Below are positions 1 through 64,000 of a stretch of DNA of 64,000 bases, piece by piece. Origin of the DNA: Pseudomonadales bacterium (GTDB taxonomy: Bacteria > Pseudomonadota > Gammaproteobacteria > Pseudomonadales > Azotimanducaceae); the NCBI GenBank assembly GCA_019090385.1, contig JAHRWB010000001.1:10484-74483 (forward strand), in the 5' to 3' direction. The notes beneath the pieces were generated by a model. It searched no databases and was not told where the DNA came from. It worked only from the letters and a program-made list of their open reading frames with translations. Positions within the stretch are counted from its first letter, which is position 1. The number at the start of each line of letters is the position of its first letter. The translations under genes and the position numbers were made by a program.

Positions 1-385
1 TTCCTTCCTTCTCCCAGGTTTTTCCCGGTTTAGCTGTTGGGTACAAGATGTCTCCGGCTACAGGGTGTCGATGATATTCATAATGTTGTTCTGCATGTAA
101 ACCCCCTCCCGAACCGCCACCAGATTTTTCACCACTACTAGGTTCCTTTTTTATGCCACTCGCTTCCTTGCCTGACCCAAACCACGGTTTGCCAACTTTA
201 GGCCGCAGAACATAGTCTTCATCAAATTGCGCGCTGGCCTGCACGAAGGTGGGCGGTGCGACAATATTACCGACTTCTGTGTCAGCCGCGTATTCGGCGT
301 CATAATACACTTGATTGTCATCACCAACCGAACGCGCAAACATCATGATATGACCTGCCTCAACAGGAAACCTTTTTGCTACCAT
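1..385 (-). CDS. MaoC-like / FAS1-like dehydratase, N-terminal-domain type. The 3' end lies outside the window.
   Basis: My own minus-strand translation starts at the ATG at 385-383, preceded by GGAGGAAGT. It reads MVAKRFPVEAGHIMMFARSVGDDNQVYYD...NIVAPPTFVQAS..., the pattern typical of hot-dog-fold MaoC N-terminal dehydratases. The frame stays open to the window edge. The ORF is absent from the track because it has no stop inside the window. Confidence 0.65.
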   Translation of the reverse strand, partial: MVAKRFPVEAGHIMMFARSVGDDNQVYYDAEYAADTEVGNIVAPPTFVQASAQFDEDYVLRPKVGKPWFGSGKEASGIKKEPSSGEKSGGGSGGGLHAEQHYEYHRHPVAGDILYPTAKPGKTWEKEG

Positions 386-430
386 ACTTCCTCCGCATGT
401 CTGTTTTTATATGTTATCAATTGAATAATA

Positions 431-1207
431 TTATTTATTTTTCCAAATGGGTGTTCGTTTTTCCAGAAAAGCCGTAATACCTTCTTGCTTATCTTCTGTT
501 TGTATCAGAGCACCCTGGGCATATTTCTCAAACATCAATGCTGATGCAAGGCTGCCCTCCATGCCAAAATGGACCATAGCTTTCATAGTCCGCGGGACCA
601 TCGGTGCAAAAGACGCCAGGTGCTTGGTCATCCTGCGTACTTCAGGCACTAATTCATCGGGCTCGACTACGCGGGTTACCAATCCAATCTGCAGCGCTCT
701 TTCCACATCAATGGGCTCACCCATCAGCATCATTTCCATACCCCAACCCCTTCCAACAATACGAGGCAAACGCGCACATGCTCCCCCCCCGGGGATGATG
801 CCAAGTTTGCCTTCCGGTGTTGCAAACGAAGCGTTACTGGCAGCCACGCGTAAATCACAACCCAACGCGACTTCCAGACCACCGCCGAAACAAAGCCCAT
901 TAATAGCCGCAATGGTCGGCTTGGGGGTTTTTTCTAACTGGTCTGCCAAGCCCTGTACTATTGGTTCTAACGCCTTCTGAAAATCACGGTCAATTAGTTC
1001 AGCCAAATCAGATCCCGTAGCAAAGGCTTTTTTACCTACCCCGGTAATACCAATAACGCAAACGTTCTCATCATTGGCTGCACGTGTCACCGCATGATGC
1101 ATCTCTTCCAAAGTGGCCAGGGAAATAGCATTGAGTTTTTTAGGCCTGTTAATTGTAAGTAAACCGAGGCTATCTTCGACCTGGTAAGTAATATTCTTAT
1201 AAATCAT
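431..1207 (-). CDS. Enoyl-CoA hydratase/isomerase (crotonase family)
   Basis: 258 aa with crotonase hallmarks: LTINRPKKLNA, GKKAFATGSDL, AAINGLCFGGGLEVALGCDLRVA, and a C-terminal EGITAFLEKRTP. Confidence 0.9.
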   Translation of the reverse strand: MIYKNITYQVEDSLGLLTINRPKKLNAISLATLEEMHHAVTRAANDENVCVIGITGVGKKAFATGSDLAELIDRDFQKALEPIVQGLADQLEKTPKPTIAAINGLCFGGGLEVALGCDLRVAASNASFATPEGKLGIIPGGGACARLPRIVGRGWGMEMMLMGEPIDVERALQIGLVTRVVEPDELVPEVRRMTKHLASFAPMVPRTMKAMVHFGMEGSLASALMFEKYAQGALIQTEDKQEGITAFLEKRTPIWKNK

Positions 1208-1311
1208 AAATAACGCTCATTTGTATATCTTGAGAAACTGCCCCGCGACAAGGTAGCTTATCTACCAAAGCGCTATTTTAAGTAGCAATATTAAGTAGCT
1301 ATGCCAAACAG

Positions 1312-2064
1312 TTAAGTTTCAGGATGACCGAAGTTTCCCAGTCCTTTAAGTTTGTCTCCCAATTTTTCTTTTAGCCGGCTTTTCTCCTCATCCAATTGAG
1401 TTCCCAGTTTGTCTAAATCCAGCTTTTGACCAAGCGCACCGACAACACTCTTAGTAAGGGGGGACAACAATTGCTGAATGACTTCACCTATTGTCGCACC
1501 ATTGGTATCGCGGCCAATATCCTTTATGTGTAGGTCAGGAATTTCAAGATCCGCATCACCAAGAATATCAGAGTTCACACGAGCATTTGCACCGACAAAA
1601 TCCAGCGTGTCTATAATCACTTTCATATCACTCTCAGAGGAGCTTTCCGACTGAGGACCAAGGGCATTTTCAACATTCTCCATGAGCTTTTTGATGTTGG
1701 AATTAGAACCACCTTTCACTATGGCATGCAAGCTGGCGCCGGATATATCTACACTATTTAAAACCAGCACCGGTTCACCAAGGGAGTCTGTATCAAGGGA
1801 AACGCTGATAGTATCCATGCGTAGCGCATAGTCCCCTTCAAAACCAGATGGGTTACCCACCTGCAAACCAGATATTACACATCGTCCTTCTGCTAACGAC
1901 AACTCAACATTATCAATGCTTACCTTTGCGCCGAGATAGTCCGGGCCAGTCTGCTCTACCACCTCTTTTATGAGGCTACCGGCATTGGATACAAGGTAAT
2001 ATCCTACTCCCGCAATAATTAGTACCACTATGACAAGAAAGATACCTAGTTTTTTCATTTTCAC
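1312..2064 (-). CDS. Membrane-anchored hypothetical protein with an AsmA-N-terminal-like pattern
   Basis: The N-terminal TM anchor is MKKLGIFLVIVVLIIAGVGYY. It is followed by V.I..V.LSL..G...ISGL.VGNPSGF, reminiscent of AsmA-family N-termini. This is weak, pattern-only evidence. Confidence 0.4.
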   Translation of the reverse strand: MKMKKLGIFLVIVVLIIAGVGYYLVSNAGSLIKEVVEQTGPDYLGAKVSIDNVELSLAEGRCVISGLQVGNPSGFEGDYALRMDTISVSLDTDSLGEPVLVLNSVDISGASLHAIVKGGSNSNIKKLMENVENALGPQSESSSESDMKVIIDTLDFVGANARVNSDILGDADLEIPDLHIKDIGRDTNGATIGEVIQQLLSPLTKSVVGALGQKLDLDKLGTQLDEEKSRLKEKLGDKLKGLGNFGHPET

Positions 2065-2123
2065 TCTTCATAATATTACAAAAGGCTAGACTGACAGAAA
2101 AATCAAATGACCGGAACAGGCAG

Positions 2124-2164
2124 GCAAAAAAAATCCGCTGATCTGGAGAGTGGATCAGCGGATT
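2124..2164 (-). terminator. Rho-independent terminator of the ompR-envZ operon
   Basis: A perfect 12-bp stem pairs AATCCGCTGATC (2132-2143) with GATCAGCGGATT (2153-2164) around a 9-nt loop. On the minus strand a run of 8 T follows (A-run 2126-2133 on plus). Confidence 0.8.
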
Positions 2165-2362
2165 AATTAGCCTTTTATACGAAAAAGCACAAGGCCTCAG
2201 GGGATAATGACTGCCTTATGGACTGCCTTGTCGATAACCTTGGGAAGGTCCTCCAACAAAACATTCGCCTCAATAGTATTCTTGCAAATAACTGTTTCAG
2301 GGTGATTACCCAGGCGCCCTTTTATGTGACAGTTTGTTTCATTAAAAATGAATCATAATGAA

Positions 2363-3646
2363 CTAAAAAGGGAGACTAACTACAAAATCAGCCCCGCCTG
2401 AAGGGCTACTGGAAACATTGATATCCCAGCCATGTGCCTGGCACAACTGATAAACTATAGCCAGGCCCAGTCCACTACCACCAGTCTTCTGGCTCCTTGA
2501 AGAATCCATACGAAAAAAAGGTTGAAACACTTTATCTCTATATTCAAGAGGAATACCCTGTCCAGAATCCTGAATATGTATCGCAATAAAGTCTGAGTGC
2601 TTATATACCATCACTGTCACTTCTCCAGCACCATGTTGCATCGCATTAGTTAATAAATTTTGCATGACTCTCCGAAAGGCGCCCGGTGCCAAATCCAACA
2701 TGACTTCATCAGTAAAGTTCCATTGCAATTTAACTCCATCAGCCAGGGAAGGAATCAGCTCATCAAAAAAAACTCTAAATGAAACTTTATGTGCATGCTC
2801 TCCGGTACCTCGTGCGAACCTGAGCACATCTCCTATCAATTCGTCCATGACACCCAAATTGCGCTCGAAACGTTCTCGCCATTCGATGTCTACTTCTGGA
2901 GGCAGCAATTCTGTCGCAATACGCATGCGCGCTAGAGGTGTTCTAAGATCATGAGAAATACCCGCAAGCAAGGTAGTTCTATTGGACAAAAGCTCAGAAA
3001 TCTCGCGCGCCATAGTGTTAAAACTTTTGGCCAGAGTTACCAACTCCTCAGGCCCATTTTCAGGTAGCGGAATAAAGTCCACGCCACCTCTGAATCGGGT
3101 AGCTGCTTTGGCCGTATCTACCAATGGACGAGTAATTCGCTGCACAATAAACAGCGAGGCAGCAAAGACAATCGCTGCACCCATCACCGCAATTATCAAA
3201 GCAACATACAAGGGTTGAATATCTCTCCGAGAGCCAGAAAAACCAATTTGCATGGTATAATCGCCCATAGAGATATCCGCCCACACAAGATCGTCTCCCT
3301 GGGTCAAGGTCATGGGAACACCCAACCTTTTCTCCAGCTCTGCCTCCAGCAGGTCGAGAAAAAAGATACCTTGCTCATAGGCATGCAGATCAAGGACCTC
3401 CGAACTAATTATAAGATCGTGGCTTTCCGCCAATTCCAGTTCAAAATAGCTTCTTGCTTGGGGAGGTAGTTCAACCCAGGTTTGGGCAGATAAAACCAAG
3501 AGAGCCGCTGCATCAGCAGCTGATCTTTTCGCTATTGGTTCGACGACAAAGGTATTCAGAGCAAGAATGGATGTTATAGCAATAGCCACAGCGCTTAGCG
3601 CCATGACAAAGTTTGTTCGAACGAGCAATGAGCCAGATCTTGCCAT
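2363..3646 (-). CDS. envZ: Osmolarity-type sensor histidine kinase (EnvZ-like)
   Basis: 427 aa with two TM segments, a HAMP region and the H-box LLAGISHDLRTPLARMRIATELL, which is close to E. coli EnvZ. ATP-binding boxes are NLLTNAMQHG, DSGQGI and GGSGLGLAIV. It lies directly downstream of ompR. Confidence 0.85.
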   Translation of the reverse strand: MARSGSLLVRTNFVMALSAVAIAITSILALNTFVVEPIAKRSAADAAALLVLSAQTWVELPPQARSYFELELAESHDLIISSEVLDLHAYEQGIFFLDLLEAELEKRLGVPMTLTQGDDLVWADISMGDYTMQIGFSGSRRDIQPLYVALIIAVMGAAIVFAASLFIVQRITRPLVDTAKAATRFRGGVDFIPLPENGPEELVTLAKSFNTMAREISELLSNRTTLLAGISHDLRTPLARMRIATELLPPEVDIEWRERFERNLGVMDELIGDVLRFARGTGEHAHKVSFRVFFDELIPSLADGVKLQWNFTDEVMLDLAPGAFRRVMQNLLTNAMQHGAGEVTVMVYKHSDFIAIHIQDSGQGIPLEYRDKVFQPFFRMDSSRSQKTGGSGLGLAIVYQLCQAHGWDINVSSSPSGGADFVVSLPF

Positions 3647-3698
3647 CAGTCAGAAACCAAAGCACCCTTAAACAAACCCAAATGCACACAGGGCTCGA

Positions 3699-4421
3699 TT
3701 AGTGGCTTCCCGGTTCAGGGCAAAACATATAGCCCTTCCCCCAGATAGTTTTAATATAAACAGGTTCGGCAGGGTCGGGCTCAATCTTACCGCGCAGTCG
3801 TGTAATACGAACATCAATACTTCGATCAAACGGAGAGCGCTCAGCACCTGTGAGCAAATCAAGAATTCGATCTCTGTCAAGTACCCGGTTCGGATTCTTG
3901 AGCAGAATACTTAATAAATCGAACTCTCCAGAGGTCAGAGCAACCATTTCACCAAATCGCGTCAGGCGATGCGCTGTTAGGTCGAGTTCGAAGCTGCCAA
4001 ACTTCAATACGCTACTCGACGGTGGTGCACTTTCGGACTCATCCTTACCAGACCGACGCAAAACAGCGCGAATCCTGGCTAGCAACTCGCGCGGATTAAA
4101 GGGCTTGCTTATATAGTCATCAGCCCCGACTTCGAGGCCGACAATACGATCAATATCCTCACCTTGTGCACTGACTATAATAATAGGCAAATCTTTGTCC
4201 GCTTTAACGCGTGAAGCAATGGACAAGCCACCTTCCCCAGGCAGCATCAAATCCAGAATAATAAGATCAACGGATGCTTCGCGAGCCAGCACTTCATCCA
4301 TTGCCAGGCCATCTTCTGCGGTCAATACAGCAAAACCCTGCTTTTCCAGGTATTCCTGCATCAGCTCGCGTATTTCAACGTCGTCGTCAACGACAAGTAA
4401 CCTGGCTTGCTCTTCCATCAC
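3699..4421 (-). CDS. ompR: OmpR-family response regulator
   Basis: 240 aa with a receiver domain (LLVVDDD, LDLMLPG) and the block DRIVGLEVGADDYISKPFNPRELLARIRAVLRR, nearly identical to E. coli OmpR. The C-terminal winged helix carries the GKGY motif. Confidence 0.9.
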   Translation of the reverse strand: MMEEQARLLVVDDDVEIRELMQEYLEKQGFAVLTAEDGLAMDEVLAREASVDLIILDLMLPGEGGLSIASRVKADKDLPIIIVSAQGEDIDRIVGLEVGADDYISKPFNPRELLARIRAVLRRSGKDESESAPPSSSVLKFGSFELDLTAHRLTRFGEMVALTSGEFDLLSILLKNPNRVLDRDRILDLLTGAERSPFDRSIDVRITRLRGKIEPDPAEPVYIKTIWGKGYMFCPEPGSH

Positions 4422-4442
4422 AAAAATAGTTTCCGTGCGGTA

Positions 4443-4979
4443 TTAGTCGTTCGTTTGGTGCTGAACCGATAATACAGAGTTTTTGCTAGATGTGCCTGGT
4501 AGGTCGGAAACATGTTGTGGTGATGGCTGCGTACGCACCCTTTTTTCAAACCCCAAACCAAATCCATGTTCAGCACGGTATCCAGCAGCTCGTTCAGTTT
4601 CACGTCGGGATTTAACACCAAGCGTTGCAGGGAGGCGCTTAATCGAAACAGTTTTACTGGCAATTTCTTCAGCAGTGAGTTCTCTGTAACGCACGACGTG
4701 CTGCTCGGTTTCAATTCGTACAACACGGCCATCTGGCTGCCTGACTAAGCGTCCAAATCGGCGTTTAGCGTGAATTCTGACAACCGGGCGCTTACCCGAA
4801 GAGCGCATTCGCGTTTTTATTTCAGTGAGCAAAGCTCGGCGGGCATTGGAACTCATGGTTTCCCATGTGCTGGCCAACGCAGTAAGTTCGGCATCAGATT
4901 TTTCACGATAGGACTGCTGAGCCAGAACATTCGCCCCACTCAACAAAAGCACACTATAAATAACAAACCGTACAAGCAT
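4443..4979 (-). CDS. Secreted Arg/Lys-rich hypothetical protein
   Basis: 178 aa with signal peptide MLVRFVIYSVLLLSGANVLAQQ. The rest is highly basic with no recognisable motif. It ends 21 nt upstream of the ompR start on the same strand. Confidence 0.5.
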   Translation of the reverse strand: MLVRFVIYSVLLLSGANVLAQQSYREKSDAELTALASTWETMSSNARRALLTEIKTRMRSSGKRPVVRIHAKRRFGRLVRQPDGRVVRIETEQHVVRYRELTAEEIASKTVSIKRLPATLGVKSRRETERAAGYRAEHGFGLGFEKRVRTQPSPQHVSDLPGTSSKNSVLSVQHQTND

Positions 4980-5302
4980 ATCTAAGCTATTTCTTCCCAG
5001 CTCTGAACTACATGCTTTGTAAGCAAACTATCTTTTTTATTATTGCAGTTCTCATCATGGACACCGTTATCATCAAATTAGCAATTGGAATACTAATAAT
5101 TTGCAATGCTCCAGCCAATACTCCCGGCGTCTATATGAACTCGCATCTAGATTTACGTCTACACCAACCTGCACCAGCCTAAGCTGATGCAGGAAAGGGC
5201 GTTTTACAAAGCCTTGCGCATATACTGCCGCAATAGCGTTTCAACTACATTTCTCTACAGTGCTATTTCGTAACAATTTGTTACCGAAACAGCATGCAGG
5301 CT

Positions 5303-6487
5303 TTATACAGCTTCAAACAATGCTGCACCACCTTGACCACCACCAATACACATACTTACGATGCCGTATTTTTGCTTGCGGCGTTGTAACTCGCGCAATA
5401 CCAAGCCAGTCATGCGTGAGCCCGTCATACCAAAGGGATGACCAATGGCAATACTACCACCGAGTACGTTATAAATATCATTGTCGATACCAATTTCGTC
5501 CCTGCAATATACGCACTGAGAAGCAAACGCTTCGTTAAGTTCAACTAGATTGATATCGTTAAGGGTCAATCCAGCATTTTTGAGTAACTTGGGAATAGCC
5601 TTAACCGGGCCAATGCCCATTTCATCTGGCTCACAACCTGTCGCTGTCCATCCTCTGAATATGCCCATAGGCTCCAGGCCCAATTGTTCTGCACGTTCAG
5701 CACTCATTAACAAGGTCATGGATGCCCCGTCAGACAGTTGCGACGAATTACCCGCAGTCACCGACCCTTTTTCATCAAATACTGGTTTCAAGCTCGATAA
5801 ACCTTCAAGTGTAGTCGATGCACGGTTACATTCGTCTTTGTCCACAAGCACATCTTTAAAGCTTTCCTTACCGGACTCTTTATCGACCACTTTCATATTG
5901 GCCTTCATGGGCAGAATTTCCTCAGAAATAGCGCCTGATTCTACCGCTGCTGCATAACGTTGCTGGCTTTGTAAAGAATACTCGTCCTGGGACTCACGGG
6001 TAACGTTATAGCGTTTGGCAACAATTTCCGCCGTAGTACCCATAGCCATGTATACCTCTGGCTTCTCTTCTACCAATCGATCGTTACGCTGAGATTTACC
6101 CGGCTTCTGTCGTGTTTGCATGGAAATCGACTCAACTCCACCCGCCATGGCAACTTCGCTCTGACCGGATGCAATCTGGTTGGCTGCCAGCGCAATCGAC
6201 TGCACGCCAGATGAACAAAAACGATTAATGGACAAACCACAGGTGTCAACCGATAGCCGAGAAAGAATAACCGCTAAGCGCGCTATATTGCCATCTTGCT
6301 CACCAGAATGACTGGCACAACCAACGACTACATCTTCAACTTCGCCAGGATCAACTTTCGGGTTCCTGTCTAGTAAGCCATCCATCAAATGCGCCAGCAT
6401 ATCGTCTGAGCGCGTCATGTTAAAACTACCGCGAAAAGCCTTGGCCAATCCGGTTCTAATATTATCAACGATTACTACGTCTCTCAT
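5303..6487 (-). CDS. Acetyl-CoA C-acyltransferase (3-ketoacyl-CoA thiolase)
   Basis: Thiolase motifs are present: the active-site Cys context NRFCSSGVQSI, then NEAFASQ, GGSIAIGHPFGMTG and CIGGGQGGA. I chose the ATG at 6487 (MRDVVIVD, with GGGGAAGAG upstream) over the TTG at 6508. Confidence 0.9.
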   Translation of the reverse strand: MRDVVIVDNIRTGLAKAFRGSFNMTRSDDMLAHLMDGLLDRNPKVDPGEVEDVVVGCASHSGEQDGNIARLAVILSRLSVDTCGLSINRFCSSGVQSIALAANQIASGQSEVAMAGGVESISMQTRQKPGKSQRNDRLVEEKPEVYMAMGTTAEIVAKRYNVTRESQDEYSLQSQQRYAAAVESGAISEEILPMKANMKVVDKESGKESFKDVLVDKDECNRASTTLEGLSSLKPVFDEKGSVTAGNSSQLSDGASMTLLMSAERAEQLGLEPMGIFRGWTATGCEPDEMGIGPVKAIPKLLKNAGLTLNDINLVELNEAFASQCVYCRDEIGIDNDIYNVLGGSIAIGHPFGMTGSRMTGLVLRELQRRKQKYGIVSMCIGGGQGGAALFEAV

Positions 6488-6560
6488 AGTCTCTTCCCCA
6501 CTCCCCAAAAGGGGATATCAATTAAATTAAAATTATATTACCTGTATTCTGGCCAGCAGA

Positions 6561-6941
6561 TCAAAGCAATATTGTTACTGGCCAGATTTGTTTAGTACAA
6601 GCAACAGCAAATATATAACAAACACTAGCCAAGGCCGCAACAAAGCCTATCCAGCGTAGCTTCTCATTGGTCCCTCGCAATGCCATCACACCAAAAACAA
6701 TATACGCCAATAGCCCAACCAGCTTTGCCATTAACCAATCCTGCCCCAGGGGAGAAATACCCATCTGATAGGCCATGCTGACACCGAGTATCAACAATAG
6801 CGAATCTACTAGATGCGGTAAAACCTTCAACCAACGTGACCGGGCCACCGACCAGCAGGCAAAATGCATAAAAAAACGCGCAATGAAGCCCATAACCGTA
6901 ATATACGCCAACAACACATGCAGGCTTTTTACCATCAACAT
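6561..6941 (-). CDS. SirB2-like small inner-membrane protein
   Basis: About 126 aa with four hydrophobic helices and an N-terminus MLMVKSLHVLLAYITVMGF, typical of the SirB2 family. GGGGAGG lies 8 nt upstream of the ATG at 6941. Confidence 0.5.
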   Translation of the reverse strand: MLMVKSLHVLLAYITVMGFIARFFMHFACWSVARSRWLKVLPHLVDSLLLILGVSMAYQMGISPLGQDWLMAKLVGLLAYIVFGVMALRGTNEKLRWIGFVAALASVCYIFAVACTKQIWPVTILL

Positions 6942-7142
6942 TGTCACGCCTCCCCGGGTTGAATACAACTAATGACAATTAAAACAACTAAATTGTTACA
7001 TTCTGAAGACAATCTGAGTAGCACTTCCGTGCTTGAAATAGCCATTGTTACAGTATGCTGCGAGCACTATCAAACGGCGAATACCTGACAGAACCAACTA
7101 TGGTTATAATGCGAATCAAATTTTCTAAGCAGGTCAATCCAA

Positions 7143-8018
7143 ATGTCTATGCCGGGCCCAACCTCCCACAATTATTACTCTCAACGACTAAGACTCCACT
7201 ATGTAGACTGGGGAAATCCGGATGCGCCTCTACTGCTTATGATACACGGCGGGCGAGACCATTGTCGGAACTGGGATTGGGTAGCACAATCTCTGCGCAG
7301 CGAGTACCACATTATTGCACCGGATTTGCGGGGCCACGGTGATTCTGACTGGATGATTGGCGGCAATTACAACTTAATGGACTATGTGTATGATATAGCT
7401 CAGTTACTTGATCAAAATAGTAATGGACCGGTAAAAATCATGGCTCACTCCCTGGGCGGAGCTATCTCATTGGCCTATGCCGGCATTTATCCTGAACTAG
7501 TTTCCAAGCTGGTCGTTATTGAAGGTTTGGGACCCCCTCCTGCAACCATGGATGAACCTGCGGATATAAGCACGCAAGCAAGGATTACAGAATGGATAGA
7601 AGGCATCCGTAATTTGTCGGCCAGACAACCCCGGCGTTACAAAAATCTGGAAGAAGCGCTAAATCGCATGCAAAGTGAAAACCTGCATTTAAGTGCCGAG
7701 CGGGCCCGCCACCTTACAGTGCATGGCACCCTGCGAAATGAAGATGGCACCTATAGCTGGAAGTTCGATAATTACGTACGCAGCTTTTTCCCTGTTAGAA
7801 TCCCCGAGGAAACTCAGTTTGAGCTATACAATAAAATAACCTGCCCGACTCTTCTTATGTGTGGCACTGAATCCTGGGCAACCGACCCAAGCAATAATGG
7901 TATCAAGGCCCAGTTTCAAAATGCCCAGGTTGAAAATATTGAAAAAGCAGGGCACTGGGTTCATCACGACCAACTTGAGTCATTTCTGCAGATAAGCACA
8001 GATTTCCTGAAGGACTAA
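7143..8018 (+). CDS. Alpha/beta-fold hydrolase
   Basis: 291 aa with an HGG oxyanion motif (MIHGGRDH), the nucleophile elbow AHSLGG and a C-terminal GHWVHHD. Confidence 0.85.
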   Translation: MSMPGPTSHNYYSQRLRLHYVDWGNPDAPLLLMIHGGRDHCRNWDWVAQSLRSEYHIIAPDLRGHGDSDWMIGGNYNLMDYVYDIAQLLDQNSNGPVKIMAHSLGGAISLAYAGIYPELVSKLVVIEGLGPPPATMDEPADISTQARITEWIEGIRNLSARQPRRYKNLEEALNRMQSENLHLSAERARHLTVHGTLRNEDGTYSWKFDNYVRSFFPVRIPEETQFELYNKITCPTLLMCGTESWATDPSNNGIKAQFQNAQVENIEKAGHWVHHDQLESFLQISTDFLKD

Positions 8019-8029
8019 GCGGAAAAGTT

Positions 8030-9163
8030 ATGGTCAAACATATCCATGCACATCCTTTCAAAGGCGTGTTTATGATTACCGGAGGTGGTACTCAACTGAT
8101 CGGCAGCCTGTTAAATATTCCCGGAGGCTCAAACACAGTATTGCAAGCCCTTGTGCCCTATTCTACCCAGGCTCTGCAAGATCAACTTGGATTTACCCCT
8201 CCCAGCGCCTGTTCAAGTGAAACATCCCGACTCATGGCTATGCGTGCTTACCAGATGGCAAGGCAGGAAAGCCAGGACGCTGCACTATTTGGATTTGCCA
8301 TCACGGCAAGCCTTGCCAGCGACCAACCAAAAAAAGGGCAGCATCGAATACATATTGCTGCCCAGACACAGTCTTGTACTTATACCTGGTCACTGGTACT
8401 GAACAAGGGCAAGCGCAGTAGATCCGAGGAAGAGCAATTGAGCTGCGACCTGGCGCTTAATGCACTGTGCGAAATAATGCAGCTAGCACCGATAAAACTA
8501 TTGGATCTGGGACAAGCAGAGACAATTATCAGCCATTCCGTGCTTGCCGATAACGCACTGCAAAGTCTGCTATTCAGCGATAGCAGTACCTCTCAGCTCA
8601 AGCACGTAAGTGATACAGAATCTCCGCTACTTGTCTTTCCCGGCGCATTCAATCCCTTGCACGCAGGACATAAAAGAATGCTGGAACTCGCCTGTGAGAT
8701 GACTGGCCACCCCGGCTGTTATGAAATATGTGTGCACAATATTGAAAAACCGAAACTGGACTACATTGCACTGGAGCAACGCTGTGAACCCTTTCAGGAT
8801 GATTCGCTGCCCCTAGTGCTCACAACCGCTGCGAAATTTGCAGACAAAGCCCACTGTTTTCCGGGTGCTGTTTTTGTGGTGGGTATAGATACACTGGAGC
8901 GCATCGCAGATCCGCGTTTTTACGAGAATGACCCAGGTAAAAGAGATACTTCAATCGCAGAAATCGCAGGTTGGGGTTGTCGATTCCTGGTTTTTGGTCG
9001 CGCTGATACCATTCCGGGAAACTCGGGTTTTAAACACATGCAAGACCTGGAAATACCGCCCCAACTACAAGCCATCTGTTCGGAAGTTTCAGAATCAATT
9101 TATCGTATGGATGTCTCTTCAACGGCACTTCGAGAAAGAAGCAGCATTACCAATGACGTCTAG
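8030..9163 (+). CDS. Fusion protein: CinA-C/PncC-like domain plus NadD/NMNAT-like nucleotidyltransferase
   Basis: The N-terminal ~150 aa (ITGGGTQLIGSLLNIPGGSNTVLQALVPYS...) follow the PncC/CinA C-terminal pattern. The C-terminal half carries the HxGH motif FNPLHAGH (8660-8671 encode HAGH) and the terminal ISST-type motif VSSTALRE of NaMN/NMN adenylyltransferases. Confidence 0.6.
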   Translation: MVKHIHAHPFKGVFMITGGGTQLIGSLLNIPGGSNTVLQALVPYSTQALQDQLGFTPPSACSSETSRLMAMRAYQMARQESQDAALFGFAITASLASDQPKKGQHRIHIAAQTQSCTYTWSLVLNKGKRSRSEEEQLSCDLALNALCEIMQLAPIKLLDLGQAETIISHSVLADNALQSLLFSDSSTSQLKHVSDTESPLLVFPGAFNPLHAGHKRMLELACEMTGHPGCYEICVHNIEKPKLDYIALEQRCEPFQDDSLPLVLTTAAKFADKAHCFPGAVFVVGIDTLERIADPRFYENDPGKRDTSIAEIAGWGCRFLVFGRADTIPGNSGFKHMQDLEIPPQLQAICSEVSESIYRMDVSSTALRERSSITNDV

Positions 9164-9216
9164 CTAGCAATGTATGCCCAAGCTAGCACTACTTCTTCTC
9201 TTGTACTCATTCACAC

Positions 9217-9693
9217 TCAACTTACAGAAAACGCGCCGTAGGCTCCCTTGAAAAACAGCAGTGGAAGCCCTTCAGATTTACAAACTTTAAGCTCTTTAAT
9301 ATGCCCCACCGCAATGGTGTGATCACCGGCATCATGTTCCGCTACTAGTTCACAATCAATATAGGCCAATACATCAGCTAATACAGGCGAGCCCGTTACG
9401 CCACTTTGCCACTCAAGACCTTCAAATTTATCCACTCCACTTTGAGCAAACCTGTCACATACAGGTTTTTGATGCGATGAAAGGATATTAATGCAAAAGC
9501 TACCCGACTCTCTTAGCAACGGCCAACTGGTGCTGGTTTTTGCTGGCGACAGCCCCACCAGTGCGGGATCAAGAGATAATGAAAGAAAGGATTGCGCGGC
9601 AAATCCTGCAGGCTTACCGTCTACAAAACCGGTAGCAATGACTACTCCTGTACAAAAATTTCCCAGTGTATTGCGAATATCCCGATCATCCAT
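9217..9693 (-). CDS. Flavin reductase-like, FMN-binding split-barrel protein
   Basis: 158 aa containing FCTGVVIATG...GFAAQSF.SLSLDP and GDHTI.VG, typical of the flavin reductase domain family. Confidence 0.8.
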   Translation of the reverse strand: MDDRDIRNTLGNFCTGVVIATGFVDGKPAGFAAQSFLSLSLDPALVGLSPAKTSTSWPLLRESGSFCINILSSHQKPVCDRFAQSGVDKFEGLEWQSGVTGSPVLADVLAYIDCELVAEHDAGDHTIAVGHIKELKVCKSEGLPLLFFKGAYGAFSVS

Positions 9694-9812
9694 ACTGCAT
9701 TCCCCTATAAGATTGGCAATACTATAACCCAGAGCTGGTTATATTCGTATAGCGTTTACCTCTGAAAATTTATTAGAAATCTTTTATGATTCATTCTTTC
9801 CTATAAATCAGG

Positions 9813-11045
9813 GTGAAAAACTTGTCCGAGATAACCAGCAGTAACGAGAGTCCAGAAGATGCAGCCTTTCGCAGCGAGACGCGCGCATGGCTGGAAAAAA
9901 ATTGTCCTGCCAGCATGCGTACATCCATGCCGGAAAATGAAACGGTGTGGGGAGGCACTCAGGAAACCTTCAAAAACCCGGATTCAAAAATATGGTTAGA
10001 AAACATGGCAAGCAAAGGCTGGACTGTACCGACATGGCCTAAAGAATACGGCGGCGGCGGGCTATCACCCCGTGAGAACAAAATACTCTCGCAGGAATTG
10101 AACGATATTAACGCACGACCTGCCCTACAAAGTTTTGGTATCTGGATGTTAGGTCCAGCCATGCTGGAGTTTGCGTCGGAAGCGCAAAAACTGGAACATT
10201 TACCCAAAATAGTCCACGGGGAAATTCGTTGGTGCCAGGGTTACTCTGAACCCGGCGCTGGTTCAGACCTGGCTGGTCTGCAAACCCGAGCCGAAGATAA
10301 GGGCGATCACTACCTGGTCAATGGATCCAAAGTGTGGACCTCCTATGCGGACAAAGCTGATTGGATCTTTTGCCTCGTTCGAACCGACCCTGATGCGCCC
10401 AAACACGAAGGTATAAGCTTCCTGCTCTTTGATATGCGCCAAAAAGGTGTTACCGCTCAGCCCATTAAACTGATCAGTGGTTCCTCACCTTTTTGTCAAA
10501 CCTTCTTTGATGATGCGAAAGCCGACAAAGCAAATTTAGTCGGCGAGCTAAACAAGGGTTGGACCATTGCCAAACGTTTATTGCAGCATGAAAGACAAAT
10601 GATCTCAGGAATTGGTGGCAATGCTGCCCTGGGCGGCTCGGAAGGCAGCCTCGAAAATATTGCCAAAAAATATATAGGCACTAGCCCGGACGAAAAAATC
10701 GCAGAGTCGGCAACTCGAGATAAAATTGTTCAGCATAAAATGAATGATGTCGCGTTTAAACTCACTATGAGCAGAGCACGTGAAGAAGCCCTTCAGGGAA
10801 ATGCCGATGGCGCACTTACATCCATGTTTAAGTACTTTGGTAGTGAGCAAAACAAACGAAAATTTGAATTGCTACTGGAAATCATGGGATCTCAGGCGCT
10901 CGGCTGGGACGGCGATCAGTTTTCCGACAGAGAATTGAACACTACCCGACAATGGTTACGCTCCAAAGCGAACTCCATTGAGGGCGGAACCAGCGAAGTA
11001 CAGCTCAACATCATTTCGAAAAGAGTACTTGGTCTTCCAGACTAA
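9813..11045 (+). CDS. Acyl-CoA dehydrogenase family protein
   Basis: 410 aa from a GTG start. It carries ACAD middle-domain signatures (WCQGYSEPGAGSDLAGLQTRA, NGSKVWTS) and a C-terminal IEGGTSEVQLNII. Confidence 0.85.
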   Translation: MKNLSEITSSNESPEDAAFRSETRAWLEKNCPASMRTSMPENETVWGGTQETFKNPDSKIWLENMASKGWTVPTWPKEYGGGGLSPRENKILSQELNDINARPALQSFGIWMLGPAMLEFASEAQKLEHLPKIVHGEIRWCQGYSEPGAGSDLAGLQTRAEDKGDHYLVNGSKVWTSYADKADWIFCLVRTDPDAPKHEGISFLLFDMRQKGVTAQPIKLISGSSPFCQTFFDDAKADKANLVGELNKGWTIAKRLLQHERQMISGIGGNAALGGSEGSLENIAKKYIGTSPDEKIAESATRDKIVQHKMNDVAFKLTMSRAREEALQGNADGALTSMFKYFGSEQNKRKFELLLEIMGSQALGWDGDQFSDRELNTTRQWLRSKANSIEGGTSEVQLNIISKRVLGLPD

Positions 11046-11085
11046 GTACTCAGCCCAAATAGCTCGGGAACAAGGAAGCATTTGA

Positions 11086-11679
11086 ATGGATACTGGTATC
11101 ATACTTTTGGCAGTCGCGGTTGGAGCAGTCTTCTGGGCTGTAAGTATCTACAACAACCTGGTTAAGTTTAAGAACCGATATGAAAATGCTTTTGCCCAGA
11201 TCGAAGTTCAGCTAAAACGCCGGTATGACTTAATCCCCAATTTGGTAGAAACGGCCAAAGGCTATCTGAAACATGAAAGTGAAACCCTTGAGGCTGTAAT
11301 AGCAGCACGTAATCAAGCTCTGAGCGGTTTGGATAAAGCGGCATCCGACCCCTCAGATGCCGCCGCTATGGAACAGCTGGCAAGTGCAGAAGGCATGCTG
11401 GGCTCCGCCATGGGCCGTTTGAACGTCGTTATGGAAGCTTATCCAGATTTGAAAGCCAACCAGAATATGATGCAACTTTCAGAAGAGCTAAGCTCTACAG
11501 AAAACAAAGTGTCGTTTTCTCGCCAGGCCTACAATGACCAGGTTATGGCTTACAACACGTTCAAGCAAAGCTTCCCACCGGTGGCATTGGCTAGCATGTT
11601 CGGCCACAGCACGGATGCAACACTATTGGAATTCGAAGACAGCCAGCAAATACAAGCAGCTCCCAAGATTTCGTTTTAA
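11086..11679 (+). CDS. LemA family protein
   Basis: 197 aa with an N-terminal TM segment followed by YNNLVKFKNRYENAFAQIEVQLKRRYDLIPNLVETAKGY, the canonical LemA signature. Confidence 0.9.
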   Translation: MDTGIILLAVAVGAVFWAVSIYNNLVKFKNRYENAFAQIEVQLKRRYDLIPNLVETAKGYLKHESETLEAVIAARNQALSGLDKAASDPSDAAAMEQLASAEGMLGSAMGRLNVVMEAYPDLKANQNMMQLSEELSSTENKVSFSRQAYNDQVMAYNTFKQSFPPVALASMFGHSTDATLLEFEDSQQIQAAPKISF

Positions 11680-11707
11680 TACTTAAATAGACACAGACTC
11701 AAAGCGC

Positions 11708-13669
11708 ATGGATTTCTTTCAGGCCCAAGACACTGCCAAACGAAAAACGGGGCAGCTCGTCCTGTTGTTTACCGCCGCAGTTTTGGGCCTTATCGTGCTG
11801 ACCAATATTCTGCTCAGCCTGACAATAGGCATCACCGCTATGAGCGGCAATCCCGGACAGGCTTCCACAGCGGTACCGGACTTAGCCAACATGTCCGTCG
11901 AACAGTGGATATATAACAGCCTGGCTGTTCTTACCGTTATCAGCCTTGCTACCATATACAAGTACCTGCAGGTACGCGGCGGGGGCCGGGCAGTGGCTGA
12001 ATCATTGGGCGGCATTCCACTTGATCCAAATTCAAAAGACCCTAAACAGCGAAGGTTACAGAATATTGTCCAAGAGATGGCCATTGCGTCCGGCTTGCCT
12101 GTCCCTCCTATATATTTATTGAAAGACCCGGCTATCAATGCGTTTGCCGCAGGCCTCACGCCCGGAGATGCTGTCATCGGTGTTACCCAGGGTACGCTGG
12201 ACCTGTTGAACCGGGATGAGCTGCAAGCGGTAATCGGGCATGAATTCAGCCACATACTTAATGGCGACACGCGTATTAATTTGCGCCTAATAGCAATCTT
12301 GCATGGCATCCTATTCATTGGCTTGATCGGGGCTGGCCTGCTGCGCGGCCGCCTGTTCAGCAGCCGATCAAAAGAAGGTGGTCTTCCCATTGCAGCGCTT
12401 GCCATTGGACTGCTGGTCATTGGCTATGCAGGAACTTTTTTTGGTAGTCTCATAAAAGCAGCCGTCAGCCGCCAAAGAGAATTCTTAGCTGATTCCGCAT
12501 CAGTACAATTTACGCGCAACCCGTCCGGATTATCTCAAGCCTTACAAAAAATTGGCGGTGCGGTGTATGGTTCCAACATATCAAAATTTGATGTTGAAGA
12601 AGCCAGCCATATGTTCTTTGGCCAAGCAGTTAACCATTTTATGAATACTCTGATGGCAACCCACCCTCCTTTAGAGAAACGTATTTTGGCCATCGATCCA
12701 CAATGGCAGGGGAAGTTTCCAGAGACCATCACCGTGTTATCAGAAACAGAACATATCGCTTCTCAAAAATATGCTGTAGCCAGTATGGCTACTTCAATGA
12801 CCCCTTCGGATAACAGTTATCTTGATATTAGTGATCTACCTGACTCAGTAGGCAATCCAAAAATTGAAAACCTGAACACAGCTCAAAATTTGATCGAATC
12901 ATCCAACAGCCTTCTTATGCAAGCAGCCCATGATGCCTGGGCTGTACGCACGCTCATATATGCACTACTTTTGGATAAAGATATTGAAACCCGAAAATTT
13001 CAACTCGATCTACTGGGCAATCGCACCGATGCAGGGGAACCAGAATACCTAAATCGTCTACTGGCATCTGTAGATGACCTTGACCATGAACATAAGCTGT
13101 TGTTGTTATCTGCATCGATGCCTGCCCTTAAATCCTTGTCGCACAAACAGTACAAGCACTTTATGGGTATCGTAGTTGATTTGATAAAAATTGATAACGA
13201 AATTAGCCTGTTTGAATGGGTTTTATATCGTATTTTGGTCAAGGATCTAAAAGGACATTACCAGCGCGTTAAGCGTATAAAAACCCGGCACAGGAAACTT
13301 GAAAGTATTGCTCAGGATGTTGTTGAATTGCTGGCAGCGCTGGCACGAGTTTCGGACAACCCCCAGGTATCTCTGATAGAGGGTCTTAACACCGCGGGAA
13401 TGGCAGTCTCGGGGCTTACTTCAGAAAATTCGTCGTCGCGGCAAAATGTAATACTTGAGGGCCAAGACCCAAACTTTAGACGTTTGAATAGTGCTTTACA
13501 GGAGTTGCGAGCATTACACCCACTGGAAAAACCTCGACTGATAAAAGCCTGCGCTGCTACCGTACTAGCTGACGGACTACTGAACCAGGATGAAATGGCC
13601 CTACTGCAAGGAATGGCTGCGACACTGGACTGCCCACTGCCGCCAATATTACTACCTGAGAGAAACTAA
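11708..13669 (+). CDS. M48-family (HtpX-like) zinc metallopeptidase with a long C-terminal extension
   Basis: 653 aa with TM segments flanking the HExxH motif (IGHEFSHILNGD) and a downstream Glu in REFLADSASV. About 300 extra C-terminal residues end in a TerB-like ADGLLNQDEMALLQGMA motif. Confidence 0.8.
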   Translation: MDFFQAQDTAKRKTGQLVLLFTAAVLGLIVLTNILLSLTIGITAMSGNPGQASTAVPDLANMSVEQWIYNSLAVLTVISLATIYKYLQVRGGGRAVAESLGGIPLDPNSKDPKQRRLQNIVQEMAIASGLPVPPIYLLKDPAINAFAAGLTPGDAVIGVTQGTLDLLNRDELQAVIGHEFSHILNGDTRINLRLIAILHGILFIGLIGAGLLRGRLFSSRSKEGGLPIAALAIGLLVIGYAGTFFGSLIKAAVSRQREFLADSASVQFTRNPSGLSQALQKIGGAVYGSNISKFDVEEASHMFFGQAVNHFMNTLMATHPPLEKRILAIDPQWQGKFPETITVLSETEHIASQKYAVASMATSMTPSDNSYLDISDLPDSVGNPKIENLNTAQNLIESSNSLLMQAAHDAWAVRTLIYALLLDKDIETRKFQLDLLGNRTDAGEPEYLNRLLASVDDLDHEHKLLLLSASMPALKSLSHKQYKHFMGIVVDLIKIDNEISLFEWVLYRILVKDLKGHYQRVKRIKTRHRKLESIAQDVVELLAALARVSDNPQVSLIEGLNTAGMAVSGLTSENSSSRQNVILEGQDPNFRRLNSALQELRALHPLEKPRLIKACAATVLADGLLNQDEMALLQGMAATLDCPLPPILLPERN

Positions 13670-13704
13670 CCATATGTTAAGCACTGACAAGCGCTGAACT
13701 GAAT

Positions 13705-15195
13705 TTGACTGAAACAAATGCCAAGCCAGAATATTTGGCTGCCCTGGACCTGGGTTCTAACAGCTTTCATATGATTGTAGCAAGACACCACGAAGGTCAA
13801 CTACAGACCATTGATAAGCTCAAAGACATGGTTCGCCTCGCGGAAGGTCTGGATAAGCAGGGTAATCTTGACAAAAAAGTTAAGTTACGGGCCCTTAAAG
13901 CTTTGGACAGATTTGGCCAACGATTGCGCGGTTTACCTGGAGAAGCAGTTCGTGTTGTGGGTACAAATAGCTTTCGCAGAATCAACAAAAAGAACGATTT
14001 CTTAGAACTGGCAGAAGAAACCCTGGGACAGCGCATTGATATCATATCCGGAAAGGAAGAAGCACGTTTGGTGTTCCTGGGTGTTGCCCACGCACTTGAA
14101 AATACCGAAGATAAACGGCTGATTGTAGATATTGGAGGCGGCAGCACTGAGCTGATTGTTGGCAAAAATTTTAAACCAATTCACCTCGAAAGCTTATACA
14201 TGGGCTGTGTAAGCATGTCCGAAAAGCACTTCCCTGATGGAAAAATTAATACTGCCAAAATAAAAAAAGCAGAACTGGATGCTATGCAACATCTTGAGTC
14301 TGTTAGTAATTTGTACACCAGCGCAAGCTGGGATAGTGCAGTAGGTGCATCAGGAACTATTCTCGCCGTGCAATTGGTTATCACTCAAAATGGATGGAGC
14401 AAAAAAGGCATTACCCGGTATGCTCTGGAAGAGCTCAAAGCCGCATTATGCGACCCAAACAGCAAAATAAAAGGACTGGCCGAAGAGCGTGCCACGGTAT
14501 TTCCAGGTGGGGTAGCCATTTTAAGCGCACTGTTTGAACGCCTGAATATCGAGTCAATGGAGGTTTCATCCGGTGCCTTGAGAGAAGGGTTATTATACGA
14601 CCTCATCGGTCGTCATGAAGCAAATGATATTCGAAATACCAGTGTGATGGATCTAGTAGAGCGATATCAAATCGACCGAAAACAGGCCAATGCAATCTAT
14701 GAGACAGTACTATCTCTTTTAAAACAAACTGACAAGAGCTGGCGTATTGATGCTCCACAACACCGCCAACTACTATACTGGGCTTCAATGCTGCATGAGA
14801 TAGGTATAAATATTTCGCATCGACAATATCATAAACACGGAGAATACCTCACCTCAAACATGGATATACCCGGGTTTTCGGACCAGGATCAAAAACAGCT
14901 ATCTTTACTGGTCCGTTGTCACAGAAAGAAATTCGACCCTGGTTTATTCGATGACCTGCCCCGCAAGCAAAAAACTACCCTTACCCGCTTGGCAATATTA
15001 CTCCGCATAGCTGTTGTACTGCACCGAGATCGTAGTTCTTCGGAAAAGGCGCTCCCGAAAATTCAAATTACAGAAGCCTTTATCAAACTAAAATTTTCGG
15101 ATGGTTGGCACGAGGCACATCCTCTTACACGCCTGGATCTGGAGCAGGAGTCACTGTTTCTATCCGAAATCCCTTTGGTACTGAAGTTGAGCTAG
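13705..15195 (+). CDS. ppx: Exopolyphosphatase (Ppx/GppA family)
   Basis: 496 aa from a TTG start, with the ASKHA fold motifs LAALDLGSNSFHM and DIGGGSTEL and a C-terminal HD-like region. It is adjacent to ppk1. Confidence 0.9.
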   Translation: MTETNAKPEYLAALDLGSNSFHMIVARHHEGQLQTIDKLKDMVRLAEGLDKQGNLDKKVKLRALKALDRFGQRLRGLPGEAVRVVGTNSFRRINKKNDFLELAEETLGQRIDIISGKEEARLVFLGVAHALENTEDKRLIVDIGGGSTELIVGKNFKPIHLESLYMGCVSMSEKHFPDGKINTAKIKKAELDAMQHLESVSNLYTSASWDSAVGASGTILAVQLVITQNGWSKKGITRYALEELKAALCDPNSKIKGLAEERATVFPGGVAILSALFERLNIESMEVSSGALREGLLYDLIGRHEANDIRNTSVMDLVERYQIDRKQANAIYETVLSLLKQTDKSWRIDAPQHRQLLYWASMLHEIGINISHRQYHKHGEYLTSNMDIPGFSDQDQKQLSLLVRCHRKKFDPGLFDDLPRKQKTTLTRLAILLRIAVVLHRDRSSSEKALPKIQITEAFIKLKFSDGWHEAHPLTRLDLEQESLFLSEIPLVLKLS

Positions 15196-17285
15196 GTAGA
15201 AGGAATCGCATCCAACAATGCCTGCTGAGCACAAAATCGTTGTTGATCTCCCGGCGTTTCCCTGAGGTAACAACCATCTGATTGCAGCACCCAGGCCTGA
15301 ATATTGTCAGCCAAGTAAAATTCAAAACTTTCCCTGATAACACGGGCTTTAAGCTTGGGTTCAATAACCGGAAAGCAACTCTCTACCCGATCGAAAAAAT
15401 TTCTATGCATCCAGTCTGCACTGGATAAAAGTACCAATTGTGCGCCTGCCGCTTCAAAATAAAATACCCGGGTATGTTCCAGAAAGCGACCAATAACTGA
15501 GCGTACATGAATATTCTCGGATATACCCTTCACGCCCGGGCGCAAACAACAATGACCACGCACGATAAGATCAATTTTCACACCTGCCCTGGACGCTCGA
15601 TAAAGTGCACGGATCACCTGGGGTTCATTCAGCGAGTTCATTTTGGCCATAATTCGAGCCGGCTTACCCTCAAGCGCGTTATCGATCTCATCTTCTATCA
15701 AATCAAGCAAAGAATCATGCAAGGTAAAGGGAGACTGCAACATTTTCTTCAATTTGCCTTCACGACCCATTGCTGTAAGCAATTGAAATATTTTGTGTAC
15801 GTCCTCACACATATCCTCATCGCAAGTAAATAGTCCAAAATCCGTATATAGCCTTGCTGTTCGAGCATGGTAATTTCCCGTGCCCAGATGCACAAATCGT
15901 TGTAGCTTCCGACCCTCACGCCTGACCACCATGCTCATTTTTGCGTGCGTCTTGTGTCCCACTACACCATAAACAACTTGTACGCCAGCAGCCTGAAGCA
16001 CGTTTGCTAATTCAATATTCTCTTCTTCATCAAATCTGGCTCGCAGCTCAATTACCACCAGCACTTCCTTCCCGGCCTCAGCAGCTTGAACCAAAGCATG
16101 CACAATGGCGGAGTTCAGGCCCGTTCTATATAAGGTCTGACGAATGGACAGTACATCCTTGTCCAGCGCCGCCTGATTAATGAAATCTATAACTGGAGCG
16201 AAGGAATCAAAAGGGTGGTGCATCAAGATATCATTGCGTTTAATGGCATCGAATATACTGGCGTGCTGTCGAATGCTGCTGGGCATAGCAGGTGTAAAAC
16301 CCGCAAACTTAAGTTCTGGCCTGTCTACACTATCAGGAATGGCCGCAAGGCAACTCAAATTCACCGGCCCATCACAACGATATATATCCGGCTTTTGTAG
16401 TTTAAATTTATCACCAAGAAACTTTTCCAACGAATCGGGACAGTCTTCTGATAGCTCCAGACGAACTGCTTCTCCAAAAAAGCGCGAAGGTAGCTCACCT
16501 TCAAGAGCCCTGAGCAAATCATCAATTTCTTCATCATCAACAAACAAATTACTATTGCGCGTTACGCGAAACTCATAACAACCACTTACCTTCATTCCTG
16601 AAAACAAACCTGCAATGTTTTCCTGAATAATTGCAGAAAGAAAGACAAAATCATTTTCGCCGCCGGCGCATTTTTCAGGCAAGCGCACCACACGTGGTAG
16701 AGATCTCGGGGCCTGAACAACAGCCTTACTTGAATTGCGACCAAAAGCATCCCGACCCTTCAGCGTAACAATGAAATTCAAACCCTTATTCAAAACATTG
16801 GGAAATGGGTGAGAAGGATCCAGACCTATCGGGCTGAGGATGGGAGCCAATTCATGCTTAAAAAACTGTTTTATCCACCTGGATTGCGCCTCATTCCATG
16901 CCGACCTGGGTAAAAACCGAACACGTTGTATATCCAGATGAGGCAGCAGTACTTCATTCAACAAACGATACTGTTCAGCAACCAGCTCCCCTGCCCGCAC
17001 GGCGATTCGGCTAAGTTGTTCAGTGGCGGATAGATTATCCGCACCCCGTTGAGTGGAGCCATAAACCTGCTGCTGTTTTAATCCAGCCACCCGTACTTCA
17101 AAAAATTCATCCAGATTCAGCCCGGCAATGCACAAATACCTCAAACGCTCAAGTAAGGGCACATTCTCGTCTTTTGCCTGTTCCAGGACCCTGTGGTTAA
17201 ATTCCAGCAGAGACAATTCCCGGTTAATAAATAACTCTGGGTTGAACAGATCGACTTCTTCACTTGGCGGCGTATGATTTTCCAT
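15192..17285 (-). CDS. ppk: Polyphosphate kinase 1
   Basis: 697 aa with the N-terminal FINRELSLLEFNHRVLEQA. The phospho-His region is VYGVVGHKTHAKM and the C-terminal PLD-like motif is SADWMHRNFFDRVE. Confidence 0.95.
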   Translation of the reverse strand: MENHTPPSEEVDLFNPELFINRELSLLEFNHRVLEQAKDENVPLLERLRYLCIAGLNLDEFFEVRVAGLKQQQVYGSTQRGADNLSATEQLSRIAVRAGELVAEQYRLLNEVLLPHLDIQRVRFLPRSAWNEAQSRWIKQFFKHELAPILSPIGLDPSHPFPNVLNKGLNFIVTLKGRDAFGRNSSKAVVQAPRSLPRVVRLPEKCAGGENDFVFLSAIIQENIAGLFSGMKVSGCYEFRVTRNSNLFVDDEEIDDLLRALEGELPSRFFGEAVRLELSEDCPDSLEKFLGDKFKLQKPDIYRCDGPVNLSCLAAIPDSVDRPELKFAGFTPAMPSSIRQHASIFDAIKRNDILMHHPFDSFAPVIDFINQAALDKDVLSIRQTLYRTGLNSAIVHALVQAAEAGKEVLVVIELRARFDEEENIELANVLQAAGVQVVYGVVGHKTHAKMSMVVRREGRKLQRFVHLGTGNYHARTARLYTDFGLFTCDEDMCEDVHKIFQLLTAMGREGKLKKMLQSPFTLHDSLLDLIEDEIDNALEGKPARIMAKMNSLNEPQVIRALYRASRAGVKIDLIVRGHCCLRPGVKGISENIHVRSVIGRFLEHTRVFYFEAAGAQLVLLSSADWMHRNFFDRVESCFPVIEPKLKARVIRESFEFYLADNIQAWVLQSDGCYLRETPGDQQRFCAQQALLDAIPST

Positions 17286-17290
17286 TAACT

Positions 17291-17367
17291 TGATAATAGC
17301 CTGTACTTTGATGATAGCCTGTACTTTGATGATAGCCTGTGTGCTGTTTGATGATAGCCTGTGCGCT
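17291..17367. repeat. Imperfect tandem repeat array: four units of 18-22 bp with core GAT(G/A)ATAGCCTGT
   Basis: The units are TGATAATAGCCTGTACTT, TGATGATAGCCTGTACTT, TGATGATAGCCTGTGTGCTGTT and TGATGATAGCCTGTGCGC, followed by a partial TGATAGATAG. The array begins 6 nt upstream of the ppk start codon. Confidence 0.9.
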
Positions 17368-17430
17368 GATAGATAGTGGAGCGCCTTTTTAAAACCTGGC
17401 CAATGGAATAACTGCCCAAGCCATATGAGC

Positions 17431-17458
17431 CCACTTTAACACGACCACTTTAACACGA
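17431..17458. repeat. Perfect 14-bp tandem duplication (CCACTTTAACACGA x2)
   Basis: Read directly in the ppk/cmoA divergent intergenic region. Confidence 0.9.
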
Positions 17459-17580
17459 CCCTCTATTAGCAACTTTTAGCATTAGTCGAGAGCATTAATC
17501 GAACAAAAATTGTGGCCACTCGGCGAATATTCAAAACTTCGATACTGGACACTTCGGCAACAATTTTACTTAGGAAATAC

Positions 17581-18294
17581 ATGACAAATCGAGACTCAAT
17601 ATTTCGAGATCCCCAGCAAATAGTTGATTTTGCCTTTGATCAGCGCGTTGTAGACGTATTTCCCGATATGATACGCCGCTCAATTCCTGGCTATGACACT
17701 ATTATCAGCATTAGCGGCCTGATGCTGGCTGAGCACCTCAAGGACTCTGAGATCTGCTACGATCTAGGTTGCTCACTGGGCGCAACTACCTTGGCCATCG
17801 CCCAGCGTCTAGGCAAAAAACGCTGCAAACTCATTGCCATCGACAATTCCGAAGCCATGTTAACGAAAGCACGTAAATTGCTCACACATGAGGCCATAGA
17901 GCTAATGATGTCCGATATCCGCCAGGTAGATTTACAGCCCGCCGGAGCAGTTGTAATGAATTTTACCCTGCAATTTATTGCACCCAAAGAGCGCCTTGCA
18001 CTGATAAAAAAAATCTACGCAGCCCTTCGACCCGGCGGCCTGCTGATCATTTCAGAGAAAATCCACTGTTCTGAAACAGCTGAGGAAGATTACTTTAATG
18101 CCATACACGCCCAGTATAAAATGGCCAACGGATACACTGGACTGGAAGTGAGTCAAAAGCGCTCAGCCCTGGAAAAAGTCATGATTATTGATGATATCGA
18201 AACACACCAGCAACGCATGAACGAAGCCGGATTCTCTGACATAAAAATATGGTTCCGGTGTTTAAACTGGGCTTCAATACTTGCCGTCAAATGA
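17581..18294 (+). CDS. cmoA: Carboxy-S-adenosyl-L-methionine synthase
   Basis: From the ATG at 17581 the protein reads MTNRDSIFRDP...FDQRVVDVFPDMIRRSIPGYDTII, the CmoA N-terminal signature. It has the SAM-MTase fold motif YDLGCSLG and is translationally coupled to cmoB. Confidence 0.9.
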   Translation: MTNRDSIFRDPQQIVDFAFDQRVVDVFPDMIRRSIPGYDTIISISGLMLAEHLKDSEICYDLGCSLGATTLAIAQRLGKKRCKLIAIDNSEAMLTKARKLLTHEAIELMMSDIRQVDLQPAGAVVMNFTLQFIAPKERLALIKKIYAALRPGGLLIISEKIHCSETAEEDYFNAIHAQYKMANGYTGLEVSQKRSALEKVMIIDDIETHQQRMNEAGFSDIKIWFRCLNWASILAVK

Positions 18295-19262
18295 ATAACA
18301 TTAATGAACTTGCCCACAGCCAATGGCAGCCGGTTTTAGAGCAAATACCACATTGGTCTTCACTGGACTCCAGTTTTGAATTATTGGAAAAACACGGTGA
18401 TTTTCCCGACTGGCAAGCTGCACTCACACAACTGCCGGAAGCAGAACCAAGCAGCTACAACTTCAAGACGAATAGTCGCTTCGGCTCAACCACTGACCTG
18501 AGCGCCGACGCGCTAAATCAACTCGAAACAGCACTTATGAAACTGCACCCCTGGCGCAAGGGCCCATTTACGGCATTCGGCCTGCACATCGATACCGAAT
18601 GGCGCTCAGACTGGAAATGGGATCGTGTACTGCCCCACCTGTCATCCCTGAGGGGTAAAACGATTCTAGACGTAGGCTGCGGAAATGGTTACTACGGGTG
18701 GCGTATGCTGGCCCAGGGAGCACGTACCGTAATCGGCATCGATCCCACGGCAATTTTTCTGATGCAACATCTGGCTCTTTCCAAGTACTGCGCCCCGCGC
18801 CCAAATTATGTACTACCCCTTAGACTAGAGGCATTGCCCCCGGGCCGGGAGGAGTTTGATAATGTATTTTCCATGGGCGTTATTTATCACAGCCGCGACC
18901 CCCAATCACATACCGACAAGTTATATACGCATTTACGATCTGGTGGCGAATTAATTCTGGAAACATTGGTCACACCAGATACCTGGACCGAAGCCCTCAT
19001 TCCCAATAATCGCTACGCACGTATGCGCAACGTCTGGCAAATACCTACCCAGGAGTTAGTACTTAAGTGGTTGAAATCTTCAGGTTTCTCCAAAATACGA
19101 GTGGTTGACGTCTCCACAACCTCCCTGAGTGAACAGCGCAGCACCCAGTGGATGACCTTTGAATCGCTGGCAGCCTGCCTTGACCCAAAAAACTCAAAAC
19201 TGACCATTGAGGGACATCCCGCACCCATTCGTGCTGTTTTCATAGCGAGCAAAGCCAATTAA
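18291..19262 (+). CDS. cmoB: tRNA U34 carboxymethyltransferase
   Basis: The ATG at 18291 overlaps the cmoA stop as ATGA. CmoB motifs are present: LHPWRKGPF, DTEWRSDWKWDRV, DVGCGNGYY and VIYHSRDP. Confidence 0.9.
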   Translation: MNNINELAHSQWQPVLEQIPHWSSLDSSFELLEKHGDFPDWQAALTQLPEAEPSSYNFKTNSRFGSTTDLSADALNQLETALMKLHPWRKGPFTAFGLHIDTEWRSDWKWDRVLPHLSSLRGKTILDVGCGNGYYGWRMLAQGARTVIGIDPTAIFLMQHLALSKYCAPRPNYVLPLRLEALPPGREEFDNVFSMGVIYHSRDPQSHTDKLYTHLRSGGELILETLVTPDTWTEALIPNNRYARMRNVWQIPTQELVLKWLKSSGFSKIRVVDVSTTSLSEQRSTQWMTFESLAACLDPKNSKLTIEGHPAPIRAVFIASKAN

Positions 19263-19340
19263 ACTATGCCCGGATGGCCCGCTCGCGGATATAATTTGCA
19301 GGTAAAATAATGATGAATAACATATGAAGCAATCTACACA

Positions 19341-19718
19341 ATGCTAGGGTTTTCCTTTCGCTTCCGAGGCAAAACCAAGCGCCTGCTGGCTTTGTATCAC
19401 TGTTTTCTCGAGCACCCTGGAGTAGGATTACATCCCATACAGCTGGCCAAATACACAGGTCTGAGTTTTGCCGAGGTTGCATCGCGATTGAATACTACCC
19501 AGGAACTATTTGTTCGTTTGCCAAAACGTAAAGACGGCATTACCCGCTACCGGCTAACCAGTTCCATCTCCGCTCAATCATCAGAAACAGTGGAAAAACT
19601 CATTCATGTGGCAGCAAAAAAAGAGACTACAACCCTCTATACGCTTTCTCTTATGATTTTTTGTGTTTTTGTCATGGGTATCATTATGGTTTTTCCCTAT
19701 GACAGTATCGCACCCTAG
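19341..19718 (+). CDS. Hypothetical small protein: possible winged-helix N-terminus plus a C-terminal TM anchor
   Basis: 125 aa. IQLAKYTGLSFAEVASRL looks like an HTH, and the C-terminal LYTLSLMIFCVFVMGIIMVF is hydrophobic. No family was recognised. Confidence 0.35.
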   Translation: MLGFSFRFRGKTKRLLALYHCFLEHPGVGLHPIQLAKYTGLSFAEVASRLNTTQELFVRLPKRKDGITRYRLTSSISAQSSETVEKLIHVAAKKETTTLYTLSLMIFCVFVMGIIMVFPYDSIAP

Positions 19719-19735
19719 AAAAGGAATTAATCTCC

Positions 19736-20860
19736 ATGCCTGAACAGCTGACAGACAAACAGTCAGAATACCTGCGCATAACCACAGACTTCATAGAAAA
19801 TACTTTATTGCCCCTGCGCTCGGGTGCCGGCAGCTTTGAAAAGTCTGCCGCTATTCATAAACAAATTGTCAAGGCCTCCCAAAAAGCCGGTCTGTATTAC
19901 CTCACGCAGCCGAAAAAATTTGGTGGCAGCGAAGCCAGCAATCAAGTACTCACTGTCGTGCGTGAAACCCTGGCAGCAGCCAATACCCCTTATAGCGGCT
20001 CTATCTTCGGCCCTGGTCCCGGCGTGCTGGCTGATTGCAATGAATATATTGAGTCCAGCTACCTCAAACCCCTACTCAATGGCGACAAACGAGGCGCATT
20101 TGGTTTTACCGAACCCAAGGATGCAGCGCAACACACCCAAGCAAAAATAGTCGACGATGGGTTTATCGTGAATGGACAAAAATCCTATATTACCGGCGGT
20201 TCAGAAGCCGACTTTATCAATACTTACGTTGACGTTCTACCAGGTGGTAAATCAATGTTGCTTATTGATACCCACCTGCCAGGTGTTGTTAAGGGAGAGG
20301 TATTTCAGTCCCTGGACGGTAGCCATCATGCAGAATTTACCTTCGATAATGTGCAGGTACCCGCTCAAAATCTTTTGGGTAGCATAGGCAAAGGCTTACC
20401 TAGGGCTCTGCGCCAAATAGGTAATACACGGCTGGCATTTTCTGCAGAATCGGTAGGACTTATGTGCTGGATTACGGATTACGTCGAACAGCATCTGAAA
20501 ACCCCGCATCCTTCTGGCCAGTCTCTGGGAGATAGAGAAGGTGTCAGATTGAGATTTGCTGATATGCGCATTCAGACCTACGTCGCCCGGAGCATGCTTT
20601 ACCGCACCGCAAGACTTGCAGATGGTAAAGAAAACGTTATGAATGAGGTAATAGCCGCCAAGGTTTTCTCAACAGAAACACTCGCCACGGTGCTTGATAT
20701 TGCCATCCAGCTCGTTGGCGGCAAAGCATTGGTAGAACAGCATCCCCTGGCAATACTGTACAGAAAAATCCGGGCGTTACGAATTGCAGAAGGTGCTAGC
20801 GATGTATTACGGCTGAGCCTGTCAAAGGGAGCACTTGATTTAAATATGGGGCGCTTATAA
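19736..20860 (+). CDS. Acyl-CoA dehydrogenase family protein
   Basis: 374 aa with ACAD-like blocks GAFGFTEP, NGQKSYITGG and IAEGASDVLRLSL. Confidence 0.8.
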   Translation: MPEQLTDKQSEYLRITTDFIENTLLPLRSGAGSFEKSAAIHKQIVKASQKAGLYYLTQPKKFGGSEASNQVLTVVRETLAAANTPYSGSIFGPGPGVLADCNEYIESSYLKPLLNGDKRGAFGFTEPKDAAQHTQAKIVDDGFIVNGQKSYITGGSEADFINTYVDVLPGGKSMLLIDTHLPGVVKGEVFQSLDGSHHAEFTFDNVQVPAQNLLGSIGKGLPRALRQIGNTRLAFSAESVGLMCWITDYVEQHLKTPHPSGQSLGDREGVRLRFADMRIQTYVARSMLYRTARLADGKENVMNEVIAAKVFSTETLATVLDIAIQLVGGKALVEQHPLAILYRKIRALRIAEGASDVLRLSLSKGALDLNMGRL

Positions 20861-20912
20861 TCAGCAATCCAGATAACTTTTCGCTAACTAAGCCCTCACC
20901 TAAGCAGTCTTG

Positions 20913-21479
20913 CTAACCGCCAAACACTTCGCGGTTATCCTGCTTCGATTTTGCACTCTTTTTTAGCATGGCATATACCGCACCCGTACCGCCATCACGC
21001 GGCTGTGCACTGTGATACGCTAACACCTGGGGCAATTGAATCAGCCACTGAGCCAGAAAACTTTTAAGTCTGGCCGGTGTTTTACTCTTTTCACCCCGAC
21101 CATGTGCAATCAGTACCAAACGCTGATTTTTGCGACTTGCCAAAATAATAAATTTATCCAAGGACTCACTGGCCTCCTTGACGGTATATCCGTGCAAATC
21201 CAGCATACCCTCTACCGGGTAAGCCCCTCTCTTTAACTTATCAAAAACAGCATTTTGGATACCATTCTGCTTCCAACTCAGAATATCTCGGGGAGCAAGT
21301 TGGGGAACTTCTTCCAGTGTCAGCAGATTTTTTTTCTTAACAGGGTGATGCTCTGCATTTTTACGCGCAAAGTCCAAATCCACTTGCTTTCGCTTTTCAG
21401 GCTGCTTCTCCCTGGCTTTTGAGGATTGCGGCACAACCCCCTCCATGGCCTGTTGGAACAGCTTGTCATCTTCAGACAT
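20913..21479 (-). CDS. Smr-domain protein (SmrA/YdaL-like endonuclease)
   Basis: 188 aa with a C-terminal Smr domain LDLHGYTVKEA...LVLIAHGRG and a basic N-terminal region. Confidence 0.8.
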   Translation of the reverse strand: MSEDDKLFQQAMEGVVPQSSKAREKQPEKRKQVDLDFARKNAEHHPVKKKNLLTLEEVPQLAPRDILSWKQNGIQNAVFDKLKRGAYPVEGMLDLHGYTVKEASESLDKFIILASRKNQRLVLIAHGRGEKSKTPARLKSFLAQWLIQLPQVLAYHSAQPRDGGTGAVYAMLKKSAKSKQDNREVFGG

Positions 21480-21494
21480 AAACTACCTGAGAAA

Positions 21495-22271
21495 TCATAC
21501 GGCAATGGAGGGCAGCATAGACGATCGCGTGCCCGGGATAGGATGATTGTCTACCCCATGGTAGGTCATAACCAAGGAGATTTTGATTTCATCAGTACTG
21601 TTCCGCCCTGCGGCATGAAAAAGACGAGAATGAAAAAATATTACATCACCCATGGATAATTCCAGACATTCTTCCCGGGCAAGCAAGCGCTGATTTTCGG
21701 CCAAATCTGTTCTTAGGAACAAATCAGCATCCAAACGCCCCCTGTCCAACTCCAAAAGATGAGAACCGGGCAATAATTTAAGCACGCCATTTGCCTTATT
21801 TTCAGGACCCAGAGCCACCCAAACAGAAATCAGTTCAGGTTTATCAAAGGACCAATAACGAATGTCCTGATGCCAATCAGTGCTACTACTGAAACCAGGG
21901 CATTTGGTCATTACACAATTATGATGGCACTGCGAAAGTAAAATATCCTGCTGCATAAAACCCTGCAAACGATTTTTTATTCCCGCATTACTTGCAATGT
22001 TTCGAAATACCCTGTGTCGAGAGTAAGCGTTTAATAATCTTCTTGGAGTTTTGCCACCCTTTTCAGATCGACCAGACGGTGCTCCTGGATAGCCCACATC
22101 AGCTTCGAATTCGACCGGTCCCTGCAAAGGTGACAACGCCTTCATTGCCACTTCTCGTGCTGCTTCACACACAGCACTATCAATCAAATTTCTTACAACA
22201 ACAAAGCCCTGTTTTTGGAATGACTGATTTTCCCAATCGAAAGATTGACTGGATTGTTTTGCTTCAGGCAT
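21495..22271 (-). CDS. Phytanoyl-CoA dioxygenase (PhyH) family Fe(II)/2-oxoglutarate oxygenase
   Basis: 258 aa with the HxD motif in WHQDIRYW, a distal His in FFHSRLFHAAGRN and an N-terminal GFVVVRNLI. Confidence 0.75.
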   Translation of the reverse strand: MPEAKQSSQSFDWENQSFQKQGFVVVRNLIDSAVCEAAREVAMKALSPLQGPVEFEADVGYPGAPSGRSEKGGKTPRRLLNAYSRHRVFRNIASNAGIKNRLQGFMQQDILLSQCHHNCVMTKCPGFSSSTDWHQDIRYWSFDKPELISVWVALGPENKANGVLKLLPGSHLLELDRGRLDADLFLRTDLAENQRLLAREECLELSMGDVIFFHSRLFHAAGRNSTDEIKISLVMTYHGVDNHPIPGTRSSMLPSIAV

Positions 22272-22357
22272 CTGTACATTCTCTAACTGTATTTTCTAAA
22301 ACCAAGGTTTCTGCTCGCAATACACACAAGCCCAAAAGATACCACCCTGGCGACTCA

Positions 22358-23791
22358 TCAAGCACCTATCTGGCCTTTTAATGAACGCTTGAGTTTTTCT
22401 CCAAATGGCGGCCGGAAACCTGCCAGCTCGGCAACGTTAATTTTGCTCTGTGTGTATACCGATTTTGCATGGCTAAAGGTCTTAAACCCGTCAAAACCGT
22501 GATAAGCTCCCATACCCGAAGGGCCCACTCCGCCAAAGGGCAGCTCCTCCTGGGATACATGCATAATTACGTCGTTTATCGTCACGCCACCAGACGTAGT
22601 ATGCTCCAGAACACCTCGCTCCTCAGTCTTATCGTCACCGAAATAGTAAAGACCCAGAGGGCGGGCATGAGCATTGACGTAGTCATGGCTTTCGCGAATA
22701 TTTTTATAGGTCTTAACGGGCAATATCGGTCCAAATATCTCATCCTGCATCACTTGCATATTGTCGTCTGGATTTATAATAAGCGTAGGCGCAATTTTAA
22801 AAGCGGGTTGTTGTGTGAAATCCTCATTTGCTGGATTAACGCTATGCACGGTTGCACCTTTCGCTTCGGCATCTTCCAGATAAGACATCAAGCGATCATA
22901 ATGCCGCCGATTTACAACCGAAGTGTAGTCATCATTATCAAGTAACGTCGGAAACATTTTGGCGACCGAGCGCTCGCTGGATGCAACAAACTCATCCAGT
23001 AAATCCTCATGGACCATAGCGTAATCAGGTGCCAAGCATATTTGACCGGCATTTAGCAGCTTGCCGGCCATTATAGAATCTGCAGACTTTTGCACATCTG
23101 CTGAGCAGCCCAGAATGACAGGCGATTTACCACCAAGCTCAAGCGTTAGTGGAACCAGATTTTCCGCAGCGGCTCGCATAACGTGTTTTGCAACCGATGT
23201 CGCACCTGTGAACATCAAGTGATCGAATGGCAAACTGGAGAAACTACTGCCCACTTCGGAACCACCTGTCACTACTGCAATTTCAAGCTCATCAAAATAC
23301 TGTGCAAATAGTGATTGCATCAATTCTGATGTGGCCGGGGTAAATTCAGAGGGTTTAATCATGCAACGATTTCCCGCAGACAAAATGCCAGCAAGGGGTG
23401 CAAAAGTAAGATTCACTGGAAAATTCCAGGGGCTAATCATACCCACGACACCAAGCGGCTGGTATTCAATCCTGGCCTTGGCACCCAGTAAATTAAGCGG
23501 AAACTGCACACTGCGTTTTTCGCGTTTCATCCAGCGCCGGGTATTTTTCTTTGCATAATTCAGTGAACCTACCGAGCCCGCAATATCTGTAAACATTGAC
23601 TGGTCAATGGAGCGATGCCCAAAATCATCCCGCATGGCTTCGCATAGTGGCTGTTTATGCTCCAGAAGAATCTGAACAGCCCGGTCTAACCTGTCTATGC
23701 GTGTTTCTGCTGAAACAGAACCCTCATTGAGATAGGCTTGTGACTGTCGTACTAGAAGCTCTTGCATACTTGTTTTTGTCGTATCGCTCAT
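22358..23791 (-). CDS. NAD(P)-dependent aldehyde dehydrogenase (coniferyl/fatty aldehyde dehydrogenase-like)
   Basis: ALDH motifs are present: ISPWNFP, the catalytic Glu in LELGGKSP and the catalytic Cys in AGQICLAPDY. I chose the ATG at 23791 (MSDTTK), which is preceded by AGGAGACC. Confidence 0.9.
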   Translation of the reverse strand: MSDTTKTSMQELLVRQSQAYLNEGSVSAETRIDRLDRAVQILLEHKQPLCEAMRDDFGHRSIDQSMFTDIAGSVGSLNYAKKNTRRWMKREKRSVQFPLNLLGAKARIEYQPLGVVGMISPWNFPVNLTFAPLAGILSAGNRCMIKPSEFTPATSELMQSLFAQYFDELEIAVVTGGSEVGSSFSSLPFDHLMFTGATSVAKHVMRAAAENLVPLTLELGGKSPVILGCSADVQKSADSIMAGKLLNAGQICLAPDYAMVHEDLLDEFVASSERSVAKMFPTLLDNDDYTSVVNRRHYDRLMSYLEDAEAKGATVHSVNPANEDFTQQPAFKIAPTLIINPDDNMQVMQDEIFGPILPVKTYKNIRESHDYVNAHARPLGLYYFGDDKTEERGVLEHTTSGGVTINDVIMHVSQEELPFGGVGPSGMGAYHGFDGFKTFSHAKSVYTQSKINVAELAGFRPPFGEKLKRSLKGQIGA

Positions 23792-23881
23792 TGGTCTCCT
23801 CGCTATGGCTACCCAATCTCTTTTCTGCTCCGGATTTTCCCTGGCCAATACCATGCTAAAACCGGCACAAAACTGATTGTT

Positions 23882-24148
23882 TTACTGTGTTAATAACACC
23901 TTGTCTTCCAATATCGTACTGCCATTGGCCGTCAGTTTAAGGTTGCCGGTCTCGGCCTGATAGTAAACTTCAAGATAGCGATGTTGCTCCCAGTCCAACT
24001 CTACGTTGGTCCACAAGTAGATTTGATCGGCAAACGAACGCTGTTTTCGCAAGCAGCCTTCTACCCACAGGGACAATCCATCACTGAGTGATAAACGCAG
24101 GACAATATCCTTACCCTGAAAATTAATACTTCGTTCTTCAATGCTCAT
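23882..24148 (-). CDS. Hypothetical small protein
   Basis: An 88-92 aa ORF with either the ATG at 24148 or the GTG at 24160 as start. No recognisable motif. It is divergent from the ATP-grasp module. Confidence 0.3.
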   Translation of the reverse strand: MSIEERSINFQGKDIVLRLSLSDGLSLWVEGCLRKQRSFADQIYLWTNVELDWEQHRYLEVYYQAETGNLKLTANGSTILEDKVLLTQ

Positions 24149-24485
24149 TTGTACCACCACTAAATTTTGCTAGCACCCTCATATAAGCTTAAACACACTC
24201 AAACTGGGCCGCTCGCTCTGCACCACCTAAAAGACCACATAAAATGTTACACAAATCATCACAGAAATATATCATTTCACGGCGCGTCTAGTATATCGAC
24301 CTCCATATGCCTAGATTATCAATTTTTCCTTATTTGCCCCATGTTAATAAACTCCTTGTCTACCAATAAGTTACCACCAAGCCACTGCCAACCTGGCTAT
24401 GAGCAAAACGTGGCCAAAACACATAGGTAGGATTGCCATGCGATTCGGCCGCGCTTTGTGTAGAATTCGCCGTTCGCTTTAGGAC

Positions 24486-25310
24486 ATGGGACTGGATTTG
24501 AACGACTCAAAAACAAAAAACAAGGGTTTTTTCACTGGCTTCGTTATTGCCTGCCTGGTGTTTTTCCTGTCTGGCTGCACTGCCGTGCAAATGGAACGCT
24601 CAACAACCCGTGATGCCTTGCAGGCTTTAACCGAGGAAGTAAGTCAGCTAACCCAAACCAATGGCCATACCCAGGAACAGGTTGTTAAGTTGACGGCGGA
24701 ACAATCTGCTGTATCGGGACAATTAAAAACACAAACTTCACAGGTATTGGAACTTCAAAAATCGGTTGCTGAACTACCCCGATCACTCACCGCCCTATGC
24801 CCTAACCCCACCATTGCAACTGCAACCTGTGATAGTGCTGGCTTACGCCGGGTAATCATCAGCGGAGACAAGATGGTGGTAGGTGAACTGGAGCGCGTTT
24901 GGTTGGACCCGCCCGGGCTAAGCCTGACTGCCAGAGTTGATACCGGGGCATTCAGTAATTCGTTAAATGCCGAAGGACTTATCGAATTCGAGCGAGACGG
25001 CGACGACTGGGTCCGATTTTACGTATCTGGCCCAGAGGAAGAATCAAGGGTCCAGATAGAACGGCGAGTTCTCAGGTGGGTAAGAGTATTCCAACAGGCA
25101 GACAGAGAGGGCTCCAGACGCCCGATGGTGAAAATGCGCCTACTGCTGGGCGATGTTGAGGAAAGTTTTGAATTTACCCTGGCCGATAGATCTCACCTGG
25201 AATACCAGATTTTACTGGGACGTAATTTTCTTACCGATATCGCTCTGGTTGACGTGGGTCGACAATTCGTCCAGCCTCCTTATGTGCCTCCAAAAAAGAT
25301 CAAACCATAA
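24486..25310 (+). CDS. Lipoprotein with a coiled-coil linker and a retropepsin-like ('ATP-dependent zinc protease'/RimB-like, DUF785-type) domain
   Basis: The lipobox is FFLSGC, with the Cys at residue 31. A Q/T-rich coiled region follows. The C-terminal domain contains the aspartyl-protease-like signature ARVDTGAFSNSL (DTGA encoded at 24939-24950) and the tail LLGRNFL. Confidence 0.7.
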   Translation: MGLDLNDSKTKNKGFFTGFVIACLVFFLSGCTAVQMERSTTRDALQALTEEVSQLTQTNGHTQEQVVKLTAEQSAVSGQLKTQTSQVLELQKSVAELPRSLTALCPNPTIATATCDSAGLRRVIISGDKMVVGELERVWLDPPGLSLTARVDTGAFSNSLNAEGLIEFERDGDDWVRFYVSGPEEESRVQIERRVLRWVRVFQQADREGSRRPMVKMRLLLGDVEESFEFTLADRSHLEYQILLGRNFLTDIALVDVGRQFVQPPYVPPKKIKP

Positions 25311-25316
25311 AGCCTT

Positions 25317-26831
25317 ATGAATCGCCCCGGCCCACTTCTGCTCTTCGTCACCATACTTCTCATCCTGGGAATTGTCAGCGCACAATTTCGGCACAACACC
25401 TACCAAGTGCCATTTTTACCTGGCGAGCAGCAAACTGTGTGGCAAATTGAAGCCAAGCTTAAATTTTTTGCTGAAGACGGTCCCGTCCAGGCTATCCTGA
25501 CACTACCGCCTGAACAAAGTAATTTTCGCTTCCTTTCAGAAAATACTGCATCATCAGGATATGGCATTAAAATTGATGACATAAGCAGCAACGACAAAAC
25601 ACAGCAGCGGCTAGCGCGTTGGTCAAAACGCACAGCCAGCGGCGCGCAAACCTTGTATTACAAACTGGAAATATCCACCGACGCAGAGCGGCGTGTGGAG
25701 GCTATACCACCCGAAATACCCGGTAAGCCAGTTTGGGATGAGCCCTACCTGACGGCCGCGGCTGATTTGCTGGCCATTGCGTACCCAAAATCTGCAGATT
25801 CACTAACGCTGGCAGAAACACTCACACAATTACTCCACAATAAACCACTGGATCAAAACGCAGCGCTCTTGCTCTCAAAATACTCAGCCCCTGAGTTGCT
25901 GGCCAGACTACTTGCGAATGCACAAGTTGCCGCACGCCACGTAAAGGCGCTGGCGTTGGAAGACGGACGGCGACGACAGTCTTTGACAGACATGTTAGAA
26001 GTCTGGCAAGACGATACTTGGCACCTGCTAGATCCGATTTCCGGCCCAACGGCCAAATCTGAACAATTGTTATTGTGGCAAACAGACTCTCCCTTTTTAC
26101 TTGAGGTCAGCGGTGGTAGCCGTAGTCGCGTTTCCTTTTCGGTTATCAGCCAAACCCGTCCTGCGCTGGAGCTTTCCGCCCAGGAGGTAAATCCTGAAAC
26201 CGCACCGGTATTTTCACTCTACAGCCTGCCAATAGAAGAGCAGAGCATGTTTAAGCTGATCATGTTACTGCCTGTTGGTGCCTTAGTGGTGGTGTTTATG
26301 CGCACCATGATTGGCATCAAAACTTCAGGCACCTTTATGCCAGTACTGATTGCGATGTCTTTTTTGCAAACTAAATTAGTACCTGGGCTAATCAGTTTTC
26401 TGTTGGTTATTTCTGTCGGTCTGATGATCAGAACCTATTTATCACTGCTCAATCTCCTGCTGGTTGCACGCATCGCCGCCCTGGTCATTGTGGTCATCGG
26501 CATCATTTCTCTGGTAAGCGTGGTGAGTTACCGACTGGGATTGATTGGTGGTCTGACCATCACTTTTTTCCCCATGATCATCCTGGCCTGGACGATAGAG
26601 CGCATGGCAATTATCTGGGAAGAAGAGGGGCCAAGAGAAGTTTTTATTCAAGGCGGGGGGAGCTTATTCGTTGCGACCCTGGCTTACCTGCTAATGGATC
26701 AAGCGCTCACACGCCATCTGGCATTTAATTTTCCAGAAATACATTTGTGCATATTGGCACTGATTGTACTGATAGGTCGCTACACGGGTTACCGCCTGTC
26801 CGAGTTATACCGCTTTGCAGACATGAAATGA
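25317..26831 (+). CDS. Membrane protein: N-terminal anchor, periplasmic transglutaminase-like (probably inactive) domain and a C-terminal 7-TM bundle
   Basis: 504 aa. An N-terminal TM segment is followed by a ~280-aa soluble region and then seven hydrophobic helices from MFKLIMLLPVGALVVVF. The block GIKTSGTFMPVLIAMSF is characteristic of the 7TM domain usually fused to inactive transglutaminases. Confidence 0.65.
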   Translation: MNRPGPLLLFVTILLILGIVSAQFRHNTYQVPFLPGEQQTVWQIEAKLKFFAEDGPVQAILTLPPEQSNFRFLSENTASSGYGIKIDDISSNDKTQQRLARWSKRTASGAQTLYYKLEISTDAERRVEAIPPEIPGKPVWDEPYLTAAADLLAIAYPKSADSLTLAETLTQLLHNKPLDQNAALLLSKYSAPELLARLLANAQVAARHVKALALEDGRRRQSLTDMLEVWQDDTWHLLDPISGPTAKSEQLLLWQTDSPFLLEVSGGSRSRVSFSVISQTRPALELSAQEVNPETAPVFSLYSLPIEEQSMFKLIMLLPVGALVVVFMRTMIGIKTSGTFMPVLIAMSFLQTKLVPGLISFLLVISVGLMIRTYLSLLNLLLVARIAALVIVVIGIISLVSVVSYRLGLIGGLTITFFPMIILAWTIERMAIIWEEEGPREVFIQGGGSLFVATLAYLLMDQALTRHLAFNFPEIHLCILALIVLIGRYTGYRLSELYRFADMK

Positions 26832-27814
26832 AATTGCCTCAATGTGCAAATCCCATCAGCCTTAACAAACAAGGCATATTGGGCATGAACCGGAGAAATA
26901 TAGACTACATCAGCTGCTACAATGATCGTCAGCATTTTCCAAATGTAGATGACAAGCTAAAAACCAAGCGAATCGCCCAGCAGGCTGGAGTCAGTGTACC
27001 TGAGCTGATCATGGTTATTCATACCCAGCGCGAGGCTGATTCCATTGCCGAGCAATTAACAGGCATCAATCAATTTGTATTCAAACCGGCTCAGGGCTCT
27101 GGCGGCAAGGGCATATTGATTATCCTCTCCCGAGAAGAGGGTCTTTTTGTAAAAAGTAATGGTGAAAAGCTAAGCATTCACGACCTGGTTCGCCATCTAT
27201 CCAATATCATCAGTGGACTGTATTCCCTGGGTGGTCGAACCGATGTTGCCATCATGGAAACCCTGGTCAACTTTGACCCGGTTTTCAACGATTTAAGCTA
27301 TGAAGGCGTGCCTGATATTCGACTCATCGTTTTCCGGGGATACCCGGTAATGGGCATGTTGCGACTGGCAACCCGTGCCTCAGACGGAAAAGCAAATCTT
27401 CATCAGGGGGCTATAGGCATCGGCCTGGATATGGCCGTTGGAGAGAGTATTGGTGCAGTTCAATACAATCGCCCGATACAGAAACACCCAGACTCAGGCG
27501 CATCACTTTCAGGCATATCCATTCCACACTGGCGCACATTGCTCCTACTGGCAGCACGCTGCTATGAAGCATCCAAACTTGGGTACCTGGGAGCGGATCT
27601 AGTGTTGGACAAAGCCAGAGGACCACTGTTGCTGGAGCTCAACGCTCGACCCGGATTAACTATCCAGGTTGCAAATAAAAGTGGGCTTTTGCCCCGCCTT
27701 AGAAAAATTGAGCAGATAGAAATCCCTGCCAGCGACCCTCAACAGAGAGTCGACTATGCAATCCAGCAGTTTTCAAAACGAGGCAAATCCGCGGACTTAT
27801 TTGCCCAGGACTAG
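26828..27814 (+). CDS. Alpha-L-glutamate ligase-like ATP-grasp enzyme (RimK-related)
   Basis: The ATG at 26828 overlaps the upstream stop as ATGA. The N-terminus LNKQGILGMNRRNIDYISCYNDRQHFPNVDDKLKTKRIAQQAGV is typical of the RimK-related glutamate-ligase-like family. ATP-grasp motifs are FVFKPAQGSGGKGI and GADLVLD...LLLELNARPGL. Confidence 0.8.
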   Translation: MKLPQCANPISLNKQGILGMNRRNIDYISCYNDRQHFPNVDDKLKTKRIAQQAGVSVPELIMVIHTQREADSIAEQLTGINQFVFKPAQGSGGKGILIILSREEGLFVKSNGEKLSIHDLVRHLSNIISGLYSLGGRTDVAIMETLVNFDPVFNDLSYEGVPDIRLIVFRGYPVMGMLRLATRASDGKANLHQGAIGIGLDMAVGESIGAVQYNRPIQKHPDSGASLSGISIPHWRTLLLLAARCYEASKLGYLGADLVLDKARGPLLLELNARPGLTIQVANKSGLLPRLRKIEQIEIPASDPQQRVDYAIQQFSKRGKSADLFAQD

Positions 27815-28458
27815 TCGTCGCCCATTATTCCCAACAAGCTTAATAGATGGATAAATAAGCTATATAGCGCCACATATAAACCTACTGTTGCACTGATATA
27901 GTTTGTTTCTCCACCGTGCACTATCTGGCTTGTCTGAAACAATATTAAAGCACTGGCAAACAGGACCATTCCGCCAGATATAGCCATGCTAAAGGCAGAC
28001 ATATCTATAAAGAGACTCAGTACCACCAAACCAAGAATAATAACCGCACCTGCTATCAGAAAGCCGCTGAGAAAGGAAAAATCCTTACGTGTAATCAAGG
28101 CATAGGCAGAAAGTGCGACGAACACCGCCGCAGTCAAGCCTAAGGATTGAACTATGAGGGCGCTGGATGAATAGTTTAAAATAGGCCCAAGAGTGAAACC
28201 AAGAAACCCAGTTAAAGCAAACACCCAAAATAGACCCCACACGCTATTCTGGGTTTTGGTAACAGCAAATAACAAGCCTATATATATAATCAACATTCCA
28301 AACCCCATAGGCTGGGTATTCATTTGCATAGATACGTAGGCTGTTACCGTGCTCCATACCAGCGTGAGGGACAGCAATAGATAGGTATTACGCAATACGC
28401 CGGCATACAATGCCGAGCTTGCAGATGTTGAGGGATTCAGTGTTCTTGCATCAACCAT
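27811..28458 (-). CDS. BAX inhibitor-1 / YccA family membrane protein
   Basis: 215 aa with seven hydrophobic segments, an N-terminal LRNTYLLLSLTL and a C-terminal LYVALYSLFIHLLSLLG, both typical of the family. Confidence 0.85.
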   Translation of the reverse strand: MVDARTLNPSTSASSALYAGVLRNTYLLLSLTLVWSTVTAYVSMQMNTQPMGFGMLIIYIGLLFAVTKTQNSVWGLFWVFALTGFLGFTLGPILNYSSSALIVQSLGLTAAVFVALSAYALITRKDFSFLSGFLIAGAVIILGLVVLSLFIDMSAFSMAISGGMVLFASALILFQTSQIVHGGETNYISATVGLYVALYSLFIHLLSLLGIMGDD

Positions 28459-28581
28459 ATTGTAACCTACCTGTGATAATCAATTCGAATTTAGTACTTT
28501 AATAATAGTCTATCAAGCATATATAAGGGTATATGTGCCATATTTCAAGCTAAATTGTAAACCATTTTGTGGATATGGGGC

Positions 28582-28998
28582 CTAACTCTCGAGCGGGTAT
28601 AAGGCTTGTATGTCAGCCCTGTGAAAATACTGAAATACAGCCACGGAGGCTATAGTCGCAATAGCCAGGGTAATAACTACACCAGCGCCCTCAGCAACGC
28701 TCAACATGGCCATATTTATCAATAATAACGCACCAAAAAACCAGGTACTGATAAAAGCATAAATGCGCACGGCAACCCAACCTTTAGGGTGGTGCAGGAT
28801 AGCCAGGAGTACCACACCGGCTGCTATAAACGAGCCCATAGCCCCAACATTTGCAGCTAAGCCAACCCCCTGAGAAGACAGGCCCAATTCCGGCCTCAAT
28901 AAGATAAGCGTTATCAAACTCAGCCAAAAACCGAAGGGTCCACGAGATTTCATCCAATACATAAATTGCATTCCTCTCTTATTCACGCTTGTCGTCAA
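28582..28998 (-). CDS. Hypothetical integral membrane protein
   Basis: Four predicted TM helices and no family motif. The start is uncertain: the track ORF begins at a TTG at 28998, and the ATGs at 28971 or 28962 are alternatives. AGAGGA lies 9 nt upstream of 28962. Confidence 0.45.
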   Translation of the reverse strand: MTTSVNKRGMQFMYWMKSRGPFGFWLSLITLILLRPELGLSSQGVGLAANVGAMGSFIAAGVVLLAILHHPKGWVAVRIYAFISTWFFGALLLINMAMLSVAEGAGVVITLAIATIASVAVFQYFHRADIQALYPLES

Positions 28999-29048
28999 GC
29001 TATCACGCTATCAGCACGAATCCAACTGTAATTTTGTAATAAATACCG

Positions 29049-29438
29049 CTAAAATTTCCCTCTAACCACACCTGTAGTACCCTCGCAGGTCTCCCCGGTA
29101 GTGGCTACTGCCTTTATATCAAGCTTTATCTCATCAACGCCTATATCTTCATCAAGCAGCTTTTGGGACACTAGAAATTCCCGCTGCATGGTAATCGACT
29201 CATCGCTCATTATTTCACAAGCACAAGTAACTTCGTGAGGATCTACATTCAACGCCAGTTTGTCATCAATAATCAGATCATCACCCAGAATATCAACGCT
29301 AACGGTAAAGACTAAAGCTTCGCGAAGATCCACTTTAGAACAATTAAGAGTATAGCCGTAAATAACACGAACTGTTTTGAGCTTTTTATGCTCCTCAGTT
29401 TGCTCCAGAGTAAGCATAAGCCTGCTTAAATTCGCCAT
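29049..29438 (-). CDS. Hypothetical acidic protein
   Basis: 129 aa, D/E-rich, no recognisable motif. It has clean ORF geometry between neighbouring same-strand genes. Confidence 0.4.
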   Translation of the reverse strand: MANLSRLMLTLEQTEEHKKLKTVRVIYGYTLNCSKVDLREALVFTVSVDILGDDLIIDDKLALNVDPHEVTCACEIMSDESITMQREFLVSQKLLDEDIGVDEIKLDIKAVATTGETCEGTTGVVRGKF

Positions 29439-29527
29439 TTACCCTTACCTATTACACCAATTTTCAACCCAATGCCCCCTGTGATTCCAGGGCGAGTTCC
29501 AGCTACCTCGCCCGGGCATATACTGAT

Positions 29528-30031
29528 TTATCCCAGACTACTATTCCACTCAGCAATCTGATCTGTGTAGTCAGCCAGCAGTGATTCGGTATCACCGGAA
29601 ATACTGATTGAAGTAATACTATCTCCCTGAACAATGGCATTTACAACTGCCTGGTCGTCGTCTCCAACAACTTCGCCAAAGATAGTATGTGCGTCATCCA
29701 ACCATGGTGTAGGTACATGAGTGATAAAAAATTGTGATCCATTGGTACCAGGACCCGAATTTGCCATAGAAAACCGTCCGGGCTTATCGTGTCGAAGTGA
29801 GGCGTCAAATTCATCCTTAAAGCGATACCCAGGACCACCTGTTCCGCTGCCCTGGGGACACCCACCCTGGACCATGAAATCAGCAATTACTCGATGAAAA
29901 ACCAAACCGTCATAGAAACCACGCTGACACAAGTTGATAAAATTGGCCACCGTAAGCGGCGCTTGTTTGGAGAAAAGGTTCAAATTAATATCACCTTTGC
30001 TGGTATTAAATGTTGCAGTGATTGAAGACAC
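29528..30031 (-). CDS. Peptidyl-prolyl cis-trans isomerase (cyclophilin type)
   Basis: 167 aa carrying the cyclophilin signatures [30 protein letters not shown] and [11 protein letters not shown]. Confidence 0.95.
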
Positions 30032-30134
30032 AGTTAGTCCTTAAAATTAAATAAGCCGCTAGCTTATCGAAGGCGGGCCTTATCAGCAAACTCACTGTTT
30101 TATCGGAATGAACGCCAGCGTGCAGGCATGTGGA

Positions 30135-31346
30135 TTAAATAACCTTCTCCTCTACAAGCGCCTCCACATCACTTGCATCCATACCCAGCCAATCCTGTAA
30201 TACCTCTGCATTATGTTCGCCAGGCCGGGGGAATGTTGTAAGCGGAGTCCGTTCACAGCTTTCGTACTGAATAGGGCTATTGGCCAACACAACTTCACCC
30301 AGATCTCTGTTGTTAATCCAGCTCAGCATACCGCTGGCGTGCATATGTGGATTCGTTCTTACCTCTTCGATATTGCGCACTGGCGCTACCGGTACTTTTA
30401 ATGCCCGCATTTTTGCAAAAGCATCCGCCTGGCTAAGTGGCTCTGCCCATTCTTTTAATGCCTGCTCAATCTCAGCTTCATTCTTGCGGCGCGATATGGC
30501 GTTTTTAAAGCGATCTGCCCCGGCCCAATCAGGCTTGTCCAGTGCCTGAGTTATACGCGCCCACTGAGCATCGCTTACGCATATCAGAGCTATCCATCCA
30601 TCCATGCATTCATACCGACCGTAAGGGCATGCGCTTCCGCCTGTGCGACGGCTATTCCGCTCAGGTATTTTCCCACCACTATGATAAGCACTCAATTCTG
30701 AGCTGAGGGTAAAATACATAGAATCCAACATAGACACTTCAACCCTTGTACCTTTTCCCTGGGTGGAGGGGTTGTTCCCGCGGGCGAATAGTGCTGTTAG
30801 CACGCCAGCATACATGTGTGCACCACTCATAATATCGCAGGGCGCACCGCCAGCGCGCATAGGCGGCTGGCCTTCGTCTCCGGTCACACTCAAGATCCCG
30901 GAAGCCGCTTGAATAGTATGATCCATAGCCAATAAATCTGAATCTGGCCCCTTTAAACCATAACCGGTACCCGTAGCATAAATCAGTGCAGGGTTTCTCT
31001 GCTTCAACTGCTCCCAACCGATACCCAAGCGATCCATCGTACCTACAGCAAAATTCTCCAGTAATACGTCCGCCTCATCCACCAACTCCAATAATAATTC
31101 TTTACCTCTGCTGGATTTTAAATCCAGAGTAATACTCTTTTTATTCGTGTTCAGCATGGCAAAGGCCATCGGTGTAGCTGAACCACCGGGCCCACGCATG
31201 CGCTCCCCTCCAATAGGTTCAACCTTGATGACTTCTGCGCCGGCCATTGCCATAAGGAACGCCGCATAGGGACCCTGATAAATTTGGGTAAGATCCAACA
31301 CGCGCACACCCGATAAGGGGCTATCTGACTGAGGTAATACAGACAT
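30135..31346 (-). CDS. Family III CoA-transferase (CaiB/BaiF type)
   Basis: 403 aa with the family's typical N-terminus LSGVRVLDLTQIYQGPYAAFLMAMAGAEVIKVEP and the block DVLLENF. Confidence 0.85.
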   Translation of the reverse strand: MSVLPQSDSPLSGVRVLDLTQIYQGPYAAFLMAMAGAEVIKVEPIGGERMRGPGGSATPMAFAMLNTNKKSITLDLKSSRGKELLLELVDEADVLLENFAVGTMDRLGIGWEQLKQRNPALIYATGTGYGLKGPDSDLLAMDHTIQAASGILSVTGDEGQPPMRAGGAPCDIMSGAHMYAGVLTALFARGNNPSTQGKGTRVEVSMLDSMYFTLSSELSAYHSGGKIPERNSRRTGGSACPYGRYECMDGWIALICVSDAQWARITQALDKPDWAGADRFKNAISRRKNEAEIEQALKEWAEPLSQADAFAKMRALKVPVAPVRNIEEVRTNPHMHASGMLSWINNRDLGEVVLANSPIQYESCERTPLTTFPRPGEHNAEVLQDWLGMDASDVEALVEEKVI

Positions 31347-31490
31347 TTTTTCTCCAACTTTGGTGGTTAAAATCTAATCTCCTGACTATGCCTTTCAAAC
31401 TAACGCTGTATTTCTAACTAACTATGCGTTTCTAAAAAGAGCCGTAGAGATTACCATACATATACCTTAATCAAAGCTTAGGAGCCGTAT

Positions 31491-32693
31491 ATGGATCAGG
31501 TTGTAATAGTAGATAGTATTCGTACAGGCTTAGCCAAATCCCATCGCGGTACTTTTAATCTCACCCGATCTGATGATCTGGTCGCTCATTGCATAGATGA
31601 ATTATTATTGCGCAACCCCAATATTGGTGGCGATGAAATTGACGATCTGGTGCTTGGCTGTGGACGACAGGTTGGGGAGCAATCCGCCAATATTGCGCGC
31701 GATAGCGTTATTTTAAGTCAGTTGCCTGTCAGCGTACCCGCCACCACCATCAGTCGGGCCTGTTCTTCCGGACTAAATTCCATTGCCTTTGCTGCCAACC
31801 AAATTGCCAGTGGATGCGCCCAGGTAATGCTCGCTGGCGGCGTTGAATCAATTTCCGGCCTGGATCGTGGAGAACCCGCAGTAAACGAGCCCAATGCCCG
31901 ACTGGTTGAGGAAAAACCAGAAATATATATGGCCATGGGAAATACTGCCGAAGTGGTGGCCGATCGCTACAAGATTAGTCGCGAGGCGCAAGATGCCTAC
32001 GCACTGCAAAGTCAGCAACGATATGCTGGTGCAGCGGCAAGCGGCGCAATCGGGGAAGAAATATCACCAATGAGCGTTAAATGGAAAAAAATAATTTCCG
32101 TAGATAAACATACCAAGGAAATAACAGAATCCCAAATTGTAGAGGGTATCGTCGACCGTGATGAATGCGGGCGCGCCAGCACAACGCTTGATGGCCTGGC
32201 CACGTTGAAGCCGGTGTTTGAAAAAAATGGATCCGTCACTGCGGGCAATTCCTCGCAACTTTCTGATGGTGCTTCTCTGAGTTTACTGATGAGTGAAAAA
32301 CGGGCTGAGCAGCTTGGGCTGGAGCCAATGGGTTATTTCAGAGGATTCGCTGTTGCCGGCTGTGAACCTGACGAAATGGGTATTGGCCCAATTTATGCGA
32401 TCCCAAAACTGCTTAAATATAAAGGAATGAAACTGGACGATATTGACCTGGTTGAGCTCAATGAAGCTTTCGCCTCGCAATGTGTATATTGTCGTGATGA
32501 ATTGCATATCGATAACGATAAATACAATGTCAACGGCGGCTCGATAGCCATCGGACACCCCTTTGGAATGACCGGTGCCAGACTCGTGGGCACGTTACTC
32601 AGAGAGCTAAAACGACGTGACAAAAAATTTGGTCTGGTGTCCATGTGCATAGGAAAAGGCATGGGTGCTGCAGGTTTATTTGAAGCTGTCTAA
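31491..32693 (+). CDS. Acetyl-CoA C-acyltransferase (thiolase), paralog of 5303-6487
   Basis: 400 aa with ISRACSSGLNSI, NEAFASQCVYCRDE, GGSIAIGHPFGMTG and CIGKGMGAA. It shares long identical blocks with the other thiolase. Confidence 0.9.
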   Translation: MDQVVIVDSIRTGLAKSHRGTFNLTRSDDLVAHCIDELLLRNPNIGGDEIDDLVLGCGRQVGEQSANIARDSVILSQLPVSVPATTISRACSSGLNSIAFAANQIASGCAQVMLAGGVESISGLDRGEPAVNEPNARLVEEKPEIYMAMGNTAEVVADRYKISREAQDAYALQSQQRYAGAAASGAIGEEISPMSVKWKKIISVDKHTKEITESQIVEGIVDRDECGRASTTLDGLATLKPVFEKNGSVTAGNSSQLSDGASLSLLMSEKRAEQLGLEPMGYFRGFAVAGCEPDEMGIGPIYAIPKLLKYKGMKLDDIDLVELNEAFASQCVYCRDELHIDNDKYNVNGGSIAIGHPFGMTGARLVGTLLRELKRRDKKFGLVSMCIGKGMGAAGLFEAV

Positions 32694-32806
32694 CGGCTAT
32701 TTAATAAAGAGCACACGCATCATAAAAGGCAAGACACACTAAACCCTTTCTGGGTCAGGCCATATTAATTTTACGGACGAGTATCTGCGCTAAATTTCTC
32801 TGGCTT

Positions 32807-34246
32807 CTATTTTACCTTGCCTGCTTTGCGCTGTGCTATCTGCTCAACAATCTCTGTATGACGGGCGCGGGTAATTTTGTAGCGGAAAAAAAATAATATG
32901 CCCATTATCGACACACAAGACATAATCGGGCCTTCCGTTGCTCCCAGCCACCAGACCACGTTCTCACTAACACTACCTGCTACCGCCTGGCTCGGGAAGC
33001 TAATCATATCCAGCAATGCACCACCCAAGATGGCCCCCAGTGCTGAGGAGGTTTTATTGGCAAACGATCTAGCGGAGTAGATAACTCCTTCGCGCCGCTC
33101 TCCACTATGCAATTCAACCTCATCCGCGATATCAGCAAACATCGAATTAAAGGAGGCTAGTACCACCGGCAAGCATATTCCGTGCAGCAGGTAACGCAAC
33201 AAGATTATCCAAAATATCCAGGGGGATTGATTATCCGGAAACCAATCCACATCGCACAGGCGCAAGACCGTCGCCACATTTGCATTGATGAAGATAAATA
33301 TTGCTGGAACGATCAATGCCAGTTTTTTATCTACTAATCGCGTCAACCATGAAGTGACCGGGTATCCAATCCATAACCCTATAACCATTGAAATAGGTAA
33401 AATTGCCAGCTCTTCAGTTTTCATCCCCCAGAAATGAATGCCCATGAAAGGGCTAAGAATCGCTTCCACTGCGATAACAAAAGTCAACATAAGCATGCCA
33501 ACAAAAATCACTTGAAACGACTTGTTGCTAAACACTTCCCGATAGGAGCGCAAAATCCAACGAGCAGACAACGTTATATCAGTTTTACTTTGATGCAGGT
33601 ACGGAATTTCACTCGCCGTCCCAAAACAGCAAATCATAATGGCCATAAACATGGCAATTGCAACACAGAGCGAAAATTCCCAATAGGCATCTGGATTCAG
33701 CATCCCTGGACTGAAAAGTGCGCTGGTTGGAAAGAAGTACCCATAACCGACGATACCTACAAGCGCCATACCCGTAATGCCAAATACAGAACTTAAAGCA
33801 AACAATGAAGAGCGTTGATCGTAATCCTGAGCCATGTCTGCACCCAGCGCCAGGTGCGGAACATGAAAAAAAGTCAGTGAGCCACGCACCAGCACAACGA
33901 ATGTTGTCAGCCACAGAAAAGATTCAAATTCACTCAGCGATGGCGGCGGATTAAAAAGCAAATAAAATGCAATAAAGAGCGGGAATGCACTGATAAAAAT
34001 AAACGGATGACGTCGGCCCCAGCGGCTGTTATATCGATCACTTAGCACACCAGCGGCAGGGTCTGTTATGGCATCAAACATCAGCCCAATTCCCAGCGCC
34101 AAGCCAACGAGTACACCTGATACACCAAGTACCTGCTGATAATAAAACAACAGAAAAACATTGAAAGCCTGGGTCTTAAAACCCTCCGCCGCCTGGCCAA
34201 TACCAAAAGCCAGCATGGTAGATGGAGCAAGGGTGCGTCTACTCAC
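32807..34246 (-). CDS. MFS transporter, glycoside-pentoside-hexuronide (GPH) cation-symporter-like
   Basis: 479 aa with about 12 TM segments. The motif DPAAGVLSDRYNSRWGRRHPFI is characteristic of the GPH family. Confidence 0.8.
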   Translation of the reverse strand: MSRRTLAPSTMLAFGIGQAAEGFKTQAFNVFLLFYYQQVLGVSGVLVGLALGIGLMFDAITDPAAGVLSDRYNSRWGRRHPFIFISAFPLFIAFYLLFNPPPSLSEFESFLWLTTFVVLVRGSLTFFHVPHLALGADMAQDYDQRSSLFALSSVFGITGMALVGIVGYGYFFPTSALFSPGMLNPDAYWEFSLCVAIAMFMAIMICCFGTASEIPYLHQSKTDITLSARWILRSYREVFSNKSFQVIFVGMLMLTFVIAVEAILSPFMGIHFWGMKTEELAILPISMVIGLWIGYPVTSWLTRLVDKKLALIVPAIFIFINANVATVLRLCDVDWFPDNQSPWIFWIILLRYLLHGICLPVVLASFNSMFADIADEVELHSGERREGVIYSARSFANKTSSALGAILGGALLDMISFPSQAVAGSVSENVVWWLGATEGPIMSCVSIMGILFFFRYKITRARHTEIVEQIAQRKAGKVK

Positions 34247-34276
34247 GATAGGAGAGAGATACCCGCCAATGAATAA

Positions 34277-34771
34277 TCAACTGTGTCCGAGTACCACCTG
34301 GCGCTTGCCCACAATCGAGCGTCTATTCCATTTGCCCCTGACAACATGCTCAGAATCCACCCAGTTTTCATAAAGATACTTTAACGCGCTGATTTCCGGC
34401 TGATGCATGATCTGCCATTGAAAAAACAGTTTGCGTGCCTGATGAATGTTGCTTGAGTTCGTCTCCAACTGCAGTGGATTTGCAAAGTACACCCATTCAC
34501 ATTCGGCCAAGCCTAATGCATCCTTCCTTTCCTGTCCCGCCAAGATTGATGCTATAACCAATAGCTGGACATCACTCTCTAAGGCATCAAACTGTCGAGC
34601 CGCCTGGCTCTCCAATATTGGCTTACCCGCTGCATGCTGAAAAATATCCCGTATTTTTCTACGCATCGCTACGCACTGAGCGGGTTTCAACTCTGGAACC
34701 ACTAATTGAGCGAGGACAATATTATTTGCAATATCAATAGCTTGGAAATTTTTAGCTTTGTTTTTTAACAT
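34277..34771 (-). CDS. Hypothetical protein
   Basis: 164 aa with no motif recognised. It ends 30 nt upstream of the MFS transporter on the same strand. Confidence 0.4.
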   Translation of the reverse strand: MLKNKAKNFQAIDIANNIVLAQLVVPELKPAQCVAMRRKIRDIFQHAAGKPILESQAARQFDALESDVQLLVIASILAGQERKDALGLAECEWVYFANPLQLETNSSNIHQARKLFFQWQIMHQPEISALKYLYENWVDSEHVVRGKWNRRSIVGKRQVVLGHS

Positions 34772-35000
34772 CCCTAAACCCTTCTATCTTCATTGATTTT
34801 ATTAAATCAACTTAACTTGGCATTTACAGTTGGACCACCAAGTTGCAAAAGAGTTTGGCATAATATTCACTTTATCTCCATTATTTTTCACCTTTTATGG
34901 GATCAAACAAAGAAAAACCATAAATATGCTCAACGGAATTGCTCTCAAATCATTTCAAGCGACTAACGTTTTGTCCTCCAGCTTTCAGCACACTCCCTTT

Positions 35001-35762
35001 TTATACTTTCCGCGCCGCCTCTTCGCGAGCCTTGCGGACCTTTTCGTTGGTTTGATTGAAGAGCAATTCACGCCGGGCTTTTTCCTGGGCGTCAGTGAGT
35101 TTAATATCTCGCTTTTCGCTGGCTACTGCACGACCTGTTTGTACCTTCGGTCGTGCACCTACCTCATCGATCCACCGTGACAGATGTTGGTTATTTTCCA
35201 GAATTTCTTCACCTAGCAACCGGCCAATCAAAAACGCCCAGGGCCAGCTAATTATGTCTGCGATGCTATACTCAGCACCTCCAAGAAATTGGTTTACCGA
35301 CAATTGCGCATCCATCACCCCGGCAAGACGATCGACCTCTCCTACAAAACGTTTAACGCCATATTCAAGCTGCTTAGGGTCATCAGCAATATTTTTAGCG
35401 TAGTTTTTAAAGTGATTGGCATTGCCCATCATGGGGCCCAGATTGGCCATCTGCCAATGTACCCACTGCAAGACCGAGTATTTGGCAGCCAAGGTTTTGG
35501 GTAAGAACAGCCCTGTCTTTTCAGCAAGATATTCTAAAATGGCACCCGACTCGAAGATAGAAATTGCTTCACCGCCGCCTAAAGGATCATGATCGACGAT
35601 GGCAGGAATTCTATTATTGGGACAAATACGCAAAAAATCTGGCTTGAACTGCTCACCCCCACCAATATCAACGGGTATAACTTTGTAGTCCAACCCACAC
35701 TCTTCCAACATTATGCTGACTTTCCAGCCGTTTGGTGTGGGCCAGTAATATAAATCTATCAT
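35001..35762 (-). CDS. Glutathione S-transferase (Nu-class, YfcG/YghU-like) with a basic C-terminal tail
   Basis: The N-terminus MIDLYYWPTPNGWKVSIMLEE...NNRIPAIVD...ESGAILEYLAEKTG matches the Nu-class GST pattern. The extra ~40-aa tail is K/R/E-rich. Confidence 0.85.
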   Translation of the reverse strand: MIDLYYWPTPNGWKVSIMLEECGLDYKVIPVDIGGGEQFKPDFLRICPNNRIPAIVDHDPLGGGEAISIFESGAILEYLAEKTGLFLPKTLAAKYSVLQWVHWQMANLGPMMGNANHFKNYAKNIADDPKQLEYGVKRFVGEVDRLAGVMDAQLSVNQFLGGAEYSIADIISWPWAFLIGRLLGEEILENNQHLSRWIDEVGARPKVQTGRAVASEKRDIKLTDAQEKARRELLFNQTNEKVRKAREEAARKV

Positions 35763-35880
35763 TGTTGTCCTCCCAGAACTTAGTTTCTGAATTCGCCAAA
35801 AAGTTTGAATTTAATCGTCTCAGATATTCAATTCAAAACACAGACAAATACAAAAGCATTTGCTTACCAGGAGATTTTAC

Positions 35881-37404
35881 TTAGATTTGGGGTCTAATAC
35901 CCCATATATCCAGCATACTTTTAAGTACATTGTGCGTCACGGGAATGGTGATCTGATCATCCATTCCCGCCACCAGGCTGGCATCTCGGTTTTTCAATCG
36001 AGATGCCGTAGTCATCGCCACAATGGGTTGATATGCCTGCCCGGTTTGCTTTTCCCGCGCCCGAATTAGCTGGACTGCCTTCAAACCATCCAGAACCGGC
36101 ATTTGGCAATCCATAAACACCAGGTCAAAAACCCGATCTGCAAGTACATCGACAGCCTCCTGCCCATTACAGGCGACTTCCACACGGCAACCCATTTTTC
36201 GCAGCAAGCCCTGGGCAACTTTCTGATTTAGCGGATTATCTTCAACAATAAGTACATGACGTTCGCCATTATACCGAGCCTCATCCACAGTATACGATGT
36301 TACAAAGGTTTCGCTGATAGTCCTGTCACCAACCAGAAGCATACAATCGCGGAGTTTTGATGCGCGTACAGGTGCACTCAAAAACCCGTTAAACCCGGCG
36401 TTTTGAAGCAAGCGTCTATCATCTTTCAACACCCGCGCGCACAGTGCAACAAATCGTAGAGGCTGAGCATTAACAAGCGACTTTACATGGTCTGCAACCT
36501 TTAATGCTTCATCAGTACAGGAGACATCCACAATAACCAAATCAAACTGCAAAGAAGAAAGATCTACTGTGGATGGCGCGTTAATATCATCAATTAAGGT
36601 ATAAGATAGCTGCCAGGACTCGAAATAGCCCCTAAGCACTTGCGTTCTAGTCAAATTACTACACACAACCAGAATATGACGCCCCGCAAGATCTTCTGAC
36701 GGTAAAAAAATTGCCTTGGCACCAGAAATTTTTTCTACTCCTACGGTAAACCAAAATTTTGCGCCCTCATCTGACTCAGACTCAACACCAATCTCGCCGC
36801 CCATCAAATTGACAATTTTTCGACATAAACTCAATCGTAAGCCGGTGCCATCAACGCCCGCCCCTCGTTTGGTACCATGAAGAAACGGCCTAAATATTCC
36901 TTCCTGATCCTCTGCAGATAGACCCGCGCCAGTATCATCAATTTCAAAACATAAAACGTTTTCCTTGGGGTAGCTAACCCGGACTATTACCTCTCCCTGC
37001 ACAGTGCATTTGAGGGCGCTGCTAACCAGAATTTTCAGCACCTGCCGTAATTTCGCAGGATCGCCCCGAACACGTTGAGGCACCTTTGCCTCTATCAAAG
37101 AGGCGATTTCTACTTTGTGATTGGGTGAAGAATGTGCAATTCGCTCTACCACATCTTCCACAAGAATATGTACGTCAAAACCAATTTGGGCGAGCACCAT
37201 ATTGCCCGAATCAATGTCTGATACATCTTGTAAATCGTCTAGTAAGGCTAACTGAGCTTCACCGGAACTATACGCCGCACCGATCAATGTCCGTTGCTCT
37301 TCATCAAGCACGGTATCTTGAGCAAGCGTTAGCATGCCCAGCAACCCATTCATGGATGTCCTTAACTCATGATTAAAATTTTCCATAAACTGACTATCGG
37401 ACAT
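35881..37404 (-). CDS. Cytoplasmic hybrid histidine kinase / response regulator with no sensor domain and atypical motifs
   Basis: 507 aa that opens directly with the H-box FNHELRTSMNGLLGML. HATPase boxes are DDTGAGL and GTGLRLSLC. A pseudo-receiver and a receiver (VLIVEDNPLNQ...FMDCQMPVLDG) follow. There are no TM or PAS-like N-terminal regions. Confidence 0.8.
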   Translation of the reverse strand: MSDSQFMENFNHELRTSMNGLLGMLTLAQDTVLDEEQRTLIGAAYSSGEAQLALLDDLQDVSDIDSGNMVLAQIGFDVHILVEDVVERIAHSSPNHKVEIASLIEAKVPQRVRGDPAKLRQVLKILVSSALKCTVQGEVIVRVSYPKENVLCFEIDDTGAGLSAEDQEGIFRPFLHGTKRGAGVDGTGLRLSLCRKIVNLMGGEIGVESESDEGAKFWFTVGVEKISGAKAIFLPSEDLAGRHILVVCSNLTRTQVLRGYFESWQLSYTLIDDINAPSTVDLSSLQFDLVIVDVSCTDEALKVADHVKSLVNAQPLRFVALCARVLKDDRRLLQNAGFNGFLSAPVRASKLRDCMLLVGDRTISETFVTSYTVDEARYNGERHVLIVEDNPLNQKVAQGLLRKMGCRVEVACNGQEAVDVLADRVFDLVFMDCQMPVLDGLKAVQLIRAREKQTGQAYQPIVAMTTASRLKNRDASLVAGMDDQITIPVTHNVLKSMLDIWGIRPQI

Positions 37405-37505
37405 ATTTGAAGATACCCTTTTTATTCAATCTCTTAAACGGTTCTAAACCGGCATGATTTCAGTATAGTCATGGAACCAAAAGCTGCTGCCTGCTGAAAA
37501 TATCA

Positions 37506-38768
37506 ATGAGCTATATAAAAAACTTCCGATGCTCCCTTTGCGGCCAGGAGTACCACCGCTCCCAGCTGATGAATTTATGCACAAATGACAATCGGCCAAT
37601 TGAAATACAATTGGACCTTGAGCGCTTAAATTACGAAAAAAGCAATTTTTCCTGGTACCGTCCCGATCTCAAATCAATGTGGCGCTTTGGATCACTTCTA
37701 GGGCTGGATATCAATGATGATCAGGATAAAAGGAATATCGTTTCTCTGGGAGAAGGCCATACACCAGAAATACGACTAACAAACCATCCACTTGCAAAAC
37801 GCCATAAGTTTGAACTATATCTAAAAGACGAAGGGCAGCCCCACACAGGTTGGGGAGCCAATCCAACCGGTAGCTTTAAAGACCGTGGAATGAGCATGGC
37901 AATATCCATGGCGAAACATTTTGAGATACAAAAAATCGTTGTCCCCACCCAAGGCAATGCCGGTGATTCCATGCTGGAATATGCAATTCCGGCTGACTTG
38001 CATGCAGTGGTTATTATGCCAGACGATACACCTATGCCGATTCTCGGGCGGGCTGCCGCATTGGCGCGAACCCACACCAATATCGAACTTGAATTAGTTC
38101 AGGGCACTATCAGAGAAGCCGGCTTATTAATGAAAGAAAAATATCTGGCCCAAGGGTTTTTTAACATGGCCACTTTCCAGGAACCAGGCTGGCGCATAGA
38201 AGGAAAAAAAACGCTGGGGCTGGAACTGGCAGAACCGGAATACGGGAAAAAACAAGCGTGGACACTGCCTGATGTTGTGCTGTACCCAACAGGTGGCGGA
38301 ACAGGTATTTTAGGTATGTGGAAAGCTTTTGCGGAACTGGAGTTGCTTGGACTGATCGATTCCAAAAGACCTAAAATTATCTCCGTACAAGCTGAAAATA
38401 CTGCACCCGTAGTGGAGGCCTATAATAATAATGAGTCCGATACCAAGCCAGGCAAAGCTGGCGACACCATTGCCACGGGCTTAAATGTGCCTGGTGGTGG
38501 TGTGGGTCATTTCAAGGTGCTGGAAATAATTCGTGAAAGTAGCGGCATGGCGATATCTGTTTCAGAAAATGCCATAGCGCAACACTTACAGTCTACCTAT
38601 CAGGATTACAGATTATGGATCTGCCCCGAGGGCGCAGCCACCATTGCGGCCCTGGAACCAGCCATAGAAAATGGTCTGATTAAAAGCGGGGACAAAGTTG
38701 TGGTCTTTAATACCGGCAGCTTTGAAAAATACCTCCCCAATATACGCCACTTACTATTTAGCCAATAA
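37506..38768 (+). CDS. Threonine synthase-like PLP-dependent enzyme
   Basis: 420 aa with an N-terminal Cys pair (CSLCGQEY), the PLP-lysine motif NPTGSFKDRG and a Gly-rich loop YPTGGGTG. Confidence 0.8.
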   Translation: MSYIKNFRCSLCGQEYHRSQLMNLCTNDNRPIEIQLDLERLNYEKSNFSWYRPDLKSMWRFGSLLGLDINDDQDKRNIVSLGEGHTPEIRLTNHPLAKRHKFELYLKDEGQPHTGWGANPTGSFKDRGMSMAISMAKHFEIQKIVVPTQGNAGDSMLEYAIPADLHAVVIMPDDTPMPILGRAAALARTHTNIELELVQGTIREAGLLMKEKYLAQGFFNMATFQEPGWRIEGKKTLGLELAEPEYGKKQAWTLPDVVLYPTGGGTGILGMWKAFAELELLGLIDSKRPKIISVQAENTAPVVEAYNNNESDTKPGKAGDTIATGLNVPGGGVGHFKVLEIIRESSGMAISVSENAIAQHLQSTYQDYRLWICPEGAATIAALEPAIENGLIKSGDKVVVFNTGSFEKYLPNIRHLLFSQ

Positions 38769-39672
38769 CATCGGCAGTACCCCAATCAACTCCCCAGCCA
38801 ACAGCAGAACTAACGCGATGCTGCCCGTCCAGGCGAAATACGCAATCAGCCCGACCGGGCATATCTACGAGCATATGCCGTGTCAATCGCTCAAAGTGCT
38901 GAACAAATCGCCGTACATCAAATGCCGGCACTGCTTCGACAAACCGCTTATCTGACACGCGCTTGGTTTCCTGCAATGTTCGCCATTCAAATACGGTTTG
39001 CAGATCAGGCGCCTTCAGCATTAACAAGGTATCAACAAGATCAAATAGTGGCGGATACAAATTGGCAAGCTTTTCGTTTACCAGCAGACGCCAATTACCA
39101 TCAGCGTCTTCTTCGCGCTCCAATTGGTTTATTGGCCGCTGTAACGCGGTTTTATCTTCCGGTGTTGCGCCAAGGCACCAACCTTCAAACAGTATAATCT
39201 CTATCGGTTCTGTCTGGCTAAACCATTGATGTTGCGGAACAACATCGTCCACACTCTTGTCAAACCGGGGTATGCGGACAGGCTCACCAGCAAGCAAAGC
39301 AGTAACAACAGCTATCGCCAGTGCAACATCATGCGTACCCGGTACACCCCGGGTTTTTAACAGTGGATGCTGATCCAGGGAGAGACGCTTTCGCTGAGCC
39401 AGCGTAAGGTAAAAATCATCCAAGGAAAGCACAATACAGCGCTTGTCATAAAGCCCCTCCAGCACAAGCTTTAAGAAACTGCACATGGTGCTTTTACCAG
39501 TACCCTGGGCACCGTTAATACCCAGTACAAAAGGTGCTTGATGATCAGTTTGCGTAGCGACCACTTTAGCCGCCAGGGGCAACAAATATGACTGCATCAC
39601 CAGCCAATAATCTGCCGGTAATTTTTGACTGGCAATTTGCTTGTCAATTTGTATTTGGACTTCCGGCTTCAC
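38758..39672 (-). CDS. P-loop kinase (D-glycerate 3-kinase / COG4240-like)
   Basis: 304 aa with the Walker A motif GINGAQGTGKST followed by LSLDDFYLT and RGVPGTHD, the pattern of the plant/yeast-type glycerate kinase family. Confidence 0.6.
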   Translation of the reverse strand: MKPEVQIQIDKQIASQKLPADYWLVMQSYLLPLAAKVVATQTDHQAPFVLGINGAQGTGKSTMCSFLKLVLEGLYDKRCIVLSLDDFYLTLAQRKRLSLDQHPLLKTRGVPGTHDVALAIAVVTALLAGEPVRIPRFDKSVDDVVPQHQWFSQTEPIEIILFEGWCLGATPEDKTALQRPINQLEREEDADGNWRLLVNEKLANLYPPLFDLVDTLLMLKAPDLQTVFEWRTLQETKRVSDKRFVEAVPAFDVRRFVQHFERLTRHMLVDMPGRADCVFRLDGQHRVSSAVGWGVDWGTADVIG

Positions 39673-39826
39673 ACTAAGTCACCCTACATAACATTCCAGA
39701 AGCACTATACGATTTAAGAGTTTCAAAATTAATAACTTTGGTAAAAATGAGAACGTAAGGCAGACCGAGGGCACAAATCCACGGTCTGCCATGGTTAACC
39801 GGACAAGCAGTTTCTGCCTATCTGGG

Positions 39827-41635
39827 CTAAGTAAGCTCCAGCCCTTTCAGATCGCCAGTATTTCGCCAGTTTTCCATCAATTCAAAAAACCGCATGGAGT
39901 TACCGCCATACTGGCTGTTTTTAGCGTTTTTTTCCTCGTTTCTGCCCTCGTTATTATAATAACCCGGCGTACATTCTGCATAGAAACGCTGTCCCATGTG
40001 AGCCAGCTTGACAATAGTTTCAACCCATTCTGCCTGGGCTTCTTCTGAAGCTTCGATAACACGATAATTCCCGTCCAGCGCATGCCTAATAATGTAAGAG
40101 AGATGCTTAGCCTGCTCATTGAGTGCATGGGGATAATTAGCGGTAAATCCCGTTTGCGCCCCACCCCCCATAATAAAGCAGTTGGGGAACCCGCGCGAAT
40201 GCATACCATGCAAGGTTTCAACACCATCTTCCCAGCGCTCGGTGAGACTTTGCCCATCACGACCATATACCTCAAACCCTGAACGACGGGCGTATTCCGT
40301 ACCTACCTCAAACCCCGTGGCAAAAACCAGGCAATCGATTTCGTACTCTTTACCATTCGCAACCACACCTTTTTCAGTGATCCGCTCTACGCCTTGACCT
40401 TGTGTATCCACAAGGGTCACATTCGATCGATTAAAAGACTGCAGGTATTCATCGTGGAAGCAAGGGCGTTTACAAAACTGCCTATAATAAGGCTTTAAGG
40501 CCTCGGCAGTTTCTGAATCATTAACCACAGTATCGGCACGCGCCCGAACTTGTTGCATTTTTTGGAAATCTGCCAGCTCCATTTTTTCAGCAAGTTCTGT
40601 TTTGGAAAGACCAGAATTCTTTTTCTTTTCTATTTTTATCAATAGTAGAAGGTTACGGATTATTTCAGTCCAGCCATCGTTCACCAAATCCTCATCAGTT
40701 ACGCCACCACTAACAAGGGTGTTAAAATTATCCATACGATGTTGATGCCAACCGGGTTCCAAGGAATTAACCCACTCCTGGTCAGTTGGCTGGTCGTTAC
40801 GCACATCGATAGACGAAGGCGTACGCTGGAATACATATAATTCTTTAGCCGCTGCGCCAATATGTGGCACACATTGAACAGCAGTAGCACCCGTGCCCAA
40901 AACGCCTACACGCTTACCTTCTAAACCAGTCAGATTACCGCTGGAATCGCCACCAGTATAACCGTAATCCCAACGACTGGTGTGAAACGAATGGCCTTTA
41001 TAAGTCTCAATGCCGGGAATACCGGGCAATTTTGGGCGATTCAATGGACCGTTTGACATAGCGACAAAGCGCGCCTTCATACGATCCCCCTGATTGGTAT
41101 GTATGGTCCACATTGAGCTTTCATCATCCCAATGCATCTCAGTCACTTCAGTTTGAAAACAGGCGTTATCGTACAAATTATAGTGACGCCCAATAGCCTG
41201 GCTATGTGCCAATATTTCAGCACCATCGGAAAATTTGCGCTTAGGCATATAGTCCAGCTCTTCGAGCAGAGGTAAATATACATATGACTCAATATCGCAG
41301 GCCGCACCCGGGTAACGATTCCAATACCAGGTACCACCAAAATCCGCGCCTTTCTCAATCATGCGAATGTCTTTTACACCCTGCTCTCGCAATTTTGCAC
41401 CGGCCAACAAGCCGCCAAATCCACCCCCAATAATTGCAACCTCTACTACATCTGTTAGCGGCTCTCGTTTAATTTCCTTTCCTACATAAGGATCTTCAAC
41501 ATAATGGGCAAATTCACCCTCCACTTCCTGATATTGTTGATTACCGTCATCACGAATTCGTTTATCACGTTCCGTTCGATACTTCTGACGTAGTTCGTCA
41601 GGGTCAAAACCCAAATCCAATGCTGAATCGCTCAT
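39827..41635 (-). CDS. Type I Baeyer-Villiger monooxygenase (FAD/NADPH-dependent)
   Basis: 602 aa with Rossmann motifs IIGGGFGGL and VLGTGATAVQ. The BVMO fingerprint is Y-K-G-HSF-H-TSR-W-D (FxGxxxHxxxW type), alongside GGTWYWNRYPGAACD. Confidence 0.9.
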   Translation of the reverse strand: MSDSALDLGFDPDELRQKYRTERDKRIRDDGNQQYQEVEGEFAHYVEDPYVGKEIKREPLTDVVEVAIIGGGFGGLLAGAKLREQGVKDIRMIEKGADFGGTWYWNRYPGAACDIESYVYLPLLEELDYMPKRKFSDGAEILAHSQAIGRHYNLYDNACFQTEVTEMHWDDESSMWTIHTNQGDRMKARFVAMSNGPLNRPKLPGIPGIETYKGHSFHTSRWDYGYTGGDSSGNLTGLEGKRVGVLGTGATAVQCVPHIGAAAKELYVFQRTPSSIDVRNDQPTDQEWVNSLEPGWHQHRMDNFNTLVSGGVTDEDLVNDGWTEIIRNLLLLIKIEKKKNSGLSKTELAEKMELADFQKMQQVRARADTVVNDSETAEALKPYYRQFCKRPCFHDEYLQSFNRSNVTLVDTQGQGVERITEKGVVANGKEYEIDCLVFATGFEVGTEYARRSGFEVYGRDGQSLTERWEDGVETLHGMHSRGFPNCFIMGGGAQTGFTANYPHALNEQAKHLSYIIRHALDGNYRVIEASEEAQAEWVETIVKLAHMGQRFYAECTPGYYNNEGRNEEKNAKNSQYGGNSMRFFELMENWRNTGDLKGLELT

Positions 41636-41855
41636 AATGTAAACCCCTCATATAGTAAGACTCGCTTACAACTTTCTCATAAGCGCCAATGAGAATGCAA
41701 CTACAACACATTGCAAGCACAACACGCAGTACACTCAATCCAGCGAAAGTCGTATATGCTTTGTTTTTATCAGAACTGAGCGAATTGTTGAGTGTGGATT
41801 TCCAAGGTAGCACTGGTATAAATTTTATGATACTTACAAACAAAAGGAGCTAAAT

Positions 41856-42668
41856 ATGAAACTAGAGGGAAAAGTTGCCATCGTAACAGGCGCAAGCGCC
41901 AATATCGGAGGCACGCTGGCAAGGGGACTGGCTCGGGAAGGAGCCAAAGTAGCCTGCAACGATATTAACCCCGAAACTGCTCAAAACACAGCCGATATGA
42001 TTGTGCGTGAAGGCGGTGAAGCAATGATAATTCCTGGAGATGTTACCGACGAGTCCTTTGTTAAGTCGGCGGTGCAACAGGTTATCGATAAATGGGGGCA
42101 TGTAGATATTCTGGTCAACAATGCCGTCAAGTTCATTACCAAGGGCATCCTTGATATGAGCACCGAAGAATTCAATGAGCAAATGCAGATTATTACTACC
42201 GGTGCCTTTTTGTTTTCGAAATACACTGCTCAGGAAATGATAAAAGCCGGCAACGGCGGTGCAATGGTTAACATATTGTCCACGGCTGCGTGGCAAGGCC
42301 AACCCGGCAATATCGGTTATTGTACCGGCAAGAGTGCAATGATTAATTTCACGCGATCAGCAGCCATGGAGTTTGCGGAGCACCATATTCGGGTAAATGC
42401 AATCACGCCAACTGCCACTATGCCAGACGATCCCGCCAAACGAGCCATGATGGATAATTACATTGCCTCTGGAAAATGGAAAGATCAGAAGTTCCCGCTG
42501 ATTATGCCCTTCACAGAAGTTGCACCCATGAAGGAAGTGCCTGGACCATCAGACTATGTGCCCACACTTATTTTGCTGGTTTCAGAAGACGGCAGAATGA
42601 TAAACGGCACCAACATCTCTGTTGATGCTGGTGCAACGGCAAAATACTGGTTGTGGAATCCGAAATAA
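41856..42668 (+). CDS. Short-chain dehydrogenase/reductase (SDR)
   Basis: 270 aa with TGASANIGG, NNAV and the catalytic YCTGKSA (YxxxK). The RBS is AAAAGGAG. Confidence 0.9.
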   Translation: MKLEGKVAIVTGASANIGGTLARGLAREGAKVACNDINPETAQNTADMIVREGGEAMIIPGDVTDESFVKSAVQQVIDKWGHVDILVNNAVKFITKGILDMSTEEFNEQMQIITTGAFLFSKYTAQEMIKAGNGGAMVNILSTAAWQGQPGNIGYCTGKSAMINFTRSAAMEFAEHHIRVNAITPTATMPDDPAKRAMMDNYIASGKWKDQKFPLIMPFTEVAPMKEVPGPSDYVPTLILLVSEDGRMINGTNISVDAGATAKYWLWNPK

Positions 42669-42787
42669 TAAGCAGACAATTGAGAGATAGGCGTGTCAAG
42701 AGAGCCAGGATAAACATCCACCGATTTAATCAAAACCTGGCTCTACTTCCGTGCTTTTTGATTTTTGCTCCCTGCACTTTGCTCTGA

Positions 42788-45178
42788 TTACTGTCCCATG
42801 CGATAGCTGAGGTCAAGGCCGAACCGGCGCGGCTCCCCCCAATGCTTGCTAACAGTACCTGTGGGAGAGGGGCCACTGGAAAAATCATGAGCTGAGCTGA
42901 AGTATTCCCGGTCCAGCAAATTGCTACCCCACAATGACAAAGAAGTACTACCACCCGGAAAATTGTAAGTAAAGCGCGCATCCATCAAGCCATATTTACC
43001 CTGCCGCGAGGTAGGCAACGTTTCAATAGTCCCGTAAGTTCTACCTCGAAACGACCAGCCCAAATTTGCAAAATAACTGCCGCCATTTCCAAACACTGCA
43101 ATGCGCTCCACACTTATACTGTAAGTATAAGGTGCACCATCGATGGCTTCCATGCCAGATAGATCACGTATAAGAATACTTTCCTCAAAATCTGGCGGAG
43201 GTCCAGTAATATTATCTGCAACGGTAAATTCTTCGTACTCCCCGTCAAGCCAGCCAAACGATGCCTGCACACTCCAGCCATCTCCGAACAACAGTGAAGC
43301 CTCTCCCTCCAAACCGTAAAGTACTGTCTCTTGTGCGTTGATCAAATCAGCAGTCGGATTACCGTCTACCAGGCGAGACACTGTCAATTGCTGCTCTTTA
43401 TAGGTATTGTAAAATCCAGTCAAATTCAGCAGAAGACGTCTATCCAGCCAGGTGGATTTCAACCCGGCTTCCCAGTTCCCAGAGCTTTCTGGCTTGTATG
43501 CCCGCATGCGCACATCCTGGTTAAAGCCACCGCTTGAATAGCCCTCGCTCCAGCCACCGTATATCATCACATCTTCATTAATTTTGTAGCTAAGAATTGC
43601 CCGCGGCGTCAACTCATTGAATTTCTTGCTTACTTCACATGTTGTACCACCTTCTGGCAAGCCACCATCCGGACAAATCAAGCGAGGATCAGGAATGCCC
43701 GCAGAAAGTATCTCGGTACGAACAAATTCCCGGTCGTCTTCACTGAATCGCGCCCCCAGAGTCAGCGATAAATCCTCTGTGAGAGCAAATGTACCTTCTC
43801 CGAATACTGCCCAGGATGCATTTTTTGCTTCAATTGTGCGCACACTACTGCCACCAAATTGTATAGCCAGAGCAAAGTCACCCAATGTGGAGAAACCAGG
43901 AATGCCTGAAGGGAGACAAAATACTGGCCATACTGCACAGTCTGGCGCTTCAACGCCGCGAAAAAGCGGGACTTCCAAATAGTTTGCAGCGTTTTCCTCA
44001 AACACATGGGCCCCAACAACCCATTCAAGCCGATCCTCGAAAGCACTGCCCGCCAGGCGCAGTTCCTGGGACCACTGATCGCCCCTGTTATCACGTACGC
44101 CCAGCACCTCCAAAAATGAAGCACTGCCAACAGTATCGCTGGCAAAACCCCATGATCCATTAAAATCTTCTATTTCCCGATAAGAGGTAATAGAAGTCAA
44201 TTCTGCAAAGTTCAAATCAATGGTCATATTTAAAGACACACCCCACCCATCAACATCACTGTCTGCAGGATCGTTTTCAGATGATTTGTAGGGTTGAGTC
44301 GCGTTACAGGTATCCCGAATTTCATCATAGACACCAAATATAAAGGCAACGCTTGGCAATAAACTGGTCGCCAGTGCACCGTTATCAGGCTGCGCCCATT
44401 CACAACTACCAAGACCACTTTTTTCTCTTACCCGCTGCACATCTGCAATAAACAAGGCATCAAACTTATCATTGGGTGCCCACAGTGCCGAGAAGCGCAG
44501 ATTTTGAGCATTTTCATCGTTCCAGTCTTGCCCAGTACCGGTATTTTCAACAAAACCCTCTGATTCTCGGTGCTGAAATGCCAATCTCATTGCCAGATCT
44601 TCTGTCACTGGAATGTTCAACATACCTTCAAAATGCAAAATATCGTCATTACCCGCGCCAGCAGTCATTGCCCAATCCAGTTCCTCCTAGGGTTTATTGC
44701 TAATCACATGAATCAGCCCTGCTGTGGTATTTCGCCCAAATAAAGTACCTTGAGGGCCGCGCAATACTTCCACTCGCTCAATATCCATCAAATCAAATAT
44801 CGCACCCTGGGGACGACCCAGATATACACCATCTACATAGATACCAATTTTGGGGTCCTGGGTAGGAATCCAGTTAGTTTGGCCAATGCCCCTGAGAAAC
44901 ACACTCGCAGAGTTTTTATTGGCAACCGACTCCTGAAAAGAAAGGTTGGGGATAATTCGACTAAGATCTCGCATGTCTTCAGAAACACGACTTATTAACT
45001 GCTCACCGCTAAAGTTAGAAACAGGTATGGGTACGTCCTGAACCGACTCCTCTCGTCTACGCGCAGTAACGAGGACTTCTTCGATTATATTTCGAGCCCC
45101 GGTTTCCGCCCTGGCTTCCAATGGCAATATCAGTAAAACTACCACAAGTAAAAAGGTACTGTAGTTTATCCTTTTCAT
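42788..45178 (-). pseudogene. TonB-dependent receptor interrupted by a single in-frame TAG
   Basis: The N-terminal ORF (44687-45178) has a signal peptide plus a plug domain (EEVLVTARRREES, IERVEVLRGPQGTLFGRNTTAG). The C-terminal ORF (42788-44668) is a beta-barrel ending in the terminal LDLSYRMGQ. My reading of 44666-44700 gives ...ISNKP-TAG-EELDWAMTAGAGND, all in one frame. Confidence 0.8.
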
Positions 45179-45276
45179 AACTTCCCTTATCCACGGTAGA
45201 AATTTTTTAAATGTAGATTTCTCGCCTTGTACCGCTCCTTATATCCATTCTTTAACGCTGTTCCTTTGCCAGAATG

Positions 45277-45296
45277 TTGTTGGATATATCCAACAA
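45277..45296. promoter_or_regulatory. Perfect 20-bp palindrome TTGTTGGATATATCCAACAA, a candidate operator
   Basis: Read directly; it is exactly self-complementary. It lies ~100 bp upstream of the TonB-dependent receptor start at 45178. Confidence 0.5.
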
Positions 45297-45477
45297 TGTA
45301 TATTTTTGCACGTTAAAGGTAGCAGATGCAAAACCTGGCAAGCTCCCGCAACCTATTAAGTATGCCATTCAGCAAAGCAGCTAGACTATCTGCGGGAAAA
45401 TCACCACCCTAAAGCATAGCACCAAAGAAATTTCTGTCCTGCTTGAGGGAATAGTATTTGACCAATCAACCCTGGAA

Positions 45478-47055
45478 TCATAGTGCTGGCTCAACATCCA
45501 TCACCCCTGGCAAAGCGTCTCCCTCTGCCGACAGCAAACTCTCATATTCAGGACGAACAAGAGGTGTTGGAAACACCACCTCCATAGGTTCCGGGATGCC
45601 TTGCGCGTTGATGATTTGCGCATGCTTTCGCATCAACAGCCGGGGTTCCTCGACACCACAGGAATGAGAGATAACGCCCACCTCAGAGGATAAGTTCTTT
45701 GCAAAATTGGCCACTCGCTCAGACTTGTCAGCAGGATCTAAACCTCTTTGCAAGGCTATGTTATGCGTTGTGATACCTGTCGGGCAGGTATTTTTATTAC
45801 ACTGCAAGGACTGAATACAACCCATGGCAAACATAAATCCGCGCGCAGAAGTTATGAAATCTGCTCCCATACTCAGCGCCCAGGCTACATCAGCCGGGTT
45901 AATCAATTTCCCCGAGGTAATCACCTTAATACGGCCTTTAAGGTTATATTCGACAAGCTTATCCACTACCAAAGGCAAACTGCGACGAATAGGTAAGCCC
46001 ATAAAATCGATTAAACTCTGAGGTGCCGCTCCCGTTCCACCGTCGGCACTATCAATGGTGATAAAATCCGGAGCATATTCAAAACCCCGACGATGGATGG
46101 TCGCGAACATTTCATCCAGCCAGCTGCTTTCTCCGATCACAGACTTAAAACCCGTAGGCTTTCCGGTAATTGTGCGAATGTGCAGAATTTTATCGAGCAG
46201 ATCATCTATACAATGGATATCTGTATGTCCATTGGGACTTATAGAGTCTAAACCGGCTGGGATACCCCGAATGCTGGCTATCTCTTTGGTGACTTTTGTT
46301 CCCGGCAAAATACCCCCTTTGCCCGGTTTGGCACCCTGACTCATTTTTATCTCAATCATTTTCACTTGCGGGTAGGCTGCTATGTTTTTTAGCTTTTCAT
46401 CAGACAGACCGCCATCGGGAGTACGCACACCATATTTTGCAGTACCGATTTGAAAGACAATATCGCAACCTCCTTCCAAGTGATGCGGAGATAAGCCTCC
46501 CTCGCCAGTATTCATCCAGATGCCCGCTTTTGCCGCTCCAGCAGATAAAGCACGCACAGCGGGCGCCGATAAGGCCCCGTAACTCATGCCCGAAATATTT
46601 ACCAGAGACGCTGTCGTATAAGGCTCCTCCGCAAAATTTTCACCAATAGTGATCGCAGCAGGTGCTTGTGCATCCTCACTTAGAATCGGGAACAAATCAT
46701 TCAAATACAAAATGTCCCCGGGTTGGTTCAAAGGGCGAGTCGAACCAAAAGCCACGGTTGAATCAATATTTTTTGCAGCCCGGTATATCCAGGAACGACG
46801 GGCACGATTAAACGGCAGTTCTTCGCGATCCTGGGCAAAGAAATATTGTCTAAAAAATTCACCCATATGCTCAAAAAAATATCTGAAGCGCCCAACGATG
46901 GGATAGTTTCTTCGGATCGTCTGCTTGGTTTGTGTCACATCTGCAAGATAGAGGTACGTAAGCACCAGTAACCCTACACCCAGAAAAAAGACAAAAAGAA
47001 GTGCGCTAATCTCCAACACGTTGATAGCAAATGTTTTTAAAAAATCAATATCCAT
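45478..47055 (-). CDS. FMN-binding glutamate synthase-family protein (GltB FMN-domain-like), membrane-anchored
   Basis: 525 aa with an N-terminal TM helix. Blocks ISGMSYGALS, KMSQGAKPGKGGILPG, DSADGGTGAAP and GKLINPADVA match the GltS FMN-binding domain. Confidence 0.85.
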   Translation of the reverse strand: MDIDFLKTFAINVLEISALLFVFFLGVGLLVLTYLYLADVTQTKQTIRRNYPIVGRFRYFFEHMGEFFRQYFFAQDREELPFNRARRSWIYRAAKNIDSTVAFGSTRPLNQPGDILYLNDLFPILSEDAQAPAAITIGENFAEEPYTTASLVNISGMSYGALSAPAVRALSAGAAKAGIWMNTGEGGLSPHHLEGGCDIVFQIGTAKYGVRTPDGGLSDEKLKNIAAYPQVKMIEIKMSQGAKPGKGGILPGTKVTKEIASIRGIPAGLDSISPNGHTDIHCIDDLLDKILHIRTITGKPTGFKSVIGESSWLDEMFATIHRRGFEYAPDFITIDSADGGTGAAPQSLIDFMGLPIRRSLPLVVDKLVEYNLKGRIKVITSGKLINPADVAWALSMGADFITSARGFMFAMGCIQSLQCNKNTCPTGITTHNIALQRGLDPADKSERVANFAKNLSSEVGVISHSCGVEEPRLLMRKHAQIINAQGIPEPMEVVFPTPLVRPEYESLLSAEGDALPGVMDVEPAL

Positions 47056-47599
47056 GACTCATAACCCCCTCTTTCTATTTTTTTAAATTCGACCACTCGC
47101 TACTCACACAAATAAGTATCATTGCCCTAATCGACTTGTGAACCAATTTTGGACTATCTATAAAGACCCTCTATATTGATCTTTGTCCAGGTTTCTATTG
47201 GATCAGCTTGCCACTAATCATAATCATGTTGGTAGCAATGTTTTTCTGCCCATCTGCAAATTGGTTGGGTAGCAATTGCCGCCAGGAGCGAAGAATTTAC
47301 TTCCGAAAGAACCATCAGCAGCATCGAAAGACTCACGGTCATTAAAAGCATTCTGCAAGAGCATGGTAACTATGAATGGCTCACCAAAAATGAATCCGCT
47401 GCATCAACCACCGCATAGTAGGCATCAGCCCATTTTCCCCAAATATCTGTTCTTACATTCCCAATATACCGATACTCACAGTTTTTTGAGACCCCTGATC
47501 TCCATATCTCATTGATTTTTAATAAAATAATATTTGGCACATTCTATGCTATGTCTTAAGAATAGAAATTATATAAGCAATAACGCAAGGAGAAAGCCA

Positions 47600-48031
47600 A
47601 TGAGACAGCACCTACCCCCTTTTACCCGGGAAACAGCCTTGCAAAAAGTTAAAGCTGCAGAGGACGCATGGAATAGCCGCGACCCGGAGCGGGTTGCCGA
47701 AGCCTATAGTGAAAACTCCGACTGGCGCAATCGTGACAACTTTTTCAGTGGCCGTGTGAAAATAAGGGACTTCTTGAAGAAAAAATGGGAAAGAGAGCTG
47801 CACTACCGACTTATGAAAGAGCTGTGGTCATTTGCGGACAACCGCATATCAGTACGCTTTGAATATGAGTGGCAGGATTCAAATAATGGACAATGGTATC
47901 GCACACATGGAAATGAACACTGGGAATTTGACAAACAAGGTTATATGCGCCGCCGAGATATGAGCGCCAACGATATTCCTATACTTTCAGAAGAGCGCCG
48001 CATTGGAGTAAATGCAGAAACGAAAACTTAA
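47600..48031 (+). CDS. DUF1348 (NTF2/SnoaL-like fold) protein
   Basis: The ATG at 47600 is preceded by AAGGAGAAAG. The sequence [52 protein letters not shown]...ELHYRL matches the conserved DUF1348 pattern. Confidence 0.8.
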
Positions 48032-48456
48032 ATAAAGAACCATCAATCTAGCAACGTAATAAAAATACGGAAAGAATCATGTTTATCCTTTATACAATAC
48101 TGCACACCATTGGACTCATAACTTTAAACAATTTTCATAGCTTAGGTAAGAATATAGAACGAAAACTGTCGAGTATTATGTGCCCTCCAATTAACAACGA
48201 TTGGCTAAATGTGAACACACAGAAGAGCCATTTCGTTGGCATAATTATCAAAGTTATTGCATTAACCACACCAATGACCACGGTTGCAGCCCTGGGGCAA
48301 ACCACTGCCAGCATTGCCATCGGTATGGGATTACTGGCTTTAGCACGTACTTTGCGAACGAAGGCATTTGTCTCTTGCTCATCAAGGGATCACGCATAAA
48401 TCCGACAACAAGGAAAATATCAATGATACTGAAGCAAATTAAGTATTTTTTTGCCG

Positions 48457-51400
48457 TCATAAAGAATTATGCAAAAAACGCAATCCAGCGCCTTTCGCAA
48501 TACGCATGAGACGCCACTGCTCATGATCCACGTCAATTTCTAACAATGCCGGACGGAGACGAGTCGCTAATTTTGAATCCTTCTGCAATGCTATCAAACG
48601 TGATTGATCCACATAAAAACAGGCCCAGGCAACAGGCTCTCCCCGTACATAGTGCTCCAGCTTATCTGCATCCAGCATCGCCTTCTCAAATTCCCCCCCT
48701 TTCAATAATGCTTCAATAGATATTGTATAAAAAAACAGGTGGGCATGGCTGATAGAACCTTTCGCAAGCAGCGCATATCCTTGTTCGAGGAATGAATTCC
48801 TTTGCGCCATATCTGCACTACACAGCGCTTTCACGCCATAAGTTATCGCAGCCCCGAAGGCGAGAAGGTCAACACCATAGTGCTCTAAGCCCAAATCACT
48901 ACAGCTGAGTGCATTTTTAATATCTCCGGAAATCCAATGCAAGTGTGCAAGCGTTGAATAGCTGTCAGCTATAAAGCGACGCACGCCAATTGACAGAGAC
49001 ACTTCAAGTGACTCCTGAGCCAATTCGATTGCAGCTGAAGTATCGTCCATATAGGGTGCCATGCAAGACAAGACATTTATTGTTACCAAACGATGCCGGA
49101 CGTTACCCGTTATTTTGGCAAGCTGTGTAGCCGACTCACAATCAGCACTGTATCGTGCCATATCCAAATCAAATGCAGCTGCCAAGCCTCTCATTGGAAT
49201 ATTCGCCGCAGCAAGCGAACTCATATCGTGAGCAAGTGCTAGCTCAACACAACGATCATAATGATGAAATGCAGATTTCATCGCCCCCCGCTGATAGTTC
49301 GCATCCCCCAAACCTCCTTCAGCACGTGCCAGGGAAAACACATCGTCACTTGTCTGCGCATATCGCAAGCCATCGGTATATGCCTGCAAACATGTATCAG
49401 ACTGCCCCATGGGAAATAGCGCATTGCCCAAATGATGGTGCAACTCCGCAAGCAAATAGGAATCACCTGTCACCCTTTCAATCGCTTCAGTTAGCTCGCC
49501 GATGGCAAGCTCAGATTTGTCCGCCAAATTATACAAGCGAGCCCGGCCCAACTGCGCTAATGCTTTATCGCGATCGTTCGTCGCTACCACCAGCGCTTGC
49601 TCAAAGTTCTGCACAGCGCTTTCAAACGAACCTACCGCCAAATCAATATCACCCACCATAATATAGGCCTGAGCAGCCTCGTTCGGGTAAGCCACCGCGC
49701 GCAATGATAATTTCCGTGCAATTGCCAAACGGTGGCCAGAATATTCTGTCGTGGCAGCACGCAACAGGTTCGATCCTGCCTCAGCATCCTGAGCGAGATC
49801 CAAATGCTCTGCAAAAAGCGTTAAATCACGATCCTGATACCAAGCCGCCGCTTGACGGTGGAGTTCACAACGTTCCTGATTGAGCAGGCTATGGTATATT
49901 CCCTCGCGAATCATTGCATGATGAAAACGATACCCCTCGTGACTTGCATCAAACAACAATTCCTCAACCAGTTCCGCCACAGTATGGGGCAAATCAGTAA
50001 CCTTGGTCGTCAAAGCTGACAACACATCTAGCGACCCCGTTTGACCAAGCACACTGGCCGCTTTCAAAACACATTGCAGTGCAGACTTCTGACTATCTAG
50101 CCGCGATACAGCCAACGCCTGAATTGAAGCCGGTATATTTTCAGATTTGGATCCCTGACGTGCCAACTGTTCTGCAAACAAAGGATTTCCGCCGCAGCGA
50201 TCCGCAATCACCAGCTGCTCTTCATCGCTTGCACCAAACTGCGCAACCAGTGTATGAATATCCCTATCCGCCAAAGGCTGCAAGTCAAATGTTTGTAAGC
50301 GCGCACCGCGGGTTTGTGCTCGCCAGCCAGGATCCAGAGCTTCACCCGGCATTCTACTCGTTACCATGAGAACTACTGGTAAATGCTGAATAAGGCTGGC
50401 AAGTCGAGCAACAAGAGCCAATACCAAATCATCCGCCCAGTGTAAATCTTCGACAAATATCCAAAGTGGGCTGACTCGCACACACATTTGCAACAGTCTA
50501 TGAAGAATCTCAACCCTGCGCTCCAATCGTTCCAACGCGGATAATCCACCCACTATTCGATTCGCTGATGATGACAATGGCAGACCAAGCATATCCAATA
50601 CGAAAGGAGCCATGGAGGGCTCGAAATCTTGTTCTTTAAGCCAATTTTCAATATCGCAGCTATTGTCCGTTTTCAATAATTTATTGTTTTCACGCAACAA
50701 GTGCTCACAAAGTTGACCCATGGGGTCTTTACGAACACCATTGCCAAAATCAAATATCTGAACACGCAGAGTTGCAAACCCTTCAGCCAAGGCCAACCGA
50801 CCACACGTTTCTCCATAGGCTGTTTTTCCAACCCCCGCCTCACCACGAACGAGCAGAGTACAACCGTTACCAACACCACGACAACTGCCAAGAATAGCAA
50901 GAAATTGATGCACCTCAAATTCTCGTGCAATCAGAGAAACTGACTGCACTGTTTCAGGAACGTTCGCTACCAATCCCACCCCGAGCAACCGGTATGCCTG
51001 ATTATCCAAAGGCACTATCCGCTGTTGCAGCCTAAGACTTTCCACTGCCTCTTTATCTAGTAAGCACTCATTCATATTGGCCAATTGCACAATTCGCTCA
51101 ACTTGCAACATGGGTCCACCACTAACAGCCACCCAGTATTTCTGTTTAGATTGTAATACCGAGTAATCCACTAAAACCAAACCAAAACTCAGCCCCGCAG
51201 CCAATTTTTCACATTTAGCCAGGCATTCCTCTGCAACGAAACATGCGCGGTCAGCTTCGGTTGCGTGAATGTGGTGCAACCCAAAGGCAACTATAACTAC
51301 TCCACTGGAACGGCTTACAACCGTGCCTCCTGCCTGTTCAGCTATGCCGCGAACTCTGTCAACGGTTTCATCAAATACCTGCTCTGCCTTCTCTGGGTCT

Positions 51401-52215
51401 TCAGGAATGCTGCACAACCTGAATGCAAGAAGTGCACACGGCCGCAGCGCACGGTTTGTAACATTCTCAACACCAGTAGCAACATTTGTACGCAACTGAT
51501 TCCGATGGGATAGCAAACCTTCGTATAATGAAATAGTTGCAGGCTCCGGCTGAATGCCCAACTCCTGTTTCAGCAGTGCCTGACATGTAAGGAATTGCTT
51601 AATAGCACGACCATCCTCACCCCCCGCAATGTAATGCATCATTAAATTTCTGTACACGACCTCATTAAATGGATCCAATACCAGTAACCGCTGTGCATAA
51701 GGTATCGCTAACTTTGAATCGTCATCATGGGTATCAATTAGTGTGTGCAGGAGACTAATAAACTGTTGTCGCAAATTTTCTCTGGCCGTCACTAACCACT
51801 GATCATAACCAACGACATTTAGCTCAAATCCCTCAAGCATATCTCCGTGATACAATGTATAAGCTATATTGACATCACCATTGGTGACGTTTCGCCGAAA
51901 TTCCACCAAGTCAATAACCATTTCGGAGCTTAGCCACACTTGTTCACTTTCCGCTTTCAGCAACGAGTCGTATGGTGTAAAGCACCGACGTAAATCCGAC
52001 AACGCCTGCCTTAAACTATGGCGCGCACTGGTACTACTGCTCGTTGGCCATAGCAAATCTGCCAGAATATCTCTACTTATACGCCGCTCCTGCCCCGCAT
52101 CCAATTGTAAAAATGCCAAGCGTGTCAGCAGTGCTTTCGACTTTTTTGAGCTGACCTCACATTCGCGACCATCCACAGACAAAGCAAAGCCGCCCAAGAG
52201 CGTTAACTGCAGCAC
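48457..52215 (-). CDS. Giant STAND-type regulator: SARP (wHTH+BTAD) N-terminus, degenerate nucleotide-cyclase-like domain, AAA_16-type P-loop NTPase and a TPR-like C-terminal half
   Basis: 1252 aa from a GTG start.
- aa 1-235 follow the SARP/BTAD pattern (LLGGFALSVDG..., LLADLLWP, VLDPFNEVVYRNLMMHYIAGGEDGRAIKQF).
- aa ~255-410 resemble a class III cyclase fold without the metal-binding Asp pair.
- Walker A is GEAGVGKT (50821-50844).
- Walker B is LWIFVEDLHWADD (50428-50466).
- The remaining ~500 aa are helical-repeat, TPR-like. Confidence 0.75.
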   Translation of the reverse strand: MLQLTLLGGFALSVDGRECEVSSKKSKALLTRLAFLQLDAGQERRISRDILADLLWPTSSSTSARHSLRQALSDLRRCFTPYDSLLKAESEQVWLSSEMVIDLVEFRRNVTNGDVNIAYTLYHGDMLEGFELNVVGYDQWLVTARENLRQQFISLLHTLIDTHDDDSKLAIPYAQRLLVLDPFNEVVYRNLMMHYIAGGEDGRAIKQFLTCQALLKQELGIQPEPATISLYEGLLSHRNQLRTNVATGVENVTNRALRPCALLAFRLCSIPEDPEKAEQVFDETVDRVRGIAEQAGGTVVSRSSGVVIVAFGLHHIHATEADRACFVAEECLAKCEKLAAGLSFGLVLVDYSVLQSKQKYWVAVSGGPMLQVERIVQLANMNECLLDKEAVESLRLQQRIVPLDNQAYRLLGVGLVANVPETVQSVSLIAREFEVHQFLAILGSCRGVGNGCTLLVRGEAGVGKTAYGETCGRLALAEGFATLRVQIFDFGNGVRKDPMGQLCEHLLRENNKLLKTDNSCDIENWLKEQDFEPSMAPFVLDMLGLPLSSSANRIVGGLSALERLERRVEILHRLLQMCVRVSPLWIFVEDLHWADDLVLALVARLASLIQHLPVVLMVTSRMPGEALDPGWRAQTRGARLQTFDLQPLADRDIHTLVAQFGASDEEQLVIADRCGGNPLFAEQLARQGSKSENIPASIQALAVSRLDSQKSALQCVLKAASVLGQTGSLDVLSALTTKVTDLPHTVAELVEELLFDASHEGYRFHHAMIREGIYHSLLNQERCELHRQAAAWYQDRDLTLFAEHLDLAQDAEAGSNLLRAATTEYSGHRLAIARKLSLRAVAYPNEAAQAYIMVGDIDLAVGSFESAVQNFEQALVVATNDRDKALAQLGRARLYNLADKSELAIGELTEAIERVTGDSYLLAELHHHLGNALFPMGQSDTCLQAYTDGLRYAQTSDDVFSLARAEGGLGDANYQRGAMKSAFHHYDRCVELALAHDMSSLAAANIPMRGLAAAFDLDMARYSADCESATQLAKITGNVRHRLVTINVLSCMAPYMDDTSAAIELAQESLEVSLSIGVRRFIADSYSTLAHLHWISGDIKNALSCSDLGLEHYGVDLLAFGAAITYGVKALCSADMAQRNSFLEQGYALLAKGSISHAHLFFYTISIEALLKGGEFEKAMLDADKLEHYVRGEPVAWACFYVDQSRLIALQKDSKLATRLRPALLEIDVDHEQWRLMRIAKGAGLRFLHNSL

Positions 52216-52343
52216 GAATTTATCCTGCGTTGTCGCAATTTATTGCTTTGACGAATCATTGACACCTCTATTTACGAGGCTTTGACACCTTCGTCGTAAG
52301 TTAGATTCGTGCCCATAATGGGACAATCTAATAGGAGATTATA

Positions 52344-53186
52344 ATGTACCAATACCTTGAAGTTCTTGCACTAGCCATGCTACCTGCCTTTATTCTCATG
52401 GAAATAGCCTTCGGCCGCTCAAGGACCCACCCCCCCGCTGAAGGTCCGCAAAAAACTCTTCTCGGAGGAATCGCTTACAACGCACCCAAGCTTTGGCGCT
52501 TGAATGGACTAATCGTGACCATCTTAGCAGTGTGGTTGTCTTTCCAGGTAACCGAATTCTGGGTAACGCTGACCAAAAATTTTCAGATTTTCGACTTGTC
52601 ATCATTCCCCCCCCTTGCAGGATTTATTGCATCCGTATTTATTTACGAGTGGTTTCACTACGCTTATCATAGATTCATAGCGCATGGTAATGATAAGGGA
52701 TGGCGCTTTGCTCATCAAATGCATCACGCAGCAGAATCTCTCGATGCCTTTGGCGCGAATTTCCTACACCCACTGGATGTGTTCGCATTCACAACAATTG
52801 GCGTGCTCGTGACCATCCCATTACTAGGCCTGTCGTTAGAATCTGCACTACTTTTAAACTTTTGGCTGGTTTTTAATGCCATGTTTCAACATGCAAACGT
52901 GGCAACCCCTCGCTGGATCGGCTTTCTAATTCAGCGGCCTGAAAGTCATGCCATTCATCACCGCCGTGGAGCCCACAAATACAACTATGCGAACCTGCCT
53001 TTAATCGACCTGCTATTGGGTACCCTGCGTAATCCAAGTGCCAGGGAACTCAGAAATTCGGAACATAAAATTGGTTTCTACAATGGGGCCTCATCACGTT
53101 GGTTTGAAATGTTAGTGGGTATTGACGTGTCCCAACCCGCTGAAAAACCTTCCACACTCATTCATCAGGGGAGTGAGATCGCATAA
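52344..53186 (+). CDS. Fatty acid hydroxylase / sterol desaturase superfamily membrane di-iron enzyme
   Basis: 280 aa with TM helices and three His boxes: WFHYAYHRFIAH, HQMHH and HAIHH. The RBS is TAGGAGA. Confidence 0.85.
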   Translation: MYQYLEVLALAMLPAFILMEIAFGRSRTHPPAEGPQKTLLGGIAYNAPKLWRLNGLIVTILAVWLSFQVTEFWVTLTKNFQIFDLSSFPPLAGFIASVFIYEWFHYAYHRFIAHGNDKGWRFAHQMHHAAESLDAFGANFLHPLDVFAFTTIGVLVTIPLLGLSLESALLLNFWLVFNAMFQHANVATPRWIGFLIQRPESHAIHHRRGAHKYNYANLPLIDLLLGTLRNPSARELRNSEHKIGFYNGASSRWFEMLVGIDVSQPAEKPSTLIHQGSEIA

Positions 53187-53213
53187 ATACGAACCCCACA
53201 CTTAATCGAAATT

Positions 53214-53244
53214 ATACTGCGCTTTGTGATACAAAGCGCAGTAT
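53214..53244 (+). terminator. Hairpin terminator downstream of the hydroxylase gene
   Basis: A perfect 14-bp stem pairs ATACTGCGCTTTGT with ACAAAGCGCAGTAT around a 3-nt loop, 28 nt after the stop. The T-tract is weak (ATCTTG). Confidence 0.6.
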
Positions 53245-53539
53245 ATCTTGCATTGTCCAGCGCGGGGTCAGTATTTGCGTTGCCGAGGTTAATATCTATT
53301 CTGACAGTGGAACTAAGTTGGCAAAGGCAACAGCGACTTATAAGTTAAGCCACAAATAGATACAGGAGGATCAAATCGCACGCACATCAAAAAAAACAAA
53401 CACCTACTAAATATCAATTTCATCCCCTTGATAAAAGAGAAACCGTGACAAAAAGGAGGTAATATTTTCGCGGTGGATATACCCTTTGTTAGGTATAATA
53501 AAGCTCCTACGGCCGAACACTCAAAGGAATCAGGACGCC

Positions 53540-54418
53540 ATGCGCTACCTGTATATTATACTTGCATTCGGTCTTGCTGCCTGTTCGGCTGCGCCTCCCG
53601 CACGATACACTGTATCCCATGATCAGGAACTTAATCGCGAGGGGGGTATTTTATTACTTACAGACATCTGCATTCAAAAAGATGGCATAGGTGATTCCGG
53701 AGATTTTTTTATTATCGATGAATCAAGGCGCTCCGCAGAGACCGTACTAGGCATGCTGCATGCCTATGTAGAAGATAGCAATATTCCGGTAAGAGCTGAA
53801 ATTCCAACTGTTTGCGCGGCAAAGCACGGTGAAGCTGATACGATCCGAGTCGCTGACAATTTTAATGCTGTCGCACGAAATGGCACGCAACCACTGTATA
53901 CCGGCGCCAACACAAAAAAAGACAAAGAATACGTGAATGCATTGAGTGTAATCAGCACCTACGCGTTTGAAAGAGCTGCCATTAAAGATGACTCTACTCC
54001 AGCTTCAAAAGGATCTAAACCGGCAGAGAATATAAGCACCATTGAATTTCTGGATGCTGCAGATGTTATTCGAGAGCGCACACATGCTTCCAGTGTTTTA
54101 TATCTCGGTGTGTTAGGTACCAGTATGACCAGTGCTAAAGTCGCTGCCGGGTATATTGGAAGTGTTTTAGTCGGTACCACTACGGGCGTATTAACTGCGG
54201 GACTCGGCACTGGCTACTACCTACTATTTACATCTGGATATCAAGTATCCGGACGATTTATGGAAGGCGCGTTAATTGACCTCGAGTCAGGAAGTTTAAC
54301 ATGGTCAAATGCCGTAAAAGTTGGAGGAAACCCAATCAAGCCTGAAACCTGGTCGAACCAGGATGTACTGGATTTACTTTTTCATGAACTGCTATTTCAA
54401 AAAACTGCTACAAAATAA
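53540..54418 (+). CDS. Hypothetical lipoprotein
   Basis: From the ATG at 53540 the protein reads MRYLYIILAFGLAAC, a lipobox LAAC. A Gly/Thr-rich hydrophobic stretch (GSVLVGTTTGVLTAGLGTGYYLL) lies near the C-terminus. No family was recognised. Confidence 0.5.
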   Translation: MRYLYIILAFGLAACSAAPPARYTVSHDQELNREGGILLLTDICIQKDGIGDSGDFFIIDESRRSAETVLGMLHAYVEDSNIPVRAEIPTVCAAKHGEADTIRVADNFNAVARNGTQPLYTGANTKKDKEYVNALSVISTYAFERAAIKDDSTPASKGSKPAENISTIEFLDAADVIRERTHASSVLYLGVLGTSMTSAKVAAGYIGSVLVGTTTGVLTAGLGTGYYLLFTSGYQVSGRFMEGALIDLESGSLTWSNAVKVGGNPIKPETWSNQDVLDLLFHELLFQKTATK

Positions 54419-54430
54419 GGGACTCACTAA

Positions 54431-54772
54431 ATGAGCGCTGTACAATTTCACAAACCACTCGTCATCAAGTACGTGCCCTGCTTACTATTCGCCTGTTCGA
54501 TATTATTGGCCGGTTGCGCAGGCCTAAATAGTCAGAACATGATACCCGTTTCTGATGCAGGACTATCGGCCGCGGCTACTGGCCAAAGTATCAATACCTA
54601 CCGACTAACCAATGCCGACGGCGAAGTCCTTTGGCTAAAAACCTATGAATCGGAATTCAGTTCCCATGCTTTCTCTGGTGCTACTCGAACAGTTGAAGCA
54701 CGAGAAGGTAGCGTACGTGAGAACCTGGCTTCACTTTCTGAGGGCTTAAAAAATTATTGGAAAAATAAATAG
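54431..54772 (+). CDS. Hypothetical small lipoprotein
   Basis: 113 aa with the lipobox signal LLFACSILLAGC. It starts 12 nt after the preceding lipoprotein gene. Confidence 0.5.
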   Translation: MSAVQFHKPLVIKYVPCLLFACSILLAGCAGLNSQNMIPVSDAGLSAAATGQSINTYRLTNADGEVLWLKTYESEFSSHAFSGATRTVEAREGSVRENLASLSEGLKNYWKNK

Positions 54773-54862
54773 CACCGATTTACCGGGTGGTCATTAGCTG
54801 TATTTATGCGATATGGAGCGAAAATACTTCTCGCCACATTAGCCATCAAAAACGGCTCGGAA

Positions 54863-55708
54863 CTAAGCAGGTGACCCGCTAATGGCTAATTGACTATCTG
54901 GCACCAAAAATCTTTCATAATCATCCAGTAGCTCAGGGCGTTCAAAGTGCAGGAAATGCCCGACGCCCTGCACTAGCAACAGTTCGCAATCTGGTATCAG
55001 CTTTTCAGCAACATACATGTCTGCCACATCAATAATGGTGTCATCCGCCCCGTTAATAATAAGAGTTCTGGCTTTTATTTTCGTCAGGTCCACCACCTCA
55101 TCAAGTCGGCCCAGCTTAAGAATATTTGCCGTATGCTCATAAAAGGACGCCGCATGCGCTTCGTTGAGTTGCTTGAACTGAGCGATAATCTGCTTTTTAT
55201 AGCCCTCACCAATTTGAGCACCAAATAACTCAAGAATTAAATTTGCCCCCCCGGCATAGTCACCAGCCTCGTATAGTACCGATGCTCGTTCCACCAAATA
55301 CCGCATCCCCTCATTAGGCTGCATCCCAAAACTGCTCAGCACCAAATGTTGTACTGCATTAGGATACAAGGCTGCGTAGGCAGCAGCGATAGCAGTACCC
55401 CAGGAGCTGCCGGCCAGCGCTAACTCGCCTCCACCTGTATGCGTCTCGGTAATAATTGCATGCAGTGTCTCTACCTGCTCCTCAACCGTAATCCTGGCCC
55501 CGCCCGATATTATTTTCGAGCGGCCTATTCCTGGCATATCAAAAATAACTACCGTCAAATCACCTGTGAAGCGTTTTACCACACTGCGCCATATTGCCAT
55601 GGTCTGAAGCGCCCCACTAACACAGACCATTACATTGTCGTTATCTCCATATTTTCTGTATGGAACTTCAAATCGACCAATGCTCAACGTACCTTTTACT
55701 GTTTTCAT
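54863..55708 (-). CDS. Alpha/beta hydrolase resembling the RhlA / PhaG (3-hydroxyacyl-ACP acyltransferase) subfamily
   Basis: 281 aa. From memory, several blocks align with RhlA and PhaG: CVSGALQTMAIW...VVIFDMPGIGRSK, the nucleophile motif GSSWG, LSSFGMQPNEGMRYL, and INGADD...GVGHFLHFE. The start overlaps the upstream stop as ATGA. Confidence 0.55.
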   Translation of the reverse strand: MKTVKGTLSIGRFEVPYRKYGDNDNVMVCVSGALQTMAIWRSVVKRFTGDLTVVIFDMPGIGRSKIISGGARITVEEQVETLHAIITETHTGGGELALAGSSWGTAIAAAYAALYPNAVQHLVLSSFGMQPNEGMRYLVERASVLYEAGDYAGGANLILELFGAQIGEGYKKQIIAQFKQLNEAHAASFYEHTANILKLGRLDEVVDLTKIKARTLIINGADDTIIDVADMYVAEKLIPDCELLLVQGVGHFLHFERPELLDDYERFLVPDSQLAISGSPA

Positions 55709-56616
55709 ATAACCCTGCGATTGTTCATGAACGCACGACCACGTGCGTCAGCCTTACCCTGCTTCCAGCCAAACCAGTGTTCAGCAGCCAGCTTGTTGCT
55801 TATACGATCTACGGGAGAAAGCGCCAGAATATTCATCAACCCCATCAAACGGCCATTCAGCGTTTGATTTGCGGCTCTGAGTGAAATACCGATTCCGGCA
55901 TCCAGGTATTTAACCTCATGCCAGAATGCACTGGGGATAAACAGCGACTGCCCTGCTTCCACGACTACCTCATAGCCACGAGCGGCCTTTAATGCCGGAT
56001 AATTAACATCATTCGGATCGTCAAGGTTAACATAACTACGAACCGTAAACGGGTGTTTGTGTAAAGCGGTGGATTGATCAGGAGCAAACAAGCGGATTCG
56101 ACGTCGACCCAAAATAGAGGTGTAAAGAACGTGGCTCATATCTATGTCGTAATGCAGCGGTGTTATCGATCCGCGACAGCCAAAAAAACTGTATACAAAC
56201 GATTGTGCAAAATTCAGCCCAACGTCAGGGAACTCAACATCTTCCAGTAATTCCGGAATCTGACGGCCTATATTGTAAAGAAACATGCGCAAATCCCGCC
56301 CTTTGCCCAGGGTCTCACTTAGAAACTCCGAAAATGGCATGACACCGATACTGTCCATGTAGTTTTTACCCGGCTCGCCAAATAGTGCGTTATAGACACG
56401 TACTGGTTTGCTTCCAAAGCGTGCGCTCAGGCTTCCTGCATTCCAGGAGTGCAATGCAGGCCAGTCCGCCGCCAGCCCACTGATCAGGAGGGGTGTATTT
56501 CGTTCTTTCAAAAGCTCCGGGAAGGAACCTGATGCGCCATCCAGAGAAACGCACTCGATTTGGCGTGTAAACAAGTTCGGTGCAAACATTTCGGTGTCAC
56601 TGTCCTGGTCATCCAC
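55705..56616 (-). CDS. JmjC / cupin-8 domain Fe(II)/2-oxoglutarate oxygenase-like protein
   Basis: 303 aa with the HxD motif in TPLHYDID, the distal His in FIPSAFWHEV and an N-terminal LLISGLAADWPAL, typical of bacterial JmjC/cupin_8 proteins. Confidence 0.75.
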   Translation of the reverse strand: MDDQDSDTEMFAPNLFTRQIECVSLDGASGSFPELLKERNTPLLISGLAADWPALHSWNAGSLSARFGSKPVRVYNALFGEPGKNYMDSIGVMPFSEFLSETLGKGRDLRMFLYNIGRQIPELLEDVEFPDVGLNFAQSFVYSFFGCRGSITPLHYDIDMSHVLYTSILGRRRIRLFAPDQSTALHKHPFTVRSYVNLDDPNDVNYPALKAARGYEVVVEAGQSLFIPSAFWHEVKYLDAGIGISLRAANQTLNGRLMGLMNILALSPVDRISNKLAAEHWFGWKQGKADARGRAFMNNRRVI

Positions 56617-56665
56617 CTTGTGTATTCCTGATACTTTGCATAAATTAACGTACTTTTTTTCTTCA

Positions 56666-57142
56666 TCATGAAATTTTCAGAGACATCATACTGTGCGGTA
56701 GATAATCCTCAATATAACTTTCGCCGTAAACCTTAAAACCCAGCTTTTCATACAATCCTATGGCATGTTCCTGAGCAGACATTTGGATTTCATCTATTTC
56801 TTTATTTTTCTGCATTTGACCTATCAGCAACTCCAAAAGGTTTGATGCAAAGCCTCTTCCACGAAATTCAATTAGTGTGGCAATACGTCCAATTTTTGCT
56901 ATACAAGTTTCAGGGTATAAAACACGGCAGGTTATAACAGGCTCGCCATCACAATAACCTATGTAATGTTCAGCAATATCATCCTTATCATCAAATTCTT
57001 CAATGGCTGGGCATTTTTGTTCAATAACAAATACTTTTGTTCTTATCGAAGCAACTAAACCAAAATCTTTTAGAGTAGATATTTGTTTTAGTTCAAAATC
57101 AGCACTGCCCAAGATATCCCCCAAATCTTTGCTCACTTCCAA
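56666..57142 (-). CDS. GNAT N-acetyltransferase (ElaA/YjcF-like)
   Basis: 158 aa from a TTG start, so the start is uncertain. Blocks IRTKVFVIEQKCP..EEFDDKD, KIGRIATLIEFRGRGFASNLL and GLYEKLGF follow the ElaA pattern. Confidence 0.75.
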   Translation of the reverse strand: MEVSKDLGDILGSADFELKQISTLKDFGLVASIRTKVFVIEQKCPAIEEFDDKDDIAEHYIGYCDGEPVITCRVLYPETCIAKIGRIATLIEFRGRGFASNLLELLIGQMQKNKEIDEIQMSAQEHAIGLYEKLGFKVYGESYIEDYLPHSMMSLKIS

Positions 57143-57293
57143 TTCGATATCACCTAGCTTGCCAATATTGCGAAGCTATACCGCTTTACTAAACCAGGGA
57201 ACGTTTTCAAACAAATATATCGCCAACAGAATCAATCTGGCAGCAACCATTTACAATCGGTTTACTGCCAGATCGCTTCTAACATATTGTCTG

Positions 57294-59114
57294 TTAGGAG
57301 AGTTCTAACCCGGGAAATTTACCTCCGTCGCGAAACTCGGCTAATTTTTCGAAATATTTATTCGCTCCCACCATGCCGCCATAGGGTTGGTTATATCGAG
57401 ATCTTGGATCATGCTGTCCTTCCAGGTTGTAGTAACCCGGGGTACACGTTGAACCACCCATCATGGTAACAGCTTTAGTACCCACCACTGCAGCGGTCCA
57501 TGCCATTTCAGCATCTTCGGTCGCATCTACCCGAGAAATATTGTTATCCAAAAAGTGCTTAATAAGGTGGGCAGTATGCAGGGCGCCCTCATCCAGGGCA
57601 TCGGGGTAATTGGCGGTAAAGGCTGCTTGCCCATTGCCTATCAATAAGCAATTGGGGAAACCATGACTATGGATGCCAAAGTACGAGATCATTCCCTTAC
57701 TCCACTTTTCTTCAAGACTGATTCCATCAACACCAATTAAGTCATAACCGGCACGACGCGTGTAGTCAGTACCCACCTCAAACCCCGTCGCAAAAATAAG
57801 GCAGTCGACCTCATATTCAACCCCATCAACAATAACGCCTGTTTCGGTAATGGCTTCAACGCCTTGACCATCCGTATCCACAAGTTGAACGTTGTCTCTA
57901 TTAAATGTCGGTAAATATCGATCATCTAAACAAGGCCGCTTACACATAAAAGCGTAATATGGTTTAAGCGCCTCAGCGACCTCTTTATTTTCAACAATAT
58001 CCTCTACTCGATTTCTAACATTTTCCATTTTTTCAAAGTTAGCGAACTCATAGATTCTGCCAGCATCTCCCGGTTGAACATCTGAACCCAATTCACGCAT
58101 CCTTCTGCGGTATATTTTTCCCATTTCGACCCAGGCATCATCGAACTGGTCTAGTTGTTCGATCTCCCCTCGACGTCCGCCTCGTCCGCTTATAACCGCG
58201 GTAAAATCTTTTTGCCGCTGCTTTTGCCACCCAGGTTTCAAACCGGCAGCCCATTCGGAGTCAGTTGGGTGATCATTACGAAAATCCACACCCGACGGTG
58301 TACGCTGAAAAACATACAATTGTTTCGCGCTTTCTCCTAAATAGGAGACACATTGAATCGCTGTCGCACCGGTACCAATAATGCCAACGCGTTTGTCTTT
58401 CAGGCCCGTAAGTCCACCCCGGGAATTGCCGCCGGTGTAGTTGTAGTCCCATCGACTGGTATGAAAAGTGTGGCCTTTAAATTTGCTAATACCTTTTATT
58501 CCGGGCAGTTTAGGCCGGTTCAGAGGACCGTTAACCATAAGCACAAATCTTGCTTTTATTTTGTCATCACGGTTGGTATAAATCGTCCAGCGGCGGCTAG
58601 CTTCATCCCATACCAGCTTTTCTACTTCTGTTTGCATACAGGCGTTATCATAGAGCCGGTATTTTTTTGCTACATTTTGGCAATGACTCAGAATTTCCTG
58701 CGCATCCGCGTACTTTCGCGGTGGCATATAATCCAGCTCTTCCAATAGGGGCAAGTAGGTATACGCTTCGATATCACAGGCAGCACCAGGGTAGCGGTTC
58801 CAGTACCAGGTTCCACCAAAATCCGATGCCTTCTCAATCACCCGTATATCTTCTACCCCCGCTTCACGTAAGCGCGCACCAGCAAACAAGCCACCGATAC
58901 CACCCCCGATAATCGCCACGTTCACTTCGTCTTCCAAGGGTGCTCGATTGATGGGGTTTTCTACGTAGGGGTCATCAATAAAATGCGAAAAATCGCCTCT
59001 CATCTCCTGATACTGTTCATTGCCATCTGCGCGCAGACGTTTCACTCTTTCTTCTTCGTACTTTTGCCTTAAATATTCCGGGTCAAAGGCTTCTTTGGTT
59101 TCACTGATACTCAC
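57294..59114 (-). CDS. Type I Baeyer-Villiger monooxygenase, paralog of 39827-41635
   Basis: 606 aa with IIGGGIGGL, IIGTGATAIQ, a perfect fingerprint FKGHTFHTSRWD and GGTWYWNRYPGAACDIEAYTYLPLLEELDYMP. Confidence 0.9.
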   Translation of the reverse strand: MSISETKEAFDPEYLRQKYEEERVKRLRADGNEQYQEMRGDFSHFIDDPYVENPINRAPLEDEVNVAIIGGGIGGLFAGARLREAGVEDIRVIEKASDFGGTWYWNRYPGAACDIEAYTYLPLLEELDYMPPRKYADAQEILSHCQNVAKKYRLYDNACMQTEVEKLVWDEASRRWTIYTNRDDKIKARFVLMVNGPLNRPKLPGIKGISKFKGHTFHTSRWDYNYTGGNSRGGLTGLKDKRVGIIGTGATAIQCVSYLGESAKQLYVFQRTPSGVDFRNDHPTDSEWAAGLKPGWQKQRQKDFTAVISGRGGRRGEIEQLDQFDDAWVEMGKIYRRRMRELGSDVQPGDAGRIYEFANFEKMENVRNRVEDIVENKEVAEALKPYYAFMCKRPCLDDRYLPTFNRDNVQLVDTDGQGVEAITETGVIVDGVEYEVDCLIFATGFEVGTDYTRRAGYDLIGVDGISLEEKWSKGMISYFGIHSHGFPNCLLIGNGQAAFTANYPDALDEGALHTAHLIKHFLDNNISRVDATEDAEMAWTAAVVGTKAVTMMGGSTCTPGYYNLEGQHDPRSRYNQPYGGMVGANKYFEKLAEFRDGGKFPGLELS

Positions 59115-59385
59115 GTTGCAGTCTCCTTGACGATAGGGGTATGGCTAATACTCTATGAAATTTATAGGATGGGAGTAAAGTGCTGAGTCAAATTTTCCTC
59201 CGCCGGAACATTATTCAGAGATAGTCAATATCCATAACAAGTACCCCAGCCCGATGAAGGCTTGAACATTTGCCAGCCCGTCATTTTTTCTACATACAAA
59301 ATCCCACAATGTGCGGTCAAGTCATTACATGTAAAGCAATTCGTTCCGTATCCTGTCCTACAGTACGGACTAAAAAGGAAGAACT

Positions 59386-60408
59386 TTGCAAGACCTTCAC
59401 CAATCGAATGATGATGTTACCCCGATTCTATCGGTCGTTATTCCCTGCTTTAATGAAGCATCAGTCCTTCCTGAGCTGCGCCGCCGTTTGATCCGCGCCT
59501 GTGAGACAGCCGTAGGTTCAGACTTTGAAATTGTGCTGGTTGATGACGGCTCCACCGATCAGACTCGAGAGCTATTGTGTCAATATCACCAGGAAGATCC
59601 TAGAATCGTGGTGGTAATACTGGCCAGAAACCATGGCCACCAATTGGCGCTGTCTGCTGGATTGAAGGTAGCCGCTGGTGAAAAGATTTTTGTCCTTGAC
59701 GCAGATCTTCAAGATCCCCCCGAGCTTTTAATGCCTATGCTCGATCGTATGGGAGAAGGATACGACGTTGTGTATGGTCAGCGTATCAGCCGGGCAGCTG
59801 AAACCACTTTTAAAAAACGTTCATCTCATTATTTCTACCGTATTTTAAATCGGATTGTAGACATCAATATTCCCAAAGACACAGGCGACTTTCGACTCAT
59901 GTCACGGCGTGTGGTCAACATTTTGAATACCATGCCCGAGGGGGATCGTTTCATTCGGGGCATGGTCAGCTGGGTGGGTTATCCGCAAATCTCTTTTCCT
60001 TATCACCGTGATGAACGTTTTGCGGGTGAAACCAAGTATTCACTACGCAAGATGTTGTCGCTTGCGCTAGATGCGATTACATCTTTTTCTACTGTTCCGC
60101 TGGCGATTGCAACCACGCTTGGCTTTATTTTTGCGGCGCTTGCCGGATTTTTCGGTATCTATACGGTTGCGGTGTACTTCCTGGGGTATGCGGTTGAGGG
60201 TTGGGCTACGCTGTCGGTGCTAGTGCTTTTGCTGGGTGGTGTACAGCTCATCCTGCTAGGCGTACAGGGAGAATACATTGGCCGTATTTACATGCAATCA
60301 AAGGGAAGACCCCTGTATGTTGTCGATAATATTCTTCGGGCTACACCCCGCGATTTAGCCGCCTCTAAACAAGATCGTCAGACTCACTCAAGTTCGACAG
60401 ACGCATAA
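59386..60408 (+). CDS. GT2 polyprenyl-phosphate glycosyltransferase (GtrB/ArnC/DPM1-like)
   Basis: 340 aa from a TTG start, with SVVIPCFNE, VDDGSTD, LDADLQDPPE and two C-terminal TM helices. Confidence 0.85.
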   Translation: MQDLHQSNDDVTPILSVVIPCFNEASVLPELRRRLIRACETAVGSDFEIVLVDDGSTDQTRELLCQYHQEDPRIVVVILARNHGHQLALSAGLKVAAGEKIFVLDADLQDPPELLMPMLDRMGEGYDVVYGQRISRAAETTFKKRSSHYFYRILNRIVDINIPKDTGDFRLMSRRVVNILNTMPEGDRFIRGMVSWVGYPQISFPYHRDERFAGETKYSLRKMLSLALDAITSFSTVPLAIATTLGFIFAALAGFFGIYTVAVYFLGYAVEGWATLSVLVLLLGGVQLILLGVQGEYIGRIYMQSKGRPLYVVDNILRATPRDLAASKQDRQTHSSSTDA

Positions 60409-60417
60409 TTAGGCAGC

Positions 60418-60801
60418 ATGCAGGTGTTATTCCGTCAAATCCGCCGTTTTTTGATTGTTGGACTGATTAATACAGGAATCGGGCTATCTATCATATGGTC
60501 TTTAATGTATTTCGGTTTCTCTGCTGTTACTGCAAATGTTATTGGTTACATAGTGGGTGGCACCGTCTCATTTAATCTCAACCGGCTGTGGACTTTCGCC
60601 GCAAGCAACAGTGATGCACTCACCGTCGGACGTTTTTTCCTGTCTTTTATTGCAAGCTACTGTGTAAATTTTACAGTACTTTCTCTCGGGCTTAGCCACA
60701 CTGTAATATCACCTTATATCCTTCAATGTATTGCAGCAGTGGCTTATTCCGTTTCTTTTTTCCTACTTTCACGTTATTTCGTGTTTAACGAGCAAAGATA
60801 A
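60418..60801 (+). CDS. GtrA-family membrane protein (putative lipid-linked sugar translocase)
   Basis: 127 aa with four TM helices, an N-terminal RFLIVGLINTGIG and NRLWTF, typical of GtrA. Confidence 0.8.
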   Translation: MQVLFRQIRRFLIVGLINTGIGLSIIWSLMYFGFSAVTANVIGYIVGGTVSFNLNRLWTFAASNSDALTVGRFFLSFIASYCVNFTVLSLGLSHTVISPYILQCIAAVAYSVSFFLLSRYFVFNEQR

Positions 60802-60808
60802 CAGCAAC

Positions 60809-62704
60809 ATGTTACCTCTCAATTCTAGATTCACCCGCAGCGCTTTAGCAGCCACACGCGACTTTATCGAAACAAGACATGTCGCAACAGCCCTTATGCT
60901 TATTGTTGGAATAGCCATTTTCCTTCGGTTTATCGATCTTGAACGAGCAGGTTTAGCTAATTTGTTCTATGCCTCCAGCATTAGATCCATGGGTTTATCC
61001 TGGCATCACTTTTTTTATGCTGCCTTTGATCCTGCAGCAACAATCTCTGTAGACAAGCCACCTTTTGCCCTTTGGCTCCAGGTATTGTCCAGCAAAATTT
61101 TCGGATTCAATGGGGTTGCACTCATTTTGCCGGTGGCGATCGCCGGAGTCCTGGGTGTTTTAGTAACCTATGCCCTGGGCCGGCGGAGCCATGGCATCTA
61201 TGCTGGCTTGTTAGCAGCACTTTTTTTAGCGGTATTTCCCGAATCAGTCGCCACGTCCAGGGACACAACCATGGACGCATTCATCATGCTACTGCTTGGA
61301 CTAGCCGCATGGCAGCTGATTATAATTGTTGAAGACCGTCGGCGCTGGCTATTGGTGAGCTTCGCGGCAACCTTGGGTATTGCATTCAACGTCAAGTTTT
61401 TTCAAGCCTTTGTTATTCTACCCGCCGCCACGGTTTATTTAATGTGGAGATACCGCGGTAACATACGCGAGCTGATAGCCCCGTTGGCAGTGGCATCAAT
61501 TGTCGGAGCTACAATTGCACTTTCCTGGATTGCTTTTGTAGATCTAACCCCGGCAGAAAGTCGTCCACTGGTGATGAACGACGCATCGAACAGCGCGATG
61601 GGCTTGGCTTTTCGGTACAATGGTATTGAACGTGTGATATCTCCAGAATCAAATCCACTAGTATCGGTAATTGGAAGTTCAGGTACGCGCCGAGCACTCG
61701 GAAAGTCAGCTAGATATGGGATAGGCGGTTCCGGCCCCCTTCGACTACTCACGCCCTCAAACGGGGCTTTACTCGGGTTTGGCATCTGCCTTGCACTGGG
61801 TGGAATATTCATTGTGTTGATGAGGAACCGCTTTTGGTTATTTGAAGGCCCTGGGCTATTTTGGAGTCTGTGGCTATTAACCGGCGTTACGTTCTTTAGC
61901 ATTTCTCATCGAGCACCCGCACATTACACTGAATCCTATGTGCCCGCTATTGCTGTCATGGCCGCCGTCGGCCTGATCGAAGCCTGGCGTGCTTCAGGCC
62001 CAATATTGCGTATAGCTGTATTTAACAAGGTGCCAGCTTCTTTGATGCTTCCGAGCATATGCGGCTTGTTACTTATATACGCAGGAGTAATTTATAGCCG
62101 CATACCGACCATAGGCCTACTGGTTCTTGTTACATCGGCCATGGGCGGTATAACCTTGGTGCTCTCTGTCCTTCCTTCGATCAAAAGAACACCAATGTAC
62201 AGTACTGTCGCAAACAGCTTCACTATTGCTTCTATTTTTGCCGTTATGTTGATCACCTCATTGTGGATCGCTCTGGAAGCTCCGCGTGGAGGGCAAATTA
62301 CCAATCCCAATCCCATTACCTATTTATGGCATAAATCACTGATAAATACTGAGTCTCTTCGCGTCCCAACCCTGGACGTACTGGAGCGATATGCAAATAC
62401 TCTACCGCAAGCCAAATATCGATTCGCTATTAGCAGTATAAATGATGCTGGTGAAGCTATTGCCAATACAGGCGCATCTGTACTACCCATTTGGAACAAC
62501 TACACGAATACACCGGTGTTATCTAACGAGAAACTTAACTCTCTCATTCTCTCCAAACAGGTGCCAGTGGTGCTGGTTTATACCTCTCTAGAAAATAGAA
62601 AAGAATTCAGCAAAATTCGAAATTTATTGTCACAGCATTGTCACTCAGCAACTTTTCCAGCACTCGGTTCAGCATGGTCTCTGTGGGATTGTCACTCACC
62701 TTAG
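60809..62704 (+). CDS. GT-C fold glycosyltransferase (ArnT / PMT_2, GT39/GT83-like)
   Basis: The start is the ATG at 60809. The N-terminus is polytopic, with the first-loop motif SVDKPPFALW. About 12 TM helices precede a ~130-aa soluble C-terminal domain. Confidence 0.8.
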   Translation: MLPLNSRFTRSALAATRDFIETRHVATALMLIVGIAIFLRFIDLERAGLANLFYASSIRSMGLSWHHFFYAAFDPAATISVDKPPFALWLQVLSSKIFGFNGVALILPVAIAGVLGVLVTYALGRRSHGIYAGLLAALFLAVFPESVATSRDTTMDAFIMLLLGLAAWQLIIIVEDRRRWLLVSFAATLGIAFNVKFFQAFVILPAATVYLMWRYRGNIRELIAPLAVASIVGATIALSWIAFVDLTPAESRPLVMNDASNSAMGLAFRYNGIERVISPESNPLVSVIGSSGTRRALGKSARYGIGGSGPLRLLTPSNGALLGFGICLALGGIFIVLMRNRFWLFEGPGLFWSLWLLTGVTFFSISHRAPAHYTESYVPAIAVMAAVGLIEAWRASGPILRIAVFNKVPASLMLPSICGLLLIYAGVIYSRIPTIGLLVLVTSAMGGITLVLSVLPSIKRTPMYSTVANSFTIASIFAVMLITSLWIALEAPRGGQITNPNPITYLWHKSLINTESLRVPTLDVLERYANTLPQAKYRFAISSINDAGEAIANTGASVLPIWNNYTNTPVLSNEKLNSLILSKQVPVVLVYTSLENRKEFSKIRNLLSQHCHSATFPALGSAWSLWDCHSP

Positions 62705-63025
62705 GCGATTTGAGAATACGCTCGCTTTTACCATTGAGCCACTCACAGAGAGGATCTTGGCTGCGTTTGCAGTCTTCCGGAATAACAGGTATCTTCACTC
62801 GCTCTTATAAAAACACTAAAGAATCGAGTCGTCTAAAAAATGAATGTTAGAACAGATACCTGCCCCTGTGATGGTCAATATTAACCGGACAAACGAAGAT
62901 TCAGCAGCCTAGATTCATTTATTTAAATCCAACTTAGACTTTCAAATTTACCATCCCAAAAACACCATTTGGGACGAAGAATTTGTTTATTCGATAAACT
63001 CTATCCACCAAGAAGGTTACCGTCC

Positions 63026-63616
63026 ATGCCCTTACCTACTCCTGCACCACGCAGACATTTGCACAATAGATCTATCCACTGTGAGGGCTACCTGCGTGAC
63101 GATGGCATGTGGGATATCGAAGCACGTATCATTGATACCAAAACCTTTGTCGTGAACAATCGCTGGCGCGGTGCCTTGAAGATTGGTGAACCCATTCATA
63201 ATATGGCCATGCGCTTGACCGTAGACAATAAATTCACCGTCCGCGCAATTGCCGTAACGATGGATGATCAACCCCATGAAATATGTAGCCATATTCTGGA
63301 AAATTTTCAAAGGCTGGTAGGAGTGCGGATTGGCCCAGGTTGGACGAAAAAAGTGAAGCAGCTGTTAGGCGGAATTGAAGGCTGCACCCATCTGGTGGAT
63401 CTCCTGGGTCCAATAGCGACGGTTGCATTTCAGGTAACTTCTGCTGAAGCCATGGATATGGCCAGGACTGAACACCCCGCTTTATACCCCGCGGTAGACC
63501 CGAACTCGACCAAAAAACCTTTTGTACTAGATGGTTGTTACACCTGGGGCAGGAGTAGCCTCGCGGTCAAAGAAGTTTATCCACTGCACTATGTTGAAGC
63601 CAAAGAGAGTAACTAG
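63026..63616 (+). CDS. DUF2889 family protein
   Basis: From the ATG at 63026 the protein reads MPLPTPAPRRHLHNRSIHCEGYLRDDGMWDIEARIID. This, together with GIEGCTHLVDLLGPIATVAFQ, matches the DUF2889 pattern. Confidence 0.7.
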   Translation: MPLPTPAPRRHLHNRSIHCEGYLRDDGMWDIEARIIDTKTFVVNNRWRGALKIGEPIHNMAMRLTVDNKFTVRAIAVTMDDQPHEICSHILENFQRLVGVRIGPGWTKKVKQLLGGIEGCTHLVDLLGPIATVAFQVTSAEAMDMARTEHPALYPAVDPNSTKKPFVLDGCYTWGRSSLAVKEVYPLHYVEAKESN

Positions 63617-63671
63617 CGCTCAACCGGAGCAGTTGAACAATAGCGAATCTTTTAAGGCTGTTAGACTCAGA

Positions 63672-64000
63672 CTAATCCAGCGTTTTTATTACAATATTGC
63701 GGAATTTGACAATCCCTTTACCAAACTGGAATCCAATAGGGCCATTTTTAAATACCTTGTCTTCCGCCGTAACGATGCGCTTACCGTTAAGAATAACTTC
63801 CATCTCTGCTCCCCGTGCAATGATTTCATAACTATTCCATCGATTGCCAGTTAGTACTTTATAGAGAGGCGGCGCTAGATTAACGATGCCGCCAGTACGG
63901 TAAGTTTGATCAGGGCGGCTGTCGTAAATATTTATTTCATAGGCGTTTGTAGCAGTGATATCTGAAGGATCGCTAACCCGAATGAATATGCCACTGTTTG
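63672..64000 (-). CDS. DUF1080 (3-keto-disaccharide hydrolase-like, concanavalin-type) protein. Only the C-terminal part is present; the 5' end lies outside the window.
   Basis: My minus-strand translation reads ...NSGIFIRVSD...YEINIYDSRPDQTYRTGGIVNLAPP...NRWNSYEIIARGAEMEVILNGKRIV...GPIGFQFGKGIVKFRNIVIKTLD, with the stop at 63674-63672. This is the classic DUF1080 C-terminal pattern. The ORF is missing from the track because it has no start in the window. Confidence 0.75.
   Translation of the reverse strand, partial: NSGIFIRVSDPSDITATNAYEINIYDSRPDQTYRTGGIVNLAPPLYKVLTGNRWNSYEIIARGAEMEVILNGKRIVTAEDKVFKNGPIGFQFGKGIVKFRNIVIKTLD

Follow-up and report, generated by a model that had tools for sequence, protein, structure and literature searches.

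An rloABC-like locus encoding a predicted stalked lipoprotein protease in an uncultured Pseudomonadales bacterium

The rloABC operon was described in Pseudomonas aeruginosa PA14, where rloB is PA14_41710 and rloC is PA14_41730 (Lormand et al., mBio 2025, PMC12239564). RloA-type proteases are secreted retropepsin-like dimers (RloA crystal structures 9G58 and 9G59) that cut at least eight consecutive alpha-linked Glu in vitro; the positively charged substrate-channel residues K46, R92, R114 and R137 of P. aeruginosa RloA bind polyGlu, and an intradomain disulfide is reported as conserved in periplasmic orthologues (PMC12239564). Triple deletion of rloA1-3 causes death under hypo-osmotic stress, and P. 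aeruginosa without any RloA protease is also impaired in cell shape, biofilm and beta-lactam sensitivity (PMC12239564). Deleting rloB or rloC rescues the rloA1-3 deletion, rloB and rloC being epistatic over rloA, and the authors leave two options, a polyglutamylated protein or free polyGlu (PMC12239564). The Vibrio cholerae orthologues are members of the VxrAB cell-wall-damage regulon (PMC12239564). Shewanella vesiculosa hyper-vesiculates when its homologous 'inactive transglutaminase' gene is disrupted (PMC12096838). NCBIfam already has models for RloA, RloA2, RloA3 and RloB.

We analysed a 64-kb stretch of DNA (the window) from an uncultured Pseudomonadales bacterium that is known only as a MAG. 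Three genes lie in a tight array on the + strand at 24486-27814 (Table 1). The initial annotation had described them as a same-strand set with a 6-nt gap between genes 1 and 2 and an ATGA overlap between genes 2 and 3. Both junctions were confirmed in the ORF list and raw sequence, the gap lying at 25311-25316, as were the lipobox LSGC (residues 28-31, nt 24567-24578) and the catalytic DTGA (residues 152-155, nt 24939-24950) of gene 1. Its three domain assignments were also correct, profile searches returning the forecast PF05618 for gene 1, PF14400 and PF14402 for gene 2, and TIGR02291 above its cut-off for gene 3, at scores well outside what chance would give. Its view of the triad as an uncharacterised system, noted in computational surveys only and lacking substrate, product or phenotype, is outdated: the triad is the named rloABC operon, NCBIfam carries RloA and RloB models, and PMC12239564 gives structures, an in-vitro substrate, phenotypes and epistasis.

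Judged by sequence, the locus is an rloABC orthologue in an uncultured marine-type Pseudomonadales bacterium and therefore not an unknown system. It shares with the P. aeruginosa operon the three protein families, encoded on one strand in identical A-B-C order. These are a retropepsin-like protease that is secreted and has the DTGA motif and the polyGlu-binding Arg/Lys positions, an inactive-transglutaminase and 7TM protein, and a cytoplasmic TIGR02291/PF14397 ATP-grasp protein. Both hosts are gammaproteobacteria of the order Pseudomonadales. The window protease departs from the published ones in being about 100 residues longer (274 aa versus the 178-position RloA model), in adding a lipobox, a stalk of heptad repeats and, ahead of the domain, a Cys pair, in having no Cys within the domain, where the published periplasmic RloAs carry a disulfide, and in scoring under the RloA, RloA2 and RloA3 equivalog cut-offs. 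The main text of PMC12239564 makes no mention of lipoprotein or coiled-coil forms of RloA. This long form, a predicted lipoprotein, is a new element at the locus, previously undescribed.

Table 1. Positions of the predicted genes and sequence features of the rloABC-like locus within the window
Feature	Position	Strand	Basis
Invariant 13-mer TTGTGTAGAATTC	24456-24468	+	contains -10-like hexamer TAGAAT, 24461-24466
rloA-like gene, lipoprotein retropepsin-like aspartic peptidase, 274 aa	24486-25310	+	PF05618, E 5e-34
Type II (lipoprotein) signal peptide	24486-24578	+	read directly from sequence
Coiled-coil stalk, predicted, residues ~42-98 (~57 residues)	24609-24779	+	heptad scan
Cys pair C105 and C115, directly upstream of protease domain	24798-24830	+	homologue alignment
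Retropepsin-like protease domain, residues 131-264	24876-25277	+	Pfam match PF05618
rloB-like gene, 504 aa	25317-26831	+	PF14400 E 9e-47, PF14402 E 1.5e-102
W-E-E-E-G-P motif, residues 434-439 of RloB	26616-26633	+	conservation and AF2 model
ATGA overlap, rloB stop/rloC start	26828-26831	+	sequence; stop TGA 26829-26831, ATG 26828-26830
rloC-like gene, ATP-grasp, alpha-L-glutamate-ligase-like, 328 aa	26828-27814	+	TIGR02291, PF14397

The rloA-like product matches the RloA structures 9g58 (E 1.6e-15) and 9g59 (E 1.8e-14) in the PDB. An alternative start, TTG 24498, was chosen by NCBI and would yield 270 aa; both it and the start at 24486 are kept in four close relatives. The top NCBIfam matches each fall under their cut-offs, namely RloA3 (95.9 versus 210 bits), RloA2 (81.6 versus 250), RloA (68.2 versus 280) and RimB (NF052261; 62.1 versus 200). 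The gene 1 protease is a separate subfamily within PF05618, whose specificity could differ because its RloA and RimB scores are below cut-off and the intradomain disulfide is absent. D152 is kept in the alignment to 9g58, 9g59 and 2pma. The polyGlu-binding positions are likewise kept with respect to 9g58, K46 corresponding to R150 (a Lys to Arg change) and the counterparts of R92, R114 and R137 all being Arg. No Cys occurs inside the protease domain of the window's RloA, nor in any of 77 related loci (77/77).

Upstream of the lipobox, the sequence reads as a secretion signal with a Lys-rich n-region (KTKNK) followed by a hydrophobic h-region. Cys31 would be the lipidated residue, followed at +2 by Thr, not Asp, and a Cys-terminated lipobox-like motif is present in the RloA homologues of related loci. 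The predicted stalk keeps an a/d heptad register without a break (L L V L N T V L Q V L Q V L V L L L). Its Pfam matches are weak and to coiled-coil families only; JGI names for some RloA homologues are Lpp or FtsB, two being labelled 'Lpp'. C105 and C115 form a candidate disulfide; among the aligned homologues, Cys is found at these two columns in 74/78 and 75/78, respectively. In the nearest sequence clusters the long-form protease accounts for 121 of 150.

The RloB-like protein consists of a TM anchor (residues 6-24), an extracytoplasmic part (about 25-300) and a polytopic '7TM' domain (about 306-490). It aligns over its full length with the NCBIfam RloB model, a narrow 'exception' model, at 296 bits versus a cut-off of 900. 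A first AF2 model built from 17 sequences had a pLDDT of 70, with a TM part too poor for fold search; the model from 108 sequences reached 84.9. The extracytoplasmic part comprises a beta-sandwich and an inactive transglutaminase-like domain, and the best Foldseek match of the model is 3isr, a transglutaminase-like putative Cys protease (E 8.5e-9). RloB has a sole Cys, C478, which lies within a TM helix, and none in the extracytoplasmic domain; the transglutaminase-like domain is predicted to be catalytically dead. When the 108-sequence model was searched against the PDB, Foldseek matched the periplasmic domain only and returned no transporter or enzyme fold for the membrane domain. A transport role for RloB is a guess, because no solved structure resembles this membrane domain. 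The positive-inside rule favours a topology of seven TM helices with the C-terminus inside. The membrane domain is rich in invariant charged residues, and the AF2 model places the WEEEGP motif at the tip of a helical hairpin (H417-437/H439-460). W434, E435, E436 and G438 are invariant among the 108 sequences, and the motif is seen in 75 of 80 loci.

The gene 3 product scores 443.8 bits against TIGR02291 (cut-off 314.2) and matches PF14397 with an E of 3e-92. Its reading frame extends upstream as far as GTG 26747, but we prefer the ATG at 26828: the TIGR02291 alignment begins at residue 11 of the product from this ATG, and the 4-nt overlap recurs in 47 of 76 related loci. No TM segment was found in the protein, which is predicted to be cytoplasmic. 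It keeps the GxD...ELNxxPG Mg/ATP motif, the E-x-N motif and the K/G-rich loop of the ATP-grasp fold. Similarity to the RimK structures 5zct and 4iwx is weak (phmmer E 2e-4). We found no literature that identifies the product of RloC in any organism, and no report of periplasmic polyglutamate being detected.

Conservation of the triad was followed in 80 related genomes with an RloB homologue, loci being scored where the contig was long enough. Wherever the contig allows, the A-B-C order is kept, with an RloA gene directly upstream of RloB in 77/77 loci and an RloC gene directly downstream in 76/76; the B-to-C gap never exceeds 15 nt in these 76 loci. No RloBC locus without RloA was found among the 80 genomes. 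Together with the 6-nt gap and 4-nt overlap, this order upholds the earlier prediction of a single operon, and the ATGA is predicted to couple rloB and rloC translationally. The 80 loci have no further universal flanking gene, and genes downstream of the triad vary even between the closest relatives. SmrA, aldehyde dehydrogenase, orf92, a YccA/BI-1-like protein and other window neighbours were rejected as partners, their linkage to the triad being confined to close relatives. Also rejected as a 'Rosetta stone' was an apparent RloA-RloB fusion (P0044, 717 aa), likely a read-through or mis-call: its N-terminus is truncated, its motif is DTTA, and the protease would lie on the wrong side of the first RloB TM helix. 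No second RloA, RimB or RimK gene was found within the 64-kb window.

In an alignment of the window with four relatives (L081, L083, L084 and L085), the 13-mer is the sole long invariant block upstream of rloA and is a candidate operon promoter or operator. The block was not called by a generic sigma-70 scan; across 23800-28600, promoter and terminator sites were no more frequent than in shuffled sequence, and no terminator was found 3' of rloC. Scanning the entire window for Rfam families and tRNAs gave no matches.

What might the three proteins do together? The best explanation, which we hold to be somewhat probable, is that RloC builds alpha-linked Glu chains, RloB carries or presents them, and a tethered RloA trims them. 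Cytoplasmic RloC would use ATP to produce alpha-linked oligo- or poly-glutamate, either free or on some acceptor. RloB, its translationally coupled partner, would move or present the chain at the periplasmic face of the inner membrane, and RloA would trim it in the periplasm, an untrimmed chain being harmful to the envelope. The stalk of about 57 residues would dimerise this protease, an obligate dimer, and determine how far it sits from the membrane that anchors it. Deletion of rloB or rloC suppresses the rloA1-3 deletion (PMC12239564), which is most simply explained if RloA has to clear away a product of RloBC. The general idea of the initial annotation, a Glu-type ligase product handled by the 7TM protein and the periplasmic protease, is the best fit to the published genetics.

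A rather unlikely alternative is that RloC makes no polyGlu polymer but adds amino acids either to an envelope precursor, lipid-linked or sugar-linked, or to a protein of the membrane or periplasm; RloB would act as flippase or scaffold, and RloA would remove the modification and so control cell-wall synthesis. The Pfam name of the RloC family PF14397, 'Sugar-transfer associated ATP-grasp', hints at such a non-peptide acceptor. All P. aeruginosa phenotypes (hypo-osmotic lysis, altered cell shape and beta-lactam sensitivity) point to peptidoglycan. The place of the V. cholerae orthologues in the VxrAB regulon (PMC12239564) and the hyper-vesiculation of the Shewanella mutant (PMC12096838) also speak for this alternative. 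However, no glycosyltransferase or cell-wall gene adjoins the triad conservedly in the 80 loci, and the at least eight consecutive Glu that RloA needs in vitro are carried by no known envelope precursor. This alternative also overlaps with the synthesis-and-trimming model, which leaves the acceptor open.

Regulation instead of synthesis seems quite unlikely. RloB would then act as a 7TM receptor, binding a peptide ligand in the periplasm through its dead transglutaminase domain and controlling RloC activity in the cytoplasm. RloA would make or destroy the ligand, and the output would be cytoplasmic glutamylation, as with RimK on S6. A receptor would fit the make-up of RloB, in which a polytopic membrane domain is joined to a domain of ligand-binding type without enzyme activity; RloC could dock at the invariant acidic tip of the hairpin, WEE(E)GP, and partner proteins control RimK activity in the Rim system. 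Yet loss of RloB or RloC cures the loss of RloA (PMC12239564), for which a toxic product is the simpler fit, and the 80 loci share no conserved gene for a response regulator, kinase or DNA-binding protein near the triad. The B-to-C coupling suggests a stoichiometric complex over a signalling relay, although this is a weak point. Lastly, a RimABK-type cytoplasmic module, in which the protease trims polyGlu tails added by the ligase to ribosomal protein S6, is hardly credible despite the homology of the protease to RimB and of the ligase to RimK, given the lipoprotein signal peptide of gene 1, the gene 3 scores against the RimK family (TIGR00768; 50.5 bits versus a cut-off of 143.4) and the S6--L-glutamate ligase equivalog (NF007764; 16.1 versus 331), the membrane protein gene between protease and ligase genes in every locus, and the lack of genetic interaction between P. 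aeruginosa rimB and rloA (PMC12239564).

The model of synthesis by RloC and trimming by RloA can be taken further, to an unlikely but specific form. With its Lpp-like long-form RloA, the set RloC-RloB-RloA may be one continuous trans-envelope machine for synthesis, export and length-trimming of poly-alpha-glutamate. Default sorting rules would place the RloA anchor in the outer membrane, and the coiled coil of RloA, about 8 nm long, would dimerise the retropepsin and bridge the periplasm as far as RloB's dead transglutaminase domain. If true, the machine would amount to a Gram-negative pathway that makes alpha-polyglutamate independently of the ribosome and acts on the mechanics of the envelope.

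Nothing at the locus is categorically new. The rlo system does reach uncultured marine and sediment Pseudomonadales and Marinobacter, with gene order perfectly kept, and most nearest relatives of the Rlo protease are predicted to be lipoproteins that have a coiled-coil stalk and lack the disulfide of the published forms. The stalked form is a caution for generalising from the P. aeruginosa structures, and it would constrain the periplasmic position of the substrate. Our analysis sharpens two questions, the product of RloC and the role of the RloB membrane domain.

Among known systems, RimABK/RimBK (Pseudomonas fluorescens; E. coli RimK; S6 polyglutamylation) shares with the locus an ATP-grasp alpha-L-glutamate ligase and a polyGlu-cutting, retropepsin-like endopeptidase of PF05618. 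RloC is only distantly related to RimK, as the phmmer match to RimK structures indicates, and 24% identity is reported for the P. aeruginosa pair (PMC12239564). The Rim system is wholly cytoplasmic and has no membrane partner, and RimB has no signal peptide, unlike the window RloA. Bacillus PgsBCA/CapBCA with CapD/PgdS combines a membrane-associated, ATP-dependent glutamate polymerase, polymer export and a dedicated extracytoplasmic cutting enzyme. It is a working analogy only, without homology, export being known for Pgs/Cap and only proposed for Rlo. PgsB is of the Mur-ligase type, not ATP-grasp, the Bacillus poly-Glu linkage is gamma, not alpha, and the CapD/PgdS hydrolases belong to the gamma-glutamyltransferase or NlpC/P60 type and not to the aspartic proteases. 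In Braun's lipoprotein Lpp, a lipobox is followed by a heptad repeat of about the same length as the RloA stalk, and the N-terminal part of the window RloA has this same make-up of a lipobox and an unbroken repeat of about 57 residues. Unlike Lpp, it has no significant Pfam LPP match and no C-terminal Lys for murein attachment, and its coil carries an enzyme domain.

The three-gene locus is very probably an rloABC orthologue. Profile searches place the product of gene 1 (rloA-like) in Pfam family PF05618 (residues 131–264, E 5e-34), that of gene 2 (rloB-like) in PF14400 (E 9e-47) and PF14402 (E 1.5e-102), and that of gene 3 (rloC-like) in PF14397 (E 3e-92). Gene 3 also exceeds the curated NCBIfam cut-off for TIGR02291, 'alpha-L-glutamate ligase-like protein' (444 vs 314 bits). 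Gene 2 matches NCBIfam 'osmotic stress tolerance membrane protein RloB' over the full length at 296 bits, below the 900-bit cut-off of this narrow 'exception' model, and gene 1 matches RloA3 (96 bits), RloA2 (82 bits), RloA (68 bits) and RimB (62 bits) in NCBIfam, each below its own cut-off. The protease domain matches the RloA crystal structures 9G58 and 9G59 with E 1.6e-15 and 1.8e-14, respectively. Because the proteins match the rlo triad and the protease domain these structures, the three domain assignments of the initial annotation are correct. Its description of a module lacking a known phenotype or substrate is outdated, as Lormand et al. (mBio 2025, PMC12239564) have reported precisely this triad from P. 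aeruginosa under the name rlo operon. There, the RloA enzymes (structures 9G58, 9G59) are secreted retropepsin-like proteases that form dimers and cut runs of at least eight glutamates; the rloA1-3 triple deletion does not grow in salt-free medium and shows cell shape, beta-lactam sensitivity and biofilm defects, all rescued by deletion of rloB or rloC (PMC12239564).

The three proteins are identical to MBV1904463-5 from an uncultured 'Pseudomonadales bacterium' MAG. The NCBI label of the protease (MBV1904463.1), 'RimK/LysX family protein', is misleading, being the name of the ligase partner, and several Marinobacter RloB homologues are named 'gonadoliberin III' by UniRef and NCBI; both names are annotation errors that hide the rlo system.

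Features of the rlo-like locus and its surroundings (nucleotide positions in the window unless residues are given)
Feature	Position	Strand	Basis or remark
ORF, 92 aa	23882-24160	-	
Invariant 13-mer TTGTGTAGAATTC with -10-like TAGAAT	24456-24468		18 nt upstream of rloA ATG
Gene 1 (rloA-like), 274 aa	24486-25310	+	ORF list and raw sequence
L-S-G-C, gene 1 residues 28-31	24567-24578		
DTGA, gene 1 residues 152-155	24939-24950		
Gene 1/gene 2 spacing, 6 nt	25311-25316		
Gene 2 (rloB-like), 504 aa	25317-26831	+	ORF list and raw sequence
Gene 3 (rloC-like), 328 aa	26828-27814	+	ORF list and raw sequence
YccA/BI-1-like gene	27811-28458	-	
ORF, 138 aa	28582-28998	-	
ORF, 129 aa	29049-29438	-	
RloB transmembrane helix	N-terminal		AlphaFold2 model
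RloB beta-sandwich	residues 38-121		AlphaFold2 model
RloB alpha/beta core	residues 144-282		AlphaFold2 model
RloB membrane-helix bundle	residues 306-490		AlphaFold2 model

Re-reading the sequence bore out the initially annotated features (three genes, 6-nt gap, ATGA, LSGC and DTGA) and all coordinates given for them. At the ATGA junction the TGA that ends gene 2 overlaps the ATG start codon of gene 3, and an identical 4-nt rloB/rloC overlap occurs in 47/76 related loci. The gene 3 frame stays open back to GTG 26747, yet the TIGR02291 alignment begins at residue 11 of the protein counted from ATG-26828. For gene 1, the start chosen by NCBI is TTG 24498 (270 aa), and both this codon and an ATG/GTG at 24486 are kept in four close relatives. 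Upstream of rloA, the 13-mer TTGTGTAGAATTC, missed by a generic promoter scan at its position, is common to the window and four related loci in otherwise divergent intergenic DNA; it may be a promoter or regulator site.

A genome scan with the RloB alignment retrieved 80 loci (49–64% identity) from Pseudomonadales MAGs, Candidatus Azotimanducaceae and Marinobacter. Immediately upstream of RloB, 77 of them carry an RloA homologue, the remaining three beginning too near the contig end; immediately downstream, 76 carry an RloC homologue, the remaining four ending too early. Spacing from A to B is −4 to +30 nt in 68/76 loci, and from B to C at most 15 nt in 76/76. The three genes, initially proposed as a single operon, are thus co-conserved in other genomes. 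No flanking gene is universal beside the triad among the 80 loci, and downstream neighbours vary even among the closest relatives (78–81% identity); the functional unit is the triad.

Several neighbours were nevertheless recorded. The 92-aa ORF divergent from rloA has no Pfam or NCBIfam match; its homologues lie upstream of rloA at variable distance in 43/80 loci, an association that probably reflects synteny rather than function. Convergent with rloC is the YccA/BI-1-like gene (PF01027; 181 bits against the FtsH-modulator YccA model, below the cut-off of 353); its stop and that of rloC share a 4-nt overlap, and no terminator-like site was found between the two genes. The YccA/BI-1-like gene adjoins the triad in only 5/80 loci. 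The 138- and 129-aa ORFs, also without Pfam or NCBIfam match, have counterparts of 127 and 129 aa in the close relative L081, again adjacent to the BI-1-like gene. Across loci L001-L080, an ORF of ~100 aa follows rloC by ~28 nt on the same strand in 30/76 loci, resembling by eye an antibiotic-biosynthesis-monooxygenase, and a divergent gene of ~378 aa lies ~140 nt upstream of rloA in 44; the former has no counterpart in the window and the latter is absent from it.

Window RloA opens with an n-region rich in Lys, then a hydrophobic stretch and the L-S-G-C lipobox, followed by a Thr/Gln/Leu-rich segment with an unbroken a/d heptad register at residues ~42–98 (heptad scan). Between this segment and the protease domain lies a cysteine pair, C105/C115, conserved in 74–75 of 78 aligned homologues; no cysteine occurs inside the protease domain of window RloA or of 77 homologues. 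An intradomain disulfide is reported as conserved among periplasmic RloA orthologues (PMC12239564). The alignment retains the catalytic Asp and the polyGlu-binding positions (residue roles from PMC12239564), namely K46 as Arg150, plus R92, R114 and R137. An exhaustive protease-domain search of 1.84 billion cluster representatives returned 3249 clusters at E ≤0.001. Among the best 150 of these 3249 the domain begins at least 90 residues in for 121, and the 119 long single-domain representatives include 117 without a domain cysteine and 94 with a lipobox by simple pattern. Since the main text of PMC12239564 makes no mention of lipoprotein or coiled-coil RloA forms, this long form, with lipobox and predicted stalk ahead of the PF05618 domain, is an undescribed as well as widespread architectural subfamily.

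A parallel coiled coil would pre-dimerise RloA, an enzyme working only as a dimer. By default, lipoproteins whose +2 residue is not Asp are sorted to the outer membrane; window RloA carries Thr rather than Asp at this position and is predicted to be anchored there, and its ~57-residue coil would measure ~8 nm, close to Lpp. Four relatives outside the window (P0383, P0386, P0390 and P0397; 382–403 aa) are lipoproteins with two tandem PF05618 domains, both with intact DTGA; these are single-chain pseudo-dimers of pepsin architecture arising within the bacterial RimB/RloA family. Another, P0044 (717 aa), appears to be an in-frame RloA-RloB fusion with DTTA replacing DTGA. Its most likely origin is read-through or an assembly artefact, since in such a fusion the protease would end up on the wrong side of the first transmembrane helix of RloB.

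In the AlphaFold2 model of RloB (108 sequences, pLDDT 84.9), the extracytoplasmic part resembles 3isr, a transglutaminase-like putative cysteine protease (Foldseek E 8.5e-9); the membrane part gave no Foldseek match. The sole RloB cysteine, C478, lies within a transmembrane helix, which excludes Cys-His-Asp transglutaminase/protease activity. The many invariant polar residues of the membrane domain include R329, T336-P342, N379, R385, E428-R429, W434-E435-E436-G438, H467, E474 and E496-R499, suggesting a transporter or catalytic site more than an inert anchor. The tip of a helical hairpin, predicted to be cytoplasmic by the positive-inside rule, bears the WEE(E)GP motif, which could dock RloC there.

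Drawing on the protease specificity, phenotypes and epistasis established in P. aeruginosa, we propose that RloC would make an alpha-linked Glu chain, RloB would export or present it and RloA would trim it, the untrimmed product presumably harming the envelope. We give this make-export-trim scheme an even chance, and consider orthologue identity and mechanism, taken together, reasonably likely. That an envelope precursor or protein is modified, instead of a free polymer being made, is unlikely, and a role for RloB as a sensor controlling the cytoplasmic RloC reaction more doubtful still. A Rim-type cytoplasmic system is highly improbable, as the protease has a signal peptide, a membrane protein is part of the triad and the RimK scores fall below threshold; RimBK identity was rejected.

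Among known systems, the likeness of our locus to poly-gamma-glutamate synthesis and processing is one of analogy only, whereas it belongs to, and would work like, the rloABC kind. That rloABC occurs in a gammaproteobacterium will not surprise a specialist, the system itself being already known; what is new is the undescribed protease architecture. Window RloA falls short of the narrow equivalog cut-offs for the three P. aeruginosa paralogues and lacks their disulfide, and therefore represents a protease subfamily of its own inside the rlo system.

What the first reader, a model, noticed from the sequence alone, without database searches (positions are those of the whole stretch)
54863..57142. 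GNAT (ElaA-like) / JmjC-cupin / RhlA-PhaG-like hydrolase operon, a possible novel lipid or biosurfactant pathway
Three minus-strand genes sit in tandem. The JmjC stop and the hydrolase start overlap as ATGA (55705-55708), which implies coupled translation.

The hydrolase is not a generic esterase-like sequence. Its blocks around the GSSWG nucleophile, LSSFG...NEGM and the C-terminal INGxDD...GxGHFL resemble RhlA and PhaG. Those enzymes take 3-hydroxyacyl-ACP out of fatty-acid synthesis to build HAA surfactant precursors or PHA precursors.

I do not recognise the pairing of such an enzyme with a JmjC-type oxygenase and a small N-acyltransferase from any described rhamnolipid, PHA or N-acyl-amino-acid cluster. 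A BVMO lies 150 bp upstream on the same strand. An alternative reading is therefore a BVMO plus esterase pair of the methyl-ketone degradation type.
Basis: partly seen in the sequence, partly recalled or inferred. Interest (0 to 1): 0.6.

Follow-up and report, generated by a model that had tools for sequence, protein, structure and literature searches.

The report
Conserved oxygenase plus RhlA-like enzyme pair
Two overlapping genes, an iron-dependent oxygenase and a distant cousin of the enzyme that builds the fatty core of rhamnolipid surfactants, travel together in well over a hundred bacterial genomes and probably make or modify an unknown hydroxylated lipid, while the neighbouring acetyltransferase and Baeyer-Villiger monooxygenase (BVMO) genes are chance neighbours.

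Summary
Three tandem minus-strand ORFs, the ATGA stop/start overlap at 55705-55708 and the RhlA/PhaG-like motifs are all present.

The functional unit is two genes, not three: the JmjC/Cupin_8 oxygenase (55705-56616) and the alpha/beta-hydrolase (54863-55708).
- From the hydrolase side, the JmjC is adjacent in 58 of 59 species-genome loci.
- From the JmjC side, the hydrolase is adjacent in 69 of 75 metagenome loci.
- The pairing holds in two gene orders and several phyla, and 46 of 57 loci in the window's order have overlapping stop/start codons.
- GNAT and BVMO co-occur in 0 of 127 loci.

The GNAT is compositionally foreign (36% GC, GC3 27%), and its closest homologues sit between murB and ddl. 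The BVMO is one of 12 paralogues, and its orthologue lies in a genome without the pair.

RhlA (8ik2) is the hydrolase's closest solved relative by sequence, profile and fold. The two share RhlA/PhaG-specific motifs. At about 27% identity the hydrolase belongs to a separate sister family, with no glycosyltransferase partner.

Recurrent accessory neighbours are an OlsC/LpxO-like acyl 2-hydroxylase and an exported chalcone-isomerase-like protein. These point to a hydroxylated acyloxyacyl-type lipid.

No publication was found, and the function is inferred only.

The parts
54863..55708 (-). Alpha/beta-hydrolase-fold enzyme (281 aa). It belongs to a distinct family that is sister to RhlA/PhaG. The catalytic triad is Ser102-Asp223-His251.
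   Evidence: Pfam Abhydrolase_1. Best PDB match is RhlA 8ik2: phmmer E 3e-14, family profile E 2e-23 (86 bits, next hit 65 bits), Foldseek E 2.6e-19 with TM 0.82/0.85. The triad is invariant in 18 orthologues. Trees are, shared signatures.
55705..56616 (-). JmjC/Cupin_8 Fe(II)/2-oxoglutarate oxygenase (303 aa). It has His155-x-Asp157...His233 and Arg172 at the 2OG-binding Lys position of JMJD5. A family-specific, roughly 50-residue C-terminal helix (253-302) is also present.
   Evidence: Pfam Cupin_8, 87.5 bits. PDB best match is JMJD5 at E 1e-23, then TYW5 and FIH. Metal ligands are invariant in 21 orthologues. AF2 model has pLDDT 88.5, with Foldseek JMJD5 E 1.7e-21 and TMt 0.84.
55705..55708 (-). 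ATGA stop/start overlap, giving translational coupling of JmjC to the hydrolase.
   Evidence: Read directly from the sequence. The overlap is conserved in 46 of 57 loci with this gene order.
56685..56712 (-). Weak sigma-70-like promoter candidate (TTGAGG-16-TATGAT) inside the GNAT 3' end, about 70 bp upstream of the JmjC start.
   Evidence: Consensus scan only. The region has fewer such hits than shuffled sequence, so this is a pointer and not evidence.
56666..57142 (-). GNAT acetyltransferase, an adjacent bystander that is NOT part of the conserved module. It may still be co-transcribed, because it ends only 49 bp upstream.
   Evidence: GC is 36% and GC3 27%, against 47-50% for its neighbours. 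It is absent from 127 of 127 other paired loci. The best match in 24 relatives is 33-39% identical. Homologues at 53-65% identity lie between murB and ddl.
57294..59114 (-). Type I Baeyer-Villiger monooxygenase, a neighbour that is NOT part of the module.
   Evidence: NCBIfam PtlE-like, 687 bits against a cut-off of 1100. It is one of 12 paralogues in the genome. Its 84% orthologue is in G002, which lacks the pair, and no other window gene is nearby there. It never co-occurs with the pair.

Best explanation
The real unit is a two-gene, translationally coupled cassette. A cytoplasmic JmjC-type Fe(II)/2-oxoglutarate oxygenase is followed by an alpha/beta-fold Ser-Asp-His enzyme from a family sister to RhlA/PhaG.

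By analogy with RhlA/PhaG, the hydrolase most likely takes a (3-hydroxy)acyl chain from acyl-ACP onto its serine. It then either releases the chain or transfers it to a hydroxyl acceptor, forming an acyloxyacyl-type ester. The JmjC enzyme most likely hydroxylates that acyl substrate or product.

In relatives the cassette is often joined by two further genes. One is an OlsC/LpxO-like enzyme, a family that 2-hydroxylates ester-linked acyl chains of acyloxyacyl lipids. The other is an exported protein with a chalcone-isomerase (fatty-acid-binding) fold. The product is therefore probably a hydroxylated fatty-acid-ester lipid that reaches the envelope.

Shown: the two-gene unit, intact catalytic residues, the relationship to RhlA/PhaG, and the accessory neighbours. 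Inferred: acyl-ACP as substrate, the oxygenase's target, and the product.

The GNAT and the BVMO in this window are not part of the system. The window's copy has lost the OlsC-like partner that its closest relatives keep.
For: Pair conservation:
- 58 of 59 genome loci from the hydrolase side and 69 of 75 metagenome loci from the JmjC side carry both genes.
- The association survives a change of gene order (JmjC>ABH and ABH>JmjC) and spans Gammaproteobacteria, Nitrospiraceae and Binatia.
- 46 of 57 loci have overlapping stop/start codons.

Catalytic competence:
- Ser102/Asp223/His251 are invariant.
- His155/Asp157/His233 are invariant, and Arg/Lys172 is kept at the 2OG-binding position.

RhlA relationship:
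- RhlA 8ik2 is the top hit by phmmer, by profile (86 bits against 65 for the next) and by Foldseek.
- In the 1.84-billion-protein search, RhlA/PhaG representatives fill the first tier outside the family, and the relationship is reciprocal.
- In the trees, all 26 other hydrolases sit on one side of a branch (94/75), apart from this family and RhlA/PhaG.
- Shared signature residues are listed.
- The next-best structural relatives are lipid enzymes: ABHD6, PlaF and a lipase.

Lipid context:
- The divergent neighbour matches NCBIfam OlsC at 223 bits and LpxO at 138 bits, and occurs in 12 + 11 loci.
- A Chalcone_3 protein with a signal peptide occurs in 29 + 21 loci.
- LpxO, OlsC and OlsD hydroxylate acyl chains of acyloxyacyl lipids (PMC12971839).
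- Alpha/beta-fold enzymes form such esters, as OlsI does (PMC12493201) and RhlA does.

Bystander status of GNAT and BVMO.
Against: - No biochemical or genetic data exist for any member, and no paper was found.
- Identity to RhlA is only 24-27%. The family is a separate clade (RhlA/PhaG 100/100), so substrate class may differ.
- The closest solved relatives of the JmjC (JMJD5, FIH, JMJD7, TYW5) act on proteins or tRNA, not lipids.
- The OlsC-like and chalcone-isomerase-like partners are present in only a minority of loci and absent from this window. No Chalcone_3 match was found in this genome, but the control genomes were silent too.
- No transporter or glycosyltransferase is consistently linked.
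- Sisterhood with RhlA/PhaG depends on the root lying among the other hydrolases, and support is moderate (94/75).
Confidence: 0.5

Rival explanations
1. Protein-modification pair. The JmjC enzyme is a protein (Arg/Asn/Lys) hydroxylase like JMJD5, FIH or JMJD7, acting on a ribosomal, translation or other protein. The alpha/beta-hydrolase is a partner that processes the same protein, or is itself the target.
For: All close solved relatives of the JmjC are protein or tRNA hydroxylases. Conserved translational coupling suggests a 1:1 complex. The Asp_Arg_Hydrox neighbour family also contains protein hydroxylases such as human AspH.
Against: The hydrolase's nearest relatives are acyl-ACP and lipid enzymes, not peptidases. 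The Asp_Arg_Hydrox neighbour scores far better against OlsC/LpxO lipid hydroxylase models. The exported chalcone-isomerase-fold partner has no obvious place in a cytoplasmic protein-hydroxylation system. The distribution is patchy, in 4 of 41 relatives, which is unlike a core translational modification.
Confidence: 0.15
2. Catabolic pair. The hydrolase cleaves an ester or lactone (PcaD/BioH-like) and the oxygenase hydroxylates the released small molecule, for use of some marine organic compound.
For: The best NCBIfam hits are enol-lactonase-type models, PcaDC at 82 bits and PcaD at 55 bits. JGI labels homologues 'pimeloyl-ACP methyl ester carboxylesterase'. Neighbourhoods are variable and often carry catabolic genes such as thiolase, acyl-CoA dehydrogenase, Fe-ADH and aldo-keto reductase. 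The distribution is patchy and accessory.
Against: All those NCBIfam scores are far below their cut-offs of 208-430 bits. The RhlA-specific signatures and tree placement argue against it. No transporter or regulator is consistently linked. The OlsC-like and fatty-acid-binding-fold partners point to lipids.
Confidence: 0.15
3. A three-gene GNAT-JmjC-hydrolase operon makes an N-acylated or HAA-type lipid or biosurfactant, with the GNAT as N-acyltransferase.
For: All three genes lie on one strand with a 49-bp gap, so co-transcription in this genome is possible. The hydrolase is RhlA-like.
Against: The GNAT is absent from 127 of 127 other paired loci, including the 87%-identical congener. Its GC of 36% and GC3 of 27% mark it as foreign. 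No relative has an orthologue. Its homologues are embedded between murB and ddl. It is an ElaA-type small GNAT at 44 bits against a cut-off of 171, not an OlsB/FeeM-type N-acyl amino acid synthase.
Confidence: 0.06
4. The BVMO and the hydrolase form a methyl-ketone or ester-degradation pair, in which the BVMO makes an ester and the esterase cleaves it.
For: The BVMO lies on the same strand, 1.6 kb upstream of the hydrolase. The genome is rich in BVMOs, which suggests ketone or alkane oxidation.
Against: BVMO is absent from 127 of 127 other paired loci. The BVMO's orthologue (84%) is in a genome without the pair and shares no synteny. The congener that has the pair lacks this BVMO's orthologue. 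Two unrelated genes separate the BVMO and the hydrolase, and the hydrolase is tightly coupled to the JmjC instead.
Confidence: 0.03
5. PhaG-type role. The hydrolase diverts 3-hydroxyacyl-ACP to polyhydroxyalkanoate synthesis.
For: PhaG belongs to the sister clade.
Against: The 99%-complete genome has no PhaC_N match, and only 2 of 4 pair-bearing relatives have one. No PHA genes appear in about 140 neighbourhoods. This role gives the obligatory oxygenase partner no function.
Confidence: 0.04

Closest known systems
RhlA (3-(3-hydroxyalkanoyloxy)alkanoate synthase, Pseudomonas aeruginosa, PDB 8ik2) and PhaG (3-hydroxyacyl-ACP thioesterase/transacylase)
   Same: Alpha/beta-hydrolase fold of the same size, with the Ser-Asp-His triad at equivalent positions (Ser102, Asp223 and His251 in this protein's numbering). 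Shared signatures that other hydrolases lack: (N/S)-G-A-x-x-T oxyanion loop, S-W-G elbow, S-F...N, N-G-x-x-D and G-H-F-L. Best sequence, profile and fold match. Reciprocal nearest family.
   Different: Only 24-27% identity, whereas validated RhlAs share at least 35% and RhlA versus PhaG is 44% (PMC7054101). It forms a separate clade. It is never next to an rhlB-type glycosyltransferase and is not in the PhaG synteny. It is almost always coupled to a JmjC oxygenase, which RhlA and PhaG never are.
JMJD5/KDM8, FIH, TYW5 and JMJD7 (eukaryotic JmjC-only hydroxylases, Pfam Cupin_8)
   Same: Double-stranded beta-helix core (TM 0.84 to JMJD5), the HxD...H iron triad, and a basic residue at the 2OG C5-carboxylate position.
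   Different: About 24% identity and bacterial origin. No N-terminal domain. A family-specific conserved 50-residue C-terminal helix carrying SP-x-DR...N...W-x-x-WK. Genetically coupled to an acyl-transfer enzyme. The substrate is unknown and probably not a protein.
Acyloxyacyl-lipid systems: OlsI (alpha/beta-fold O-acyltransferase of ornithine lipid) with OlsC/OlsD/LpxO 2-hydroxylases
   Same: The same logic: an alpha/beta-fold enzyme that makes an ester on a 3-hydroxy fatty acid, plus Fe(II)/2OG hydroxylases that decorate the acyl chains. The OlsC-like gene lies divergently next to the pair in the window's own subclade.
   Different: The hydrolase scores only 37.6 bits against OlsI, whose cut-off is 385. 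No OlsH, OlsB or OlsF is adjacent. The oxygenase that is always present is a JmjC, not an LpxO-family enzyme. The OlsC-like partner is missing from this window.
The chalcone-isomerase-like/JmjC/RhlA-like trio noted earlier in this scan in a Pseudohaliea genome (e1-4130135)
   Same: The same two core families and the same closest-known protein, RhlA 8ik2.
   Different: The window's copy lacks the chalcone-isomerase-like gene. It belongs to a subclade that normally carries a divergent OlsC-like gene instead, which has also been lost here and replaced by a foreign GNAT.

Membership tests
RhlA/PhaG family | Alpha/beta-hydrolase fold with a Ser-Asp-His triad | tested here: met
   Ser102, Asp223 and His251 are invariant and align with the RhlA triad positions. 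Foldseek TM is 0.82/0.85 to 8ik2.
RhlA/PhaG family | Falls inside the RhlA/PhaG clade, with at least about 35% identity to validated members (PMC7054101) | tested here: not met
   Identity is 27% by BLASTP and 24% by Foldseek. RhlA/PhaG representatives form their own clade at 100/100, excluding this family.
RhlA/PhaG family | Family-specific sequence signatures (N-G-A oxyanion loop, S-W-G, G-H-F-L and others) | tested here: met
   Shared by 80-100% of both groups against 4-27% of other hydrolases. The window's subclade has Ser instead of Asn at position 31.
RhlA/PhaG family | Genomic context: rhlB glycosyltransferase operon for RhlA, or the conserved PhaG synteny and a PHA synthase in the genome | tested here: not met
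   No glycosyltransferase recurs in about 140 neighbourhoods. The genome has no PhaC_N match.
RhlA/PhaG family | Uses 3-hydroxyacyl-ACP, with HAA synthesis or thioesterase activity | not testable with these tools
   Needs an enzyme assay or heterologous expression with lipidomics.
JmjC / Cupin_8 Fe(II)/2OG oxygenases | DSBH fold with the HxD/E...H metal triad and a basic 2OG-binding residue | tested here: met
   Cupin_8 scores 87.5 bits against a cut-off of 27.4. His155, Asp157 and His233 are invariant, and Arg/Lys172 aligns with JMJD5 Lys336. TMt is 0.84 to JMJD5.
JMJD5/FIH-type protein hydroxylases (orthology) | Close sequence relationship and a protein substrate | tested here: inconclusive
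   Best hits, but only about 24% identity. Extra C-terminal helix. The substrate is not testable here.
   0 of 127 loci. Foreign composition. Homologues lie in dcw clusters.
BVMO-esterase degradation cassette | BVMO and esterase are conserved neighbours | tested here: not met
   0 of 127 loci. The BVMO orthologue is in a genome without the pair.
BioH / PcaD / OlsI (curated NCBIfam equivalogs that gave weak hits) | Score above the curated cut-off | tested here: not met
   BioH 33.6 against 207, PcaD 54.9 against 256, PcaDC 81.6 against 390, OlsI 37.6 against 385.

The most novel reading that the evidence does not exclude
The JmjC/RhlA-sister pair, with its optional OlsC-like hydroxylase and exported chalcone-isomerase-fold carrier, is the biosynthetic core of an undescribed class of hydroxylated acyloxyacyl (estolide/HAA-like) lipids or surfactants. 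These would be widespread in marine Gammaproteobacteria and also present in Nitrospiraceae and Binatia. The JmjC would then be the first JmjC-type oxygenase shown to act on a lipid or acyl-carrier-bound substrate.
Probability: 0.3. Interest if true: 0.75.

Novelty: new variant of a known kind. Interest (0 to 1): 0.55.

Why it matters
RhlA and PhaG are the only characterised enzymes of their clade. They are the gateways from fatty-acid synthesis to rhamnolipid surfactants and medium-chain PHA, both of biotechnological interest.

This finding defines a sister family of at least 63 clusters at 50% identity. Its members are almost always tied to a JmjC oxygenase, an enzyme class known in eukaryotes for protein and tRNA hydroxylation and barely studied in bacteria.

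If the pair makes hydroxylated fatty-acid esters, it would add a new lipid or biosurfactant route in abundant marine bacteria such as Halieaceae (OM60/NOR5) and uncultured Pseudomonadales. It would also give a new substrate class for JmjC enzymes.

The hypothesis can be tested directly. The cassette is only 1.75 kb and both enzymes look soluble. Three cultured type strains carry it.

For annotation of this window, the result removes a spurious three-gene operon and a spurious BVMO-esterase link.

Tried and rejected
- Fusion protein as Rosetta-stone evidence. P0123 (546 aa) looked like a JmjC-hydrolase fusion. Its N-terminal 330 residues are an Arg/Ala-rich out-of-frame read of a high-GC gene, so it was rejected.
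- Divergent family members without a JmjC (L061, L068, L069). Their neighbours are an EamA transporter, a two-component system, an MscS channel, cadherin-like proteins and a metallo-beta-lactamase, which gave no functional hint.
- Further conserved partners. Pooled clustering of about 140 loci found only lineage-specific housekeeping synteny (a 169-aa protein I read from its sequence as glycosylase-like, a 708-aa membrane protein I read as a proton-pumping pyrophosphatase, a Maf-like protein; none of these was scanned against a library). An RND-type pump appeared in 8 loci.
- OlsC-like partner elsewhere in this genome. One Asp_Arg_Hydrox gene lies on contig C154, but it is only 38% identical to the congener's pair-linked copy, so it is a paralogue.
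- Chalcone_3 in this genome. There was no match, but the control genomes were silent too, so absence is not proven.
- PDB sequence search with the chalcone-isomerase-like protein gave nothing significant.
- Literature. Searches for RhlA+JmjC, JmjC+hydrolase+operon, chalcone isomerase-like+JmjC and cupin+LpxO found nothing. The open-access library did not hold the 8ik2 structure paper.
- Promoter and terminator scan. Hits were at or below shuffled expectation and are not informative.
Full report
**Observation**

- hydrolase, 54863-55708, 281 aa
- JmjC, 55705-56616, 303 aa, GTG start
- GNAT, 56666-57142, 158 aa, TTG start

A 606-aa BVMO lies at 57294-59114. The sequence reads '...gtt atATGAaaaca', so the JmjC stop and the hydrolase start share four bases. 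Pfam assigns Abhydrolase_1, Cupin_8, GNAT and FMO-like/BVMO domains. No curated NCBIfam equivalog is reached by any of the four. PcaD, BioH and OlsI models are far below their cut-offs for the hydrolase. There is no hit for the JmjC. The ElaA-type model gives 44 bits against a cut-off of 171 for the GNAT. The PtlE-like model gives 687 bits against 1100 for the BVMO.

**What the conserved unit is**

The hydrolase has many homologues at 60-87% identity in marine Gammaproteobacteria. I fetched 70 loci from species-representative genomes using an alignment of 18 homologues. I then searched them with the window's eleven local proteins.
- The JmjC lies next to the hydrolase in 58 of 59 loci where the hydrolase is at least 40% identical and the contig leaves room.
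- GNAT, BVMO, the fatty-acid hydroxylase, the lipoproteins, the GT2/GtrA/GT-C triad and the large regulator never co-occur with it. This holds even in the 87%-identical congener (L007/G001).

The reciprocal test started from the JmjC in metagenome contigs. The hydrolase is adjacent in 69 of 75 loci, with GNAT and BVMO again at zero.

Two gene orders exist. JmjC>hydrolase has 55 + 27 loci, mostly Gammaproteobacteria. Hydrolase>JmjC has 3 + 42 loci, including Nitrospiraceae. An association that survives rearrangement and crosses phyla indicates functional coupling. In the window's order, 37 of 57 loci have the 4-nt overlap and 9 have a 1-nt overlap.

Within the window's own lineage the pair is patchy. 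It is single-copy in this 3.57-Mb, 99%-complete genome and present in only 4 of 41 relatives.

**The GNAT and the BVMO are bystanders**

The GNAT has 36% GC and 27% GC3, against 47-50% for every neighbour. None of 24 relatives has a homologue above 39% identity. Its few closer homologues (53-65%) sit between murB and ddl in dcw clusters of other organisms.

The genome carries 12 BVMO paralogues. This BVMO's true orthologue (84%) is in G002, a genome without the pair, and no other window gene is nearby there. The congener that has the pair has only a 57% BVMO match.

**The hydrolase**

- RhlA (PDB 8ik2) is the best solved match by phmmer (E 3e-14, full length).
- With the family profile RhlA scores E 2e-23 and 86 bits. 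The next hits, at 65-60 bits, are the lipid enzymes ABHD6, PlaF and a lipase.
- An AlphaFold model (pLDDT 86.9) has RhlA as its top Foldseek hit (E 2.6e-19, TM 0.82/0.85, 24% identity).

An exhaustive profile search of 1.84 billion representatives found 63 clusters at E <= 1e-30. Full-length scores run from 431 down to about 125 bits. Scores then drop to about 88 bits, where the RhlA/PhaG representatives sit (32-66% identical to RhlA). Conversely, RhlA's best hits outside its own family are members of this family.

Maximum-likelihood trees gave three groups:
- this family, support 82/90
- RhlA/PhaG, support 100/100
- all 26 other hydrolases, on the far side of one branch, support 94/75

This is a distinct family, most simply read as sister to RhlA/PhaG. 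That reading assumes the root lies among the other hydrolases.

The two families share signature residues that other hydrolases lack: Asn/Ser31-Gly-Ala...Thr36, Ser102-Trp103-Gly, Ser126-Phe127, Asn132, Gly163, Asn219-Gly and His251-Phe-Leu. The triad Ser102/Asp223/His251 is invariant.

Membership in RhlA/PhaG proper fails on three counts. Identity is 27%, whereas validated RhlAs share at least 35% (PMC7054101). The clade is separate. The context differs, with no rhlB-type glycosyltransferase in about 140 neighbourhoods and no PHA synthase in this genome.

**The oxygenase**

The best solved relatives are JMJD5 (E 1e-23), then TYW5, FIH and JMJD7. In 21 orthologues His155, Asp157 and His233 are invariant. 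Arg172 (Lys in the Nitrospiraceae copies) aligns with the 2OG-binding Lys336 of JMJD5.

The model (pLDDT 88.5) has a DSBH core with TM 0.84 to JMJD5. It also has a long C-terminal helix (253-302) carrying invariant Asp270, Arg271, Asn274, Trp281, Trp284 and Lys285, which JMJD5 lacks. It looks like an active Fe(II)/2OG oxygenase with an unknown substrate.

**Accessory neighbours and mechanism**

Two other families recur next to the pair.
- An exported Chalcone_3 protein with a signal peptide is present in 29 + 21 loci. In plants this fold includes fatty-acid-binding proteins (established knowledge).
- A divergently transcribed Asp_Arg_Hydrox gene is present in 12 + 11 loci. It dominates the window's own subclade: L007, L008, L010-L012, L015 and metagenome loci L105-L110, L112, L113, L116, L122 and L123. 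Its best curated match is OlsC, 'ornithine lipid ester-linked acyl 2-hydroxylase', at 223 bits over its full length. LpxO follows at 138 bits. Both are below the equivalog cut-offs.

LpxO, OlsC and OlsD 2-hydroxylate acyl chains of acyloxyacyl lipids (PMC12971839). RhlA and the recently described alpha/beta-fold OlsI form that same kind of ester on a 3-hydroxy fatty acid (PMC12493201).

The most coherent reading is as follows. The hydrolase captures a (3-hydroxy)acyl chain, probably from ACP, and releases it or esterifies it. The JmjC hydroxylates the substrate or product. An OlsC-like enzyme adds a 2-hydroxyl where present. A periplasmic chalcone-isomerase-fold protein handles the exported lipid where present. 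All of these steps are inferred and none is shown.

The window's copy has lost the OlsC-like partner. The genome's only Asp_Arg_Hydrox gene is a 38% paralogue on another contig. A foreign GNAT now occupies the upstream position.

**Rivals**

- A protein-hydroxylation system is suggested by the JmjC's eukaryotic relatives.
- A catabolic ester or lactone pathway is suggested by variable, often catabolic neighbourhoods and weak PcaD-type hits.

Neither can be excluded. The RhlA-specific signatures and the OlsC-like and fatty-acid-binding-fold partners disfavour both.

**Novelty**

No paper in the held library links RhlA or PhaG-type enzymes, or chalcone-isomerase-like proteins, with bacterial JmjC oxygenases.

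My loci L036 and L062 confirm that architecture independently.

- the reciprocal adjacency statistics
- the tree and the shared signature residues
- the OlsC-like partner of the window's subclade
- the exclusion of the GNAT and the BVMO

I rate this a new variant of a known kind: an RhlA/PhaG-type enzyme family that is almost always coupled to an oxygenase. Interest is moderate to high, because the cassette is widespread, small and directly testable, but the function is unproven.

Noticed in passing
L102:5001-5441, L103:5001-5444, L104:5001-5441 (homologues of window 56666-57142): The small ElaA-type GNAT family to which the window's foreign GNAT belongs sits between murB and ddl inside the dcw (division/cell-wall) cluster in three unrelated metagenome or genome contigs. 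That is an unusual and conserved insertion in an otherwise very stable cluster.
   Followed up: partly
window 39827-41635 and 57294-59114; G000 contigs C6, C19, C72, C83, C117, C157, C188, C227: The 3.57-Mb genome carries 12 type I BVMO paralogues at E <= 1e-100, two of them in this window and three on contig C6. This is a marked expansion that suggests a ketone or alkane oxidising lifestyle.
   Followed up: partly
L004:6608-6832 and L005:2007-2231 (upstream of the hydrolase at L004:7001-7822): In one 6.7-Mb genome the hydrolase (65% identical) sits alone in an island rich in IS66 and DDE transposases and integrases. Only a 75-aa remnant of the JmjC (43% identity) lies upstream, so this looks like a decayed or mobilised copy of the cassette.
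   Followed up: no
L134, L135, L136, L140, L144 (metagenome loci): Five JmjC orthologues (44-47% identity) have at least 1 kb of flank on each side (1.4-4 kb) but no hydrolase. They are a minority lineage in which the oxygenase is uncoupled, and their neighbours were not examined.
   Followed up: no
G000:C154:538-1005 (L084:370-1137) and G000:C154 about 6 kb (L187:619-2097): The genome's only Asp_Arg_Hydrox (OlsC/LpxO-family) gene lies about 5 kb from a 492-aa ORF with weak PilZ and FeeM/Acetyltransf_5 (N-acyl amino acid synthase-like) matches. This could be an aminolipid locus unrelated to the pair.
   Followed up: partly
L001:7886-8959 (also L002, L003): A DUF2855 protein (339 bits) follows the hydrolase on the same strand after 55 bp in TARA-derived contigs. 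In the same loci an OlsC-like gene and a fused DHO-dehydrogenase/ferredoxin-reductase-like gene lie divergently upstream.
   Followed up: no
L019, L020, L042, L115, L118, L119, L125, L154: An RND-type efflux pump gene of about 800 aa (my reading from its sequence, not scanned against a library) lies within a few kb of the pair in 8 of about 140 loci from several lineages. The link is weak, but it may hint at export.
   Followed up: no
window 55705-56616, residues 253-302 of the JmjC: The predicted 50-residue C-terminal helix carries invariant Asp270, Arg271, Asn274, Trp281, Trp284 and Lys285 across both gene-order architectures. Its role is unexplained; it could serve dimerisation, docking of the hydrolase or membrane-interface binding.
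   Followed up: partly
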